DNA of 63,760 nt, counting the filler, from Ministeria vibrans ATCC 50519 (taxonomy: Eukaryota > Protista > Filasterea): the NCBI GenBank assembly GCA_943704425.1. It is 5 parts of 5 records of this genome, joined end to end, with 100 filler letters (N's around TTAATTAATTAA, not from the genome) between each part and the next. Parts side by side here need not be neighbours in the genome. Positions count along the whole stretch, not along the records: positions 23,225 to 49,101 come from CALSCP010000945.1; 4 more parts are not named here. One strand, written 5' to 3'. The translations under genes and the position numbers were made by a program. Below, in pieces: positions 1-63,760 of the stretch. The notes below the pieces were generated by a model. It was not told the origin of the DNA. It saw only the letters and a program-made list of their open reading frames with translations, and ran no database searches. Position 1 is the stretch's first letter; each line of letters begins with the position of its first letter.

Positions 1-86
<86 letters not shown>

Positions 87-106
87 TGTGTGTGTGTGTG
101 TGTGTG
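1..106. repeat. (CT)n then (GT)n microsatellite, intronic
   Basis: Read directly; lies just upstream of the acceptor CCAG at 121-124. Confidence 0.95.
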
Positions 107-124
107 CGTTTCTCTTTTCTCCAG

Positions 125-441
125 TGACAGGCACTACTCTCCGATCGCGTTCGTTGAAATATAAATCCGATCTTGCTGTAAGCACGCACAAGCACAAAAC
201 ACAAACATAACAAAAATATAGTTATTATAATAGTAGTATTAATACTGTTTAATGTATACTATAACACTTAATTCTCTTTTTTTTGTGTCTTTAGCGCGCG
301 GTCTCAACTGAACTTCTTGTGCATCTTTTCAATGGCATTGAGCCGGTGATTGACTCGGAATATCCTATTGTGGACGTTGCCAAGGCCCACGAGCGAATGC
401 AGAACAACCTGAACAAGGGCAAAATCGTTCTGATTCTCTGA
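125..441 (+). CDS. Quinone oxidoreductase, PIG3/zeta-crystallin family; last two exons (125-177, 295-441), 5' part outside the window
   Basis: Manual splice (GTAAGC at 178, TTAG ending 294) gives TGTTLRSRSLKYKSDLA-RAVSTELLVHLFNGIEPVIDSEYPIVDVAKAHERMQNNLNKGKIVLIL*. GTTLRSR and AH..M..N...GKIVL are typical of the family C-terminus. Confidence 0.85.
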
Positions 442-540
442 GGAACCTCATTTAAGATGGTGGGGATATTAAAAAGATAATAATGATAATAAATTAATAA
501 AATAATTATAATAATTATTATTTTGTTTTATATGGGTTTC

Positions 541-873
541 TCTCGTCTTAAAGTCTACGGCGGAAGTATTGTGCTGTTTTTTGTTTATATATTGCTTGTT
601 TTGACATACAGTTCTTGGTATTTATTGTTATTCTTTTATTTTATTATTATAAATTTCTTTGGGGCTACAGAGCCTATGGCGGAAGCCCTGAATTACTCTT
701 CGGTGTATTATATTTCCGCCTCCTTGAGTAAACCAAAGCTTGTTTTAATAATAATAGTAATAATATATAAATAGGAAAATAAATAGAGAATCGAGAGTTG
801 TACTCAATGTCAAAACAAAACTATACAAAACAAAGAGCAGCACAATACTTCCGCCGTAGACTTCAAGACGAGA
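541..873. mobile_element. MITE-like fold-back element with ~65-70 bp imperfect terminal inverted repeats
   Basis: TCTCGTCTTAAAGTCTACGGCGGAAGTATTGTGCTG...TTTTGACAT (541-607) is the reverse complement of ATGTCAAAA...CAGCACAATACTTCCGCCGTAGACTTCAAGACGAGA (807-873). No clear target-site duplication. Confidence 0.6.
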
Positions 874-1233
874 ATCTCTAATTATTATTATTCTTTTTCT
901 CATAGAAACAGTATTAATTACTTATTTTCATCTAAGCAACACAGAATCATGTTTGGCAACGCAACGAAGTGAGTAGGGGATAAAGCATGAAGAATGTTGC
1001 TCATTATGGGGTTGCTTGGTGGGAAAAGCGAAGCGATGGCGACCAGGCATACGGAGCAATGACGTGCTAATCATAAGAATCAAACAATTTAATTAAACAA
1101 TAATAATCAGCGGATAATAAAAAGTGCCATAATAGGGAAATAATAGGGCATAACAATACCCTTAATAGGCTCATAACACGACTCTACTCAACCACCTAAA
1201 CAACCTCCCAGGATATTTATTCCTGTTTCATTT

Positions 1234-1745
1234 TTAGACAATCGTTGACTTGAGTTTGAGCACAGTGCATGTGCTCACGATGTTGCTTCCAGCGGCGCTT
1301 GTGGTGTCACCCACAGACAAAGTCAGATCATTGCCGCCTGAAGACGCTCCCTCCTCAAAGAAGCTGCAAGTAGTAGGGTTAATGGCCACCTCGAAGATGT
1401 CGTTCGGCTCAGACGCATCCTGGGTGATGAAGCTTGTGTAGCCGGCTGATGATGAGTAGAGATCGAGAAAGCAAAAGTGGTTGCCCGTCGAAAGCGCAAC
1501 ACACTTGCCGCGACCGAACTGGGAGGCAGACGCAGTGGGGAGATTTTGAAAGGCCATGTCGCCTCCGCCCGTGCAGTAAGCCTAACAACGGCAGGGAGAG
1601 ACAAGGAAAGACGAAGTTCAGACGAAGATTGGATACTTCTCTGTATTAGTTTGATCCGAGAGCTCACCTCTAGCTGGCAGCGGGCAAAGGCAGCATTGGT
1701 AACTGCAACGCAGCTGGCGACGAAGAGAAGAATGATATGCTTCAT
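1234..1745 (-). CDS. Small secreted Cys-containing protein, paralog A (exons 1745-1668, 1581-1234; ~141 aa)
   Basis: Signal peptide MKHIILLFVASCVAVTNA. A phase-0 intron GTGAGC...TTGTTAG joins RCQLE to AYCTGGGDMAF...STCTVLKLKSTIV*. Aligns with the gene at 21265-21887. Confidence 0.75.
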
Positions 1746-2544
1746 ACTAAAATAAATAAGAAGAAGAAGAATTATTCAATAATAATAAGAATTATTATTA
1801 TTATTATAATATTATATATTTATGATAAGAAGAAGAGATCTAATGGATCTGGAATTCACAGGCAGTGCCAAAACAGGAATAGAGAAGGAATAGACCATTC
1901 AATTGCCGCAAAGTCGCAAACGAAAGAGGAGGGTCGCGAACGAGAGCCGGTGGGCCTCGTTGTTCTCCAGAGGGTGGTGAAAAGGGACTGAAAAGAGAGT
2001 GAAAAGCGACGAAAAAAAGAGCGATTGAAAAAAGAAGAAAAAAATGAAAAACTGCAACACACGCCCTTCCCAGACTCCTTCTGACGACCGCAAAGGAATA
2101 AACATCAGATCCAAGCACAATGAACAAGAACAGGATCGACAGAAGTCCCTCATAATCTACAGGCAGCAGAAAAAACGAATAATTGCATTTGCTTCGAAAA
2201 AAAAAAGCAAGAACAATAAATCCCGACCATAGCAGCCCCTGCGGATCACTCCAAACAAGCAAGCAGTACTCCCAAACACCACTAACGTGATTACGTGAAC
2301 GGCAGCGACAGAAGTGATGACCGCGAAAAACGATTGTACAACAAAAGTTCAACAAAAGAACAACAAAAAAAAAAGAAAACGGATGATCCACTCGAAATGA
2401 ACGCAAACACGCATAACATCAACGTCATACATCACTTGCGCTTGCTCTAAAGTGTTATCGAGGCAAGAAGGCAAGAAAAGTATTTAAAGTTTGTTAATAC
2501 TAAATAAAATAATACAGTTTATGATATTATTATTCTTTGAGTTT

Positions 2545-2590
2545 GTTGAACTTTGAACTCCGTTTGAACTTTGAACTCCGTTTGAACTTG
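2545..2590. repeat. Short tandem repeat (TTTGAACTCCGTTTGAAC unit) at the 3' side of the LINE relic
   Basis: TTGAACTTTGAACTCCGTTTGAACTTTGAACTCCGTTTGAACTT read directly. Confidence 0.85.
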
Positions 2591-2599
2591 GAACACGCA

Positions 2600-3660
2600 C
2601 TTTTTTTGCACTTAGTGAGTTGTACATTTTGTCCTAAGTAAATGTCCTTCAGAGCATAAATAAGAGGCGACACACTCGTAGGCCCAGAGAGGTTTGGTGT
2701 CCCCTGGGAGACGTGCGCGCCACTCCTTCGTTGACAGCCTTTCCGCAGCCTTCACAAGCTTGCCGTCTTTGACTCGGACGTACCTCAGCACTCGTCTCGC
2801 TGGTGCTCCCTCTGGCATCGGATGGAGCGTCTCGAGCGTGTTGAGAAGCGACAGCGCGTGAAAACGCTTCATTGTTCTCGGGGCCGCAGCCGCCATCTCG
2901 GGAGTTCCTCGGGAGTGTTTGCTAGCAGCGCTACAAACATCCTGTGGGATGCCAGAAGGCACCACTGCAAGAGTCGTGCCTCTCGTCAGGTGCTGAAGCA
3001 GGCCCGCTTGCAGTGCCCGCGCCCGGTTGCCGACGGGCTCGATGCCGAGCTCGCCCCGTACTTAGTCCCACCAGCGGTGCAAATTGCGGCGCTCTCGCCA
3101 GTCTTCTGAGATCCTCGTTCTGCAGCAGGTTCAGCTAATCAGCTCGTCATATTTTCCTGACGGTAGCACTTTGGTAACTAGCACAATTGTTGCCTGACCA
3201 AAGTCCATCGCACTCCTACGTACACGTTTCGTAGGGCATCCACCCGTAGGTCCCGCAAGAACACGCGCTGCCACACGGCGCGCGCCTTACAGTACCTCTC
3301 CTGAGATGCCCTCCGAGACTGACTGGACCAGCCTAAATCTGCGTGTGGGGCGCGCACCTGGCGCGACCGCCGGAGCCGAGAATGAGCCGTTTACTTTCTG
3401 ATCGTCCACCCGCCTGAGCGCCACACCATCATACCGCTCCGGTGTCCGCATTATGTTGATCGGGTCCCTGCCAATCACTTGCCCGTAGCTGTTTTGCACT
3501 GTTCACTACTAGGCGCCAAGTGCAACAGTAGTCCCTTGCTTGGATGTAGTCCAGCGCCGCATTCGTGTCCTCGATGATTAGCACCAAGTTGTCGCTAAAC
3601 ACCATTTCAGCTGATGAATACCCGCCACTGAAGCAACTCCGCCGGCTTTAGGGAGAGCCC
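2600..3660 (-). mobile_element. Degenerate, 5'-truncated non-LTR retrotransposon (LINE) relic
   Basis: GC-rich intronless block with stops and frameshifts. Minus-strand MVFSDNLVLIIED...DYCCTWRLVVNSAK resembles RT motifs (FADDLVL...FCxxWGLxVNxxK), with the catalytic DD decayed to DN. Confidence 0.6.
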
Positions 3661-3790
3661 TACGGAACGTATACTATTAATTTTATTATTATTATCATTG
3701 AATAAGTTGGGTTGAGCATGAGTCATCAAAAATATCTAAAAGTAATATTATAGTGCGGATAATACCATTTTCTTCTCTGCAGTAAATCCA

Positions 3791-3946
3791 GGGTTGGCAA
3801 CGGCAAGAAGCCGTTGGAAGAGTTCGATTCTTTTCATGCTGCCCATCTTAACACACACCATCCGCCGGCTTTGACGAAATTGGGCGTGCGCGCCAGACGG
3901 TGCGTGGGGCTTCGATGCCTCCACCGGCCCAAACGTGTTTTTTTTT
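3791..3946 (+). ncRNA. Candidate structured small RNA: two tandem tRNA-like folds plus oligo-T
   Basis: Unit 1 (3791-3845) has a closing stem, hairpin CAACGGC/GCCGTTG and T-arm GAAGAG-TTCGATT-CTTTTC. Unit 2 (3864-3931) has a GCCGG/CCGGC stem and GGGGC-TTCGAT-GCCTC, followed by T9. Folded by hand only. Confidence 0.35.
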
Positions 3947-4268
3947 GTTTTGTTTTGTTTTGTTTTTTTTTACTTTTACTTTTGTTGTTTGGTTGTTGAA
4001 AGTGTTGCTACAATCAGATAGTTATGTTGCTTGTGTGAATGTTGAGATATTTTCAAATAAATAATAATAATAATAAGAAATAATAATAATAATAATACTA
4101 TTATTAATAATAATTATTATTATTATTATCTTTCTTATTTAATAGTTACTTTGTTTGTTGTGCTACTTCTTGTGCGTTCCTCCTCTTCACTTTATTGAGA
4201 ATAAAAATATACACTCATCCACTATTCTTCGTTATTTTCTTTTTAATTTTATTTATTACTTTATTACA

Positions 4269-5369
4269 TTACTCTTTGAACATTTCTACAAAGGGAGCAA
4301 CATTGCCAGTCGGATTGTGTGCCTTGCGCGCATTATGATCGTCAAAAATTGCAAAGGCAACGCGCTTAAAGCGATTGACAAAGGGCTCGGAGTGAAGCAC
4401 GGAGTGAAAGAGCTCGGCAATGTGCGACGGAGGACAGCAGAAGGCACCGCAGCCCAACGCAGAGAGCACGATGGCATCATGGCCGTTGTCTAGCGCCACC
4501 CCCAGGATAGTGCCAATGCGGGCGCGCGTCATAGCTGCTGCATCGTCATTCATGCGTGTCCCACCAGCTACCAGGTCTGAAAGAACGAACAGTATGACCA
4601 AGGGCGCACTCCAATTCATATATCAAAAGAAAGAACAACACACAACAAAAACTAAAACAACAACAATACACGTCTGTTGTCCGGCTCACTTACGGGGTCG
4701 ACGAGGCGCCGGCATTGCAATGAATGACAGCTCGTAAGGTTCATCTAGAAGTTCATAGCCATTCGCTTCGCTCGCACGAAACACCCACGCTCGAGGCGTA
4801 TAGACGCACTGAAGCCCGCGCAAGGGATAGCGCCAGTGCGGGCGCACGGGAACAAACCGCCCAAAGAAGTGCTGTGCGAGAGAGGTGCGACGGAAGAGGT
4901 TCTCTTCCTGAGCACCCGCCCCGCCGCGGACACCGCCGCCCGGCTTGAAGTCGCTGGCCATGTTGAGACAGACGGGACGCAACCCCGCACGCTGCAGCGC
5001 CGCAGAGACGTCCAGGCAGTCTGCCTCATGCACCACGATCTCCGTCGTCGCACCGGCGTCCAGCACGGCATGGATGGTCTCTGGCATGCCGTCGTACAGG
5101 CGCGTCGCTTCGGCCTGGCGCTGCAGCAACGGATGAAGCCAGTTCAGCAATGCTTATGACATGCTCGACCACTCAACTGACACATTCTGTCTTACCCGAT
5201 TGTATTCTGCAGTCCCTAGCGACACCGCTGGACTGGCGCCCTTCTGGTAGCCAAGCTGGTCCAGAATGCGCAGAGTGCTTTGGTACGTTTCAATTCGCAT
5301 TCGCTTTTTCACAGCAAACGGACTTTCGGCAAACCGACGCGCCCAGGCGACGCCGTACTCTTGCGCCAT
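4269..5369 (-). CDS. Bacterial-type poly(ADP-ribose) glycohydrolase, DUF2263/TIGR02452 macrodomain (exons 5369-5196, 5120-4694, 4576-4269)
   Basis: LNMASDFKPGGGVRGGAGAQEENLFRRTSL (GGG..QEE catalytic signature), YTP, VLSALGCGAFCCPP and FAI motifs. Two GT-AG introns restore the frame. Confidence 0.9.
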
Positions 5370-5546
5370 AATGCGATCAATTGGTAGATGTGTGTATGGT
5401 TGTGTAGTCGGTCGAGAGTGTCAAGGAAAGAAGAATTATGAAAACTGTGAAACGTTTAACTTTGAAGCACCTTAAAGTTTGACTAAAATTGGAATACACA
5501 TTCGACATTATAGACAATCCACTTTATTCAACTGTATCGATCAGCC

Positions 5547-6232
5547 ATGTCACATATCACGATCAAATCGTCGGCAGGCGACATCAAGATCAAATTACTG
5601 ACGGACATTGCGCCCAAGACGTGTGAGCGAGTCAGGGCGCTCGTCCGCGGTGCACAGTAAGGCATTGGGTGTCGCGGCTCCCGCTCACTGTCCTCCCGCC
5701 CTCTCCCCGCGTAGCTACGATGGCTGCTGCTTCTACCGCGCCGAACCCAACTTTGTCATCCAGGTAGGCATTTGATGAGACGCTCGGCGTGGCGCTGAGG
5801 CGGCTGGTTGTGGCGTAGGGCGGTCTGCGCATGCCGGACGGCGCAAAGAAGCCAACGCCGTTCGCAGAGGGCGTCCCGCTTGAGTACCACCGCCTCAACA
5901 AGCGCAGCACGGTCACCATGGCCCGATGGGAGGCGACCGACTCGGCGACAGGCGAGTTTTTCATCAACTTGAAAGACAATTCAAACTTGGACAGGTTATT
6001 AGTCTATTCGTCTGGCTTCCAACTTGATCTGCTCGAGATACTCACTTTCTTATTATTATTGTAATTATGCAGAACAGGCGACTCGGGATGGGCACTTGGG
6101 TTTGCAGTGTGGGGCGAAGTAGTGTCGGGAATGGACGTGGCAGACGCCATCTCGGGGCACGCGACAAAGAGCGCAAACGGCATGAAGATGCTGGTGGAGC
6201 CGATTGTGTATACCATGCAACTCACCGACTAA
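5547..6232 (+). CDS. Cyclophilin-type peptidyl-prolyl isomerase (4 exons)
   Basis: Spliced product: GDIKIKLLTDIAPKT...YDGCCFYRAEPNFVIQGG...MARWEATDSATGEFFINLKDNSNLD...GFAVWGEVVSGMDVADAI. Confidence 0.9.
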
Positions 6233-6281
6233 ATGGGATACGCACATACGCCAAGAATCAGTAGTAAACCCATTGGTGTGT

Positions 6282-9092
6282 TTATTGGAAGAAGCAGGCA
6301 CCAGGCCCAGGCACAGTGTTGTTGTGGTGTGCGGGAGACGCAGGGATGCCACGGCGGTTCATGTAGCACCGCAGCGCATTGTAGCGTGTCGCTACACAGA
6401 AAAAAACATCAGTTGTACGACAAGTGTGTTTGGTGTATATATATATATATATGTGTGTGTTTGGTGGTGGTGGTACCGTCGACAGTCTGAGTCTGATCGC
6501 GTGCACTCCAAAGTCGCTCGGCCACGGCTGCTGCGCGCGGGAAGAGCGGCTGGAACACCGCAGACGCGTCCGCAAACTCCCCCCACATCGATGCTAAGGA
6601 GGAACACACGACGGAGAAAAAGAGAAAGAAGAAAATTACAACGACAAAAGAAATGCGACAGGCGGACAGACCTTCACCACCCAACACAAAGGCACATTGG
6701 GCATCGGTGAGTCCGTCACAGGGCTCCACCGAGTAAATGTCCTTGAAGGTTTTGTCCAAATGGGACACGGGACCGCTGAGATACCACTCACTCGACGCAG
6801 AGAGCACAGCGTAGTAACCCGCACTCACTACCTCCTTCAAAATGGATGCATTGGTCCATACCTGAGCACACACAGAGAGGCGAGATTGGTGAACAAGAGA
6901 TATTGGGGCACAGATTGAAAATGACTTTTCTAATAGCGACGCTGAACAAACAAACAATTCGTACTTCCACAATGAGGTTCTTCGGAAGTTGAGTGGTAAA
7001 GTGGGACCAAACCTCATTCCACACAATGGGTCGTTGGCCATGGGACTGGGCAAGGGCAATGGCACGCTGGACATGGTACTTATAAAGGTCGTCATAAGAG
7101 GTCATATTTCTCATGTGCATGAAGCGGGTAATTGAGGGGGAGTTGCTCCAGCAATTCTGCTGCACTTCATCGCCGCCAATGTGCACCAGATGCTCAGTGG
7201 TCAGCGCATTAAAGGCTGGATGGTACGAGAGAAAGACACGTGGCAGAGGAAGGAGGAGTAGGTGAGAGAGAAGATGGGACACATCATCAGTGTTTTTCTC
7301 ATACCGGTCAGAATGGCATTCAGAATGGTAAACGTCTCATTCTGTTCAGAGAGACACACAAAACGACTTAAAAATAATAATAATAATATGAAAGCAGACG
7401 AGTGCGATGTACCTTTGAAGGATCAACGGGAACATCACACGAGTGGTTCGGGCATTGGTTGGCGCAATTGCTGGCTGTCTTGTAGCCATCAGGGAGTACA
7501 TCATACGCTCCCTACAACACAACATTAGACAAAAAAAAACAAAGCACACACAAAAGCATGCTGCTCGTGTATCACTACAACCAAACACAGACACATACAT
7601 ACGACAATATAATTAAACATAATAGTACATCTCCGCCCCATGCCCACGCGTGTCCTGGTGAGTCCACTTCAAAGAGCACTCGCACTCCCCTCAACGTAGC
7701 ATACAAAACTATTTCAGCAATGTCGCTTTTGCTATAGCGCTCTTGCTCGCTCCAAAAGTACCTACATGACCTAATTTAATATTTTTACATCAATCCCACA
7801 TTTTACAATACAACCTAGAGACATTATTGCCATTACTCTATTATTATGATTGTGTTGTTATTAGTCTTGTTAATTATTATGGAATACTTACATGTGTGGG
7901 TACTCCGGAACAACCAGCGGCTAGAGAACAACAATAATCAGCGCAAACAATAGTGAAACCGAATTACGATCAACTTACAACAGTTTGCGCATCGATAATG
8001 TGCCAGTGAAGCACATTGAGACGCGACACACTCATTGCTTCAATGATCATTTTCAATGTGTCCGACGGCAGAAAGTGCCGCGACGTGTCAATCATTATCC
8101 CACGACTACAGAGAAACGAACGTGAAACTACACATCTTCGAATAACCATAAATATTCGTACTGAGGAAACCGAGGGAAATCGACAATGTGCAAATCAGAC
8201 ACACTCACAAAGTACGACTGTGTGTCGAAATCATACTCAATGAGCTGAGCAATCGTCTGCAGTGCGTGCAGCACACCATACACTGTCGCTGCACTGCATG
8301 TTCACAACAGCAACAAAGAAAGAGTGCGTCAGTTACGCGGGAGAACCAGTCGAATAACAATTGAAAATAATAGAGACAAATGACAATAACAATAATAATA
8401 ATTCATAGTGTCTTAACTGGATGTCAAAGGAAGCATCTCCTTTTTTGAGAGCAATCGAGTACGACACATTTGTGTCCATTTGCAGCGACTCATTCAACGA
8501 CGCGAGTGACACGGACACGCGCGACACTGACGGCGACAGAGCTTTGACGGAGGTATGGGGAAAGAAGATGCCGGGAAAGCGCTGAAACGCGCTGGAAAGG
8601 ACGGAAGGCGTTGAGGGCGCCGCCGAAAAGGCAAAGTTGTGCGCATCCACTGCAACGCGCTCGGGCGCTGCGGTAACCGTCACCTGCTGTGGTTTGGGCC
8701 ACAGCTGATGGATCGATGGCGTGGAGCCCTGCATCAGAGCCCTCCGCAATGAGCCGATTGCTCTCGTCCCTCTCCTTTGTTTGTTTACCTTTGGCACGCG
8801 AACGTAAAAGTCCGTTGACGCCTTCTCCAGATACGCAATCTCGTGCTTCAGCCATCCATGCTAGGCTAGGTGTAAATATAAAGGTCTCCGTTGAGCGCAT
8901 GGGGCCTACGGAGTTGTAGCCGATGCAGCGTGGGTCGGCGAGACAACTGGATCGCGCATCGCCCGGCGCAACCTGCCGTACGTCTCCTTGAGGCGCGTCT
9001 ACGGTGGTGTAGTGGATGAAATCATCGGTGGGAGCCCAAGCAAGCGCCTGAGCGACAAGGAGAGCCCAAAGAGACAGGTGGTGTGCAACCAT
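6282..9092 (-). CDS. Beta-hexosaminidase (GH20), multi-exon, with signal peptide and an N-terminal PAN/apple-like module
   Basis: LWPKP, RGIMIDTSRHF, NVLHWHIIDAQ, EVDSPGHAWAW, HIGGDEV (catalytic DE), MWGE...PRAAAVAERLWS and C-terminal PGPGAC. Confidence 0.92.
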
Positions 9093-9204
9093 GCAGCAGA
9101 TCAAAAAGGTGTTCTAAAATCTAATCATGTTTCACTCAAGTGGCTCAAGTAGAATAACCTTTCATATCGATCGTTCAATCACGTCTTGTGATTTGCATAC
9201 ACAG

Positions 9205-9261
9205 CTTTGTACTAATTACTATCAACTTTGTACTAATTACTATCAACTTTGTTCTAATTAC
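9205..9261. repeat. 21-bp tandem repeat, ~2.7 copies (CTTTGTACTAATTACTATCAA)
   Basis: Read directly, ~110 bp upstream of the hexosaminidase ATG. Confidence 0.85.
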
Positions 9262-9424
9262 GGAGTACTATCAACTCTGCGACTCTTGAGTTTGAGGCGA
9301 CGGTCGCTGTGAATCATCCAAATAAATTAAAAGTTTTCATTGATTACAATTAATAATTGGCGATAATGAAACGAACATGAAACAAAGATGACACACGGGG
9401 AGAAGTACATGTTCGAACGTTTTG

Positions 9425-9458
<34 letters not shown>

Positions 9459-9589
9459 ACACACACACACACATACACACACAAACACACATACACACAT
9501 ACACACATACACACATACATACATACATACGTACATACATACATACACACGCGCTTACTCACTCACTCACTCACTCACTCACACACACA
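9425..9589. repeat. Compound (AC)n/(ACAT)n/(ACTC)n microsatellite
   Basis: Read directly. Confidence 0.95.
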
Positions 9590-9598
9590 GTGTAACAG

Positions 9599-12500
9599 TC
9601 ACGAGCGCAGGGCCACTCCCAAGATGAGCTCACGTCCAAGCCGACGAGACACCCAGCGCACAATTTGAACGCGCACCGTCGCGGCATCAATGACACGCAC
9701 AATGCAAAGCCAGTAGCGCTCGCCCAGTCGCAGCGCACACTCAATCTCCTGTGCAGAAATGGGAAACATGTTTTTGTTCGCCTGCGTCGTTGTCTTCACC
9801 TCGACACAGACTTCGCTGTCGTCAGGACCGTCGTTGGTGTGAACCTTCAGATCAAAGGGCTCGCCCGTCTCACTCTCAGCATTGAGCCACGTCACGCGGG
9901 CATGCACCGTCGCCAGACAGCGCTGTGCATACTGCTCACCCCACCGGCCCAACTGCGCTGTCCCGTCGCAGAGACGCATCACCATCGCATCAGACTCAAG
10001 CATCGGCTCAAACGCGCCGCCACTTGGCGAAAGGTCCTCAAGATACTCCTCCATACTCTCCATGGGTGCGCTGGCCACATCCAGCCAGAACGACGATGCT
10101 CGATGCTGATCGGAACGATCCGTAGCTCGAGAAGACGACGACGAGGACGACGCAACCATTGGGAGCGACTCCGCCGCGCCGAGGTGCACACTATTTGGTC
10201 CACCCGTCGTTTTTGTTGTAGAGATAACATCTCCTTCGACAACAGGTACAACAGAGGATCCGCCTTCTTCAACGGGCGATTGGCTTGCATTCCGCTCAAG
10301 ATCGAAACCTTTGCTTGGCTCTGCGTTCCCGTTCGTTGTCACTGGCAGCGAAGGAGTACGACTTGCGTCGCCGCCAGTCGAGAGACCGGTACCCTCTGCA
10401 CCGCCGCCGCCACCACCACCACCACTGTCACTACCAACAGGACCTCTGCCACCTCTTTCAGCACCATCAGGCGCACCATCCACACCTACCCCGCCTATCG
10501 CGTACTGAAACCCTGTTGGGGGTGCCTGACCTAAGGCTTCGCCCTCCTTGCGCACCTCTCGCATGCGCTGCACCTGCAACACCAAGAGCGTGCTTGACAC
10601 ATCCTCATCACCATCAGCGTCGTCCGTGGTGGGTCTCGCCCGAGAGGAGCTCGGCAGACAAGTGTCCTTTGCAAGAAGAAGCGACGCCAGCTGCGCATCG
10701 AGCTCCGCCTTTTCGCTCGCGTCTTGCGTTTCCTTTTCGCTCTTAAACACCGCCAGTCGTTTGCTGGCCACACGCTGGTCACCCAACTCTGGATACAGCT
10801 CGTCAAGCAGGTAGTTGCGCAATTGGCAAACCCGCTCAGTCGTGTCCAAGGATGCTCGCACAAACACCTTCTGCGACGTAATATCCAACATCACGTTGCG
10901 CGCGCGCAGGACAAGCGGAGGAAAGCGCTCGCGCGTCTCGTCGTCACTGCCAAGCAGTAAAACCTCGTCAATTGCGGCACATGCGACAACGGCCAGCCCA
11001 TCCAAGGTCAACCGTGCGCTGGGCAGCTCAGTCGTGAGTCGAACCAACATCCCCATCAACGCCGCAACTTCCCTAGTCGCACTCACATCCACACATGCAC
11101 CACTCGTGCGCGCCTGAATCACCATAGAGCCAGCCAGCGGTCGCACACAAAGTTTCTCTTCAAGGAATCTGCTCAAGATCTTGTCCTTGTTTTGAACAAG
11201 CACGTCGCGATGAAATATCCGCACGGTGTGCTGCTCGAGCAACGTCAAGTCCAACTGCTCGGCCACGCACTCCGCCTCGCTCTTGGTCATGCCGGCAATT
11301 TCTTTTTGCATCAGCGTGACAAGATCAATGCGCACGTTATCCTCTCGCGAATAAAAATCAACGTCGCGCAAGGTCCGCCACATGAGATCTCCCTTTCCAA
11401 ACGTCGGCAAAATAGCCTCCCGAGCGAGACGCTCGCGTAACGATCGCCACTCTGGCCGGTCTGCCACGGTTGGTTGTGTCTCGCCGTCGCCATCGCTGTC
11501 GGGTTCATCAAGCAAAAAGACACAGTCACGCTGGGCACGCGAGTCGGAGAAGTCCCAGTTGCACAGAATGCGACAGACAGCCGTGAGTGCCTCTGCTTCG
11601 CTCAGTTCACCAGTTTGAAGTGCACTCACCGCAATATTCGCCAGTCGCACGTATTGGGCCACTGACGGACCGTCGGGTACGCCCAGAGACCCAAACAGTT
11701 GACTCGCAACATTGCCATAGTAGAACTTCAAAGAGCGCACGCGAAAGCCATTGACACGCAGTGTCTCAAGAAGGCGATCGCTGACTCCGGACGATTCCGC
11801 ATCAATAACGCCACTCATGTCGTGGCAGACACACTCCACAGGCGTCACAAAGGAGCCGGTAAGCATTCCAGTGGGTGCAACTCGACGCCCTGATTTGAAA
11901 GTGCCTCCTGGCCTGGCGGGGACAACCATCTCAGGATGGTTGGGCACAAATATACAGCGCCGCAATGCAACGAGACTCACAGCATCGTCGGGTGATGGGC
12001 TGTTGCGGCATGCCTCGCCTAATGCCTTGTAGAAAGTACACAAGGCCGCAATAGAAGGTGCACGGAAGGTATCGTGTCGGGCAAGCCACGCGTCAGCGAG
12101 GCTCAACAGCGACTCCACTGTGGCCTGGCGCGACGCCACTTGAAGCAGCACTGCTACGAGTGGGTCAGGACAGGGCTCACCCAGGTCCACGCCAAATGGC
12201 CGCACAGCATCGGCCGCAGAGCTGTCGGAGAGGATGAGATGGCGTGGGGCACACGCAAGAGGGGGGTACCAAGGCGCCGTCTGCAGGCGCGCGGAAAATA
12301 CCGAAGGCACCTTAGCTGCGGCAGGACATGACTCTGCGTCAGTGTCGCTGTCCATGGACCGCACACAAATCACAGCATGGGCACACTTGCGCTTGGTCGA
12401 TTCGTCCAGATGCTGCGAGAGACAATTGAGAAAGACATCGCCGTGACGTGCCGCCACTGAGGTCGAGAGTAAACCCTCGAGATCGGCCGGCACGCCATAA

Positions 12501-15500
12501 TCGTCAATGGTCACGTGCCAGACGGTAGGGGCGGCTTCTTTCTCGCGGTCGTCAAGGCGCAGTAGCTGGAGCACGGCGTCGTGGACCTCAGTCGACACGT
12601 TGGCATATCGCAAAGTGTGAGAAAGTTTAGCGACACCAAGTGCACAGTCGAGTTCAAGCTCTGTGCAGCGTGTCTCTGGCTGGGGAAAGGCAGTCACTCC
12701 CAAATGGTGAAACAACGTGTGCCAGAGTGAAAAATCTGCGTCGTTCTGGTTAGGCACATAGAGCGAGGACACACATGTCCAGTAGGGTGCCCACGTTGCA
12801 ACACCATAGCAGTCTTTCTGGGTCTCAAAAAGCGCGGGGAAGTGCAGGGCAGTTGGAGCCACCGAAAGCGATGTGCACTCACCGTCACTATCGACCAGCT
12901 GCGCGCCGGCTGCCTTCATCTCGTGCGCTAGCACCTGCAAGTCAATGGTGGCACAGCTGGTGACAGCAAATCGAAGCATTCCAACGAGAGTGGCGGAACC
13001 GAGCGACGGATGCGCCATGGCTGGAACGACGTGCTCGAGCACAAAGCGATCGGTTTTGAGCGACACCAGACCCAGACGACGCATCAGACGCATGGCGTCG
13101 GGACGCGTCGCAGCAGCACGGCGGAAGTGGGGATGCAAGAGAGACACGGCACCTTGGCGCAGGCGGAGCACTTCCTGGACAGCACTTGACACGGACGTCT
13201 CATTGGTGTGCAGGCCAACATCTTCGTAGACTCTTCCGGCCTGCGTGAAAGAGATCAGTCTGTCGGTGGCAAGGGGCACAAAGGATACAGAGCGCAGCTG
13301 CTGTTCAATGCGATGCAGCGACGACACGTTGCACTGCACAATGCGCTCGAGCATCCACACCAATAGAACACATGCGTCCGTCTCGTCGCTCTCCTCCAAG
13401 CACGCCTTACTGATGTATGGCAGCAGCGGAATCAGGAGAGTCTCGTCGACCTGTCGCACACCCAACGCCTTTGCAGTTTCAAGCGGAACGGCGATTCCTG
13501 ATCGCACAAAAGACAGTTTCAAATGGTGCTCCACCACCCGCTCGAGCGCATTCGCAATGCGTTTCTCAAGGTGCGGCACACGTAGCACACTTTGCGCGGG
13601 CTTCACGTAGACCTCGCGCGCAATGGGCACGCAGGCAACCTGGCGGAGCTGCGCATATATTTCTTGTGCTGTGGATGCAAAAAACTCGGTCAGCTGGCCA
13701 ACGGGAGCGGGCAGACTGGCGAAGAACACATTCATGGGATCGTCCAGGAGAGGCGTCTCTTCCTCCGTCGTCTCACATACCACTCCCTCGCGCTTTTTTA
13801 CATAGTCATCTTCGCCCTCTTCGTCCTCGCTGCTCTCATCACTCTCGTCCAGCACCAGCTGCACCGCTCGTCTCTCTATCTGCTTGCGCTGTGCCACACG
13901 CTCATCGAAAGCAAGCTGGCGCTCAACAAATGCAGCGCAGGCTGCCTCCACCGCACATGGTATCTTCTCACGCAGCCACTGGTTCCAGGGAGACCCCGAG
14001 TCGACAGCCTCGCGCGATGACGGCACTTGAAAGTCCCCCTGAACAATAAAGGCAAATCCATAGTCGCGCAGAGGAAGAAACGCAAAGACAGGCTGCGGAT
14101 GGACGTCGGCCAAGCGGATGGGAAAGGCCAAAACAAGCTCGGTCTCAAGTACACCGTCGCGCAGACCGTCGGGCGGCGTAAGCGGAAGTACCACAGTTAA
14201 CCACGACTGCACATTGGTGCGAGTGACCACCATAGACGCGTTGCCTTCGTCGTTGTCTGCAACCAGAGTGCGCTCTTCAATGTGGCGGAGTTGGCCGTCC
14301 GTCTCATCGCGACGAGTCATTTCCCGTCGAGTTCCCTCAAACTCGTCGACAATGACGAGTCGGCGCAAACGGTGAAGGAAGAGCAAAAGAGAGGTGTCGA
14401 TTTCGCTTAGTCGCTGCTTCAGTTCACACACAATAGCCTCGCGTGTGGTGTGAGCCGGTGTCATGTCGAGTGGCAGCTCAATGCGCGTAAAAGAGGCATC
14501 CGGATCCCAGCCAGGCGGGCTGGCTATGGGCTCCGGCAGTATGTAGCCAAGCCCGTGCGGCGCATCGGCATTGAACTCAAAGTGAAACTGTCGCGAATGA
14601 ATGCGCGGGCGCGACGAGACACGAAAGACCGACTTGAAGCCAATACCTTTGTTGCCGGTGTAGCCGGCCGCATTGCGCGCCTTCGTACTCTGGGCAATGT
14701 TGCAGAGCGCACGCACGTGCATCTCGGAGAAGCCCACCTCGTTGTTGGCAAAGACGACGGCGTCGTGGCCCAAACAGATGTCAAGTGAGGGCACGTCGCG
14801 CAGCCTTGCGTCGTAGTGGTTGTCATCGGCATTCTGAACCAGTTCAAAGACGAAGTGGATGTCCGTGGCATACAGCTCGGCTGCGAGGTTGCGAACAGAC
14901 CGCATGGTGAGAAGGCGCAGCGCCTTGAGCTGCTCACGCCCTTGTTCGTCCAGCTGCTCCTCAAGACCAGTGCCCAGACGCAGTGCAATCGCGGAGCACA
15001 CATCGCTGCACGACACATGCGAACGCAGTGCAGGCAAGGAAACCGTCGCTGGGGTGTCAGAGTCGATGGAGGATGTGGGTGCAATATTGATGGCAGTGGT
15101 GAGCGGAGAAGTGCTTGGAGCAGGTGTCAGGGTAGACTGCTGGGTAATCGAGAGCTTTGTCGGCAACGCATGCGATGGGCGTGCGCGTGTATTCAGCTGC
15201 GGCTCGGCATTGAACAGTTGTTCGACGTGAAGCCACTCAGGGACACGAAAATGGCCAGTGGCAGCCGCAAAGAGAGCCACACGCTCGTGCGTCGTGAGCG
15301 CGTTCTCGCCGATAAGCACAGCGACTGCACGACGCAGAGCAGCGTCTGTGGCAAGCGGCTGGATAAAGATGGGCACGATCAGCGTGTTGAAGAGCGTCGG
15401 TGATGAAGATGGGAGCGCGGAGGCAGCGTCGAGAAGTGTGGCGGCAAACTGAGTCTTGTCTTGGGACGGTGTCGCGCGGTGAAGAGGTACGGAAGGACGG

Positions 15501-18500
15501 AACATTTCCACAGCAGACGTAGTGGAGTGATGAACGGTAGCAGTGGCGACGACAATGGCGCATGCCTGGCGACCCTGGCGGTGCTTCAGAGCCTGCTCAA
15601 AGTCAACCAAAGTACACACGGATGGGGCCGGAAGGCGCACGAGCACAGTGCGCGATGATAGCCACGCCAGAGACACTCCACGATGGCCCATCAGCTCGCC
15701 CCGTTCAAACTCCACAAAGTCGGCGAGCGAGCAAGACAAAGTTGCGGCGTATTTTGTCGACCATGAGAGCAGGACATCCAGATCGACCAGGACAGGGGCG
15801 TGTTGAAGGGCATCCAGTGCCTGTGAGCGAAGCGTATCCCGTGTCTGTGCATCGTCAGCAGCGACCGCCGCATGCATATGAGATGATTGTTCACAAGAGT
15901 CCATAAAGCGGTCCATGTCAAGCACACACGAGTCTGCGCTAGAGCCAGAGACATTTGACGAAGCAGGGTGTCCTGTGGCGTGCAAATTTTGAGGGGTGCC
16001 CAGGTCTTCGAGTGTGGTGTAGAGCAGCGTGGCAGTCGAAACGGCGCCAACAATCTCATCACGGGACTGGAGAAGCAGCGAAAAAAGCGAGCCGACGTTG
16101 AGTGCGGCAAAGGATGTACATGAGAACTCGTGCACGACAGTCTCTTCGAGGCGCAGAAGGAGCGCAAGCGGACTGAGCGAGGAAGCATCTGATGCATCAA
16201 GGAGGGAGCAGAGCGCCGAAATAACACTGTCAAGCACGGCTGCACGGGTGGTACTGGCCAGTGTCTGCGTCATATCGATAGCGGAAGAAGTCACGTCTGC
16301 CGTGGGCGACGACGAGAGTCCCTGTGCGGCCGCACCAGCAGATGCTGTCGAGAGTAGACAAGTATCAAACGCAGATTTGAGGCGCGGGTGGGACGCCGCA
16401 AAGTCAACAAAAGAGCACGGGAGATCGGCGGTCACGTGCAGGCCAAGACGCTGCAGGAAGAGACTCTCGAGCAGCGTGAGGTTGTCAAGTGGAGAACGGT
16501 TGGACCAGTCAAGTGAGGAGCGCACAGCGTCAATGAGGTCGCTCTCAAGCTGCGTCGAGAGCCCCCCAAAGCAGAGCGAGTGTGCGTGTGCGAGCGCATC
16601 GGCATCGCGGCGCACGCTCGCCTGGTGGAGTCGATACATGTGCAGCGCATAGCGGACCAAAGCACTCAAATCGAGTGAGCGCAGCAGTTGAACGGGACGA
16701 AAGAGAGGAGAGCCCTTGGGAATGGTGGCCATCGCCGGCTGCGCCTTAGTGAGCGTCTCGAGCTCACGCTCCACCGTTACTCGGTCGATGGGCGCAAAGG
16801 TAAGGTGCTTCACAACTTGTTGTACAATCCGCTCCTTGGCCAGTAGCGCATCGGACTTGCCTGCTGAGTTGTTGTATTGCTCTTCTTCGTCGCTGCTGCT
16901 CTCTTCTTCCAGGTCGCGTTCCGCTTCACTGTTTCCATACTTGCCCGCTCCGCCCTTTCGCTTCCTGCGAGCAACACGTTTGTCGCCAGAAAGCGCAGTC
17001 TCGCCTCGATCGTCGCCGAGAAGAGCAGCCTCGGCCATAAGCTGTCGAGTGCTATTGTCAATGCTGCGGAAGAGCGAGACAAGTTCCAAATGGTCGTGTT
17101 CTGCATCGTCGTTGAGGCGCTGGGCCGCAGCCTCCGTCGACAGATAGGCAGACGTGAGACGAGCGCTCCTAATAAAGGCATTGGCACACTCGTCTCGAGC
17201 CCTCACTGCAACGGCGATGGAACGCATGCGGACGGCGCGCTCGTCAAAGTGAATGCCCCAGGAGCTGAGCAGACGCGCCGGGTCGGACAGGTCGGCGGAC
17301 GAGTCGCGGGAGAGAATAAACTTGAGGATACAGTCGATGAAGGGGATGCCGTAAGGGAGCTCAGGGGTGGACCGGAAGGCGCCTGTGTCGCGCTGGGTCT
17401 CGAGGAACTCCCAAAGGTCGCGGGAGAGGACGGGTGGGATGTCGTCGTCCGTGGAAATGGAAGGGGCGAGATCGAGAGCAAAGATGCGGCGCACGGACGG
17501 GTGGTTGACGAGTTGGCCAAAACCAAGATCGCAGACACGCGTAACGTTGGCGTCGCGGAAAAAATTGAGGTTGAGAATGGTGGCCTGGAGGCTGTGGAGG
17601 GTGCCAAGGGGAACAAAGTTGGAGAAGGTAAAGACGGTCGTGTTAATTGCATTGAACTGGTTGAGGAAGCTGTTGTGGATGCGATGGCAGAGGAGGCCGG
17701 GATAGTGCGCGCGAGAGGCGCGCAGTTGTCGGATGACACTGGTGAAGATAGGCTTTTGGGCAAAGGGCACTTTGGAGAAGGAGAGAGTTTGACGGAGGAG
17801 GTGTCGGGCCTCGCGACTGGCAGCGACGTCTATATCAGAGTCGGTATCGCTCGCAGACGCCCTGGACACCGAGCGTGTCTGCGGTGGTGTTGCGGGGTCT
17901 GGATGTGCAGAAGGTTGAGGGAAGGCTCGCTGAAGGGGTAGTAGAGGAGGGCCGGGCGCTGCACTCTCTGGTGCACGAAAATGTTTGGCAGCGATGTCGT
18001 CTGGATGTGATTGAGGGGTGGATGCTGCACTCTGAGGTAGGCTGGAAGGTGTGGCAGCAAGAATGTCTGACGGTAGTGTGGAAGTGGGTGCTGCGCTCTG
18101 CGGTGCACTGGGAGGTGTGGCAACAAGGAACTCTGACGGTAGTGTAGGAGTGGGTGCTGCACTCTGCGATGCACTGGGAGCTGCGGCAGCAAGAATGTCT
18201 GACGGTGGTGTGGGAGCGGATGCTGCTCTCTGCAATGCACTGGGAGCTGCGGCAGCAAGGATGTCTGACGGTAGTGTAGAAGTGGGTGCTGCACTCTGCG
18301 GTGCACTGGGAGGTGTGGCACCAAGGATGTCTGACGGTGGTGTGGGAGTGGGTGCTGCGCTCTGCGGTGCACTGGGAGGTGTGGCTGCAAGGATGTTTGA
18401 CGGCGGTGTGGAAGCGGATGCTGCACTCTGCAATGCACTGGGAGGTGTGGCAGCAAGAATGTCTGACGGTGGTGTGGGAGTGGGTGCTGCGCTCTGCGGT

Positions 18501-19900
18501 GCACTGGGAAGTGTGGCAACAAGGAACTCTGACGGTAGTGTAGGAGTGGGTGCTGCGCTCTGCGATGCACTGAGAGCTGCGGCAGCAAGGATGTCTGACG
18601 GTAGTGTAGAGGTGGGTGCTGCACTCTGCGATGCACTGGAAGCTGCGGCAGCAAGAATGTCTGACGGTAGTGTAGAGGTGGGTGCTGCGCTCTGTGATGC
18701 ACTGGGAGGTGTGGCAGGGGCAGCAAGATAAGTTTGTTGTTGTTGCTGCTGCTGCTGTTGTTGTTGTTTTGCCTTCGTCGTCTTTGACAAAGGGCTCTGC
18801 TTGGCCGGTTGAGATCGGGCGACAGGGATGGGGGAGGGCAAGGCCTTGGGAGTGGCGATGGTGTTGCGAGCTCCTGTCTGCTTCGAAGGCTTGGCCTTCT
18901 CCTTCTTCTTCGGCGTTGGCGGGGTTGTCGAGGTCAAAGGCCGTTGTTGTGAAGTGGAGACTACCGTGCGACTGGGCTGAGCCGATGCGGCTGGCTTAGC
19001 TCCGTTGGGCTGTAGAGGCTGAGGTTTGAGCGTCGAAGGGATTAATTGTTGTTGGTGGGGCTTGCCAGGCTGCGGTGTGGCAGCATGCACAGCAACGCGA
19101 GCAAGACTAAGCTGAGGCGCAAAGTGGGGCTTGGCGGCGGGAGACGTAGGTGGCGTCGAGACGGGAGTACGGGTTGGCGTCTGGCTCTGCGACGTGGCCT
19201 TCTTCGAAGCCTTCTTCTGCGACGATGGGGCGGTCCGAATCGCCGCAGAAGACGCTGGAGTTGCAACAGATGGCACAGCCTGAGCCACGCGCTTCTCTGC
19301 CTTTGTTTGGGGCGGTACGGGTGGTTTGGCGACAGAAACAGCGTTTGTTGTCGTCGTCGAAGCGACATTCGCCGCTTTCGCCTTCTTCCTCTGCTTCTTC
19401 TTCGTAGCCGCGTCGGTGACTTGAGGCAGGCCCTTTACGAGTGCTGCTGGAGTCACTAGAGATCTTGATTGGGGCGAAGAAGAGGCAGGAAGGACAACTT
19501 TTGCGGCGGCGGCTCCTTTTGCTTTTGCTGTGGTCGATAAGAAATGCGGAGTTGACAGCGCGACCGCCATCGTGCGCGCTTTTCCAGAGGAAGCCATAGG
19601 CGTCACAACAGATGCTGTGCTGGCGGAGGGTGCGGCTGGTGCGCTGCCTGTGACGTGCGGAGTTTGGTGACGCGATGTTTCAGTTTTCACAGCCGATGGA
19701 GGCGTCCCGAGTGGTGTAGGACGCGTAGGAGACAAGCCCACGCCGGGTGCTGGCAATGAGACGGGCGCAGAGGCGGGAGTGGTCCGATGAGAGGCGTCAG
19801 CGCTTGGCGGAGTTGATTTTAGTGCTGCTGCTCGCAGCTTTTTAGCTTGCCGTCGCGATAGAGTTGTGGGCCCCGGCAAGCATTCAGAAGGAGTGGACAT
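9599..19900 (-). CDS. NO VEIN (NOV)-like protein, 3433 aa: disordered N-terminus, sacsin-type GHKL ATPase, C-terminal DUF3883 nuclease-like domain
   Basis: LYATDIHFVFELVQNADDN, NNEVGF, STK, GNKGIGFKSVF, FAFLPL..YGF.F.VQGDF..PSSRE; C-terminal GRWGE...PFDL...VEVKTT...FPISAQE. Single uninterrupted ORF. Confidence 0.88.
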   Translation of the reverse strand: MSTPSECLPGPTTLSRRQAKKLRAAALKSTPPSADASHRTTPASAPVSLPAPGVGLSPTRPTPLGTPPSAVKTETSRHQTPHVTGSAPAAPSASTASVVTPMASSGKARTMAVALSTPHFLSTTAKAKGAAAAKVVLPASSSPQSRSLVTPAALVKGLPQVTDAATKKKQRKKAKAANVASTTTTNAVSVAKPPVPPQTKAEKRVAQAVPSVATPASSAAIRTAPSSQKKASKKATSQSQTPTRTPVSTPPTSPAAKPHFAPQLSLARVAVHAATPQPGKPHQQQLIPSTLKPQPLQPNGAKPAASAQPSRTVVSTSQQRPLTSTTPPTPKKKEKAKPSKQTGARNTIATPKALPSPIPVARSQPAKQSPLSKTTKAKQQQQQQQQQQQTYLAAPATPPSASQSAAPTSTLPSDILAAAASSASQSAAPTSTLPSDILAAAALSASQSAAPTPTLPSEFLVATLPSAPQSAAPTPTPPSDILAATPPSALQSAASASTPPSNILAATPPSAPQSAAPTPTPPSDILGATPPSAPQSAAPTSTLPSDILAAAAPSALQRAASAPTPPSDILAAAAPSASQSAAPTPTLPSEFLVATPPSAPQSAAPTSTLPSDILAATPSSLPQSAASTPQSHPDDIAAKHFRAPESAAPGPPLLPLQRAFPQPSAHPDPATPPQTRSVSRASASDTDSDIDVAASREARHLLRQTLSFSKVPFAQKPIFTSVIRQLRASRAHYPGLLCHRIHNSFLNQFNAINTTVFTFSNFVPLGTLHSLQATILNLNFFRDANVTRVCDLGFGQLVNHPSVRRIFALDLAPSISTDDDIPPVLSRDLWEFLETQRDTGAFRSTPELPYGIPFIDCILKFILSRDSSADLSDPARLLSSWGIHFDERAVRMRSIAVAVRARDECANAFIRSARLTSAYLSTEAAAQRLNDDAEHDHLELVSLFRSIDNSTRQLMAEAALLGDDRGETALSGDKRVARRKRKGGAGKYGNSEAERDLEEESSSDEEEQYNNSAGKSDALLAKERIVQQVVKHLTFAPIDRVTVERELETLTKAQPAMATIPKGSPLFRPVQLLRSLDLSALVRYALHMYRLHQASVRRDADALAHAHSLCFGGLSTQLESDLIDAVRSSLDWSNRSPLDNLTLLESLFLQRLGLHVTADLPCSFVDFAASHPRLKSAFDTCLLSTASAGAAAQGLSSSPTADVTSSAIDMTQTLASTTRAAVLDSVISALCSLLDASDASSLSPLALLLRLEETVVHEFSCTSFAALNVGSLFSLLLQSRDEIVGAVSTATLLYTTLEDLGTPQNLHATGHPASSNVSGSSADSCVLDMDRFMDSCEQSSHMHAAVAADDAQTRDTLRSQALDALQHAPVLVDLDVLLSWSTKYAATLSCSLADFVEFERGELMGHRGVSLAWLSSRTVLVRLPAPSVCTLVDFEQALKHRQGRQACAIVVATATVHHSTTSAVEMFRPSVPLHRATPSQDKTQFAATLLDAASALPSSSPTLFNTLIVPIFIQPLATDAALRRAVAVLIGENALTTHERVALFAAATGHFRVPEWLHVEQLFNAEPQLNTRARPSHALPTKLSITQQSTLTPAPSTSPLTTAINIAPTSSIDSDTPATVSLPALRSHVSCSDVCSAIALRLGTGLEEQLDEQGREQLKALRLLTMRSVRNLAAELYATDIHFVFELVQNADDNHYDARLRDVPSLDICLGHDAVVFANNEVGFSEMHVRALCNIAQSTKARNAAGYTGNKGIGFKSVFRVSSRPRIHSRQFHFEFNADAPHGLGYILPEPIASPPGWDPDASFTRIELPLDMTPAHTTREAIVCELKQRLSEIDTSLLLFLHRLRRLVIVDEFEGTRREMTRRDETDGQLRHIEERTLVADNDEGNASMVVTRTNVQSWLTVVLPLTPPDGLRDGVLETELVLAFPIRLADVHPQPVFAFLPLRDYGFAFIVQGDFQVPSSREAVDSGSPWNQWLREKIPCAVEAACAAFVERQLAFDERVAQRKQIERRAVQLVLDESDESSEDEEGEDDYVKKREGVVCETTEEETPLLDDPMNVFFASLPAPVGQLTEFFASTAQEIYAQLRQVACVPIAREVYVKPAQSVLRVPHLEKRIANALERVVEHHLKLSFVRSGIAVPLETAKALGVRQVDETLLIPLLPYISKACLEESDETDACVLLVWMLERIVQCNVSSLHRIEQQLRSVSFVPLATDRLISFTQAGRVYEDVGLHTNETSVSSAVQEVLRLRQGAVSLLHPHFRRAAATRPDAMRLMRRLGLVSLKTDRFVLEHVVPAMAHPSLGSATLVGMLRFAVTSCATIDLQVLAHEMKAAGAQLVDSDGECTSLSVAPTALHFPALFETQKDCYGVATWAPYWTCVSSLYVPNQNDADFSLWHTLFHHLGVTAFPQPETRCTELELDCALGVAKLSHTLRYANVSTEVHDAVLQLLRLDDREKEAAPTVWHVTIDDYGVPADLEGLLSTSVAARHGDVFLNCLSQHLDESTKRKCAHAVICVRSMDSDTDAESCPAAAKVPSVFSARLQTAPWYPPLACAPRHLILSDSSAADAVRPFGVDLGEPCPDPLVAVLLQVASRQATVESLLSLADAWLARHDTFRAPSIAALCTFYKALGEACRNSPSPDDAVSLVALRRCIFVPNHPEMVVPARPGGTFKSGRRVAPTGMLTGSFVTPVECVCHDMSGVIDAESSGVSDRLLETLRVNGFRVRSLKFYYGNVASQLFGSLGVPDGPSVAQYVRLANIAVSALQTGELSEAEALTAVCRILCNWDFSDSRAQRDCVFLLDEPDSDGDGETQPTVADRPEWRSLRERLAREAILPTFGKGDLMWRTLRDVDFYSREDNVRIDLVTLMQKEIAGMTKSEAECVAEQLDLTLLEQHTVRIFHRDVLVQNKDKILSRFLEEKLCVRPLAGSMVIQARTSGACVDVSATREVAALMGMLVRLTTELPSARLTLDGLAVVACAAIDEVLLLGSDDETRERFPPLVLRARNVMLDITSQKVFVRASLDTTERVCQLRNYLLDELYPELGDQRVASKRLAVFKSEKETQDASEKAELDAQLASLLLAKDTCLPSSSRARPTTDDADGDEDVSSTLLVLQVQRMREVRKEGEALGQAPPTGFQYAIGGVGVDGAPDGAERGGRGPVGSDSGGGGGGGGAEGTGLSTGGDASRTPSLPVTTNGNAEPSKGFDLERNASQSPVEEGGSSVVPVVEGDVISTTKTTGGPNSVHLGAAESLPMVASSSSSSSRATDRSDQHRASSFWLDVASAPMESMEEYLEDLSPSGGAFEPMLESDAMVMRLCDGTAQLGRWGEQYAQRCLATVHARVTWLNAESETGEPFDLKVHTNDGPDDSEVCVEVKTTTQANKNMFPISAQEIECALRLGERYWLCIVRVIDAATVRVQIVRWVSRRLGRELILGVALRS
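18030..18716 (-). repeat. 66-bp coding tandem repeat (~10 copies) within the NOV-like ORF
   Basis: 22-aa unit of the type PSAPQSAAPTSTLPSDILAATP repeated in frame. Confidence 0.9.
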
Positions 19901-20488
19901 ATACGAATAATACGATGCTTTATACTAATAATTAAAAAATTGTGAAAAAAAATCGAAAAATATTTTAATACGACGTAATTAAATAATTAATTAATAATTA
20001 TTATTAATGATTAATGAGAATCGACAGACGAGGGCTGTTTGTGTGAAGAAGAAGAAGACATTTCCAATTATTTATTATGAAAATAATTCATAAAAACAAT
20101 AATAACAATAAATTTATTATTATTATTATTTTATTATTATTTTTGCAAACTAGTAACCTACTAACTACTTCCGCCAAATAGATACTTTAAGGGGTTTCAC
20201 CCAGCCTGTTTTTTTTTGTTCACTGAGTACTGACGATCACCAAGTCAGCAATGAACAGTCCGACCAGAACGAAACCAGAACTCGCGAGATATGCAAAAGC
20301 CGTGTATGAAATATATGAGTCCACAATACTGTAATGCAGTTTTATCGTCACTTTAGATATCTCACCAACTCAGTCAATAGAAGAACACGAAAAGTTCAAA
20401 AAACAGTCCGAATCAGTCTCCAACAGTCATTCACTCATTCTCACTATTTAGAAACTTACCACCAACTAAGACTACAAAGAAGAACACA

Positions 20489-21030
<542 letters not shown>

Positions 21031-21264
21031 AAGAAGAAGAAGAAAATTCGAAGAAAGACAGAGAAGGATGATAATGCACACTATTTTATACTAATAGCGC
21101 GGCAAAAAACCTGCGAGAAAGTCCTATATTTCGAAATGAGCTGAAGGTCTTTTTTGAGACGACGTTAAACGTTTATTCGAACAGTTGTCGATGTGTTCCT
21201 TAAAACCTAAACATAGATGATCATCTAAGTAGGAGCAGTACATACACAATCAGGATAAGCTTAC

Positions 21265-21887
21265 TTAGTACACCACTGTGCGGGTGCTCAGAACAGTACA
21301 GCTGGTCGAGCCAACCGCCTGTACGTCGCCTACAGACAAACCAGCGCCACCGGAAAAGCCACGCTTGAGGTCACAGTGATCGGTAGCGCCAGCAGCGTTC
21401 AGGCGCACCAACGCAGTTCCCGCGCCATTGTCAATGTGGTTTACGTAGAGCGCGGACGCTGAGTAGACATCCCATGTGAGATAATAAAATCCAGTGCTCA
21501 GCTGCAAAAAGCAAGAGCAAAAATGTTATTAATAATAACGTTATTAGGACAAAATGTCATAGTGAGGGTATTGGAAAACAATTAATTCAAAATAATTAAT
21601 AATATTAATAATAATTTATTATTATTATTATTATTTTAATTCACTACGGAATTGAATAATTCCCAGGTAAATTATTCAAATCCCTGTTTTTCATCCTATA
21701 TTACAATAATAATAATGCGTACCAAGACTGAGGAGTATCGATCATAGATCGTAGTGCTGACAGTTGCCGCTACTCGCAGGGGAGGCGACACATCGCTGGA
21801 GCAGTAGAAGTTGTACTGGCAACGTACACCGGCTGACACGAGTGACGCGCTGGAGCACAGAAAGACGAGGACAAGAGCAACTCGCAT
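21265..21887 (-). CDS. Small secreted Cys-containing protein, paralog B (exons 21887-21723, 21501-21265; ~133 aa)
   Basis: Signal peptide MRVALVLVFLCSSASLVSA. Phase-0 intron GTACGC...TTTTTGCAG. RCQYNFYC...LSTG...DVYSASALY...LSVGD...SCTVL matches paralog A. Confidence 0.75.
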
Positions 21888-22918
21888 ATTGAGTCAAAGT
21901 CTGCAGGAGAAAGTCAGAGGAGAAATGAGTGTATCAGCTAACTCAGATTCCCTCGAATTCGGACTTCACGGATTTCCAACGACAGAAATCTGCACCATTA
22001 AGTTGAAATCCGAAAACTTTCGTAACAGATTCATAACTCGAATGTCGGAGCACATGTGTCGCCAGCCACCGAAAACTCCACAAACAACACGCGCAACCCG
22101 ATCATGTCAACCCCTCAATAACAATGTGCTATAAGGCACGCTCCAATTCGATGGCGATTTTACTTAAACGCACAAAGTGTGAACGCAAATGTTTGCCTTC
22201 GTCTTTTTTTTTTTTTGAGAACATTCCGACAACACACGGAAACCCATAGATCCCGCGCACGCCAGCTGTCGCCGACCCCTGAAAACGGAATCACGTGACT
22301 CTTTACATCCTATGCTGCTTACTTTGAGAGCTGAAGAGCGTGCGTTTTTGTCAGGTATCGAAAAGGAGGAATTTTGCTCCTTTTTTGCGAAGGAAATGAA
22401 CAAAAAAATATTAATAAATAAATAATAGCTGTTATTCGTTATTGAATAACTATTATTGAGTACAGCTCTCGAGTCTCGACTCTCGAATCTCTATTTATTT
22501 TCTTTTACTTGTAACTTCCTTACTTGCAACTTGCAAGGCGGTCTAGCTGTGTCTTCGCGCGGTGCCTGTCGGGTGACTGTATCATTAATAAAATTAATGG
22601 GTTGTATATACACTCTACTTCCCTACTGGCGGTCCGCCGCAGAGGAGGAACTCGACGAACCGGCCCCAGGGATGTCATGCAACGGTCACCAGGTGGCAAG
22701 TGCGTGAACGGCTCCATTGCTCTTAGGGACTCAGTTAGGCACCACTGGGCTGAGTTTGGACTTCGTTTGGACTCCGTTTGGACTCACTAGGGAGTATGGC
22801 GTACCATTGCGATTGCCTCACTGGATAGCGATTGCACTTGTGCTTTTGTTGTAGATCTGGGTGACTGTGTATCATGATGGAATAAGGTTGTATTCTTCTT
22901 CTTCTATTTATTTTCCTA

Positions 22919-23124
22919 TGGCGGGCCCAGCTTTTGCGCGCTTCAACATCTCCGCCGGCGCGTCGGTCGACACGTTCCGGTGTCGGGCGTGCGCAGCCAT
23001 CCCACAGCCACAACAACAACAACAACAACAACTGCAACAACCACCGCTGGAGAGCCCAGAACACTTCCTGCTCCACTGTGCTCACCCAGCGGTGTACCGA
23101 CACCGACACGACTCACTGGTTGGC
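22919..23124 (+). mobile_element. Non-LTR retrotransposon fragment: C-terminal CCHC zinc knuckle (zf-RVT-like), truncated by the contig end
   Basis: CRAC...ESPEHFLLHC matches the Cx2C...ExxxHxxxxC motif that follows RT in LINE ORF2. Confidence 0.6.
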
Positions 23125-23224
23125 NNNNNNNNNNNNNNNNNNNNNNNNNNNNNNNNNNNNNNNNNNNNTTAATTAATTAANNNNNNNNNNNNNNNNNNNN
23201 NNNNNNNNNNNNNNNNNNNNNNNN
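23125..23224. other. Artificial 100-bp contig spacer (N44-TTAATTAATTAA-N44); also at 49102-49201, 60517-60616 and 62292-62391
   Basis: The identical all-frame-stop linker occurs four times. Confidence 0.97.
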
Positions 23225-23252
23225 TTTTTTTTTTTTTTCGTGTTGTCTTCAG

Positions 23253-24856
23253 TCCCTCTCACTCCCTCTCACGCCATCACGACATTGCTCTGGCTGTGCG
23301 TAGGAAGGGATGAAGAACGCGCTGACGCACGGCGTGAAGACACGGCCTCGCTCGCACTCCCGCTCGGGCTTTGGCAGCAAAGACATTACTCTGTGGGGCT
23401 CAGTGATTCTCAATCTCAACAATTCTATGGTACAAATCTCCACAGCGACTGCTGTCCCTCACTCACCCTCTCCATGCACACGCGCTGCACTCTAGGGCCC
23501 CGCCATGGTGCTCTTGCCCATGCTCATGCAAATCGCTGGCTACATCATGCCCATTCTGGCTCTCCTTGGCATCTACATTCTCTCATCGCTCTCCGCCACA
23601 ATGGTAACTCATCACGGCTCTCCTTTGTCCCTGATACTCCCTTTCTGATGCTGTAGTTGTGCGAGGCCATTCAACGGATTCCTGGCAACGACCAGTTTGC
23701 AGTCCGTTATGAATTCAGTACGAACTGTCTCTTGTTTGTGTGTAGTGCTGCGTTATTTATGTTTTCTCTCTATCACTTTTTTTTATCTCTGTGTGTATCC
23801 CTTTGTTTCTCCTCTCTCTCTCTATCACTTTGTTTCTTGCTCCATTCTCTCTCTCTCTTTCTCTTTTATCACTTTGTTTCTTTCTTTCTTTCTCTCTCTC
23901 TCTCTCTCTCTCTATCCGTCTTTTATCATTTTGCTTTTTTCTCCTCTTATAAACAACCCGTCTCGTTTTAGGCACTATTGTAAAGCACTACTATGGCAAC
24001 CGGTGGTACTACTTCACCCAAGCGTTCTACATCATTTCACTCATTGTACGCACACCTTGTCGTCATCTCTGTCGCTCCACTCATCACCCACACACTTGCA
24101 CTTTCTCACAATAGGGATTCAACATTTCGGCCATGATCATTTCGTCGACAGTGCTGGATAACTTTGTGATTCTGGTTGCAGGGCACTCGTGGGGGCTCAA
24201 CTACAGCGGAGAAGGCGCTGTATTCATCACAAGCGACCACAACTACTCTGACCCGTGGAGCGGCAATTTTGATGTCATTTCAGTGGGGTTTGTCATTGCG
24301 ATGGTCATTTGCATTCCCTTTGGCTATCTCAATCTGGAAGAGAACATGTGGTTCCAGTGGTTCTCCTTTGCCGGTCTCATGTTCTTCACTCTTGAGTTTT
24401 GGGTGCAGTTTATTCTCAATGCGTTTGTTGATCCCGAACATTACGCAATCAAGTACATTGACGCCCCACCAAACGGTATGAGTATCACATGTGAGACTGA
24501 GAGTGGGTTGACGATGAGTGAGTGTCCATGCACGAGACTCTGAACTGAGCATGAATAATTATAGTGTGTGTGTGTGACTGAACTCGTCTCTCTCCGATCA
24601 ATCGCGTTTGTGTCTTTCAATCTCCTCACTCACACATACACACACACACACATTCCTACACACTAACCCTTATGTGTGTTGTGTAGGGCCTGGTCTCACT
24701 CCCGCGTTCAATGCTGTCGGCCAGTCTCAAGTGCTGGGCATTACCATCTTTGCCTTTGCGTATGTCATTACCATTCCGTCATGGATCAATGAGAAGCGAC
24801 CCGCTGTCAGTGTCAACAAGGCCATTTGGTGGCCCGCCACAATTGGTACTCACATT

Positions 24857-24902
<46 letters not shown>

Positions 24903-24952
24903 TTCTTTCTCAGCTGTTATCACCATCTTNNNNNNNNNNNNNNNNNNNNNNN

Positions 24953-25049
<97 letters not shown>

Positions 25050-25786
25050 TCTATCACTTTGTTTCTTTCTCCTCTTTCTCCCTCTATCACTTTGTTTCTT
25101 TCTCCTCTCTCTCCCTCTATCACGTTGTTTCTTTCTCCTCTCTCTCCTCTCTCTTTTTCTTTCTCTCTCTCCTCTCTGTATTCTTCCTTTATAACTTCTC
25201 TTTTTCTCCTACTCGACAGCGTTTGTAATGAAGTTAATAACTGGTTTGTTGGGCGGATGGGCCTTTGTGCTGTACTTCCAACAGCCTGACGGGACCAAAG
25301 TGCTCGTTCCAGGCGCAAACGATATTCTTAACTCCCTCGCATCAGACAAGATGCCCGCCATCACGCAATACTGCAACTATCTCTGGACCATCACCACGCT
25401 CATCCCAGGCATTCCCGTCCTTTCCATCATGGTAATTAAAACACACACAGAGAGAGTGAGAGAGAGGAGGGAGAGAGAGAGAAGAAACAAAGTGATAGAG
25501 ACTGGAGGGAGAAAGAAACAAAGTGATAGAGAGAGACCGAAAAAGCAGTTGTGTATGTGTCAGTGTGCGCTGTGCGTGTGACTATAACACCTCAATTGCC
25601 CACTGACCCCTTCTCCTTCTTACCACTGTCTTCTCTCAGATCCGCTACAACCTGCTCTCCGGCAAGGTCCTTGGCAAGTACATGTCGTTCTTTGTCGCTG
25701 TCGTAGCCCCCTGGATCGTTGTCATGTTCATCTACCAGCGCCCCATCCTCAACACAATTGTCAACTGGCTTGCCATTGTTGTTCAG
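23253..25786 (+). CDS. Amino-acid transporter (Aa_trans/AAAP-type), multi-exon, both ends lost in gaps
   Basis: GFGSKDITLWGSVILNLNNSM-GPAMVLLP, LCEAIQRIPGNDQF..RYEF, CIPFGYLNLEEN, FAFAYVITIPSWINEK, IPVLSIM-IRYNL; many transmembrane segments. Confidence 0.85.
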
Positions 25787-25804
25787 GTATAGACACGCAC
25801 TTGC

Positions 25805-26078
25805 AGAGAGAGAGAGAGGGAGAAAGAAACAAAGTGATAGAGAGAGAGGGAGAAAGAAACAAAGTGATAGAGAGGGAGAAAGAAGCAAAGTGATAGAGAG
25901 AGAGGGAGAAAGAAACAAAGTGATAGAGAGAGAGGGAGAAAGAAACAAAGTGATAGAGAGAGAGGGAGAAAGAAACAAAGTGATAGAGAGAGAGGGAGAA
26001 AGAAACAAAGTGATAGAGAGAGGGAGAAAGAAACAAAGTGATAGAGAGAGGGAGAAAGAAACAAAGTGATAGAGAGTG
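25805..26078. repeat. Homogeneous minisatellite array (AGAGAGGGAGAAAGAAACAAAGTGAT, ~9 copies), intronic
   Basis: Read directly; the array runs into an assembly gap. Confidence 0.92.
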
Positions 26079-26576
26079 ANNNNNNNNNNNNNNNNNNNNN
26101 NNNNNNNNNNNNNNNNNNNNNNNNNNNNNNNNNNNNNNNNNNNNNNNNNNNNNNNNNNNNNNNNNNNNNNNNNNNNNNNNNNNNNNNNNNNNNNNNNNNN
26201 NNNNNNNNNNNNNNNNNNNNNNNNNNNNNNNNNNNNNNNNNNNNNNNNNNNNNNNNNNNNNNNNNNNNNNNNNNNNNNNNNNNNNNNNNNNNNNNNNNNN
26301 NNNNNNNNNNNNNNNNNNNNNNNNNNNNNNNNNNNNNNNNNNNNNNNNNNNNNNNNNNNNNNNNNNNNNNNNNNNNNNNNNNNNNNNNNNNNNNNNNNNN
26401 NNNNNNNNNNNNNNNNNNNNNNNNNNNNNNNNNNNNNNNNNNNNNCCCCCCCTCCCCCTCCTCCTCCTCCTACTCCTCTTTTGTTCTCTTTCTTTGTCTG
26501 TCTCTCTTGTTTTTCTCTTTTTCTTTTCTGAATTACAATCAAATTCGATACAATACTAACAATATCAGATTCGCTC

Positions 26577-27810
26577 TTACTGTACCGAGAGTGAGTCAGA
26601 GCTTAGCGTAACGCACTGGACATCATTGAGAACTGAGGCACAAAAGACACGCGAGCGCACTGGCTCAAATGCAACGGCTGCGAGAGCTCTGCCTGCAAGT
26701 GACACGGATGCGATGAGGGGCGATTGCTCGTGTGTGGGTGGTGTGCAAGACGACCACAGAGCGACCGTGGAATCATTTCCACAGCTGATCAGTCGGTCTG
26801 CACTGCTCCACAGTACACTCGTCACTTTTTGGGTGTGCTGGCCCGTCAATGTTGCACAAGGTCCGTCACGTGCATTGCGACTATCGAAAATCAGAATCGA
26901 GTTGTCATCGCCACCCCCCGTTCCCGTCGCAATGTAGCGATGGCAGGGTGAGACAGCACAGCACGTCAAGAGCGTCTTTTGCACTGGGAACTCTATAGCA
27001 CTTGCAAGATTGTTGTGTCCGTCCAGAACGCGCAGACGTTTATCTTCGCTCGATTGCGCAACAGTGCTGTCACCGAACCACGCGAGACCCGTCACAATGT
27101 TGCGGGAAATCTCTCGTTTTGCTGTGCACTTTCCATTGCCTAAATTCCACATTTTTACACAGGCGTCACGTCCACCTGAGCACGCGATGTCTTGATGAGC
27201 ACACAAGCCGGTCACGGGCAATGTGTGCGCCGCATTCCACACTGTCTCAAGCGAGCAGTCCCTCACGTTGCCTTGATTGAGGCGGATGCAGCCGTCACGT
27301 CCACCAGACACAATTGTGTCTGCATCAGACCAAGCAATGCTGAAAACAATAGAGAGTCAGAACGCCGAGTGTGTCAAGGGAGATTCAATAGAAGGCGTAT
27401 GCTCACCTCGAAACACCGCGCTCGTGGCCCGACCAGTAGCGAAGAACCGTCAGTGACTCAACATCACTGACGCATATTCGCTAGGGAGAAGACTAATCTC
27501 ACTTCCAAGTTCCAAAAGTCAACCCGAGCGTCGACGTACTCTGCGTCAGACAGTCAGTCATACCTTATCATCGCCACCAGAAGCAAGAGATTCGCCAGAG
27601 ACAGCAAGGCAGTTGACCGCTTCGCCAGAATGGAGCGGTCGTCTAGGCAACCAAATGATTTGCAGTGAAAACGCATCGATTCCTCCTTCATTCTGCTTTC
27701 ATTTTTAGTCAAATCAGTCGTCTCTCTTCTCACTTATCAATAGATGTCGGTGGTTGTTCCACTATCTGATGTCTCTTCTCGATTGAACGTGTGGATGAGC
27801 ACAAACCCAT
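26577..27810 (-). CDS. WDR31: WD40-repeat protein, WDR31-like, with N-terminal MGLCSS lipidation motif (multi-exon)
   Basis: SGGDDK, SGGRD, ISRNIVTGLAW, QSSEDKRLR and EFPVQK resemble the WDR31 motifs as I recall them (SRNVVT/QTSEDKTLR/FPAKQ). First exon MGLCSSTRS at 27810; 5' exon boundaries are approximate. Confidence 0.7.
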
Positions 27811-28280
27811 CTTGATGAATGATGGCCCCAGCGTACGCCACGCAGAGGCGTCAGATGCAGCGTTGCTGACTGTTGAGTGATTGGTGAGTGGCTAGAAGTT
27901 CAGTCTAGCAGGATCAGAGTTCCAATTATTAAAGAACAAAAATTTAATAATTAATATTGTGGATTCTGATTCACACACACACACAAACAGATTTTTCCGA
28001 AATTTTTCCGAAATTTTTCCTCCTTCTAGAAATTAGAAAATCTGATTCTTCTATTTTATTCATCCGTGGCCGCAGTGACTATTCAAGTGAGCCCTCCGCC
28101 TGTTCAGACCCTTGGGCCAACGATTGGGCCGCTGCAGACAACAGTTTGGTCCGGTCCCAATCCTCAAGCACAAAAAGTAGGTAACACAAATGTAGCTGAA
28201 CCTTCGTTCTTTGAACACTCCCTTTTAAGTTAAGTTTATTGTACAACAATGTAAACACTGCACTCGTTTATATTGCGGTG

Positions 28281-29285
28281 TCATCTGACAAAGAGAGGAG
28301 AAGAGGCATCACGAGGAATTGTGCGACGAAGAGGAGAGCGAAGGGAAGGAGGAGAGGATATGGGGGAGGCAAGGCGGGCGTTAAGCGCGACGGAGTGGGA
28401 GGAGCCAACAGAAGAAGGAGCGGTGTAGAACGACTGGGCGTACGGCGAAGAGGCGCCCGAGTGGGAGGACGGAAGGGTGTCCATGTTGGCCAGAAGAGCC
28501 CGGCGACGCAGCACGGCGAAGGGGGCACGCGAGCTGGAAAACGATGCAACCGATGATGGCGCATTACTCCTGTTGTCGTTGTTGTCGTTGTTGTTGCTCT
28601 TGTGATGCTTCGATTTTTTCTTGTTGTGGTGTGAGTTTTCTTTGTTGAGGAGGGGTGTGAAGATCGTGCTGGCGTCCATGTCGCTCATCAGCGCGTTCTC
28701 GATGCCCTCCTCTTCCTCTTCGTCCGCCTCCTCCTCCCCATTGGCGGCTCCTGGACGACGTGAAAACGACACGTCGTCAGCAGTATAATACTCATCGTCA
28801 GTCGCGAGAGCGGAGTCGTTGTGCGGATTGGCGCCTGACTGTGACACGGAATCGCCAAACATCGAGTCGTCCAGCTCGCTGTCCATGGGATACGTCGTGT
28901 CCTCATCCGTGTTGAATGTGCCGATGTGACTGGTCGCTGGGGCGTCGTTGTCGGCCATGAGCGTCGCCGTGTCGAAACCGTCCTCGCTCTCAGCGCTGTC
29001 GTGTGCACTGTCAAGCGAGCGACGGACGTTGCCAAATGGGTGGAAATTCAACTGCATGCCTACAAAGGCTTCGGTACGTGTCGACATGACAGGCACTGCC
29101 CCTGCTGTTTCGTCTGCTGTTGGTCCGTGGCGCGGAATGATCGGTCGCACAAACTTGACGGGGGTTCGTTTGACGCCGGGCGAACGAGGGTCGCACAGGT
29201 TGGGGAACACTGCCGCCTCTGGTGCAGCAGCTTTACTCTGTACTGGGCTACTTGCCACGCCTTGCTTGCTCTCTTGTGCGCCCAT
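28281..29285 (-). CDS. CDCA3/Tome-1-like disordered protein (myristoylation motif, DPRSP..RTP, KEN box)
   Basis: MGAQESK start, CDPRSPGVKRTPV, TPLLNKENS and many S/T-P sites. Confidence 0.6.
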   Translation of the reverse strand: MGAQESKQGVASSPVQSKAAAPEAAVFPNLCDPRSPGVKRTPVKFVRPIIPRHGPTADETAGAVPVMSTRTEAFVGMQLNFHPFGNVRRSLDSAHDSAESEDGFDTATLMADNDAPATSHIGTFNTDEDTTYPMDSELDDSMFGDSVSQSGANPHNDSALATDDEYYTADDVSFSRRPGAANGEEEADEEEEEGIENALMSDMDASTIFTPLLNKENSHHNKKKSKHHKSNNNDNNDNRSNAPSSVASFSSSRAPFAVLRRRALLANMDTLPSSHSGASSPYAQSFYTAPSSVGSSHSVALNARLASPISSPPSLRSPLRRTIPRDASSPLFVR

Positions 29286-29857
29286 ACTTGGTTCTAAGAG
29301 CCAGAAAAAAAAAATCGACGTCAGTATTCGATTTGTTTGTTCCTGAAACAAAAACAACACTCCGTAAATCAGAGTTTCTCAGTCGAAATAGTATTTATTG
29401 TATGATTTTAAATGTCATAAACCCAAAGAGACGCTGTGAAGCGGGCAGAATTTTTCAGAATGAACACAAAGCAAAAAAAAAAGGGAAATAACAAAACTTG
29501 GTCCTTACTTGAAAAGATACTAGAACGAGGTTGGTTGTATATGAAGTAGTCGTCAAACCGTTCACTAGAACCAAAAGATTGAACGTCGGGAAATGGTAAA
29601 TGTCTGACGAGTGACGAGTGAACTCGGTGATCTAATTTGTATGAACTTCACCAAAACGTCCATCATTGACACAGAGCACGTCAATGGCTCACTCAAGTCT
29701 CAATGTTGTCGTCACTCGTTCGTCAACAAATGAGTCAGTCAGGACTCAAAAGTTTCTACCCAGACAATACGCTCTATACCGCTCTCTCCTGATCAAAGAT
29801 CGTGCTCAACTATTCAATCAGCTCACACTTTTTTATTTTTTTACATATCTCTTCACA

Positions 29858-30805
29858 ATGGCAACCGGAAACGTAGCAATGGCAATGGAAATTGCCTCGG
29901 GACCCGTCACCAAGGCCGGTCCTTCAACAGCCACACAGAGTCAAAGCATCACGCTCAAGGGCAGTGTTGCAACCGTGACAGAATATTTCGGTATTACAAA
30001 AAATATTCAAAGTTTGGCGCGTCGCCTAGCTGTCTTTCTCACGCCATCCTTGCTTCTTCTGCCTCCCATGACACCTAAAACAGGAATGGCCATCAACAGG
30101 TAGGTGCAGCGTTGCTCAAAGCATCCAGACTATCGACTGTAGCTCACATTGTTTTTTTTTCGCTTCATTTTTTTTTTTTTGTACTCTGTCGTTGTGCACA
30201 GTATTCTCTACCAGCGAGGCCTGTACCCTCCCGAGAGCTTCAACCGTGTCAAGAAGTATGGTCTGACCATGCTCATGACCAATGACGACGGCCTCAGAGC
30301 CTATCTGAAGCGTGCGCTGATGCAAACACAAGGTAAGGCGACGCACAGCACACAGAGGGCGCGCAAACATCAAACCCCGCCACGCCGCACTCCGTAGAGT
30401 GGCTCATGTCAAAGCGAGTGCAGAAACTTGTCGTGGCCATTACTTCCGTTGACACCAACGAAGTCGTTGAGCGGTGGCAGTTTGACGTGGAGTGCCACAA
30501 AGACGAAAGCAACGCCGAGAACACGTAACAACACATCACACTTGTCAAGCTTATTAATGATTAAATATAAAAATAATAATACATTGTTGTAGAGCCTCTC
30601 AAACACCATCAACAGAGGCGCCACGCAAGGTCAAGACGCAAAAGGAAATTGACGGCGAAATTGCCGCCATCATCCGACAAATCACGGCATCGGTCACTTT
30701 CCTGCCATTCCTCGAAGACCCTTGCTCCTTCGACCTGCTTGTCTACACCGACACCGTAAAACAAACACAATATAATTACAATATATTATATTATATTATT
30801 ATATT

Positions 30806-30837
<32 letters not shown>

Positions 30838-31010
30838 GTCTGAATCCTCGCGTCTCACCCTCCTCCACTCTCTAGGACGTCTCTGTTCCTGCAGCCTGGG
30901 AGGAATCCGACGCGTGTCTCATCAGCAAAGCAGCCGAGGTCAAACTGCGCTCGTTCACCACAAACGCACACAAAGTAGACACCCTCGTCGCATATCGAAC
31001 AGACGAATAG
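29858..31010 (+). CDS. MAD2: Spindle checkpoint protein Mad2 (HORMA domain), 6 exons
   Basis: ITLKGS..TVTEYF, INSILYQRGLYPPESF, ERWQFDVE, IRQITASVTFLP, VKLRSFTT..HKVDTLVAY. Confidence 0.97.
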
Positions 31011-31082
31011 AAAAAAACAAAACCCAAAAAACAAATAATAAAAAGACGTAATAATATTATTAAAATACAAAACTTCACTATA

Positions 31083-34000
31083 CTACAGCTGTGAAGCTGA
31101 AGGGGCCATAATGTTCTTGCGCTGAAGATCAAGCACAGCGCCTAAATCACGAAGGGAGACACGATGTGCACGATTAACCCTACCCCCCATGAGACGATCA
31201 AGGGAGTCAGTGATGGTGGCAAGAGAGGGGCGACGACGAGGTTTGGCCGCCCAGCACTGCTGCATGAGTGCATAGACGGCAAGCGGGCAGCGCTCTGCGG
31301 GGCGACGTAGACGACCCCCTTCCCGCAGGAACGCCATAATGCGGTGTGCGTTGGTGTGGATCGCTCCGTACGGCACTTGCTTGCCTTCTCCCATAATCTC
31401 CCACAAAAGCACTCCTATTTAATTAAACCCAGCCCAAAAGAAGAACAAAAAAAAATTAAACAAAAAACTTATCATGTTTGCAACGCCATTACAGACGAGT
31501 ATTGTGCATACCAAATGACCAGACGTCAGTGGCAACGGTAAATGCGCGCGTGCGAATGACCTCAGGGGCCATCCAGGGCATGGACAGCTTCACCTTGTGG
31601 TGACTCCGCACGTACGTTCCATCTTCCACGTCCAGTGCGCGCGACAGCCCAAAGTCGGCTAGCTTCACGACAGTGCCAACACTCACAAGACAGTTGCGCG
31701 CCGCAATGTCACGATGCACAAAGTTCAGTGAGTGCAGGTAGGCCAAGCCCAGCGACACCTGGTGCGCCAGATCCAACAGCTCTGCGACGGCAATGCTTAC
31801 ACGCGCTGCTGCACAGTCGAGCAGGAAGTCGCGCAAGTTGCCATAGACACAGTGTTCGAGCACAATGAACAGCGGTGGTACCGAGTCTACCGACACGCCC
31901 AGTAGACCCAGTACATTCGGATGATCAAACTGCATCGTGATGTACGCCTCGCGCACAAACTCATGGTGTGCATAGTCGGGATCCACTCCCGTCGCTCGCA
32001 GCGTCTTGAGGGCCACAAAGCCATCGCGAATCAATGGATTGCCTGCGTCACTGCCATCCGTCACACGCGCCAGCCACACCTGCCCGTATTGTCCGTCGCC
32101 CAGTGCACTCAGTAGCGTCAGTGCCTCCCACTTGTAGTTGGGCGCACGGTGCACTGCACTCAGCATATTCGTCGTTGTCATCTTACTGTCGGCTGACTCG
32201 CTCTTGCGCTTGCGTCGCACACGCTCATCGTCGTCCGCCCCATCAGCTCCTTCCTCCTCCTCCTCCTCCTCCTCCCGCCCCGCTCCTTGTCCGCTCTGAG
32301 TCATTGCCGCCACAATCACCCGCGTCATCTGATCATCGAGTGCTGTAAACGTCGAAGAGGCCACACTCGCCCGATCGTCCTCCATCTCAGCCAACAGCCC
32401 TGTAGTTGTCGTCGCCACGGAAGCTGCTCCATCCACACTCTCCGAGTCCGAGTCGTCGGGGTCACTCTCGATAATGTCCCCTTCATCATCATCCTCCTCC
32501 TCCTCCTCCTCCTCTCTCTCTCCCTCCTCTTCGCCATCCAGTGCGGCATTCATATCAATCTCAATGGCACCCGCTCCGCCTGTTCTGCCTCCCATCAATG
32601 GTCGTATCAAAGACTCCACCTGACCCTCACCTTTGCTCCCTTTTTCGCGCTGTCGAAGCAACAACGGCGACGGGGACGACGACGACCCACGGCTCTCGAG
32701 CGCGCGTGCTGCACGCAATCGTGCCTGTTCTTCGCGTGTCAGCGCAGCCGTTGACGACGAGGGCGCAGTTGCCGCAGTCATCATGGTGGTCGCCGCTGCC
32801 GAGGCTGCTGCTACCGCTGTCGCTGTCGTGCCGGTCAGCGAGGCACGCGCAGCCAAAAGCGAATCGAGTTTCGCATTGAACGTGTCCTTGTCACTCTCGG
32901 CAATGGTTTTGTGCAGCTTGTTGCACGACCAGGTGGTAGAGCTCACCAGTGAGGCGCGTCGATGGGCACGATCAGCACCTGTTGCCACGAGTGACAAGTC
33001 AAACACGCGACAAGGTGTTATGCCGGCACGTGTGCACTCGGGACAGGGCAGTGTGTGGCGGTAGCGCACGCCGGGACAAACCGAGTGAAGAATATGCATC
33101 ACAGTCGCCACAATGGTCCCCAGACTGTCTACCGTCGGTGGCTGGTCCCTGTTGCCCCGCACCTCGATGCGCAACGCTCGATGGTACGTGTCGTTGGTGA
33201 GCAGCGCTCGCTCCACTCCATCGCCACCGCCATTGCTGTCCTTCTCCTTGACCGGCAGTGCTTTGCGCGACAGCAACACTCCGTTGGACCACACAAAGCG
33301 TTTGTGGTCGTGACACTCAATGAAGGGATGCAATCGCACAACAATGCGCGAAAAAACCTCGTCAGGTACGCCATCGTCGCCAAACTCAAAAATGCGCACA
33401 AGGGGCGACGCACCGCGTAGCTCCTCTTCCGAGGGCGACATATTCCATGGGAGATTGGCAGGCGCCTCAAAAGGCAGCAAATGAGGAATGAGAAGTCGAC
33501 TGTGCCGCAAGAATTGCGCACAACTCGAGAGTGGTCGTGTCGTCGCGGCGGACGATGACAAAAGCGATAGTGGAGTTGCTGGGCAATTGGTCGGTTGAAT
33601 GAGTTCGTAGACGGGCTCTTGGCCGTTGCTGGACCAAGGATCGTCGGGTGCGGGCGTGGTGGGTGCTGCGAGAGACTCGGCGGGTGCCACCGAGAAGGCA
33701 AGACCAAACGACTCGAGAAGGCTCGCCAGACGACAGCACACGCCAAAGGAGTAGCCCCACACACATTCGAGGTCGCTGTACGTTATGAGTCCGTCACGCA
33801 ACACCGGTTTGCTCACCGTCGAGCCCAGCGCGGCGGTGTCAGGCGCGAGCGTCAGGTCCACACTGGTGTCGCTGACACAAGCGGCACGGTGCAACTGGGC
33901 CATCACATCAACGGTGAGCCACTGCGGATCGATGACGACCACATCACCGAGACCTTCACGGTCAAAGAAGACACACTGACCCCAGTGCGAGAGCAACGAC

Positions 34001-37000
34001 AGTGCCCTTTGCATCTCTTGCATGTTCAGTTTAACATCGTGTCGCGACGCCACCAGCGACTGCACCTCCGTGACCGCAACCATTGGAATGCCTGTCGGGT
34101 CCGACGCAAGCTCGTTGCGCAGCCACACAATTACTTCCTCGACATACATCTGTGACATGGGCACAAGTTCCCCCATACTTGGTTGGGCGCGCGCCTGACT
34201 CACAATGAGATGACGCAGCCGATCCACGCCGTCCGCATAGCTTCGATTCAAGGCACACACCTCGGTCGCGATCACCGGTAGAGTCAGTCCAACTTTGCGA
34301 GCCGTCTCCAGCACAGCCTCGCGACGCGCCACAATGGCCGTGCGCGAGCTGCTCACACGATCCGCGTGAGTGCCCACCACAATAACCACTGCAGACGTGT
34401 CCACATCCTCTTGACGCACATGGTTCTTCACCGAACGCATCCAGTACTCGACACCCTCGAGACCCGATCGCATGTTTCCCGCACCCCCCAAGTGTACGCC
34501 AGTCGACGTCGAGCGGCGCAGCGTATTCACCATGGTCACGGGCTCGCCACAAAAAGACTCCGAGGCAACGCCGCCACCACCATTTCCCTCACAATCGTCT
34601 CCGTCCTCGCCATCCTCCGCCAGCTCGCCATCCACCATGGCCACAAGCGATACCGTGTCGCCATTGTCAACAACAACACCACGTGTGGCAACAGCAGCGG
34701 CATGCATTCTCGTGGCAGAGGGCGAGGAAGAAGGTGGGTCACGCGACTGGCGTCCTTCACCACCCGTCAAGTCATAGGTAACAACATAGACACAGCGATG
34801 ACTCAAGAAGAGCGGATGCGACACATAGTACTCATCACCGCCCGCAAAATCCCACACACTCAACTCCATTGTGCGTTGATTGGGCAGCGGGTCACCAATG
34901 CGAATGGACGATTCAAAGTCGGTGCGGGGCACACAGTCCCAGCGCCATTGATGCAAATCAATGCCGCACGTTTCGCTCTTGCGACTAAGTCTGTACAGCA
35001 GCAGAGCCCACTCGTCACGATGCGCCTCCGTTGCAAAGTACAACTCAATGTCACCGTCATGCGCAGTGTGCACCTGTACGCCATAGGGTTCGTCGTCGGG
35101 TGGCGCCGCACTCGAGTGGAATCGCTCAAACACAACCAGGTCTGTGGCTGTGCGTGGTGTACGACCCATTGCTTTGGTTGCTGCGCTTGCATTGGAACAT
35201 GGTCCCCCTGCTGTCGCTGCCATGGTTGCTGCCGATGATGATGGTGACGACGACGACGACGACGACGACGCAATGTTTTGGTAGGTCGACGACGTTGTGA
35301 ACGAGCCAGAAGTGGACACTGCAGGACTGTTGTTGCCGTTGCCCTGTGAACCCGCACTGTGAACAATGACACGAAGCTGGGCGCCCTCAAGATGAAACAA
35401 CTGTGGTGGTTTGGCGGGCTTCTTTTGGGATCGATTCGCCTGTGCCATGGCAGCAAGAGCACTAGCGGCGCTCGCGGCCGAGGCGGTAAGTTGTCCTGGC
35501 TCGGGATTGGACAGATTGCCGGTACCGTCGTCAAGGGGGCCGTCGGGATCATCGTGCAGGTGGTGCTGGTGCGGCGGCTGTTGATCAAATGTGTTCACAG
35601 AGGCATCGCTATAGGCGGTCATTTCGAGGGGATTAAACGTGACGGTGTCTTCAGTGTGGGTCGAAAAAAGACTGCCGCTGTTGCTGATCGAGTCGGGATC
35701 GCCAGGAGTGTGCAGTGGACGCGATGAGGCGCCGCGGGGCGGTCGAGCTGGCTGTGACTCGTACACGAGCAGGGATCGGTCGCGAGTAGCGCACCAGCGT
35801 GTCTGAGTCGTGATTGTCTCCCGGTGAAGCAGCTTGGAGCGATAGCGTTGACGGACCTGGACAAAGCCGTCGCGAGAGAGGAGCGCATCAACGAGGGTGG
35901 TTTTGCCAACTGCCTCGTAGCCCACCAGCACGACTTTGGTGCGGTACACATCAAGGAACTCGTGAGCCCACAGATCCCGAAAAAAGGCAAGGACCTTGTC
36001 GGCGCTATCGCGGAGCTCGCGTGGCACCGACTGGAGGCATTGGCAGCGGGCGAGGTGCAGGGTCGCGAGACTCTTGAGCGAGCCCAGTTGCATTGGGAGC
36101 ACACACAGCTCAGTGTTGCCCGACAGGTCAAGCTCTTTGAGACGCACAAGCCGTTCGATGGTCTCGGGCACCTGTGTGACGACGTTGTTGTCGACGTGGA
36201 GCACGCGCAGGTCGACAAGGAGGTCGGGCTCGCACACGAGTGGCTCGAGCGATGCAATGCGGTTGTGTCCCAACTTGAGTGTCTCGAGACAGGTGAGTGC
36301 AGTGATCTCACGGGGAACCGACGTCAGGCGGTTAAAGGAGAGATTGAGTTCAACAATGTGCGAAAAATCGGGCACAGTGAGGTAGGCGACGGGAAGTTGA
36401 CGCAGCGCGTTGCCTGACATGTTGAGTGAGATGATGCAACGTTCCATGGCACACTCGGCGCCGGACAGCACAAGCTTGCGCGTGTCGGCAAGTACTGTGG
36501 CAACGGGGGGCAGCTGTCCTTCATCGTCGACACGCAAACGTAGATTTGAGCAGGCGTACGAGAAGATGAGAATGCGAGCGGCCTCGTCTTCGGCGTCGAC
36601 AAGGTCGGCAGCATGGTCGCCGGCATGCGTCAAAAGATTGGGGTCGGCGCCCGACGTGAGCAGCGTCGTGATGGTGTCAACATGGCCCAGACGCGCCGCC
36701 CAGTGCAGTGCTGTGTAGCCATTGGCGTCGGGGCGGTCAATGTCTGCGCCATACGAGAGGAGCATTTCGACCGAGTTGACCATGCCTTTGCTGGCGGCCC
36801 AGTGCAAGCGCGTCTGGCCCTGTGTCGACTCGTACACTCGGTTGATGTCGGCGCCCAGCGAAATGAGCGTCTCCACAGCACGCGAGTCGAGTTGCACAAG
36901 GGCCCGTCGGAACATGTCGAGGGCGTTACGCGTGACATTGTCGGCGGCCACCTGAAAAGCTGTCTCACCAGCAGCATTGGGGGTTTCCGACGGCACTCCG

Positions 37001-37570
37001 TAGCTCACGAGCAACGACGCCGTCGTCGCCTGGCCGGCTCTGGCTGCCACATGCAAAACCGTGTCGCCTGGGTATTCAACGCCGGGAAGAGCGCCCTAAA
37101 CAAGAGAGAATTCGATGAGTTTTTGTGTCACCCCAAAAAACATTAATTATTGTGCGCTCGACCGAAAGTGCCGCGAGCCCAAACTTGTCGTAGAGAGCTC
37201 GGAGTTCGCCGTCGTCTCCTGCACGCGCGGCCACAATAAGTTCCTCGACGGCCAGGCGAAAGGACAAGTCGGGAGCCATGCGAGGACGCGCGTAGAGGTC
37301 GTCGTCGTCGTCGTCGTCGTTGTTGTTGTCGCGCGCGTCGTTGGCGTCTCTGTTGCGGCCGTCGCTGGCTTCATCCAGGTCGCTGTCGTCGCTGTCCACA
37401 TGCTCGTACGCAAGACGCACAGCGGGCGTCAACGTGGCATGCGCAGGGACGGCGAGCGAGCCTCGGCGGGGCTGTGGCAGCGGAGGCGGACGAGTCGAGG
37501 AGAACGACGACTGAGCCACAGCCACCGCCGCTCGGAGGTCGCCGCCGCCGGCCTTTGGCACGTCTGACAT
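31083..37570 (-). CDS. Roco protein: ANK-LRR-ROC (PH domain inserted)-COR-tyrosine kinase (3 exons)
   Basis: Ankyrin repeats (GYTALHWAA) and LRRs; ROC GYEAVGKT/TCGID/WDFAG/VGTHAD; COR IDPQWL, FSRIVVRL, WSNG; kinase GDGQYG, VALK, HRDIAARN, DFG, WMAPE, DVWSFG-VLLWEI. Confidence 0.9.
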
Positions 37571-37862
37571 GCAACAATATATTACCAAAAATAATTCACA
37601 GCCGCAAAAAAAAGAAAGATAGTGATAAGTGATTATGTCAATAGTTTAACTCAACTCATCGTTTAAAACATTTTAAAATCTTACATTATCTTTACTTACT
37701 TCTTCTTCTTCTTCTTTTTCTTCTTCTTCTTCTGCCTGACACGATGGATCGACAGAATAGAGTAGGCGGACGCACTGGAGGTGAGTNNNNNNNCCAATCT
37801 TACATTATCTTTACTTACTTCTTCTTCTTCTTCTTTTTCTTCTTCTTCTTCTGCCTGACACG

Positions 37863-39024
37863 ATGGATCGACAGAATAGAGTAGGCGGACGCACTGGAGG
37901 TGAGTGGATTTTTGCCATTTTCGTTTTTTTTTTTTATCTTTATTGGATTGTGATTTTCGCTCATTCCTAAACACACCACTGTTTCAGGCGGTGGAGTTGC
38001 AAGTGCTAGCGAATCAAATGTTGCTCGCAAGGAACGACTGCGCCAATTGGCTCTGGAGACGATTGATATTACCAAAGTAAGAAGAATGTTAAAAACCGAA
38101 CGAAATACTCAATCGTGTCTGTGTGTCGCTGTAGGACCCCTATATCATGATCAACCACGTGGGACAGTACGAATGCAAGCTGTGCCTGACTATCCACAGA
38201 AACGACGGAAGCTACCTGGCCCACACGCAAGGTGAGCGGCCGTCAAAAGAAAAACGAAAAAAAATCGTCTGTCGTTCGTTTCCCTCTCTCTCTCTCTCTC
38301 TCTCTGTCTCTTTGTGGCGTGAACGACAATCGTCGACACACCCACACACACACGCCCAATACTCACTCACGGTTTGCGTGCTTTTGTTCTGGCAGGCAAG
38401 AAGCATCAGGAGAACCTGGCAAGGCGGAAGCTCAAGGAGGCCAAGGACCAGCCGATTGTGCCAGCGCCGTCGCAGCAGCAGACCGAGTTCAAGCAGTTTG
38501 TCAAGATTGGGCGTCCCGGCTACCGGATTACAAAGCAGCGCACGGATGATTCACTTCAGGTAGTTGCTTGAGACAACACTTGAAAGAGTTGCTGTCTCAC
38601 ACTTTGTGCATGTTTGTCTTGCAGGATTCCCTCTTCTTTCAAATTGACTACCCTTCGATTGCGGACGATGTGAAGCCCCTATACCGATTCATGTCGGTAG
38701 GAGACGCAACCAATTCGCGTGCATGTGAGCCAGTTTTTTACGTCTTTTTTTTCCTTTTAGGCATACGAACAGAAAGTAGAGGCTCCGCAACGCGAATACC
38801 AATATGTGATTGTTGCAGCAGAACCCTACGAGACAATCAGCTTCAAAATTCCATCGCGGGAAGTTGACAAGCGTCCCGAGAAGACGTGGTGCCTATGGAA
38901 TGCAGACACAAAGCAGTTCTTTGTCCAGGTGCACTTCAAGGTGGGCGGACGGGCGCCTGTGCGTGCGCACACCAGTGGTAGTGGCAGTGCCGATGACCCT
39001 CCGCCGCCCCCTCCTCCTCAGTAG
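37863..39024 (+). CDS. SF3A2: Splicing factor 3A subunit 2 (SAP62/Prp11), multi-exon
   Basis: MDRQNRVGGRTGGGGVAS, RKERLRQLALETID, YECKLCLTIH..DGSYLAHTQGKKHQ, KIGRPGY, AAEPYETISFKIPSRE. Confidence 0.97.
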
Positions 39025-39053
39025 ACGTTTCCTATGCGCTGGTACGCGTCCCC

Positions 39054-39089
<36 letters not shown>

Positions 39090-39160
39090 CATGCATATGA
39101 CCAAAAGAGAAGAAAAAAAAGAGTATAGAGAGACAGTGTACTATGAAACAAGACTTTTTT

Positions 39161-42100
39161 TTACATGAGATGTTGTGTCTTCTTGCGTGACACTGTGAAG
39201 AGATGCTCTCCTTCCACCAACGGTCTTGCATCTGCTGCTTGCTGTTCCTCTTCGACGCCAAAGAGGAATGTGTAGTGTGCTTCCATTTCGCGAATGGCTC
39301 GTTCCTCCAGCTGGATCAGTGCGAGCGATCGTTTGTCTTTGTGTGCGCGCAATCGGTGTTCCTATATACTCTAATGGCGTTAGGAGAGAAGTGGAGACAC
39401 ACCAGAAGAGCGTCTCTGATACCTTTTCCTGTTCGGCCAGAATGCGTGCGATCGGGGGTGTGGGTGCAGCAGAAGAGGGTGAAGGGGCAGCCCACGGGAC
39501 ACCGCTGCGTAGCCTACTCGGACTGGTGCTGCTCGCGGTGGTGGTAGTAGTAGTGGTAGTGCGTTTTGAGTTGACGGTGCGTTGTGAGGGGGAAGAAGAT
39601 AGGAGGGAGCGCAGTGAGGGCCCCGTGACGCCTGGTGGTGATGCGACGCCACTCCACGGGGCTGTTGATGTGGTGGTTTGGTGGGATTGGTACTCTGACA
39701 GAGCGATGGGCTTTGGTTTGCTAGCATGACGAGGAGAAGAGCGGGCGGAAGAAGGTCGTTGCTGTGGCTGCTGCTGCTGTTGCTGAGCTGCCATTATATC
39801 TTTGAGAGAGGAATTTGGTCTGGAAGGTCTGGAAGAGAGAAGAGGGGCCGGCGTCGGTGAAGCGGCTGCCTTCGTCCAGGTGGGCACATTATCATAATGG
39901 GTTTGTGTCGTGCATACGACTTCAAGATTCGACTTGCGCTGTCTGCGCTTGTCCTTTTTTGCCGCACGTTTGCTCTGTGCTCGCCCGTTCCCTTGAAAAA
40001 GATCAATTTCTTCACGCATCACCCTCACTTGTTCCACTTTCGCTTCTTCTTCCACTCCATCTCTTTGTTCCACTTTCGCTTCTTCTGCTCTTTCCCCGTT
40101 CGCTGCGTCGTCCACTCCATCTCTTTGTTCCACCTTCGCTTCTTCTGCTCTTTCTCCGTTCGCTGCGTCGTCCACTCCATCTCTTTGTTCCACATTCGCT
40201 TTTTCTTCCACTTCTTCTGCCCTTTCTCCATTCACCGCGTCTACCACTTCTTCCGCTCCTCCTTCGTGTTCCTCAATATGCTCCACATCCAAGCTTACAC
40301 TATCTGTCGTCCGTCGCTGTCTCCGCCCTCTTCCTCCCACGGAGGGCGCAACAATAGGAACACCCACAAGCCTTCGCACGTGCGGCTCAATCTCATTGCG
40401 GAATATTTCACAGGGAAGCTGTGTCATTGCACCACTCTCTATCATCCAGCCACTATGAAACGCAATGCACACACAACATCTCTCCTACAACAACCGCACA
40501 TTTTTAACAAGCATTTTCCTCTTCTCAAACAAAACGGAATGTACCAGTAAGTGATAGAATCCGTGAAACTCGGCAAGGTGAGTCAGGGAAACAACGTTGG
40601 CGAGGTCGAGTCGCGTGGCCAGGGCCGACTGGGCGGCGTGTGAGAGGGACTCGAGACAGAGCGACTGGGCGGCGACAGCGACGTGGGTGGTCTCGGCAAC
40701 AGAGAGGGTGTCGAAGAGGGACGTGGTGGCGTCGGTGTAGAGGTGGGCAAGCACAGTGTGCGCCGTGATGCTTGTGGGAGGCTCAGGAAAGCTCACAGTG
40801 GTAGTGGTGGCGTCGGAGAAGGACGACATGAAGAGGGCGCGAAAGTAGTCGCAACGCGCGACCAGCACAGCGCGATGACAAGGAACAAAAGAGTCGCTGC
40901 TGCTCTTGCTGCTACTATTGCTGTTACTGTTGCTGACGCGAATGGACACGTCGGTGGGCGGAACAGAAGGAAGGGTCAAAGGATAGAGAAGTGACGCGGA
41001 AAATGGTGGAGTGCAGCGGTAGGCGAGTGAGGAAGAGCGGAGAAACTCGAGGGCTTCAAGCACTTGTGCACTAAAAGTGATGCTCTCGTCAACCTCATCC
41101 GAATAAACAATGCGCAATGCAAGTCGTACAGTCGTCGCGTCCGTTTGAGGGAAATCAATAAAGAGGGAAGGCAGAGCAATGCCGCGAGAGGCGAGCACAA
41201 TGGCGTGTGCAGCGACACGCTCTCCTGCAGCACACGTAAAGGTCACGTCACAGATCCCATCACCGACAAAAGACTCGTCAAGAAGCCGTGCAAGATCGAT
41301 TGCAAGCGTCACCAAGCTCGCTTCCGAGTCGTCTTTGTCTACCGTCGTGACAGATGGTGGTGGAGACGCGTCGCCCAACGCGAAAAAAGTGAGTCCACGC
41401 GGGTCGGCCGAGAGCCGCGAGAGATGGTAGGCGAGAGGCATGCGACGAAGCGGCGCGAAAGAAGAAGAGGCAAGGGAGAGTGAGAAGAGAAATCCATCGT
41501 GAGCAGACACAACAAGTAGAACATTGCTCGCATGATCACACCAGGCGATGTCGGCAGCGCGCACCTCGCGATGAGACGCAAGAAGAGGGACATGGCGAGC
41601 ACTGCTTCCCTCAATGGGCGACCACACATAGAGCAAACCAACGGCCGAGACCACTGCGACTTCAACGTGGGCCGAGGCGCGACAGAGAATACGTCGAGGT
41701 GGGAACACGTCGGGTTTGACGGCGGACTCGGAACGATGCACGGAGAAGGAGGTAGGGAAAAGCTGCAGGGGGGGGATAAAGGATGTGCAAGTGTGGCCAT
41801 GGAGCACAAGTACACTGCCGGACTCGAGTGCAACAGCGGTGCACAGATCGCTGACGGAGAGTGCGCTAATGCGGTGGCGATGTTCGTTGACGTAGGAGAC
41901 GACGCGAAAGGTGGTGGAGACGGGGGAGTCGGAGCGGTGGCCGAGCTGGCCGACATTGCGCCCACACGTGTAAAGGTGGGTGCGCGAGCAGACCGCCGAG
42001 TGGATCTTACTGGCGGCCGCTGCAAACATCTTGGAGGTACCGGGGAGTCGCACAAGACGCGGCGTGGCGACCGTGCTTGACTTGCTGCTGCTTGAGCGGG

Positions 42101-43232
42101 GTCGAGTAGGAGAGGGACGGTCGAGTAGCGGTGAGTCAAACACGTGGCTGGTGCCAGCGAGAGGCACGTCGGGCAAACCAAGCTGCCCGTCACTTTGAGT
42201 GCCCCATGTATACACATCGCCATTGTCGAGCACTGCAATGGAGTGATGAAGTCCCGCCGCAACAGACACGACCGTGTGCTGTCGTGGGAAGGAGCGCACA
42301 CGCTCGGGCACAAGCGACGACGTCTCCTCGGTGTCTACGCCGAGACGACCTCCCCTTCCGTAGCCGCACGCGTACACGCGGCCGCGCGCCGATCGAAACA
42401 GCACGTGGTAGTCGGCGGCACTTACCTCCACGATGGAATCATCGTCGTGCATGTGACTGCGTGAGAAGGCATCCACCAACTCTGCGTGGGGTTTGTCGCG
42501 GTCCGTTCGACCATGACCCAACGTGAGATTGGCACTTGAGCCCCAGCTAAAGACCGACGTGGCTCTGGTGTGCACACGCGTCTGTTTTCTCTTGTCCGTG
42601 TCGCTGTGGTCGTCACTGTCGCTGCCATTGTCCACGCTGACTGCGCCGAGGCACTGTGCACTCTGGACAGCAAGCAAGTCGGACGGACGCAGTCCCTCGC
42701 CATCAAGCGCATTCAAGTCGGCTCCAGACTCAATAAGAACCATGGCTGTCTGCAGCTGTCCGTGGTACAGTGCTCGGTGGAGCGGCGTGTAGGCGGACTC
42801 GGCATCCTACTCAGAGTGAATTGCGCAAGAATCAAAACAATCACAGGGGAGAGCAAAAAAAATGCTTCGATTCTTCAAAGGAGACGGCACAAGGGCCAAG
42901 GGTGCGTCGTAATGAAGACGCCCGACCAAGGGAGTTGCTGCTTGGACGTACTTTGGCGTTGATGGCGGCTCCTTGCGCGATCAACAGTTGCACAATGGCC
43001 GTCTCGCCGAATGAGGCTGCACAGTGCAAAAGCGTCCGTCCCATTCGATCTCGCATGGTCACGAGGCTGTTGTGCAGTGGGGAGCGCAAGTGTGAGAGAT
43101 CACAAGTGGAAAACTCCAAAATCGAACTCCAAAATGAAACGAAACTAACCACTGCCGTCTTTTCAGAGCACCCTTTAAATGATCCACATCTCCTCGTGCA
43201 ACTGACTCGGCAAGTTCGGTGAGGGTGTTCAT
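39161..43232 (-). CDS. IBTK: Inhibitor of Bruton tyrosine kinase-like protein (ANK-RCC1-BTB-BTB), multi-exon
   Basis: Ankyrin GRTLLHCAA and YTPLHRALYHG; RCC1 FSWG...TLGH and GYGRGGRLG; two BTB domains (AHAIVLASR, CHRAVLVARCDYF); C-terminal SLALIQLEERAI. Confidence 0.88.
40030..40250 (-). repeat. ~60-bp coding tandem repeat in the IBTK C-terminal region
   Basis: EQRDGVDDAANGERAEEAKV repeated about 3 times. Confidence 0.85.
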
Positions 43233-43310
43233 TTTTTCATGAAGAGATTGAAAGAATCAACAAAAAAATTTAAAAAATTTAAAATATTGGTCACTTCTTT
43301 TAATTAATTC

Positions 43311-46300
43311 ATGCTCGATCAGGTCTTAGAAGCGGTAGCGGTCGCGACGGGCCCGGCATGGAGCAACGAGCAGCGTCTGGAAGCGTACAACGTGCTTCAG
43401 CAGTTTCAGGAGACGTGTTCGGTCGAGATGGCGTTTCAGACAGCGCTGAGCATTCTCGCGCCGAGCACGGGAGATGGCGGGGCGCCGTCGTACGACGACC
43501 AGGCGCGGCACTATGCGTTGCATTTGCTGGACACGTGCATCCGCTTTCGCTGGAACACCGACCTGTCGCTCGACGACAAGGAACGTGCAAAGAGCCTGTC
43601 GCTGCACCTCTTGAAACACGTTGCCGCGTCGTGTGCCGAAGCGCGCTTTATCCGCGAGAAGCTCGCCGAGCTTGTCGTGCAGATTGCCGTGCGTGAATGG
43701 CCCCAGCGATGGCCGTCGCTCTTGCCCGATTTGCGTTTTATTGCTGACAATGGCAGTGCCGTCCATCTTGAACTTGTGCTTCTTTTCTTTCGGGCTCTCT
43801 TCGATTCGCTGACGCCGTTGCCTCCCTCGCGTCGTCGCGATATGCTCACCACGCTGGCGGAACAGGCTGATAATGTGACTGGCTTTATTGCATCCGTACT
43901 TCAGCGAACCATTGCCGTGTTGCCGTCCGACGAACGCGACATCATGCTCGTGGCAATGGCCGCCCTCGAAGCGGTCGCCTCGGTCGCCACCTGGATTCCG
44001 GCCAGCACCCACGGCACCTCGGACCTGATCCTTGCCACCGTACAGCTCATTCATGTGCACGAGGCCCACTGTGAACTGGCGACGCGCGCGTGTGAGTCCC
44101 TCTTGGTGTTTGTCGAGCGGAAATTTACTCACGGTGAAACACTCGTGCTCGACTGTCTGTGGCAGACGCTCGACGGTATCCACGCGCTCTTTAACGAAGT
44201 ATCCGCACACGTGGTGAACCTCCTACAACTGCGTGTGCCTCTTACTCAGCTTGAGACGCCCTACCTGCTGCTAAAGCGCGTCTCCCAACTCATCGCCGAA
44301 ATCGGCGCCTCGCAAGTGTGTTCGCAGTGCGAGCGACTCGCCGACACGCCGCCTGCCCAGCTGCCCGCCTACCTTGACTTGCTTCTCAAGGTCTCCGCTG
44401 TTCCCAGCACCACCACAGATCAGCTAGTCTTCTTGGCTTGGTGCGAAATGGAGAGTCGCCCCGCTCTCGCGCGCGTGCCCGCCTTCAAGGAGGCCATGCC
44501 CCATCTACTTCGCTGTGCCATTGCCAAGGCGCTGCCACGCGAACCGTACGACGAGAACGCTCTTGACCAAATCGACTACGACTCTGAAGAGACCATGCAC
44601 GACCAGCACAGCACGTACAACTCTATCGTCCACCGCACCCTTCGCGCCGTCGCGAAGCACGCGCCAAAGGAATGTGTGGCTCTCGTCAGCGAAGCATTTG
44701 ATGGCGAAATCACAATGGTTGCGCAGCTCGCCGCTGCTGCCGCTGCTGCCGCTGCCGACTCCGAGTCGACCGCTTCTGCCGCTGTTGCTGCACTAAATCG
44801 AGCGGCAGACCGTCTCGAGGCGTGTGCAAAGGCGGCGTCGTCAGCTCTCTCGGCCGCCACCACCAGTGCGCTCTTCCGCCTCTCGCCCCTTCCTGACGAA
44901 ATTATCACACCTGTACGTCAGCTCTGTTTGGACCTTGCGCGCACCGCCACGACTGCAGCGGCATCGCGCACTCTCGTGGCCGGACACATGAGTGCCCTTG
45001 GCGCATTGGCACCCTTGCTCATTCATGTGCCAGACACGCTTGCGCCAGTAGTTGCGGCTCTCTTTGACGGCGTCGTCTTTTTGCGTCAGTCTGGTGGCTG
45101 TGATATTGCGGCGTCGCTTGATGAGGGTGATATCGAGATGCGAGTGCGTCTGGTGCAGCGCATTGCGTGCACGAGTCTCATCAAGGTGTGCGAACAAGCT
45201 GCGTCCGCACTTCTCACTTGTTTCGACATTCTTCTCGAGCCCGTGCGCAATATGCTCACGTCCAATCTTGTCACGTACTACCAACGTTCATTTCTCTTTG
45301 AGGCCCTTGTCATTGTGGCCAATGCAGCCGGCGACAGCGAGCAGCAGTGCGACTTTCTCGCGTCCATCTCTGAACATGTTATTGTCGAACTAACCACCGA
45401 CGAGGACATTTTGGCGCTTCTCGAGGGCCCCGCTGCCTTTGCCGCTGCCCTCGACATTGGCATGCAGTCGTCATCGTCGTCAATGACTGCCCAGACGAAC
45501 ACTGCCGCCATCTTCACCGCCAGCTCACTGCAACTTCGTCGCAAACTTCACGGCATTCTCAACACAGTTGCTGGCATTCTGCGTCGCGCCCACCGCAAGC
45601 GAACGCCTCTTCACCTGCAACACCAACAACCTCATCAACACTCATCCGACTTGACGGGTGCCTCCTCTACAGCCACCACCACGACGACGATGACGACGGC
45701 CGCTACGACAGCCTCGGGCACCGACAGTGCATCTGAGGCATCGCTGTCGTTTGTCGATGAACCCGCCGCGCCCTTGGCCTTTGCCACCCTCCAAAATTGC
45801 CTTCGTCTTGCCACGGTTCTTGACGAGCTGTTCACGCCCGACGGTCGCCAACTTGTCCCGCCCCATCTGCAACGTGCGGTGTTTCATCCGAGTGACCCTG
45901 AAATCCGCATGCTTCTTGCGCTCCCCACGCTTCCATCCGTACCCGCACAGACACCGGAAGCACAACTGTCGCGCCTCTCCATCTTCCTCACCATGCTGCG
46001 CGAGACTCTCTCGCTCTGTATCACACACAGTCTTGTGGCAGCTCCGTCGCTCTTCCGCTCGCCCGACGCCATGGACGCGCTCGCCCCGACTCTACTGGCC
46101 CCGACTCTCTCGGGCGACTTTCGTCATGTCAAGCTTCTTCTGCGCGGTCCCTTTCAGTCGCTTATGACATCGTGCCCACCCGACGCCCGTCTCGCCGCCC
46201 TTGAGCCTATCCTGCCCGGTCTCATCTCCACTGTTTTTACGCACCTCGACTCGGAGTGGCGCAAATGGTCCGACGAGCAACTGGCCGCGTGCACAGCACC

Positions 46301-47350
46301 CGGTGCCGACGAATCGTTTGACGCGGCGGCCGCCGACGCCACCTCCACCGACGATCTCACCGATGTGCTTAGGCAACGCCTTTGGCGCGACACAGCTCGC
46401 GAGTTTGTCCACGCTCTCTACCGACTCCTCTCCGACACGCGCTACAGTGGCAATGCCCTCCGTGACGATCCCAATGCGCGTCCTCTCTCCGATCTGGGTC
46501 GCTTTATCATGCAGACTCCCGTAAGCAACAGGAAAATTTAACATAATTATTCTCTATCTCTATCATATATACAGTTTCTTTCCCCCTCCTTTCTCTCACA
46601 CACACTTTTTTTTTCCTCCCTTCCCTCTCAATTCTCAATCTCAATAATTCTCTATTTTTCTCTTTCTCTCTCTTTTTTGATGTAGAAAATTGGTACGGTC
46701 GTCATGGAAAGTGTGGGTGAAATGCTATTGTGGCCCGACTCGCGCGTGTGTCTGCGCGCCGTTGACTCAGCCATGGTCCTCCTCGATTCGGTGCGCCTCC
46801 CGGCCTACCATACCTTTGTTGGTGCCACCCTCTTTTCTTATGCCATCCAGGTATCATAGTTCTCGTCTTTATTATGATTGCTGATATCACCTCTTTATCG
46901 TGTTAGGCGCTGAGTGTCAATGGGCAGCACGACGAGTGCCAAGCACATCTTGTAGCCATGATCTGGCACGCGTATAAGGTATTTGATGGGCTCGTCGAGA
47001 GTGGCGAAGCGCCTGAACATCTCCCGCGCGGTGTGCTCCTATCGCTGCCTGGCTCCAACGAGGCAGCTCTCGTGGACTTTGAGGCGTCATTGAGGCGCAC
47101 CACAAAGGACAAGCGGCAGCGCGAACTTTTCAAGACTGCCCTGCACGACCTCATTCGCGTGTCGTACGCCGAGCAGCACAACCGTGAGCACTCGGCCAAG
47201 ACAGTGCAGGCGCTACCCGAGACAGTCGTGCGCATGAAAGTACGTCGCAAGCAAGAGAGTGTGTGGGAGGCCGAGGCTAATGGCGCAAGCATGGGCGATG
47301 GTGATTCGCCCGTTGCCGGTATTGTCGATCTCTTTGCAGACGACGGTTGA
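43311..47350 (+). CDS. XPO5: Exportin-5-like karyopherin (3 exons)
   Basis: RHYALHLL..CIRFRWN, FIREKLAELVVQIAVREWPQRWP, LFEALV, LLWPDS, LSVNGQH, K.QR..FK. Confidence 0.85.
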
Positions 47351-47468
47351 ATAAAATAATTTGTGTGTGAAATAGTGCAAAAGACATTGTAAAGAAAAAG
47401 AAGAAGGAATGGAGAGATAGAGAGAGAAAGGGAGTAAGGAGTGAGAGAGGAAAAGGGATGGAAAAAGT

Positions 47469-48929
<1,461 letters not shown>

Positions 48930-48999
48930 CTAAAAAACATCAAATTTTTTAAAAAAGAAAAATAATCAATACAGAATAGAGAGCTGTACTCGATGACAA

Positions 49000-49101
<102 letters not shown>

Positions 49102-49286
49102 NNNNNNNNNNNNNNNNNNNNNNNNNNNNNNNNNNNNNNNNNNNNTTAATTAATTAANNNNNNNNNNNNNNNNNNNNNNNNNNNNNNNNNNNNNNNNNNN
49201 NAAAAAAAAAAAAAAAAAAAAAAAAAGAACAGCCACACAAACGAAACCGTACAGGGGAGAGAGAGAATGAAGAGTAAAGGTGCTGC

Positions 49287-50670
49287 TCAGTCGCGCTTGT
49301 CAGCCTTCATGCGGCGGCCTTCGCGCTGACGACGCAATTTGGCACGGTGGTAGGCTCGCCAGCGCTGGACGGTGGGCGGTGGCATGAAGCACGTGTACCA
49401 GCATGCATAAAGGAGCGCAGCAACGCCCAAAGCCGAAATGGCCACCCACATGATAAGCAGATGCTCGAATTGCGACGGGAGGAAGTCGTGCAAGTGGTAG
49501 GTGTCGTGACAGGCACGCACAAGACCTACACGGGAACCGCCCTTGCGTCGCAGCCACATGAGCCGCTCGAGCTCGGGGAGCGGGTCGTGCGAGTGGTCTT
49601 CGCACCCAATCGAGTCAAAGAGCACACGGATGCCGTGAACACGCGCCGACGTCTCGTCCTGCGCCTCTTCGACTTGCTCGCGCAAGAGAGGACCCGAGAA
49701 GAGATGGTACAAGTTGCGATACGACGAACCATTAAACTCGGCGTGCTCGCCACGATCGATACCCTTGCCAGTCGCCTCGTCAACGCGCATCATAGCCGAG
49801 TCGGCTGGAATGCCGTGCTCGGCGGCACAGCGCGCGTCTCCTTGGCCGTGGTCGCCGCCCGCTGTGAGTGCCGCCAAGAGACGCTCTTCGAGCGTATCGG
49901 GCACATCTGCGCGCTCGGGCGCCTGCTCAAAGGCCGCGCTCATACTTTCCAGCACCTTTTCCGACGTGAGCATGGTACCCTGCACTGCATAGTGAAGTGT
50001 GTGTCCCCACGAGTCGATCGCGATGCCTTGCCGATCCCCCGAGTGATGCAACGTTCGTCGTCCCGTAAACGACGCCGCCGAACTGCTCGTCACGACGCCA
50101 TACTGACGCGAAGTGGCACCACAAAACACAAGGTGTCGTGGACTGGTCTCGTGCATATGTCGCGACAAAGACTGAAGCAAAGAAAAAAAAATTATTATTA
50201 CTAATTGATTATTATGATTATAAATTTACACGATTATCTTACCGTATTGTCGTCGCAATAATCAGGATCGAAAGTCAGCGACGAAATCTCGTCGATGATT
50301 TCAGAAGCAGATCTCTTGGCTTCTCGTACTCTTCGTGCAGCACGACTTTGCGCGAGCATGTTCACATGACCCTAAAGACAAAAACGAAAAAAAAAATTTA
50401 AAAAAAATATAATATATACGTAGCGAGGCGGTCGAATGCGGATGCATTTGGGGCCATCCACGTGGCATTCGTACCTACCTGGGTGACGACGGCACCGTGA
50501 CCCGGAATGGCGGCGTACAGGTTGGAGAGAACACGCGATTTGCCTGAACACGAGGCAGCTGCTGCGCCCACTGCGCCGTCCGTGCTGTTGATCGCAACAA
50601 TCGAGTAGGTTGCGTGCGTCGACCACGTCACGGACGCGACAACACACCACACGAACCATGTAGCGCGCAT
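49287..50670 (-). CDS. DUF1028-family Ntn-hydrolase-like protein with signal peptide and C-terminal transmembrane helix (3 exons)
   Basis: Signal peptide then TYSIVA...GAVGAAAASC...PGHGAVVTQ, RQYGVV, YAVQGTML, LEERLLAALTAG...GDARC; TM LLIMWVAISALGVAALLYACWY. Confidence 0.82.
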
Positions 50671-50951
50671 GAATAATATTGGTTTTTTGTCTTTTTGATA
50701 ATTGATTTTCAGAAATTTTCAGTGTTAGAAAATTGAGGATTGAATGATGAAAATGGAATAATGGATCACTCATAAACCAGACAAGACGAAGAACATGCCT
50801 CACGTGTGACGTGAGTGACGTGACGTTCAGACTGGCGCGAGCGAGCGAGTGACATAAGAGATGAACAAACTTGAACTAAAGATAAAAGAACGTACTTCTT
50901 ATAATATTTTTTTGGGTTGGTATAGAAATCTCCATGCATTTAGACAAAATC

Positions 50952-52500
50952 TCAAGCCTTGGACTCGGTGGCGGCCGGGGCGGGCTTGTGGCCAGCCTTG
51001 ATCTGCGAGCGCTCGGTGAGGCGCTCCTGGCGACGGGCACGCGACTCCTTGTTGCGCAGACGGCGGGCGTCGGCCTGCTTGCGAGCAGCAGCGTCACGCG
51101 TCTGCTCGGCCTTCTTCTTGTGGATGTACTCCATCAAGACACGCTTGTTCTTGAAGGCGTTACCCTTGCACTTGAGGTACAGATCGTGGTACCTGCCAAA
51201 AAAAAAATGAACCAATGTTATATGTGTTCCGTTGTCACAGAAATCAGAAATGTAGACAATAAAAAAAAGCAATGTGACTTACAGGTGCCTGTCGATCTTC
51301 TTGGCCTCACGGTACTTCTTGAGCATGCGGCGGAGAATGCGCATGCGGCGAATCCAGAGGACCTTCTGGGGCATACGAGCATCACGGGTACCCTTGCGCT
51401 TACCGGTGCCGGTGTGGCGACCCTTGCGCTTGGCCTCGAGATGCTTGCGAGCGCGAGCACGCGAGTGGACCACGTAAGGCTTCTTGCGGATCAGGTGCGA
51501 CGCAACAAGCTTGCGGACGGTCTGTCGCGAGTTGGCACTGGAGATGCTCGAAGACTCATTGGGGTCGATCCAGACCTTGCGCTTGCCGCACTTCAGCACG
51601 ACCGAGGCCAGGCGTCTCTGCAGTCGGAGGGACACCCTGTGGGTAAACAAAACAAGAGAGAGAAAGTCAGTCACGAACGGTTCAACCATAAAGTAAAAGA
51701 GAAAAAAAAAAGAACATCAAAAAAAAAAGAACAAAAGAGAGAGGAGACAGGTGTGAGAAGAGGTCAATAGAGTTGAGCAGCGAGGTTCAGAAGCAGCGAG
51801 AGTGGCAAGAGGCAGGGCAAGGGCGTGTGTGTGGGGATGAGAGTGCGAGTCACGATCCACATTGAAGAGTGTGCAATGCGACTGCGGAAACGCCGCCGTG
51901 AACCGCGGGCGGGAGGGGCGCCGTCGGAGTGTCGCACTAAACACGCGCGGATGCCACGCGTGCATCATAGGGGCTCCATCTGCAGTCTTTCTCCAACACA
52001 GAGAACGATGACGGGTGACCAAGGAGAGAATCACGNNNNNNNNNAAAAAAAAAAAAGAACAACCAAAAAGCACACGCTTGAAAGGCTGCGTCGCATTGAC
52101 GACAATAGACCCCTACACAGTGCCGTGGGTCCATGCAGCGCTTCGCCGGTGCTGCACCGTGCCTCCTTCAAGCACACGCGGTCGGCAAGTCACATTCGAG
52201 ATTTTTTTTTTTTTCCATCTCTCTCCTGTCCACTCCTCGACAACTTGGCGGGCTGCCTTTGTGAACGGGGGGTGACGACGGCATATGCCCTTGATGCAGC
52301 GCTTCGTGCGAGTCCCAAATGGCACGGAGTGAGCGCAGCGAGCGCAAAGATGTCAGACGGACGCCAAAGGCCGACACAGCAGAACACCCAAAGCAGCGGA
52401 TGGGCCACAAGACACACGCGCACACACACACCGGTACAGACACACAGAGAGACGAGTCCCTCTCCTTCCCATCCATGGCAATATAAGACATCACTTACAT
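50952..52500 (-). CDS. RPL19: 60S ribosomal protein L19 (eL19); start codon split by an ~860-nt first intron
   Basis: AT|GTAAGT (52500-52493)...CACAG|G GTG TCC gives [28 protein letters not shown]; [12 protein letters not shown]; [16 protein letters not shown]. Confidence 0.97.
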
Positions 52501-52624
52501 GTTGATTGCGTGAAAAAAAGAGACCGATTTTTTTGACAATTTTTGATCTTTGCTCGAGAAAATCCAAAAAAAAATCTCCCCTTCCCCTTCCCCTTCCGCC
52601 TCACCCGCGCCTTCTGTTGCTACC

Positions 52625-53616
52625 ATGGCCGACGTGCCCTCGTCAACCGCCTCGACTGCACTGGGGGTCGTTGTAAACTCGAGGTTTCGCGTCAAGTCGG
52701 TGGACGACGAGAAGGAAGCTCGCGAGCAGGCGACGCAAGCAGCCCAATCGGCCGCGGAAGGGACCGCGGCGAGCGACACCCCGTCGTCGTCCAAGCCACC
52801 CAGCGAGCCTAGAACCATTGCGTGCCCAAATGTGCCCGTTGCAAGCGAGCTCTTCGCACAATTGGCGCAAAGAGATTTCGGAAGCTCTTGGTCCATGGCC
52901 GACGAATACAGCCTACTTCTCGCGACGAACACCTCCCACTCGGGGCTACCCCTACCCGCCGAGGTGCCAGTGGCCCAGCCAGCGGTGAAAACGCCCGGCG
53001 AAACTGTGTCGCAGGCGTCGCTTGACGAGCGTTTTGCCAAGCTTCGTAACGAAATCAAAAGCGCCTCGACACGCAACAACGAGCGCCAGCCGAGCCCCGA
53101 TGCTCTCGCTGCCTGGCACGACGAGTACTCCTTTCTTGTTGACCAGCAAGCGCACCTAGTATTGCCCAGCGAGAACGCCGCTACACGCTCACGTTTCTGT
53201 GTTGTCGACGTTGAATTGACGCCACCTCCCTCGCTCACCACCATCGTCACCGTGCTCCCCGTCGTCTCCGAAGCGACCTCCACTGAGAATGATGCTCCCT
53301 CGACTTCGTCGTCGACGCCCGTTCTGCTGGCGCCTTCTCCTCTGGCGACCGACAACGAAACACCCGCGCAGCCCGAACGCCGCATCGCCCGTTTTGCCGT
53401 GTGTGACGTACCCGAGGGCGACGACGTGACCATCACCTCTACTACAGGAGCAGGAACAGCAGCAAATGCCGCTACTGCTGTTGTCGTCTCTACACCTCCA
53501 CCAGCGTCACCTAACAACCCTACTGCTACGCGTTTCGTTGTCCATTCCTTTGCTGGCGAAGACCTTGGCAAGGAGCTGGCACAGGCGCGCTCCGAATCTG
53601 CTGCTGCTGCCGCCGC

Positions 53617-53660
<44 letters not shown>

Positions 53661-54105
53661 CTACTGCTGCTGCTGTTCAGCAAAAAGCAAGTCGCTTTTC
53701 GGTGGAGGACGCAGAAGACAAGGTAAACCAGGTGGCGGTAATGGAACTGGACGAGACAGGAACCATCGACAGTGAGTCGGATGCTGCCGCCACTGCCGAT
53801 GTCACTACAGCGCCAACCACACATACACCGGCACGCATGCTCTCCGAGGCCACCCCACCCATTACTCCCGTGGACCCCAACGCCTCACAACCGTCCTTTC
53901 CATTGACTCATGAACCCCCAGCGTCGTCGTTGTCGTCGTCGCCTTCGCCGTCGCCCCAACCCACCACCGACACAGCCTCAGCACTACCCCTGCCATCAGT
54001 GTCTACCACCGTCGCTGGGACGACCGCAACATCCACAGCGATCACTGCTACTTCTGCAACCATTGGGACACCAGCCCAGCCCGACAACGCGACGACTTTG
54101 CCAGC

Positions 54106-54140
<35 letters not shown>

Positions 54141-56272
54141 CTGCTGCTACCGCCGTCGTCCCAGTCACCCCGGCCATTGCCACTAACAGCGCCACAGCCC
54201 CAGCGACCCCTTCACCCACCTACGCCTCCCCACTGTCCGCCTTTGTATCGCAACAGGCTACGCCGGGTGTCTCTGCCACTGCCACTCCCACCACCAGTCT
54301 CCCCACCACACCAGCCCCTCGCGCCAACACACCGGCCACGGACAACGCCTCCCCCGACCTGTGCGATGCCTCCAGCTCAAGTGACGCCTCCAAAACATCT
54401 TCGCCCTCTGCTCAACCGCCCCGCCGCAAGTCACCTGCTGATGCTGCTGCTGCAGCTCCGGAGACAGGTGCTCCGCCCGTGTCGACCGCATCTGTCAATG
54501 GAATTGCCCCTTCGCCCACACACAAAGGCCCCAGTCGCTCGAGCTCATTATCGGGCGGTGTCAACAAGCTGGCTTCTAAAGCGGGTCTTCCCGCGTCTTC
54601 CTCGAGTGCACAAACACTCCCGGGAACGACAGGCATGGTCGCGCCAGGGACAGGTGCATCTACCGGCGTTAGCATCGCGATGCCAAAGGAGGGGACAGGA
54701 GGCGGATCTGGCGCAGACGGATCGACCGAAGCGCCCGAGACGGCAGCGACAGAAAAGGAAGAGCGTAAACGCGCAGCACCCGGACTGTTGCGCTACAAAC
54801 GGGGCCGCTTTCACGTGGAGGACACACACGAGTTGTCATCGCGCAAGAAGGAGCAGGACTCCTCTGCCACGCAGAACGCCCCGTCACATGTGTCCAGCAA
54901 GAAGCCTCCCAAAGATACGACAACAGCAGCAGCAGCAGCAGCGCACACAACTAGCGCTACCGTTGCAGACTCAGCGGACTCGTCGACGCCCTCACTGGGA
55001 CCCGCCAGTGCCTCTCCGCCATCCCCCGCCCCGACACCTTCAACCTCAGCAGCATCGTCGCCCACACACCCTCATTCTACCGCCTACCGCGATCGCTCTG
55101 TCTCGCTTCCACCCACCTCTGCCGCTATGTCCGCTGTTAATGCTGTCAGTGCGGCGGCGGCAGCAGCAGCAGCAGCAGGGGGGACAGGGGCTCATTTCGG
55201 ACTCAATCGAGAGCAGAGCAGTGTCGCAGTGCAGGAGGTGCTTCGACAGGTGCACGCGCAAATGCAAACGGTCGTTGCCAAGTGCATGGAGGATCTTGAG
55301 ACAGGTCTAATGGCCTGCGTGAACAGCGTTCAGCAGCCACAACAGCAGCACAATACCCCTGCCCCCACGCGCAAACCGACCGGTCGCACCAGTGTTCCGT
55401 TGGCCAACTCAGTTGCCGTTGCAAACACATTTGGGGTAAGCACAACCATGTCGGAGTCGATCAAGCCGCCCTTGCCCTCGTCCGTTTCCGCCTCGCCTGA
55501 ACGCACCTCAGCTGCATGCAAAGCAGGCGACGCTGCTCCTTCCGCCGCCGGCAGTCACTCCACCGACAACCCCTTGCCTGTCCCTGCCGACGCCGCTGTC
55601 TCCTCCACGTCAGTGGTCCCCCCACGATCTGCAGTCGCCCGCTCTATCAGCGGTGTTGGTGTCACCATGTCCGACACTGAGATGCTCATGAAACTTCTTT
55701 TGCGCACTGCTGCATTAGAAAAGCAAAACATGAGGTAAATCACCTGAAAAATTAATATTAATATTGTAGTAAGACGTTTTGTAATTATAATATAATTATT
55801 TCCCTCATTTTCAGTCAACAACGAATGCTCGTTGCGATCTCGACACACCTGAACGTTCCCGGGGCACCTCCACCTGCCACTCCACCCATCAATCCCCCAA
55901 CAACGTTCTCGTCGCTTGCCAATCCTTCCAAAGAGCCCTCTCTTCAACAGCAGCAACAGCCGCAGCAGCAGCAGCAGACACAGTCTCAACAGCAATTACA
56001 CCACTCGTCGTCTGGTGGGTCCACTGCCCAGTCGTCGCATCCCTTGTCCACCCGCACAAACTCCGCTTCAAGCTCAACCTTTGCCTTGACTCGTCAGCAG
56101 CAGCAACAACAACAGCAGTACGTTTCTCTCTTAATCTTTTACTTTCTCTCTACCACAAGTTTTGTCACTTTGTTTTCTCTCTCACTTTGTCTCTCTCTCA
56201 CTTTGTTTTCTCGCTCACTTTATTTCTCTCCCGCTTTGTTTCCCTCTCTCACTTTGTTCTCTCTATTTGTTC

Positions 56273-56322
<50 letters not shown>

Positions 56323-56563
56323 CCTTTCTTTCTTTTTTTCTATCACTTTGTTTCTTTCTCCTCTTTTTGTCGCATATGCTTTCCCTCTCTTGCACTGACT
56401 CACTCGCCCCTTTTGCGTCTACTTTTCTTTTTTCTCATTCAGGAATATTCCTGTTCCTGAGCTGGTGCGCAAGATTACGGACCTGCAGCGCCAGCTGGAC
56501 TACTCTGATTCGCAGCGGGTGACAATGCAGCAGCAGCTGCGTGCGCTTGACAAGAATGTATAA
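52625..56563 (+). CDS. Large Ser/Thr/Ala/Pro-rich disordered protein with six RFxV motifs and C-terminal helical/coiled-coil segments (3 exons)
   Basis: SRFRV, SRFCV, ARFAV, TRFVV, SRFSV, GRFHV; last exon LVRKITDLQRQLDYSDSQRVTMQQQLRALDKNV*. Confidence 0.75.
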
Positions 56564-56599
56564 AAAATTTCTTTTCCTGAATTTTAATTGACGGTGAAA

Positions 56600-58544
56600 T
56601 CACAAGTTTGACTTGGTGGTGAGCCACTGAAAGGCCTGGGGCTTGCGGGTGGCGAAGGGAGAAATCATGACGTTAATGAGGGAGGGCCCTGATCGGTCAG
56701 CAAAGGCGGCGGCAAGAGCGGCGTCGAGCTGGGCGGTGTCGCGGCAGAAGTAGCCGGTGCCGCCAAAGGACTCCATAACGCGCTCGTAGTGGGCGTCGGG
56801 GAGAAGCGCCGTCGGCGGGGCCTGGTCTTCGGGCGCGGCGTCGTGCGGAATGTCGGCGTACGAGTCAGCGTCAAGACCGCTGTAAATGCCGTTGTTGTTC
56901 ACGACCATGAAGACAATGGGTAGACGCAGACGGCATGCCGTCTCGACCTCCATGCCACTGAACCCAAAGGCACTGTCGCCCTCGACACAGACTACGCGCC
57001 GTCCGTCCCGCGCGTGCACCAGCGCCGCTGCCACAGCAAAGCCCAGACCGACACCCATCGTGCCAAACGTTCCAGCGTCGAGTCGCGAGCGAGGCAGCGC
57101 ATTGGCCAAGATGGTCCGGCCAATGTCCATCGTGTTGGCGCCCTCGCTGACAATAACGGCGTCGCGTGGAATCACCGCCTGCAGGCGTGCAAACACACGG
57201 TAGTAGCTCAAGGGCACTTCAGCGTCGTCCATGCGCTCTTGGCTCGCCTGACGGTTTGCCCTCACGCGCTCTGCCAGCTCACCCAGCCAGGGCGATGCAG
57301 GTGCCAGCCGAAACCCCGCAAGTGCTTGCGATAGCTGCGCCACCACGGCTCCTGCGTCACCCACAAGAGCTGCGTGCGCCAGGACATTGTGGTGCATCTC
57401 TTCGGGCGCAATGTCGATCTGGACCACCTTGACGTCGGCCGCAAAGCGCGGTGGGGCGCCAAAGTGCAACATCCAGTTGAGACGTGCGCCCACAAGCACA
57501 ATAACGTCGGCAGAGCGCAGTGCGTGCGACCGTGCCGCAGCCACACACAGCGCGTGGTTGTCGCTCACAACCCCTTTGCCCATGGGGGTCGGCAGGAAGG
57601 GGAGTCCGTGCGTGTCAATCAGTGTCCCTAGAGCCGACTGTGCACGCGATTGTTGTGATTAGTATTGTATTACGTTAGTAGTAATATGGCCCTTGAGTCG
57701 CTCGTGTGTGTACCTCTGCTCGTGCGTAGGCAGCACCCTTTCCGATGACAATGAGAGGGCGCGAGGCAGAGCGCAATGCGTTTGCAGCCGTTTGGACGGA
57801 CGTGGGGTCGGCAAGGGAGCGCGGAGGGGCGGGCACGGCCGGCGGAAACAACACTGTGGCGGGGTCTGCGGACGCATTGAGAGTGTCGGCGGGCAAATCG
57901 ATGTAGGCGGCGCCCGGGCGTCCATATGTGGCCGATCGGAACGCCTGTTCGATGTAAAACGGGATACGTGACACGGCCGAGGGTCGCGCAGTGTATTTGG
58001 TGTACAGACGCGACGCGTCCACTTGTGGGAACTCCTAGCGCGTATGGAACGAAGCAAAAACAAAACTGCGAGTCAGAAAGAGCGAGTGTGAAGCGTTGGG
58101 TCACCTGAAAGGCTTGCATGCCTTCCTGGTGAGCTTCGCAACTTCCGCCCAGCACAATCATTGGCCAGCAATTGCTCTGCGCGTTCGCCATACCAGCAAG
58201 CGCATGCACCAGTCCCGGCCCACTGACTACCAGACACACTCCGGGACGTCCTGTCAGGTAGCCAATTGCGCCGGCGGCGTACGATGCGGCCTACCGTAAA
58301 TACAGAGAGTGAGTGAGTGAGTGTACTTGCGCTGCGCCCTTGCTTCGCCACCTGCTCGTTTCGCATGCCAACGTACTGGATACCGCATTGTTGTGCAGCT
58401 GCTGCGATTTCCATGACTGGAATGCCCACAATGCCTAAGGGGAAAGGGAGCGGGAGTGAGCAAGAACGAATGCATCATCCTACCAAACATAAATTGGACG
58501 CCTTGATCACGCAGAGAGCGCGCTACAATCATGTTGCCGTCCAT
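56600..58544 (-). CDS. HACL1: 2-hydroxyacyl-CoA lyase (TPP enzyme), peroxisomal, multi-exon
   Basis: [56 protein letters not shown]...NNNG; C-terminal -SNL is PTS1-like. Confidence 0.95.
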
Positions 58545-58731
58545 CTTCTCTTCAAGGATTTGAGTTCTGAAGTCAATATAAGAGTGAGTGAGTGAAGAAT
58601 ATGATCAGTAGTTCAGTATTTTTTTAATCTTATTCAACTCTCTGATGTCACGCGTAAGTCGCGAAGACATTGAGAGCTCTGTTGCTATTAATTGCAGCAC
58701 GGAGGACGATGCCACGCTGGATTCTTCGAGA

Positions 58732-59196
58732 ATGGACAAAATTGTATGGAGTTGTTCTTTTTGATGACACACACTGAATGTTGGTCGCACAGGATTCGCT
58801 GCCGCTGCTGCCAGACTCGATAAAGGCAAGAAACCGCATTCTTGTTGCGTCTGGCTTGTGTGTGCTGTTCATGGCGGGCGAAATCGCCGGTAGGAAAGGA
58901 GAAAGTGTCGACAGACGAAGACGTCGACTGGTCGGGACTCACTGATCCTTCCTCGTGCCCTCGTCTGTGGCGTAGGTGGGGTCATTTCGGGCTCCCTGGC
59001 CATTCTTACAGATGCAGCACACATGCTGAGTGATCTGGCGGGCTTTATGATCTCCCTTGCGGCCATCTACTTGGCCAATCGACCGTCGTCGAACAAGTTT
59101 TCCTTTGGTTGGCACAGAGCAGGTGAGGCGCCCGGAACTGGGCCCTTGGTGTGTGTGTCCGTGTGTGTTCGTGATGTAGTGTGTGTGTGTGCGTGA

Positions 59197-59228
<32 letters not shown>

Positions 59229-59249
59229 ACAAATTGAGTGAGCATACGT

Positions 59250-59283
<34 letters not shown>

Positions 59284-60103
59284 ATGTATTGTGTGCGTGT
59301 CTTTTTGACTTGCGAGTTGATCTGTAGAGATTTTGGGGGCTGTCATTTCGGTGCTGCTAATATGGATGCTGACTGGAGTGTTGTGCTACGAGGCGGTATT
59401 GCGAATTATCCATCGACAGTCTGTGGATGGCAAAGTGATGTTTGCGACGGCGGCGAGTGGTGTTGTGTTCAACATCATCATGGCACTGGTACTGTATCAG
59501 ACGGGACACGGACACACACACGGGGGACTGGGGGGCGGAGATCACGGGCACTCGCATGGCGGGGGAGGGAGTCACGGCCACTCGCACGAGGGTCAGCATG
59601 GACATTCGCATGGGGGGCGCCACGGACACTCGCACAAGGGTTACTCGGGCGTGAATGACTCGGACGAGGCGCACAGTGATGACGCGTGCGAGGATGGCGA
59701 CAGTGTGTCGTCTGAAACGGGTACTGGCGACGATTCACAGCAACGCAGCAAAGCAGATTCGCGCAACGTGAATGTACGTGCGGCGTACATCCACGTGCTG
59801 GGTGATCTGGTGCAGAGCATTGGCGTGTGCATTGCTGCCATTGTCGTGTGGGTCAAGCCCGAGTGGACTCTGGCCGACCCCATCTGCACGTAAGCCCCAC
59901 TCAATAGCGGCATCTGTGTTTTTTGTGTGGCTATATGTCGTGTCTTGTCTCCATGTTCGTGTGGAGTGTATGTGTATGTGTATGTGTATGTTGACTCTCT
60001 CACTTTGTTTGTTTCTCCTCTCTCTATCTTTCTCTCTATCACTTTGTCTCTCTCTCTCTGTCACTTTGTCTCTATCTTCTCTCTCTCTAACACTTTGTTT
60101 CTT

Positions 60104-60197
<94 letters not shown>

Positions 60198-60450
60198 AGG
60201 TTCTTTTTCAGCATTCTTGTGTTGTTCACTACGTTTGGGGTGATTCGCGACTCAGTCAATGTGCTAATGGAAGGTTAGCACACGAAACTCATACGGCTCG
60301 CTCTCTATAGCTTGGTTTTTCTTCTTTCTTCCTCTTTGTTTTTCAAACTCAAACTCTTGTTTCTCTCTTTTAGGCACTCCCAAGGGACTGGATGTGGATG
60401 AAGTACGCGATACGCTCGAGGCACTCAATGGAGTACACAGTGCTCACCAG
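58732..60450 (+). CDS. Zinc transporter, CDF/SLC30 (ZnT2-like), 3' end missing
   Basis: SLAILTDAAHMLSD, FSFGWHRAEILGA, His-rich loop (HGHSH repeats), NVNVRAAYIHVLGDLVQSIGV, ADPICT, LMEGTP. Start codon is tentative. Confidence 0.92.
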
Positions 60451-60456
60451 GTACAC

Positions 60457-60516
<60 letters not shown>

Positions 60517-60616
60517 NNNNNNNNNNNNNNNNNNNNNNNNNNNNNNNNNNNNNNNNNNNNTTAATTAATTAANNNNNNNNNNNNNNNNNNNNNNNNNNNN
60601 NNNNNNNNNNNNNNNN

Positions 60617-62291
60617 GCAGTGTCCATCGCCGCCAGTGGAACGGCTGTTATTGTGGGCTCTACCCGTGCAAACGACTTCAACATATCTGCCGGAGCTCTG
60701 TTCAACACGACAATGTCTGGCAGTTCATTTCATCCCGAATTTGATGGCTATGCACTTTTTGTCACGTTAGAGGGCAATGTGACTCTGGCAGTGACGAATC
60801 TGGAGGGAAACGATTCATTTGCGGACGTGAGCATTGACCCGCAGAGTGTGTCGTCTCCATTTGCTTGGATTGCGGGCGTTCGTCGTGATCCAGACTCGCT
60901 CTTTACCAATGACACTAATTCTCTTGGTCTGCTACTCTTGCTTAATATTACCGACGGCTCACTTGTCGCCGAGTACACATCGACGAGTGTCTTTCTGTCG
61001 TCGTACTCGCGCATCGTTGCAAATTCGATGGTTGCCTATGTCACCAGCTCTATTGAAGAGGTTTCATCGTGCCACTCGTCACCTTGTGTGAATGGTGCGA
61101 ATTGCACCAGCAGAGCAGCAGAGGCGTACAAATGCGTGTGTGCCGCTGGATGGACAGGCGTCACATGTGATTCTAGCATCAACGAATGCTCTTCGATACC
61201 CTGTCTCAATGGCGGCGTGTGCTTGGACGCGCACCTTGCCTTTACGTGTGTCTGTGCCGACGGCTACACGGGCGCGCAGTGCGAGTCGGATATTGTTGAG
61301 TGTGCCTCGTCGCCGTGCTCCAGCACTGCGAGTTGCATAGAAGGCCTGGGCAATTTTACTTGTCTTTGCCCTGCCGGTGTGACGGGAGACGTGTGTGAGT
61401 CGGAGATTATTGAGTGTGCCTCGTCGCCGTGCGCCAACAGCGCAACTTGCTTGGAGGGTCTGGGCAATTTTACTTGTCTTTGTCCTTCCGGTGCGACGGG
61501 AGATGCATGCGAGTCGATCATCGACTTGTGTGCCAGTGAACCGTGCGTGAACAATGGAACGTGTACATCGAATGACGGCGTCTCTTTCTCATGCAACTGT
61601 CTCGCCGAGTTTAGCGGTCCAACGTGCAACACTACAGTGTTTGGCGGCGGTGGCTCCAACAGCACTGAGGGTGATGGTCGCCGTCGCCGACGTGATGTTG
61701 ATGCCGAGGAGTTGACTCGCTATTCGACGTTGAATCGCTTTAGTCTGAGCGCAAACGACACAGTCATGCTTGATGCTCAAGCTCTCGTGAGCGAAGGCTC
61801 CTTAGAGACGATTCGTCTTAATGTCAATTCGAGCAACGTGGTGGTGGGTGGATCGCTCTCGTTGGATACGACGGCGTTTGGACAACAACTCAACATTTCT
61901 GGTCCTTTTCACGCGTCGCTTTTGGCATCGGACCTCTCTTTTGTGTCAAGTAAAAAAGTCGGTACGAGTATGTTGGGCTCAATGTCGCTGGTTCACGTGG
62001 AAGCAGACGGTGCGATGATGGCAATTGTCAGCGGAGAGACGTCGCGTTCGTTTTTCTCTACTCTTGTGCATGTTCCCACCGCCAGTTCGACGTGTCATAT
62101 CTGTCCAAAGGGCACCTACTGGAGCGCCAACTCCCCCGAAATGTGCCTCCAGTGTCCTATTGGCTACTTTTCGTCAAGTGAAGGTGTCACGGTGTGCGAA
62201 GAGTGTCAGCGCAACCCGTTGCTTCCTGTAGGCAGCAGCGAGTGCGTTTGTGCCGATCCCACGCTCAGTGGCTACTTTTGCGACCGACCTG
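60617..62291 (+). CDS. Extracellular protein fragment: beta-rich region, five EGF repeats, polybasic site, Cys-rich CPxG (GCC2/GCC3-like) repeats
   Basis: INECSSIPCLNGGVC...C.C..GYTG..C-type repeat x5; GRRRRRD; CPKGTYW...CLQCPIGYFS...C. Open across the whole contig. Confidence 0.85.
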
Positions 62292-62391
62292 NNNNNNNNN
62301 NNNNNNNNNNNNNNNNNNNNNNNNNNNNNNNNNNNTTAATTAATTAANNNNNNNNNNNNNNNNNNNNNNNNNNNNNNNNNNNNNNNNNNNN

Positions 62392-63695
62392 CACCTTGAC
62401 CTCCTCACCGCCTTCGCCCATGGGGTCGCCGGCATTCAGCAGCGTCACCTTTGTGACGAGTGGCTCGCCCGTGGTTGCCGACGTGGGCGCATCCACCTCG
62501 GCCGATAACTGCGGCTCACCGATGACAATACTTGTCGCGTCTGACTCGATCGGCTTGCCATCGACGACTGGCGTGATCGTGTACGTGCCCGCTGCAAGAG
62601 GGGTAAAGCTCCCATCGCCGTCGATGGGCAACTGGTTGCCGTTGGCATCGGTGACGCGGCAGGAGCAAGGCAGGATGTCACCTCGAGGAGATGATGCGCT
62701 AACCTGGACTCGCACAGGGCGCTTGGCCACGTCGCCGTCCACGCTGACATTGATGGTTGGTACTGCGGCAAGCACTGTAAACGGCTGTGGGGTACCGGCG
62801 AGGGGTTTCATGCGACGACGCGCCACGAGTGAGTAGTCTCCGGGAGCAGGGGCAACAAAGGTGCATTGGTAGGTGGGACCGATGGGGGACGAGGGGGCGA
62901 CGTTGACGGGGATAGACGCACCGCCGTCGGCTGCAACGCACTCCACCGTAACCGATTCAACAGCGGCCGCTTGTGTAGGCTCAGTGAACGGCTCACCATC
63001 GCACAGGATGGTCGTGTCAAAGGTGACTGACTCACCATCAACAATGGATTCGGGCAGCTCGATTGAGGCGGCAAACACCGCGGCGGGCTCACCGCCCTCC
63101 TTGAGCTTGGCCTCAAGTTGACGATAGCATGATATGTAAGTCATGGAGCTGAGCTCTTCGGGCGTGTCTGTGTCGAAGACATCCGCATCCACGAGCATGG
63201 GGACGCCGAGGTGGTCGTGAGCCTTGTGGATGGCCGCGTCGTTGTTGGCCAGGCCTTTTGAGCGGTCGAGTGCGTCTGGGTCGTCAATGAGGTTGCCAAC
63301 GCCCTTGAGTTGCGAGCAGTGGTTGACAATCTTGGAGAGAATACGCCCGTCGCGCAGACAGCCAAAGTTCTTGCACGGCTCCTGACTGACAGCCGCCATC
63401 CAGTCGAGAATCTCAGCACGAGCCGATTTTCCGCCCTCCCCGTCTCCGCGGTTGATGGCATATCGCAAAATGATGGTCCACATGAACCCAAGCGCGAGCT
63501 TGGAGTTGCCCGACAGCATTGCGTCCGGATCGACGTTGACAAACTTGAGTCCCTCCGACTCGAAGAACGCCAAAACAATTCCCAGGTTTTCGAGCTTCTG
63601 CATTTGGAAGCGTGGGTTCTTTGCCATTTTCGTCAGAACCTTTTTGTTGCTGATCACCTCGGCGAGGTTCCCCAGCAGAAGACCATTGCCGATGT
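62392..63695 (-). CDS. Filamin/gelation-factor-like protein fragment (tandem CH actin-binding domain plus Ig/filamin-like repeats)
   Basis: DIGNGLLLGNLAEVIS, FQMQKLENL..L.F...EGLKFVNV, KLALGFMWTIILRY, PEELSSMTYIS, YQCTFVAPAPGDY, FTPLAAGTYTI. Confidence 0.88.
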
Positions 63696-63760
63696 CTGCA
63701 AACCAACTTGTTATCCTTCACGGTAACATGTTTCTTATCACACTCGACCGTTTGTCTCGT

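What the first reader, a model, noticed from the sequence alone, without database searches (positions are those of the whole stretch)
31083..37570. LRRK-like Roco protein whose kinase is a true tyrosine kinase
Seen: ANK-LRR-ROC-COR-kinase order as in LRRK1/2, but the catalytic loop is HRDIAARN, with WMAPE, DVWSFGVLLWE and a Tyr in the activation loop (DGTY). Established: HRD(L/I)AARN marks tyrosine kinases, whereas LRRK and Dictyostelium Roco kinases are TKL/Ser-Thr type. Inference: an independent fusion producing a GTPase-gated cytoplasmic tyrosine kinase, a signalling design I do not recall being described.
Basis: partly seen in the sequence, partly recalled or inferred. Interest (0 to 1): 0.85.

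Follow-up and report, generated by a model that had tools for sequence, protein, structure and literature searches.

The report
Roco GTPase fused to tyrosine kinase
An expressed gene of a marine protist encodes an LRRK-like ANK-LRR-Roc-COR protein whose kinase belongs to the tyrosine-kinase group, not the LRRK type: a domain combination I found nowhere else, though its enzyme activity is untested.

Summary
A three-exon gene on the minus strand (31083-37570, 2107 codons) encodes ANK, LRR, Roc, COR-A, COR-B and a kinase with HRDIAARN, DFG, WMAPE and an activation-loop Tyr. RNA contigs of two runs splice out both introns exactly.

The kinase is of the tyrosine-kinase (TK) group. The best 60 solved structures for each kinase exon are all TKs. 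TK domains score 120-143 bits, TKL-type loops at most 75, and an LRRK2-like kinase 22. In a tree the kinase sits in the AAR-loop clade (99/96), sister (95/88) to choanoflagellate HMTK-type kinases. A clade with Roco/LRRK kinases is rejected (AU p 0.0012).

"True tyrosine kinase" remains inferred. The kinase keeps the alphaE His typical of Ser/Thr kinases and lacks the usual P+1 Pro. A position just outside the crown TKs is not rejected (p 0.095).

"GTPase-gated" is also unproven: about 285 low-complexity residues separate COR-B from the kinase.

Roc carries a conserved insert between the P-loop helix and switch I. It is shared with stand-alone metagenomic Roc-COR proteins, and on one of them it folds as a PH domain (Z 10.5).

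No other Roc-COR plus TK protein turned up among the best hits of 1.84 billion representative proteins, in a metagenome scan, or in the papers held. Verdict: new variant of a known kind.

The parts
31083..37570 (-). Whole coding region of the gene (3 exons, 2107 codons plus stop)
   Evidence: ORFs and translations; splice joints in RNA contigs
37163..37570 (-). Exon 1: start codon, acidic low-complexity N-terminus, first ANK-like repeat
   Evidence: the phase-0 donor GTCGAG is confirmed by the joint 37094>37162 (cut +1) in X5
37096..37162 (-). Intron 1, 67 nt, GT..AG, AT-rich
   Evidence: Skipped in RNA contig X5 record 18, kept in DNA runs X1 and X3; ends checked
31512..37095 (-). Exon 2, 5584 nt: ANK, LRR, Roc, COR-A, COR-B, linker, and kinase subdomains I-IX
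   Evidence: One uninterrupted frame with even GC/GC3; Pfam
31415..31511 (-). Intron 2, 97 nt, GT..AG, inside the kinase between DVWSFG and VLLWE
   Evidence: Skipped in RNA contigs of X5 and X16, kept in X1 and X3; sequence
31083..31414 (-). Exon 3: kinase subdomains IX-XI, short tail, stop codon
   Evidence: Pfam PK_Tyr_Ser-Thr profile positions 193-258; the best PDB matches are all TKs
36577..37262 (-). Ankyrin repeats (interrupted by intron 1)
   Evidence: Ank_2 1.7e-20, Ank 6.1e-18; GDTVLHVAARAGQ read across the confirmed splice
36007..36444 (-). Leucine-rich repeats
   Evidence: LRR_4 1.8e-11, LRR_8 2.5e-10, LRR_14 1.3e-9
34177..35949 (-). Roc G domain, about 595 residues because of two inserts
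   Evidence: Pfam Roc 4.7e-10. G motifs seen in the alignments with P0242, P0316, P0130 and P0127: P-loop GYEAVGKT 35899-35922; switch I SETCGID; DFAG 34840-34851; THAD 34360-34371
34981..35877 (-). Insert between the P-loop helix and switch I: a conserved PH-like module stretched to about 300 residues by low-complexity loops
   Evidence: Conserved columns shared with P0242 and P0316. The homologous 94-residue module of P0242 models at pLDDT 72 with six strands and a C-terminal helix. Its best matches are all PH domains (Foldseek TM 0.6-0.69; VIA Z up to 10.5). In the window protein itself, Pfam PH reaches only E 0.046
34462..34755 (-). Second Roc insert (after switch II), low complexity, absent from P0242 and P0316
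   Evidence: Alignment; it holds 3 of the 7 non-synonymous strain differences
33682..34122 (-). COR-A
   Evidence: Pfam COR-A 1.8e-7 (below the curated cut-off); phmmer 71 bits to COR of P0242
32992..33369 (-). COR-B
   Evidence: Pfam COR-B 8.4e-12
32137..32991 (-). Linker of about 285 residues, rich in Ala/Thr/Ser and Glu/Asp, no domain
   Evidence: Translation; no Pfam hit even at E 10; read contigs break at its two poly-Glu repeats, 32240-32287 and 32476-32529
31200..32118 (-). Protein kinase domain of the TK group (interrupted by intron 2)
   Evidence: Catalytic loop HRDIAARN 31693-31716; activation-loop Tyr 31612-31614. Pfam; PDB ranking; per-domain scores; tree; AU test

Best explanation
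Shown: one expressed, spliced gene encodes a 2107-residue protein with no transmembrane segment. Its order is ANK repeats, LRR, a Roc G domain with intact G1-G4 motifs, COR-A/COR-B, a roughly 285-residue acidic low-complexity linker, and a C-terminal kinase. The kinase belongs to the tyrosine-kinase group, is sister to the choanoflagellate HMTK family, and has every catalytic residue. Roc carries a module between the P-loop helix and switch I that is homologous to a PH-fold insert in stand-alone Roc-COR proteins. The kinase does not descend from the Roco/LRRK kinase lineage, so a Roco scaffold and a TK domain were joined independently of LRRK.

Inferred mechanism: Roc-COR acts as it does in other Roco proteins, as a nucleotide-dependent dimerisation and conformational switch. 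Here it would control how close two tethered TK domains come, so that they phosphorylate each other on the activation-loop Tyr (EDGTY), much as receptor dimerisation activates receptor TKs. ANK and LRR would recruit partners or substrates. The PH-like insert beside switch I would couple a membrane or ligand cue to the GTPase cycle.
For: Gene model and expression. Domains.

TK-group membership:
- The best 60 PDB sequences are all TKs for exon 2 (FAK 132 bits, Abl, ROS) and for exon 3 (FGFR4, EphA2, TYRO3, Fes, ALK).
- All named long homologues are TKs, at about 40-48% identity (FAK, ROS, ABL, ALK, MET, Capsaspora TKs).
- Per-domain phmmer scores are 120-143 bits for AAR-loop domains, at most 75 for K-loop (TKL-type) domains, 51-52 for dictyostelid Roco kinases and 22 for an LRRK2-like kinase.
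- In the maximum-likelihood tree the AAR-loop clade including the query has support 99/96, and the query is sister to HMD-loop kinases of Salpingoeca infusionum, S. punica and Didymoeca costata at 95/88.
- The AU test rejects a clade of the query with Roco/LRRK kinases (p 0.0012).
- The AAR motif and the activation-segment Trp are the published TK-specific constraints (PMC8662651), and both are present.
- HMTK1, a member of the sister family, is a proven tyrosine kinase (PMC3082566).

Catalytic residues (GxGxxG, VALK, alphaC Glu, HRD, Asn, DFG, APE). Roc motifs and insert. The Roc-COR is closest to the family with the PH-like insert (COR 71 bits to P0242, against at most 15 to LRRK or dictyostelid Roco). 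Constraint: the strain differences are 7 synonymous and 7 non-synonymous, and all those in the kinase and COR-B are synonymous.
Against: No biochemistry exists. The kinase keeps the alphaE His that TKs normally lost: 12 of 267 AAR-type loops have it, against 24 of 34 K-type loops. Regaining that His is linked to Ser/Thr activity in Lmr kinases (PMC8662651). The P+1 Pro of the TK consensus P-[IV]-[KR]-W is replaced (LSMPW). A tree with the query just outside the other TKs is not rejected (AU p 0.095). My TKL reference set lacks MLK, RAF, LISK and RIPK proper.

The long disordered linker argues against the tight COR-B/kinase packing that, to my knowledge, underlies Roc-kinase coupling in LRRK2. 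RNA and DNA contigs all break at the poly-Glu repeats of the linker, so no single read-derived contig links COR to the kinase. COR-A is below Pfam's curated cut-off. The PH fold was modelled on a homologue, not on the window protein. No orthologue with this architecture was found, so conservation cannot vouch for function.
Confidence: 0.6

Rival explanations
1. The kinase is in the TK lineage but is dual-specific or mainly a Ser/Thr kinase, as reported for the Lmr/LMTK family. The protein would then work like an ordinary Roco Ser/Thr kinase that happens to be built with a TK-derived domain.
For: The alphaE His is retained (YLHS), as in 24 of 34 K-loop kinases but only 12 of 267 AAR-loop ones. 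PMC8662651 links the regained His to Ser/Thr activity in Lmr. The P+1 Pro is displaced. A position just outside the crown TKs is not rejected (p 0.095).
Against: AAR and the P+1 Trp, the two published TK-specific constraints, are intact (PMC8662651). Sister HMTK-type kinases show the same P+1 change and sometimes the His (P0279, P0298), yet HMTK1 phosphorylates tyrosine (PMC3082566).
Confidence: 0.2
2. The GTPase does not gate the kinase. Roc-COR, ANK and LRR serve only as a scaffold, localisation or oligomerisation module, and the kinase, tethered by a long flexible linker, is regulated on its own.
For: About 285 low-complexity residues with no domain lie between COR-B and the kinase. Choanoflagellate TKs commonly carry accessory domains thought to recruit substrates rather than to regulate (PMC3082566).
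Against: Nothing tested here speaks against it. The intact G motifs and the conserved insert next to switch I suggest a working switch, but not what it controls.
Confidence: 0.3
3. The kinase is a TKL (Ser/Thr-type) domain that acquired HRDIAARN by convergence.
For: WMAPE, DVWSFG and CW..P..RP also occur in TKLs. The alphaE His and the LAYLHSLN stretch resemble K-loop kinases. My TKL sampling is limited.
Against: There is a gap of about 50-100 bits between TK and TKL-type matches. The TK clade has 99/96 support, and the query lies inside a starred subclade with Capsaspora and choanoflagellate TKs. The best PDB matches of both exons are all TKs.
Confidence: 0.05
4. The fusion is an artefact: a mis-join of two genes at poly-Glu repeats, or two separate transcripts from one locus.
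For: All short-read contigs, DNA and RNA, break at 32240-32287 and 32476-32529 in the linker. The RNA contig over the kinase has a higher mean depth than those upstream (381 against 45 and 27 in X5), although depth per contig is not comparable.
Against: The frame stays open from ANK to the kinase N-lobe, with coding-like GC/GC3 throughout and no AT-rich intergenic stretch. Four independent runs from 2011-2025 give collinear pieces, including the 188-nt piece between the two repeats. No start-like context or 5' end was seen before the kinase.
Confidence: 0.06

Closest known systems
LRRK1 / LRRK2 (animal Roco kinases)
   Same: ANK-LRR-Roc-COR-kinase order in one cytoplasmic polypeptide. The language-model feature search puts LRRK1 clusters first (0.87). 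The Roc motifs are of the Roco type (DFAG, THAD).
   Different: The kinase is of the TK group, not TKL/LRRK (22 bits to an LRRK2-like kinase; AU p 0.0012 against a common clade). There is a PH-like insert in Roc and a roughly 285-residue linker between COR-B and the kinase. There is no C-terminal WD40 and no armadillo region.
Dictyostelid Roco kinases (P0130 from Dictyostelium firmibasis, P0304 from Acytostelium subglobosum)
   Same: LRR-Roc-COR-kinase core; protist Roco proteins with varied accessory domains.
   Different: Their kinases have HRDLKSPN loops and lie outside the TK clade. They score 51-52 bits to the query kinase and at most 15 bits to its COR.
Choanoflagellate HMTK family (for example M. 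brevicollis HMTK1, PMC3082566)
   Same: Sister group of the kinase domain (95/88). Both lose the P+1 Pro (L-S/A-x-x-W). Both are cytoplasmic TKs with domain partners unknown in animals.
   Different: HMTKs have HMD in place of HRD and carry PTB and/or SH2 domains (P0253: PID plus SH2). This protein keeps HRD and carries ANK-LRR-Roc-COR instead.
Focal adhesion kinase (best solved-structure match)
   Same: HRDIAARN, the KL..WMAPE context, and an activation-loop Tyr at the aligned position; 132 bits.
   Different: No FERM or FAT domains. In the tree FAK is not the nearest family.
Stand-alone Roc-COR proteins with a PH-like insert (P0242 on L005, P0316 on L008, P0280 on L009; metagenomes)
   Same: Closest Roc-COR relatives. 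They have the same insert between the P-loop helix and switch I, with invariant positions.
   Different: They are 540-710 residues long, with no ANK, LRR or kinase. No kinase is called in what the short contigs hold, and downstream of P0242 lies a convergent gene. Their insert is compact (about 95 residues).

Membership tests
Roco family | A Roc G domain immediately followed by a COR domain | tested here: met
   Pfam Roc 4.7e-10, COR-A 1.8e-7 (31.6 bits, under the curated 35.3) and COR-B 8.4e-12, in that order; COR scores 71 bits to P0242
Roco family | Roco-type nucleotide-binding motifs (GxxxxGKT, DxxG, [NT][KH]xD) | tested here: met
   GYEAVGKT, switch I Thr in SETCGID, DFAG and THAD align with P0130, P0127 and P0242
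Roco family | GTP binding and hydrolysis | not testable with these tools
   Needs protein
LRRK family (TKL group) | The kinase domain groups with LRRK/Roco TKL kinases and has an HRDLK/YRDLK loop | tested here: not met
   The loop is HRDIAARN; 22 bits to an LRRK2-like kinase; AU test p 0.0012 against a common clade
LRRK family (TKL group) | Kinase directly after COR-B; C-terminal WD40 (LRRK2) | tested here: not met
   A roughly 285-residue linker; the protein ends about 40 residues after the kinase; no WD40 hit
Tyrosine kinase group | Catalytic-loop AAR (or RAA) motif and the activation-segment Trp, given as TK-specific constraints in PMC8662651 | tested here: met
   HRDIAARN and MPWMAPE
Tyrosine kinase group | Phylogenetic placement within the TK clade | tested here: met
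   Clade support 99/96; the query lies inside a starred subclade (96/90). Caveats: a position just outside is not rejected (p 0.095), and the TKL sampling is limited
Tyrosine kinase group | P+1 loop consensus P-[IV]-[KR]-W | tested here: not met
   K-L-S-M-P-W; the Pro column holds Ser, as in the HMTK-type relatives (S/A)
Tyrosine kinase group | Loss of the alphaE His typical of Ser/Thr kinases (PMC8662651) | tested here: not met
   LAYLHSLN keeps the His; only 12 of 267 AAR-type loops among the homologues do
Tyrosine kinase group | Phosphorylates tyrosine | not testable with these tools
   Needs an enzyme assay
HMTK family (choanoflagellates) | HMD replaces HRD in the catalytic loop (PMC3082566) | tested here: not met
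   HRD is kept. Sister group, not a member
PH domain (Roc insert) | Seven-stranded beta sandwich capped by a C-terminal helix | tested here: inconclusive
   Met for the homologous module of P0242 (pLDDT 72; VIA Z 10.5, rmsd 2.6 over 89 of 94 residues; the top 50 are all PH-superfold). For the window protein it is inferred only from shared conserved columns and a Pfam PH hit at E 0.046. The model of Roc plus insert was poor across the insert

The most novel reading that the evidence does not exclude
This is a signalling design not described before: a Roco-type G-protein switch, itself fitted with a PH-like sensor beside switch I, that directly controls a genuine tyrosine kinase in one polypeptide. 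It would have arisen independently of LRRK in a close unicellular relative of animals. It would be a natural experiment on how Roc-COR communicates with a kinase of a different group.
Probability: 0.25. Interest if true: 0.75.

Novelty: new variant of a known kind. Interest (0 to 1): 0.55.

Why it matters
A natural Roco protein with a kinase of another group offers a test. If nucleotide state still controls that kinase, the coupling is generic, for example through dimerisation. If not, it depends on the specific COR-B/kinase interface.

The gene also adds a G-protein input to the list of ways in which unicellular relatives of animals wired tyrosine kinases before receptor signalling became dominant.

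The PH-like module inserted next to switch I defines an unnoticed subfamily of Roc domains.

The value is limited by three things: the gene was found in one organism only, nothing is known of its activity, and unusual TK domain combinations are already expected in this lineage.

Tried and rejected
- The word-index search with LRR-Roc-COR returned mostly LRR proteins and only distant Roco proteins.
- The word-index search with the neighbouring exportin-5 gave nothing, so it did not name the organism.
- Exact look-ups of two neighbouring ORFs found no record.
- Run and organism names are coded. I considered Salpingoeca rosetta and Acanthamoeba castellanii from indirect hints. Acanthamoeba is unlikely: it has 6.2 introns per gene (PMC4053784), whereas these genes are intron-poor. 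S. rosetta could not be confirmed: the one candidate I checked in its supplementary tables, PTSG_05587, is a receptor-type TK and not this gene.
- The metagenome scan with COR-linker-kinase found only kinase-level matches at 25-41% identity, and no COR match.
- The M. brevicollis kinome paper (PMC2453073) is not held, so I could not check whether it lists such an architecture.
- PDB sequence search with Roc-COR gave only non-significant hits, to entries 3DPT and 3DPU ('Rab family protein'; E 0.2-0.5).
- An alternative first intron (donor GTGACA at 37131, acceptor at 37068) was considered and rejected by the RNA joint.
- Retained in-frame introns in the low-complexity stretches were rejected by composition and by the unspliced RNA contigs there.
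- The model of the whole Roc plus insert was too poor across the insert to place it relative to the G domain.
- Rfam found nothing in the piece.
- Not done, by instruction: the joined spliced protein was never built for a search or a fold. The exons were searched apart, and the tree uses only the exon-2 part of the kinase (209 residues).
- No complex prediction was run, because no protein-protein binding is claimed.
Full report
**1. What is in the sequence**

One ORF of 1855 codons (31489-37056) holds ankyrin repeats, LRRs, Roc, COR-A, COR-B and the first two thirds of a protein kinase. The flanking ORFs supply the N-terminus (37076-37588) and the kinase C-lobe (31083-31412).

Reading the DNA gives two GT..AG introns. 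Intron 1 is 37096-37162 (67 nt, phase 0). Intron 2 is 31415-31511 (97 nt), inside the Gly codon of DVWSFG|VLLWE. Laying public runs on 31300-37290 confirmed both: contigs of two RNA runs (X5, X16) skip exactly these stretches, while two DNA runs (X1, X3) keep them.

No other joint was seen. GC and GC3 are even across the 5.6-kb exon, so the long low-complexity stretches are part of the mRNA. The product has 2107 residues and no transmembrane segment.

By instruction I did not build the joined product for any search or fold. The exons were analysed apart.

**2. The kinase**

All catalytic elements are present: GDGQYG, VALK, the alphaC Glu, HRDIAARN, DFGLSR, EDGTY, WMAPE, DVWSFG and CW..P..RP. 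Several independent lines place it in the tyrosine-kinase (TK) group.

- The 60 best solved-structure sequences are all TKs, both for the exon-2 part (FAK 132 bits, the Src-Abl ancestor, Abl, ROS) and for the exon-3 part (FGFR4, EphA2, TYRO3, Fes, ROS, ALK).
- Among long proteins of the 5.8-billion collection, all named hits are TKs at 40-48% identity: FAK, ROS, ABL, ALK, MET, Eph, FGFR and Capsaspora TKs.
- In my local rescoring of every protein fetched, domains with an AAR loop score 120-143 bits. The best K-loop (TKL-type) domains score at most 75, dictyostelid Roco kinases 51-52, and an amphioxus LRRK2-like kinase 22.
- A maximum-likelihood tree (54 domains, 203 columns, LG+C20) puts the query inside the AAR-loop clade (99/96). 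It lies within a starred subclade with Capsaspora and choanoflagellate TKs (96/90). It is sister (95/88) to four kinases with an HMD catalytic loop from Salpingoeca infusionum, S. punica, Didymoeca costata and a metagenome. HMD is the hallmark of the choanoflagellate HMTK family, whose member HMTK1 is a proven tyrosine kinase (PMC3082566).
- The AU test rejects a clade of the query with the Roco/LRRK kinases (delta lnL 57.5, p 0.0012).

There are caveats. A tree with the query just outside all other TKs is not rejected (p 0.095). My TKL references are Roco/LRRK kinases, plant RLKs and six K-loop metagenome or transcriptome proteins, and do not include MLK, RAF or LISK proper.

Two TK hallmarks are not met. 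The P+1 Pro is replaced (KLSMPW; the HMTK-type relatives also have S or A at that column). The alphaE His typical of Ser/Thr kinases is retained: 12 of 267 AAR-type loops have it, against 24 of 34 K-type loops. PMC8662651 names AAR and the activation-segment Trp as the TK-specific constraints, and both are present here. The same paper links a regained alphaE His to Ser/Thr activity in Lmr kinases.

So "TK group" is well supported, and "phosphorylates only tyrosine" is an inference.

**3. The GTPase half**

Roc has GYEAVGKT, a switch I Thr (SETCGID), DFAG and THAD. These align with dictyostelid Roco, an LRRK2-like protein and metagenomic Roc-COR proteins. COR-B is clear (8.4e-12), while COR-A is below Pfam's curated cut-off.

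The closest Roc-COR relatives are not LRRKs. They are three stand-alone Roc-COR proteins from metagenomes: P0242, P0316 and P0280. COR scores 71, 36+30 and 45+19 bits to them, against at most 15 for LRRK or dictyostelid Roco. No kinase is called in what their short contigs hold, and P0242 is followed by a convergent gene.

Two of them (P0242 and P0316) share with the window protein a module inserted between the P-loop helix and switch I. It has invariant positions: G, F.L.G..L..Y, Y, D.W, R. Modelled alone, the 94-residue module of P0242 reaches pLDDT 72, with six strands and a C-terminal helix. Its structural matches are uniformly PH domains: Foldseek TM 0.6-0.69, and VIA-align Z up to 10.5 to the DAPP1 PH domain, with all 50 best hits of the PH superfold.

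In the window protein the same module is stretched to about 300 residues by Ser-, Ala- and Pro-rich loops, and Pfam PH reaches only E 0.046. A second low-complexity insert, of about 100 residues, follows switch II and is specific to this protein.

**4. How the halves are joined**

Between COR-B and the kinase lie about 285 residues of Ala/Thr/Ser and poly-Glu/Asp with no domain. To my knowledge, in LRRK2 the kinase abuts COR-B, so a tight LRRK2-like interface cannot be assumed here.

All short-read contigs, RNA and DNA, break at the two poly-Glu repeats. The physical link therefore rests on three things: the assembled window, the open frame, and collinear pieces in four runs from 2011-2025. 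I rate an artefact or a separate kinase transcript as unlikely (about 0.06), but it has not been excluded.

**5. Is it under constraint?**

The runs differ from the window at 14 positions: 7 synonymous and 7 non-synonymous. Both differences in the kinase and the one in COR-B are synonymous. Six of the non-synonymous ones lie in Roc, all within or close beside its two inserts, and one lies in a COR-A loop. The numbers are small, but they fit a functional gene with relaxed loops.

**6. Is it unique?**

A full HMMER pass of Roc (second half)-COR-linker-kinase over 1.84 billion representatives listed 150 best hits, with a cut-off of about 118 bits. Rescoring them showed that only one has both Roc/COR and a kinase: an Acytostelium Roco with a TKL loop. 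A Roc-COR protein with a TK-like kinase should have scored well above that cut-off.

The library does contain choanoflagellate transcriptomes. However, such assemblies could break in low-complexity linkers, and the window's own protein is itself not in the libraries. A metagenome scan found no COR match.

Eight full-text searches brought up no description of a Roc-COR protein with a tyrosine-kinase domain. The M. brevicollis kinome paper is not held, so a silent listing in a kinome table cannot be excluded.

**7. The organism**

Names are coded. The stretch is held by runs of several labels and by algae and seawater metagenomes. The kinase's sister group is choanoflagellate. The neighbouring genes are ordinary eukaryotic ones: RCC1-BTB, exportin-5, a MutS domain V gene and a WD40 gene.

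I infer a marine unicellular holozoan, probably a choanoflagellate, but did not prove it.

**8. Verdict**

It is a real, expressed Roco protein whose kinase comes from the TK group through a fusion independent of LRRK.

Its tyrosine specificity and its control by the GTPase remain hypotheses. My preferred mechanism is nucleotide-dependent dimerisation of Roc-COR driving trans-autophosphorylation of the tethered TK, with the PH-like insert as an input.

Because unusual TK architectures are already a known feature of choanoflagellates (PMC3082566), I rate it a new variant of a known kind, of moderate to good interest.

Noticed in passing
window 34981-35877 (-); L005 811-1092; L008 215-496: A subfamily of Roc domains carries a PH-fold module inserted between the P-loop helix and switch I. 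It occurs here and in stand-alone metagenomic Roc-COR proteins (P0242, P0316). I know of no description of a PH domain inside a Roc G domain.
   Followed up: partly
window 31300-32475 versus 32530-37290: In RNA run X5 the contig over the kinase and the 3' end has a mean word depth of 381, against 45 and 27 for the two upstream contigs (11 against about 4 in X16). That contig runs about 1 kb beyond 31300, so the cause may be 3' bias, an overlapping neighbour transcript or an internal start. Depth per contig cannot decide.
   Followed up: no
window 33415-35166: Twelve of the 14 differences between sequencing runs fall in this 1.75-kb stretch (Roc inserts to COR-A), including all 7 non-synonymous ones. 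The kinase has only 2, both synonymous.
   Followed up: partly
window 40488-42743 (-), 43311-46538 (+), 47818-48489 (-), 26580-27311 (-): The neighbours are ordinary eukaryotic genes in long, intron-poor ORFs: an RCC1-repeat plus BTB protein, an exportin-5 family protein, a MutS domain V fragment and a WD40 protein. The exportin-5 ORF found no relative at all through the word-index search.
   Followed up: partly
window 39144-40472 (-) and 28284-29360 (-): Two long ORFs (443 and 359 codons) flanking the gene have no Pfam match. They were not examined further.
   Followed up: no
L009 1128-1838 and 3447-4597: The Roc-COR protein P0280 is flanked by overlapping or adjacent same-strand ORFs without Pfam hits. 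The called gene may be a piece of a longer, intron-containing or frameshifted gene.
   Followed up: no
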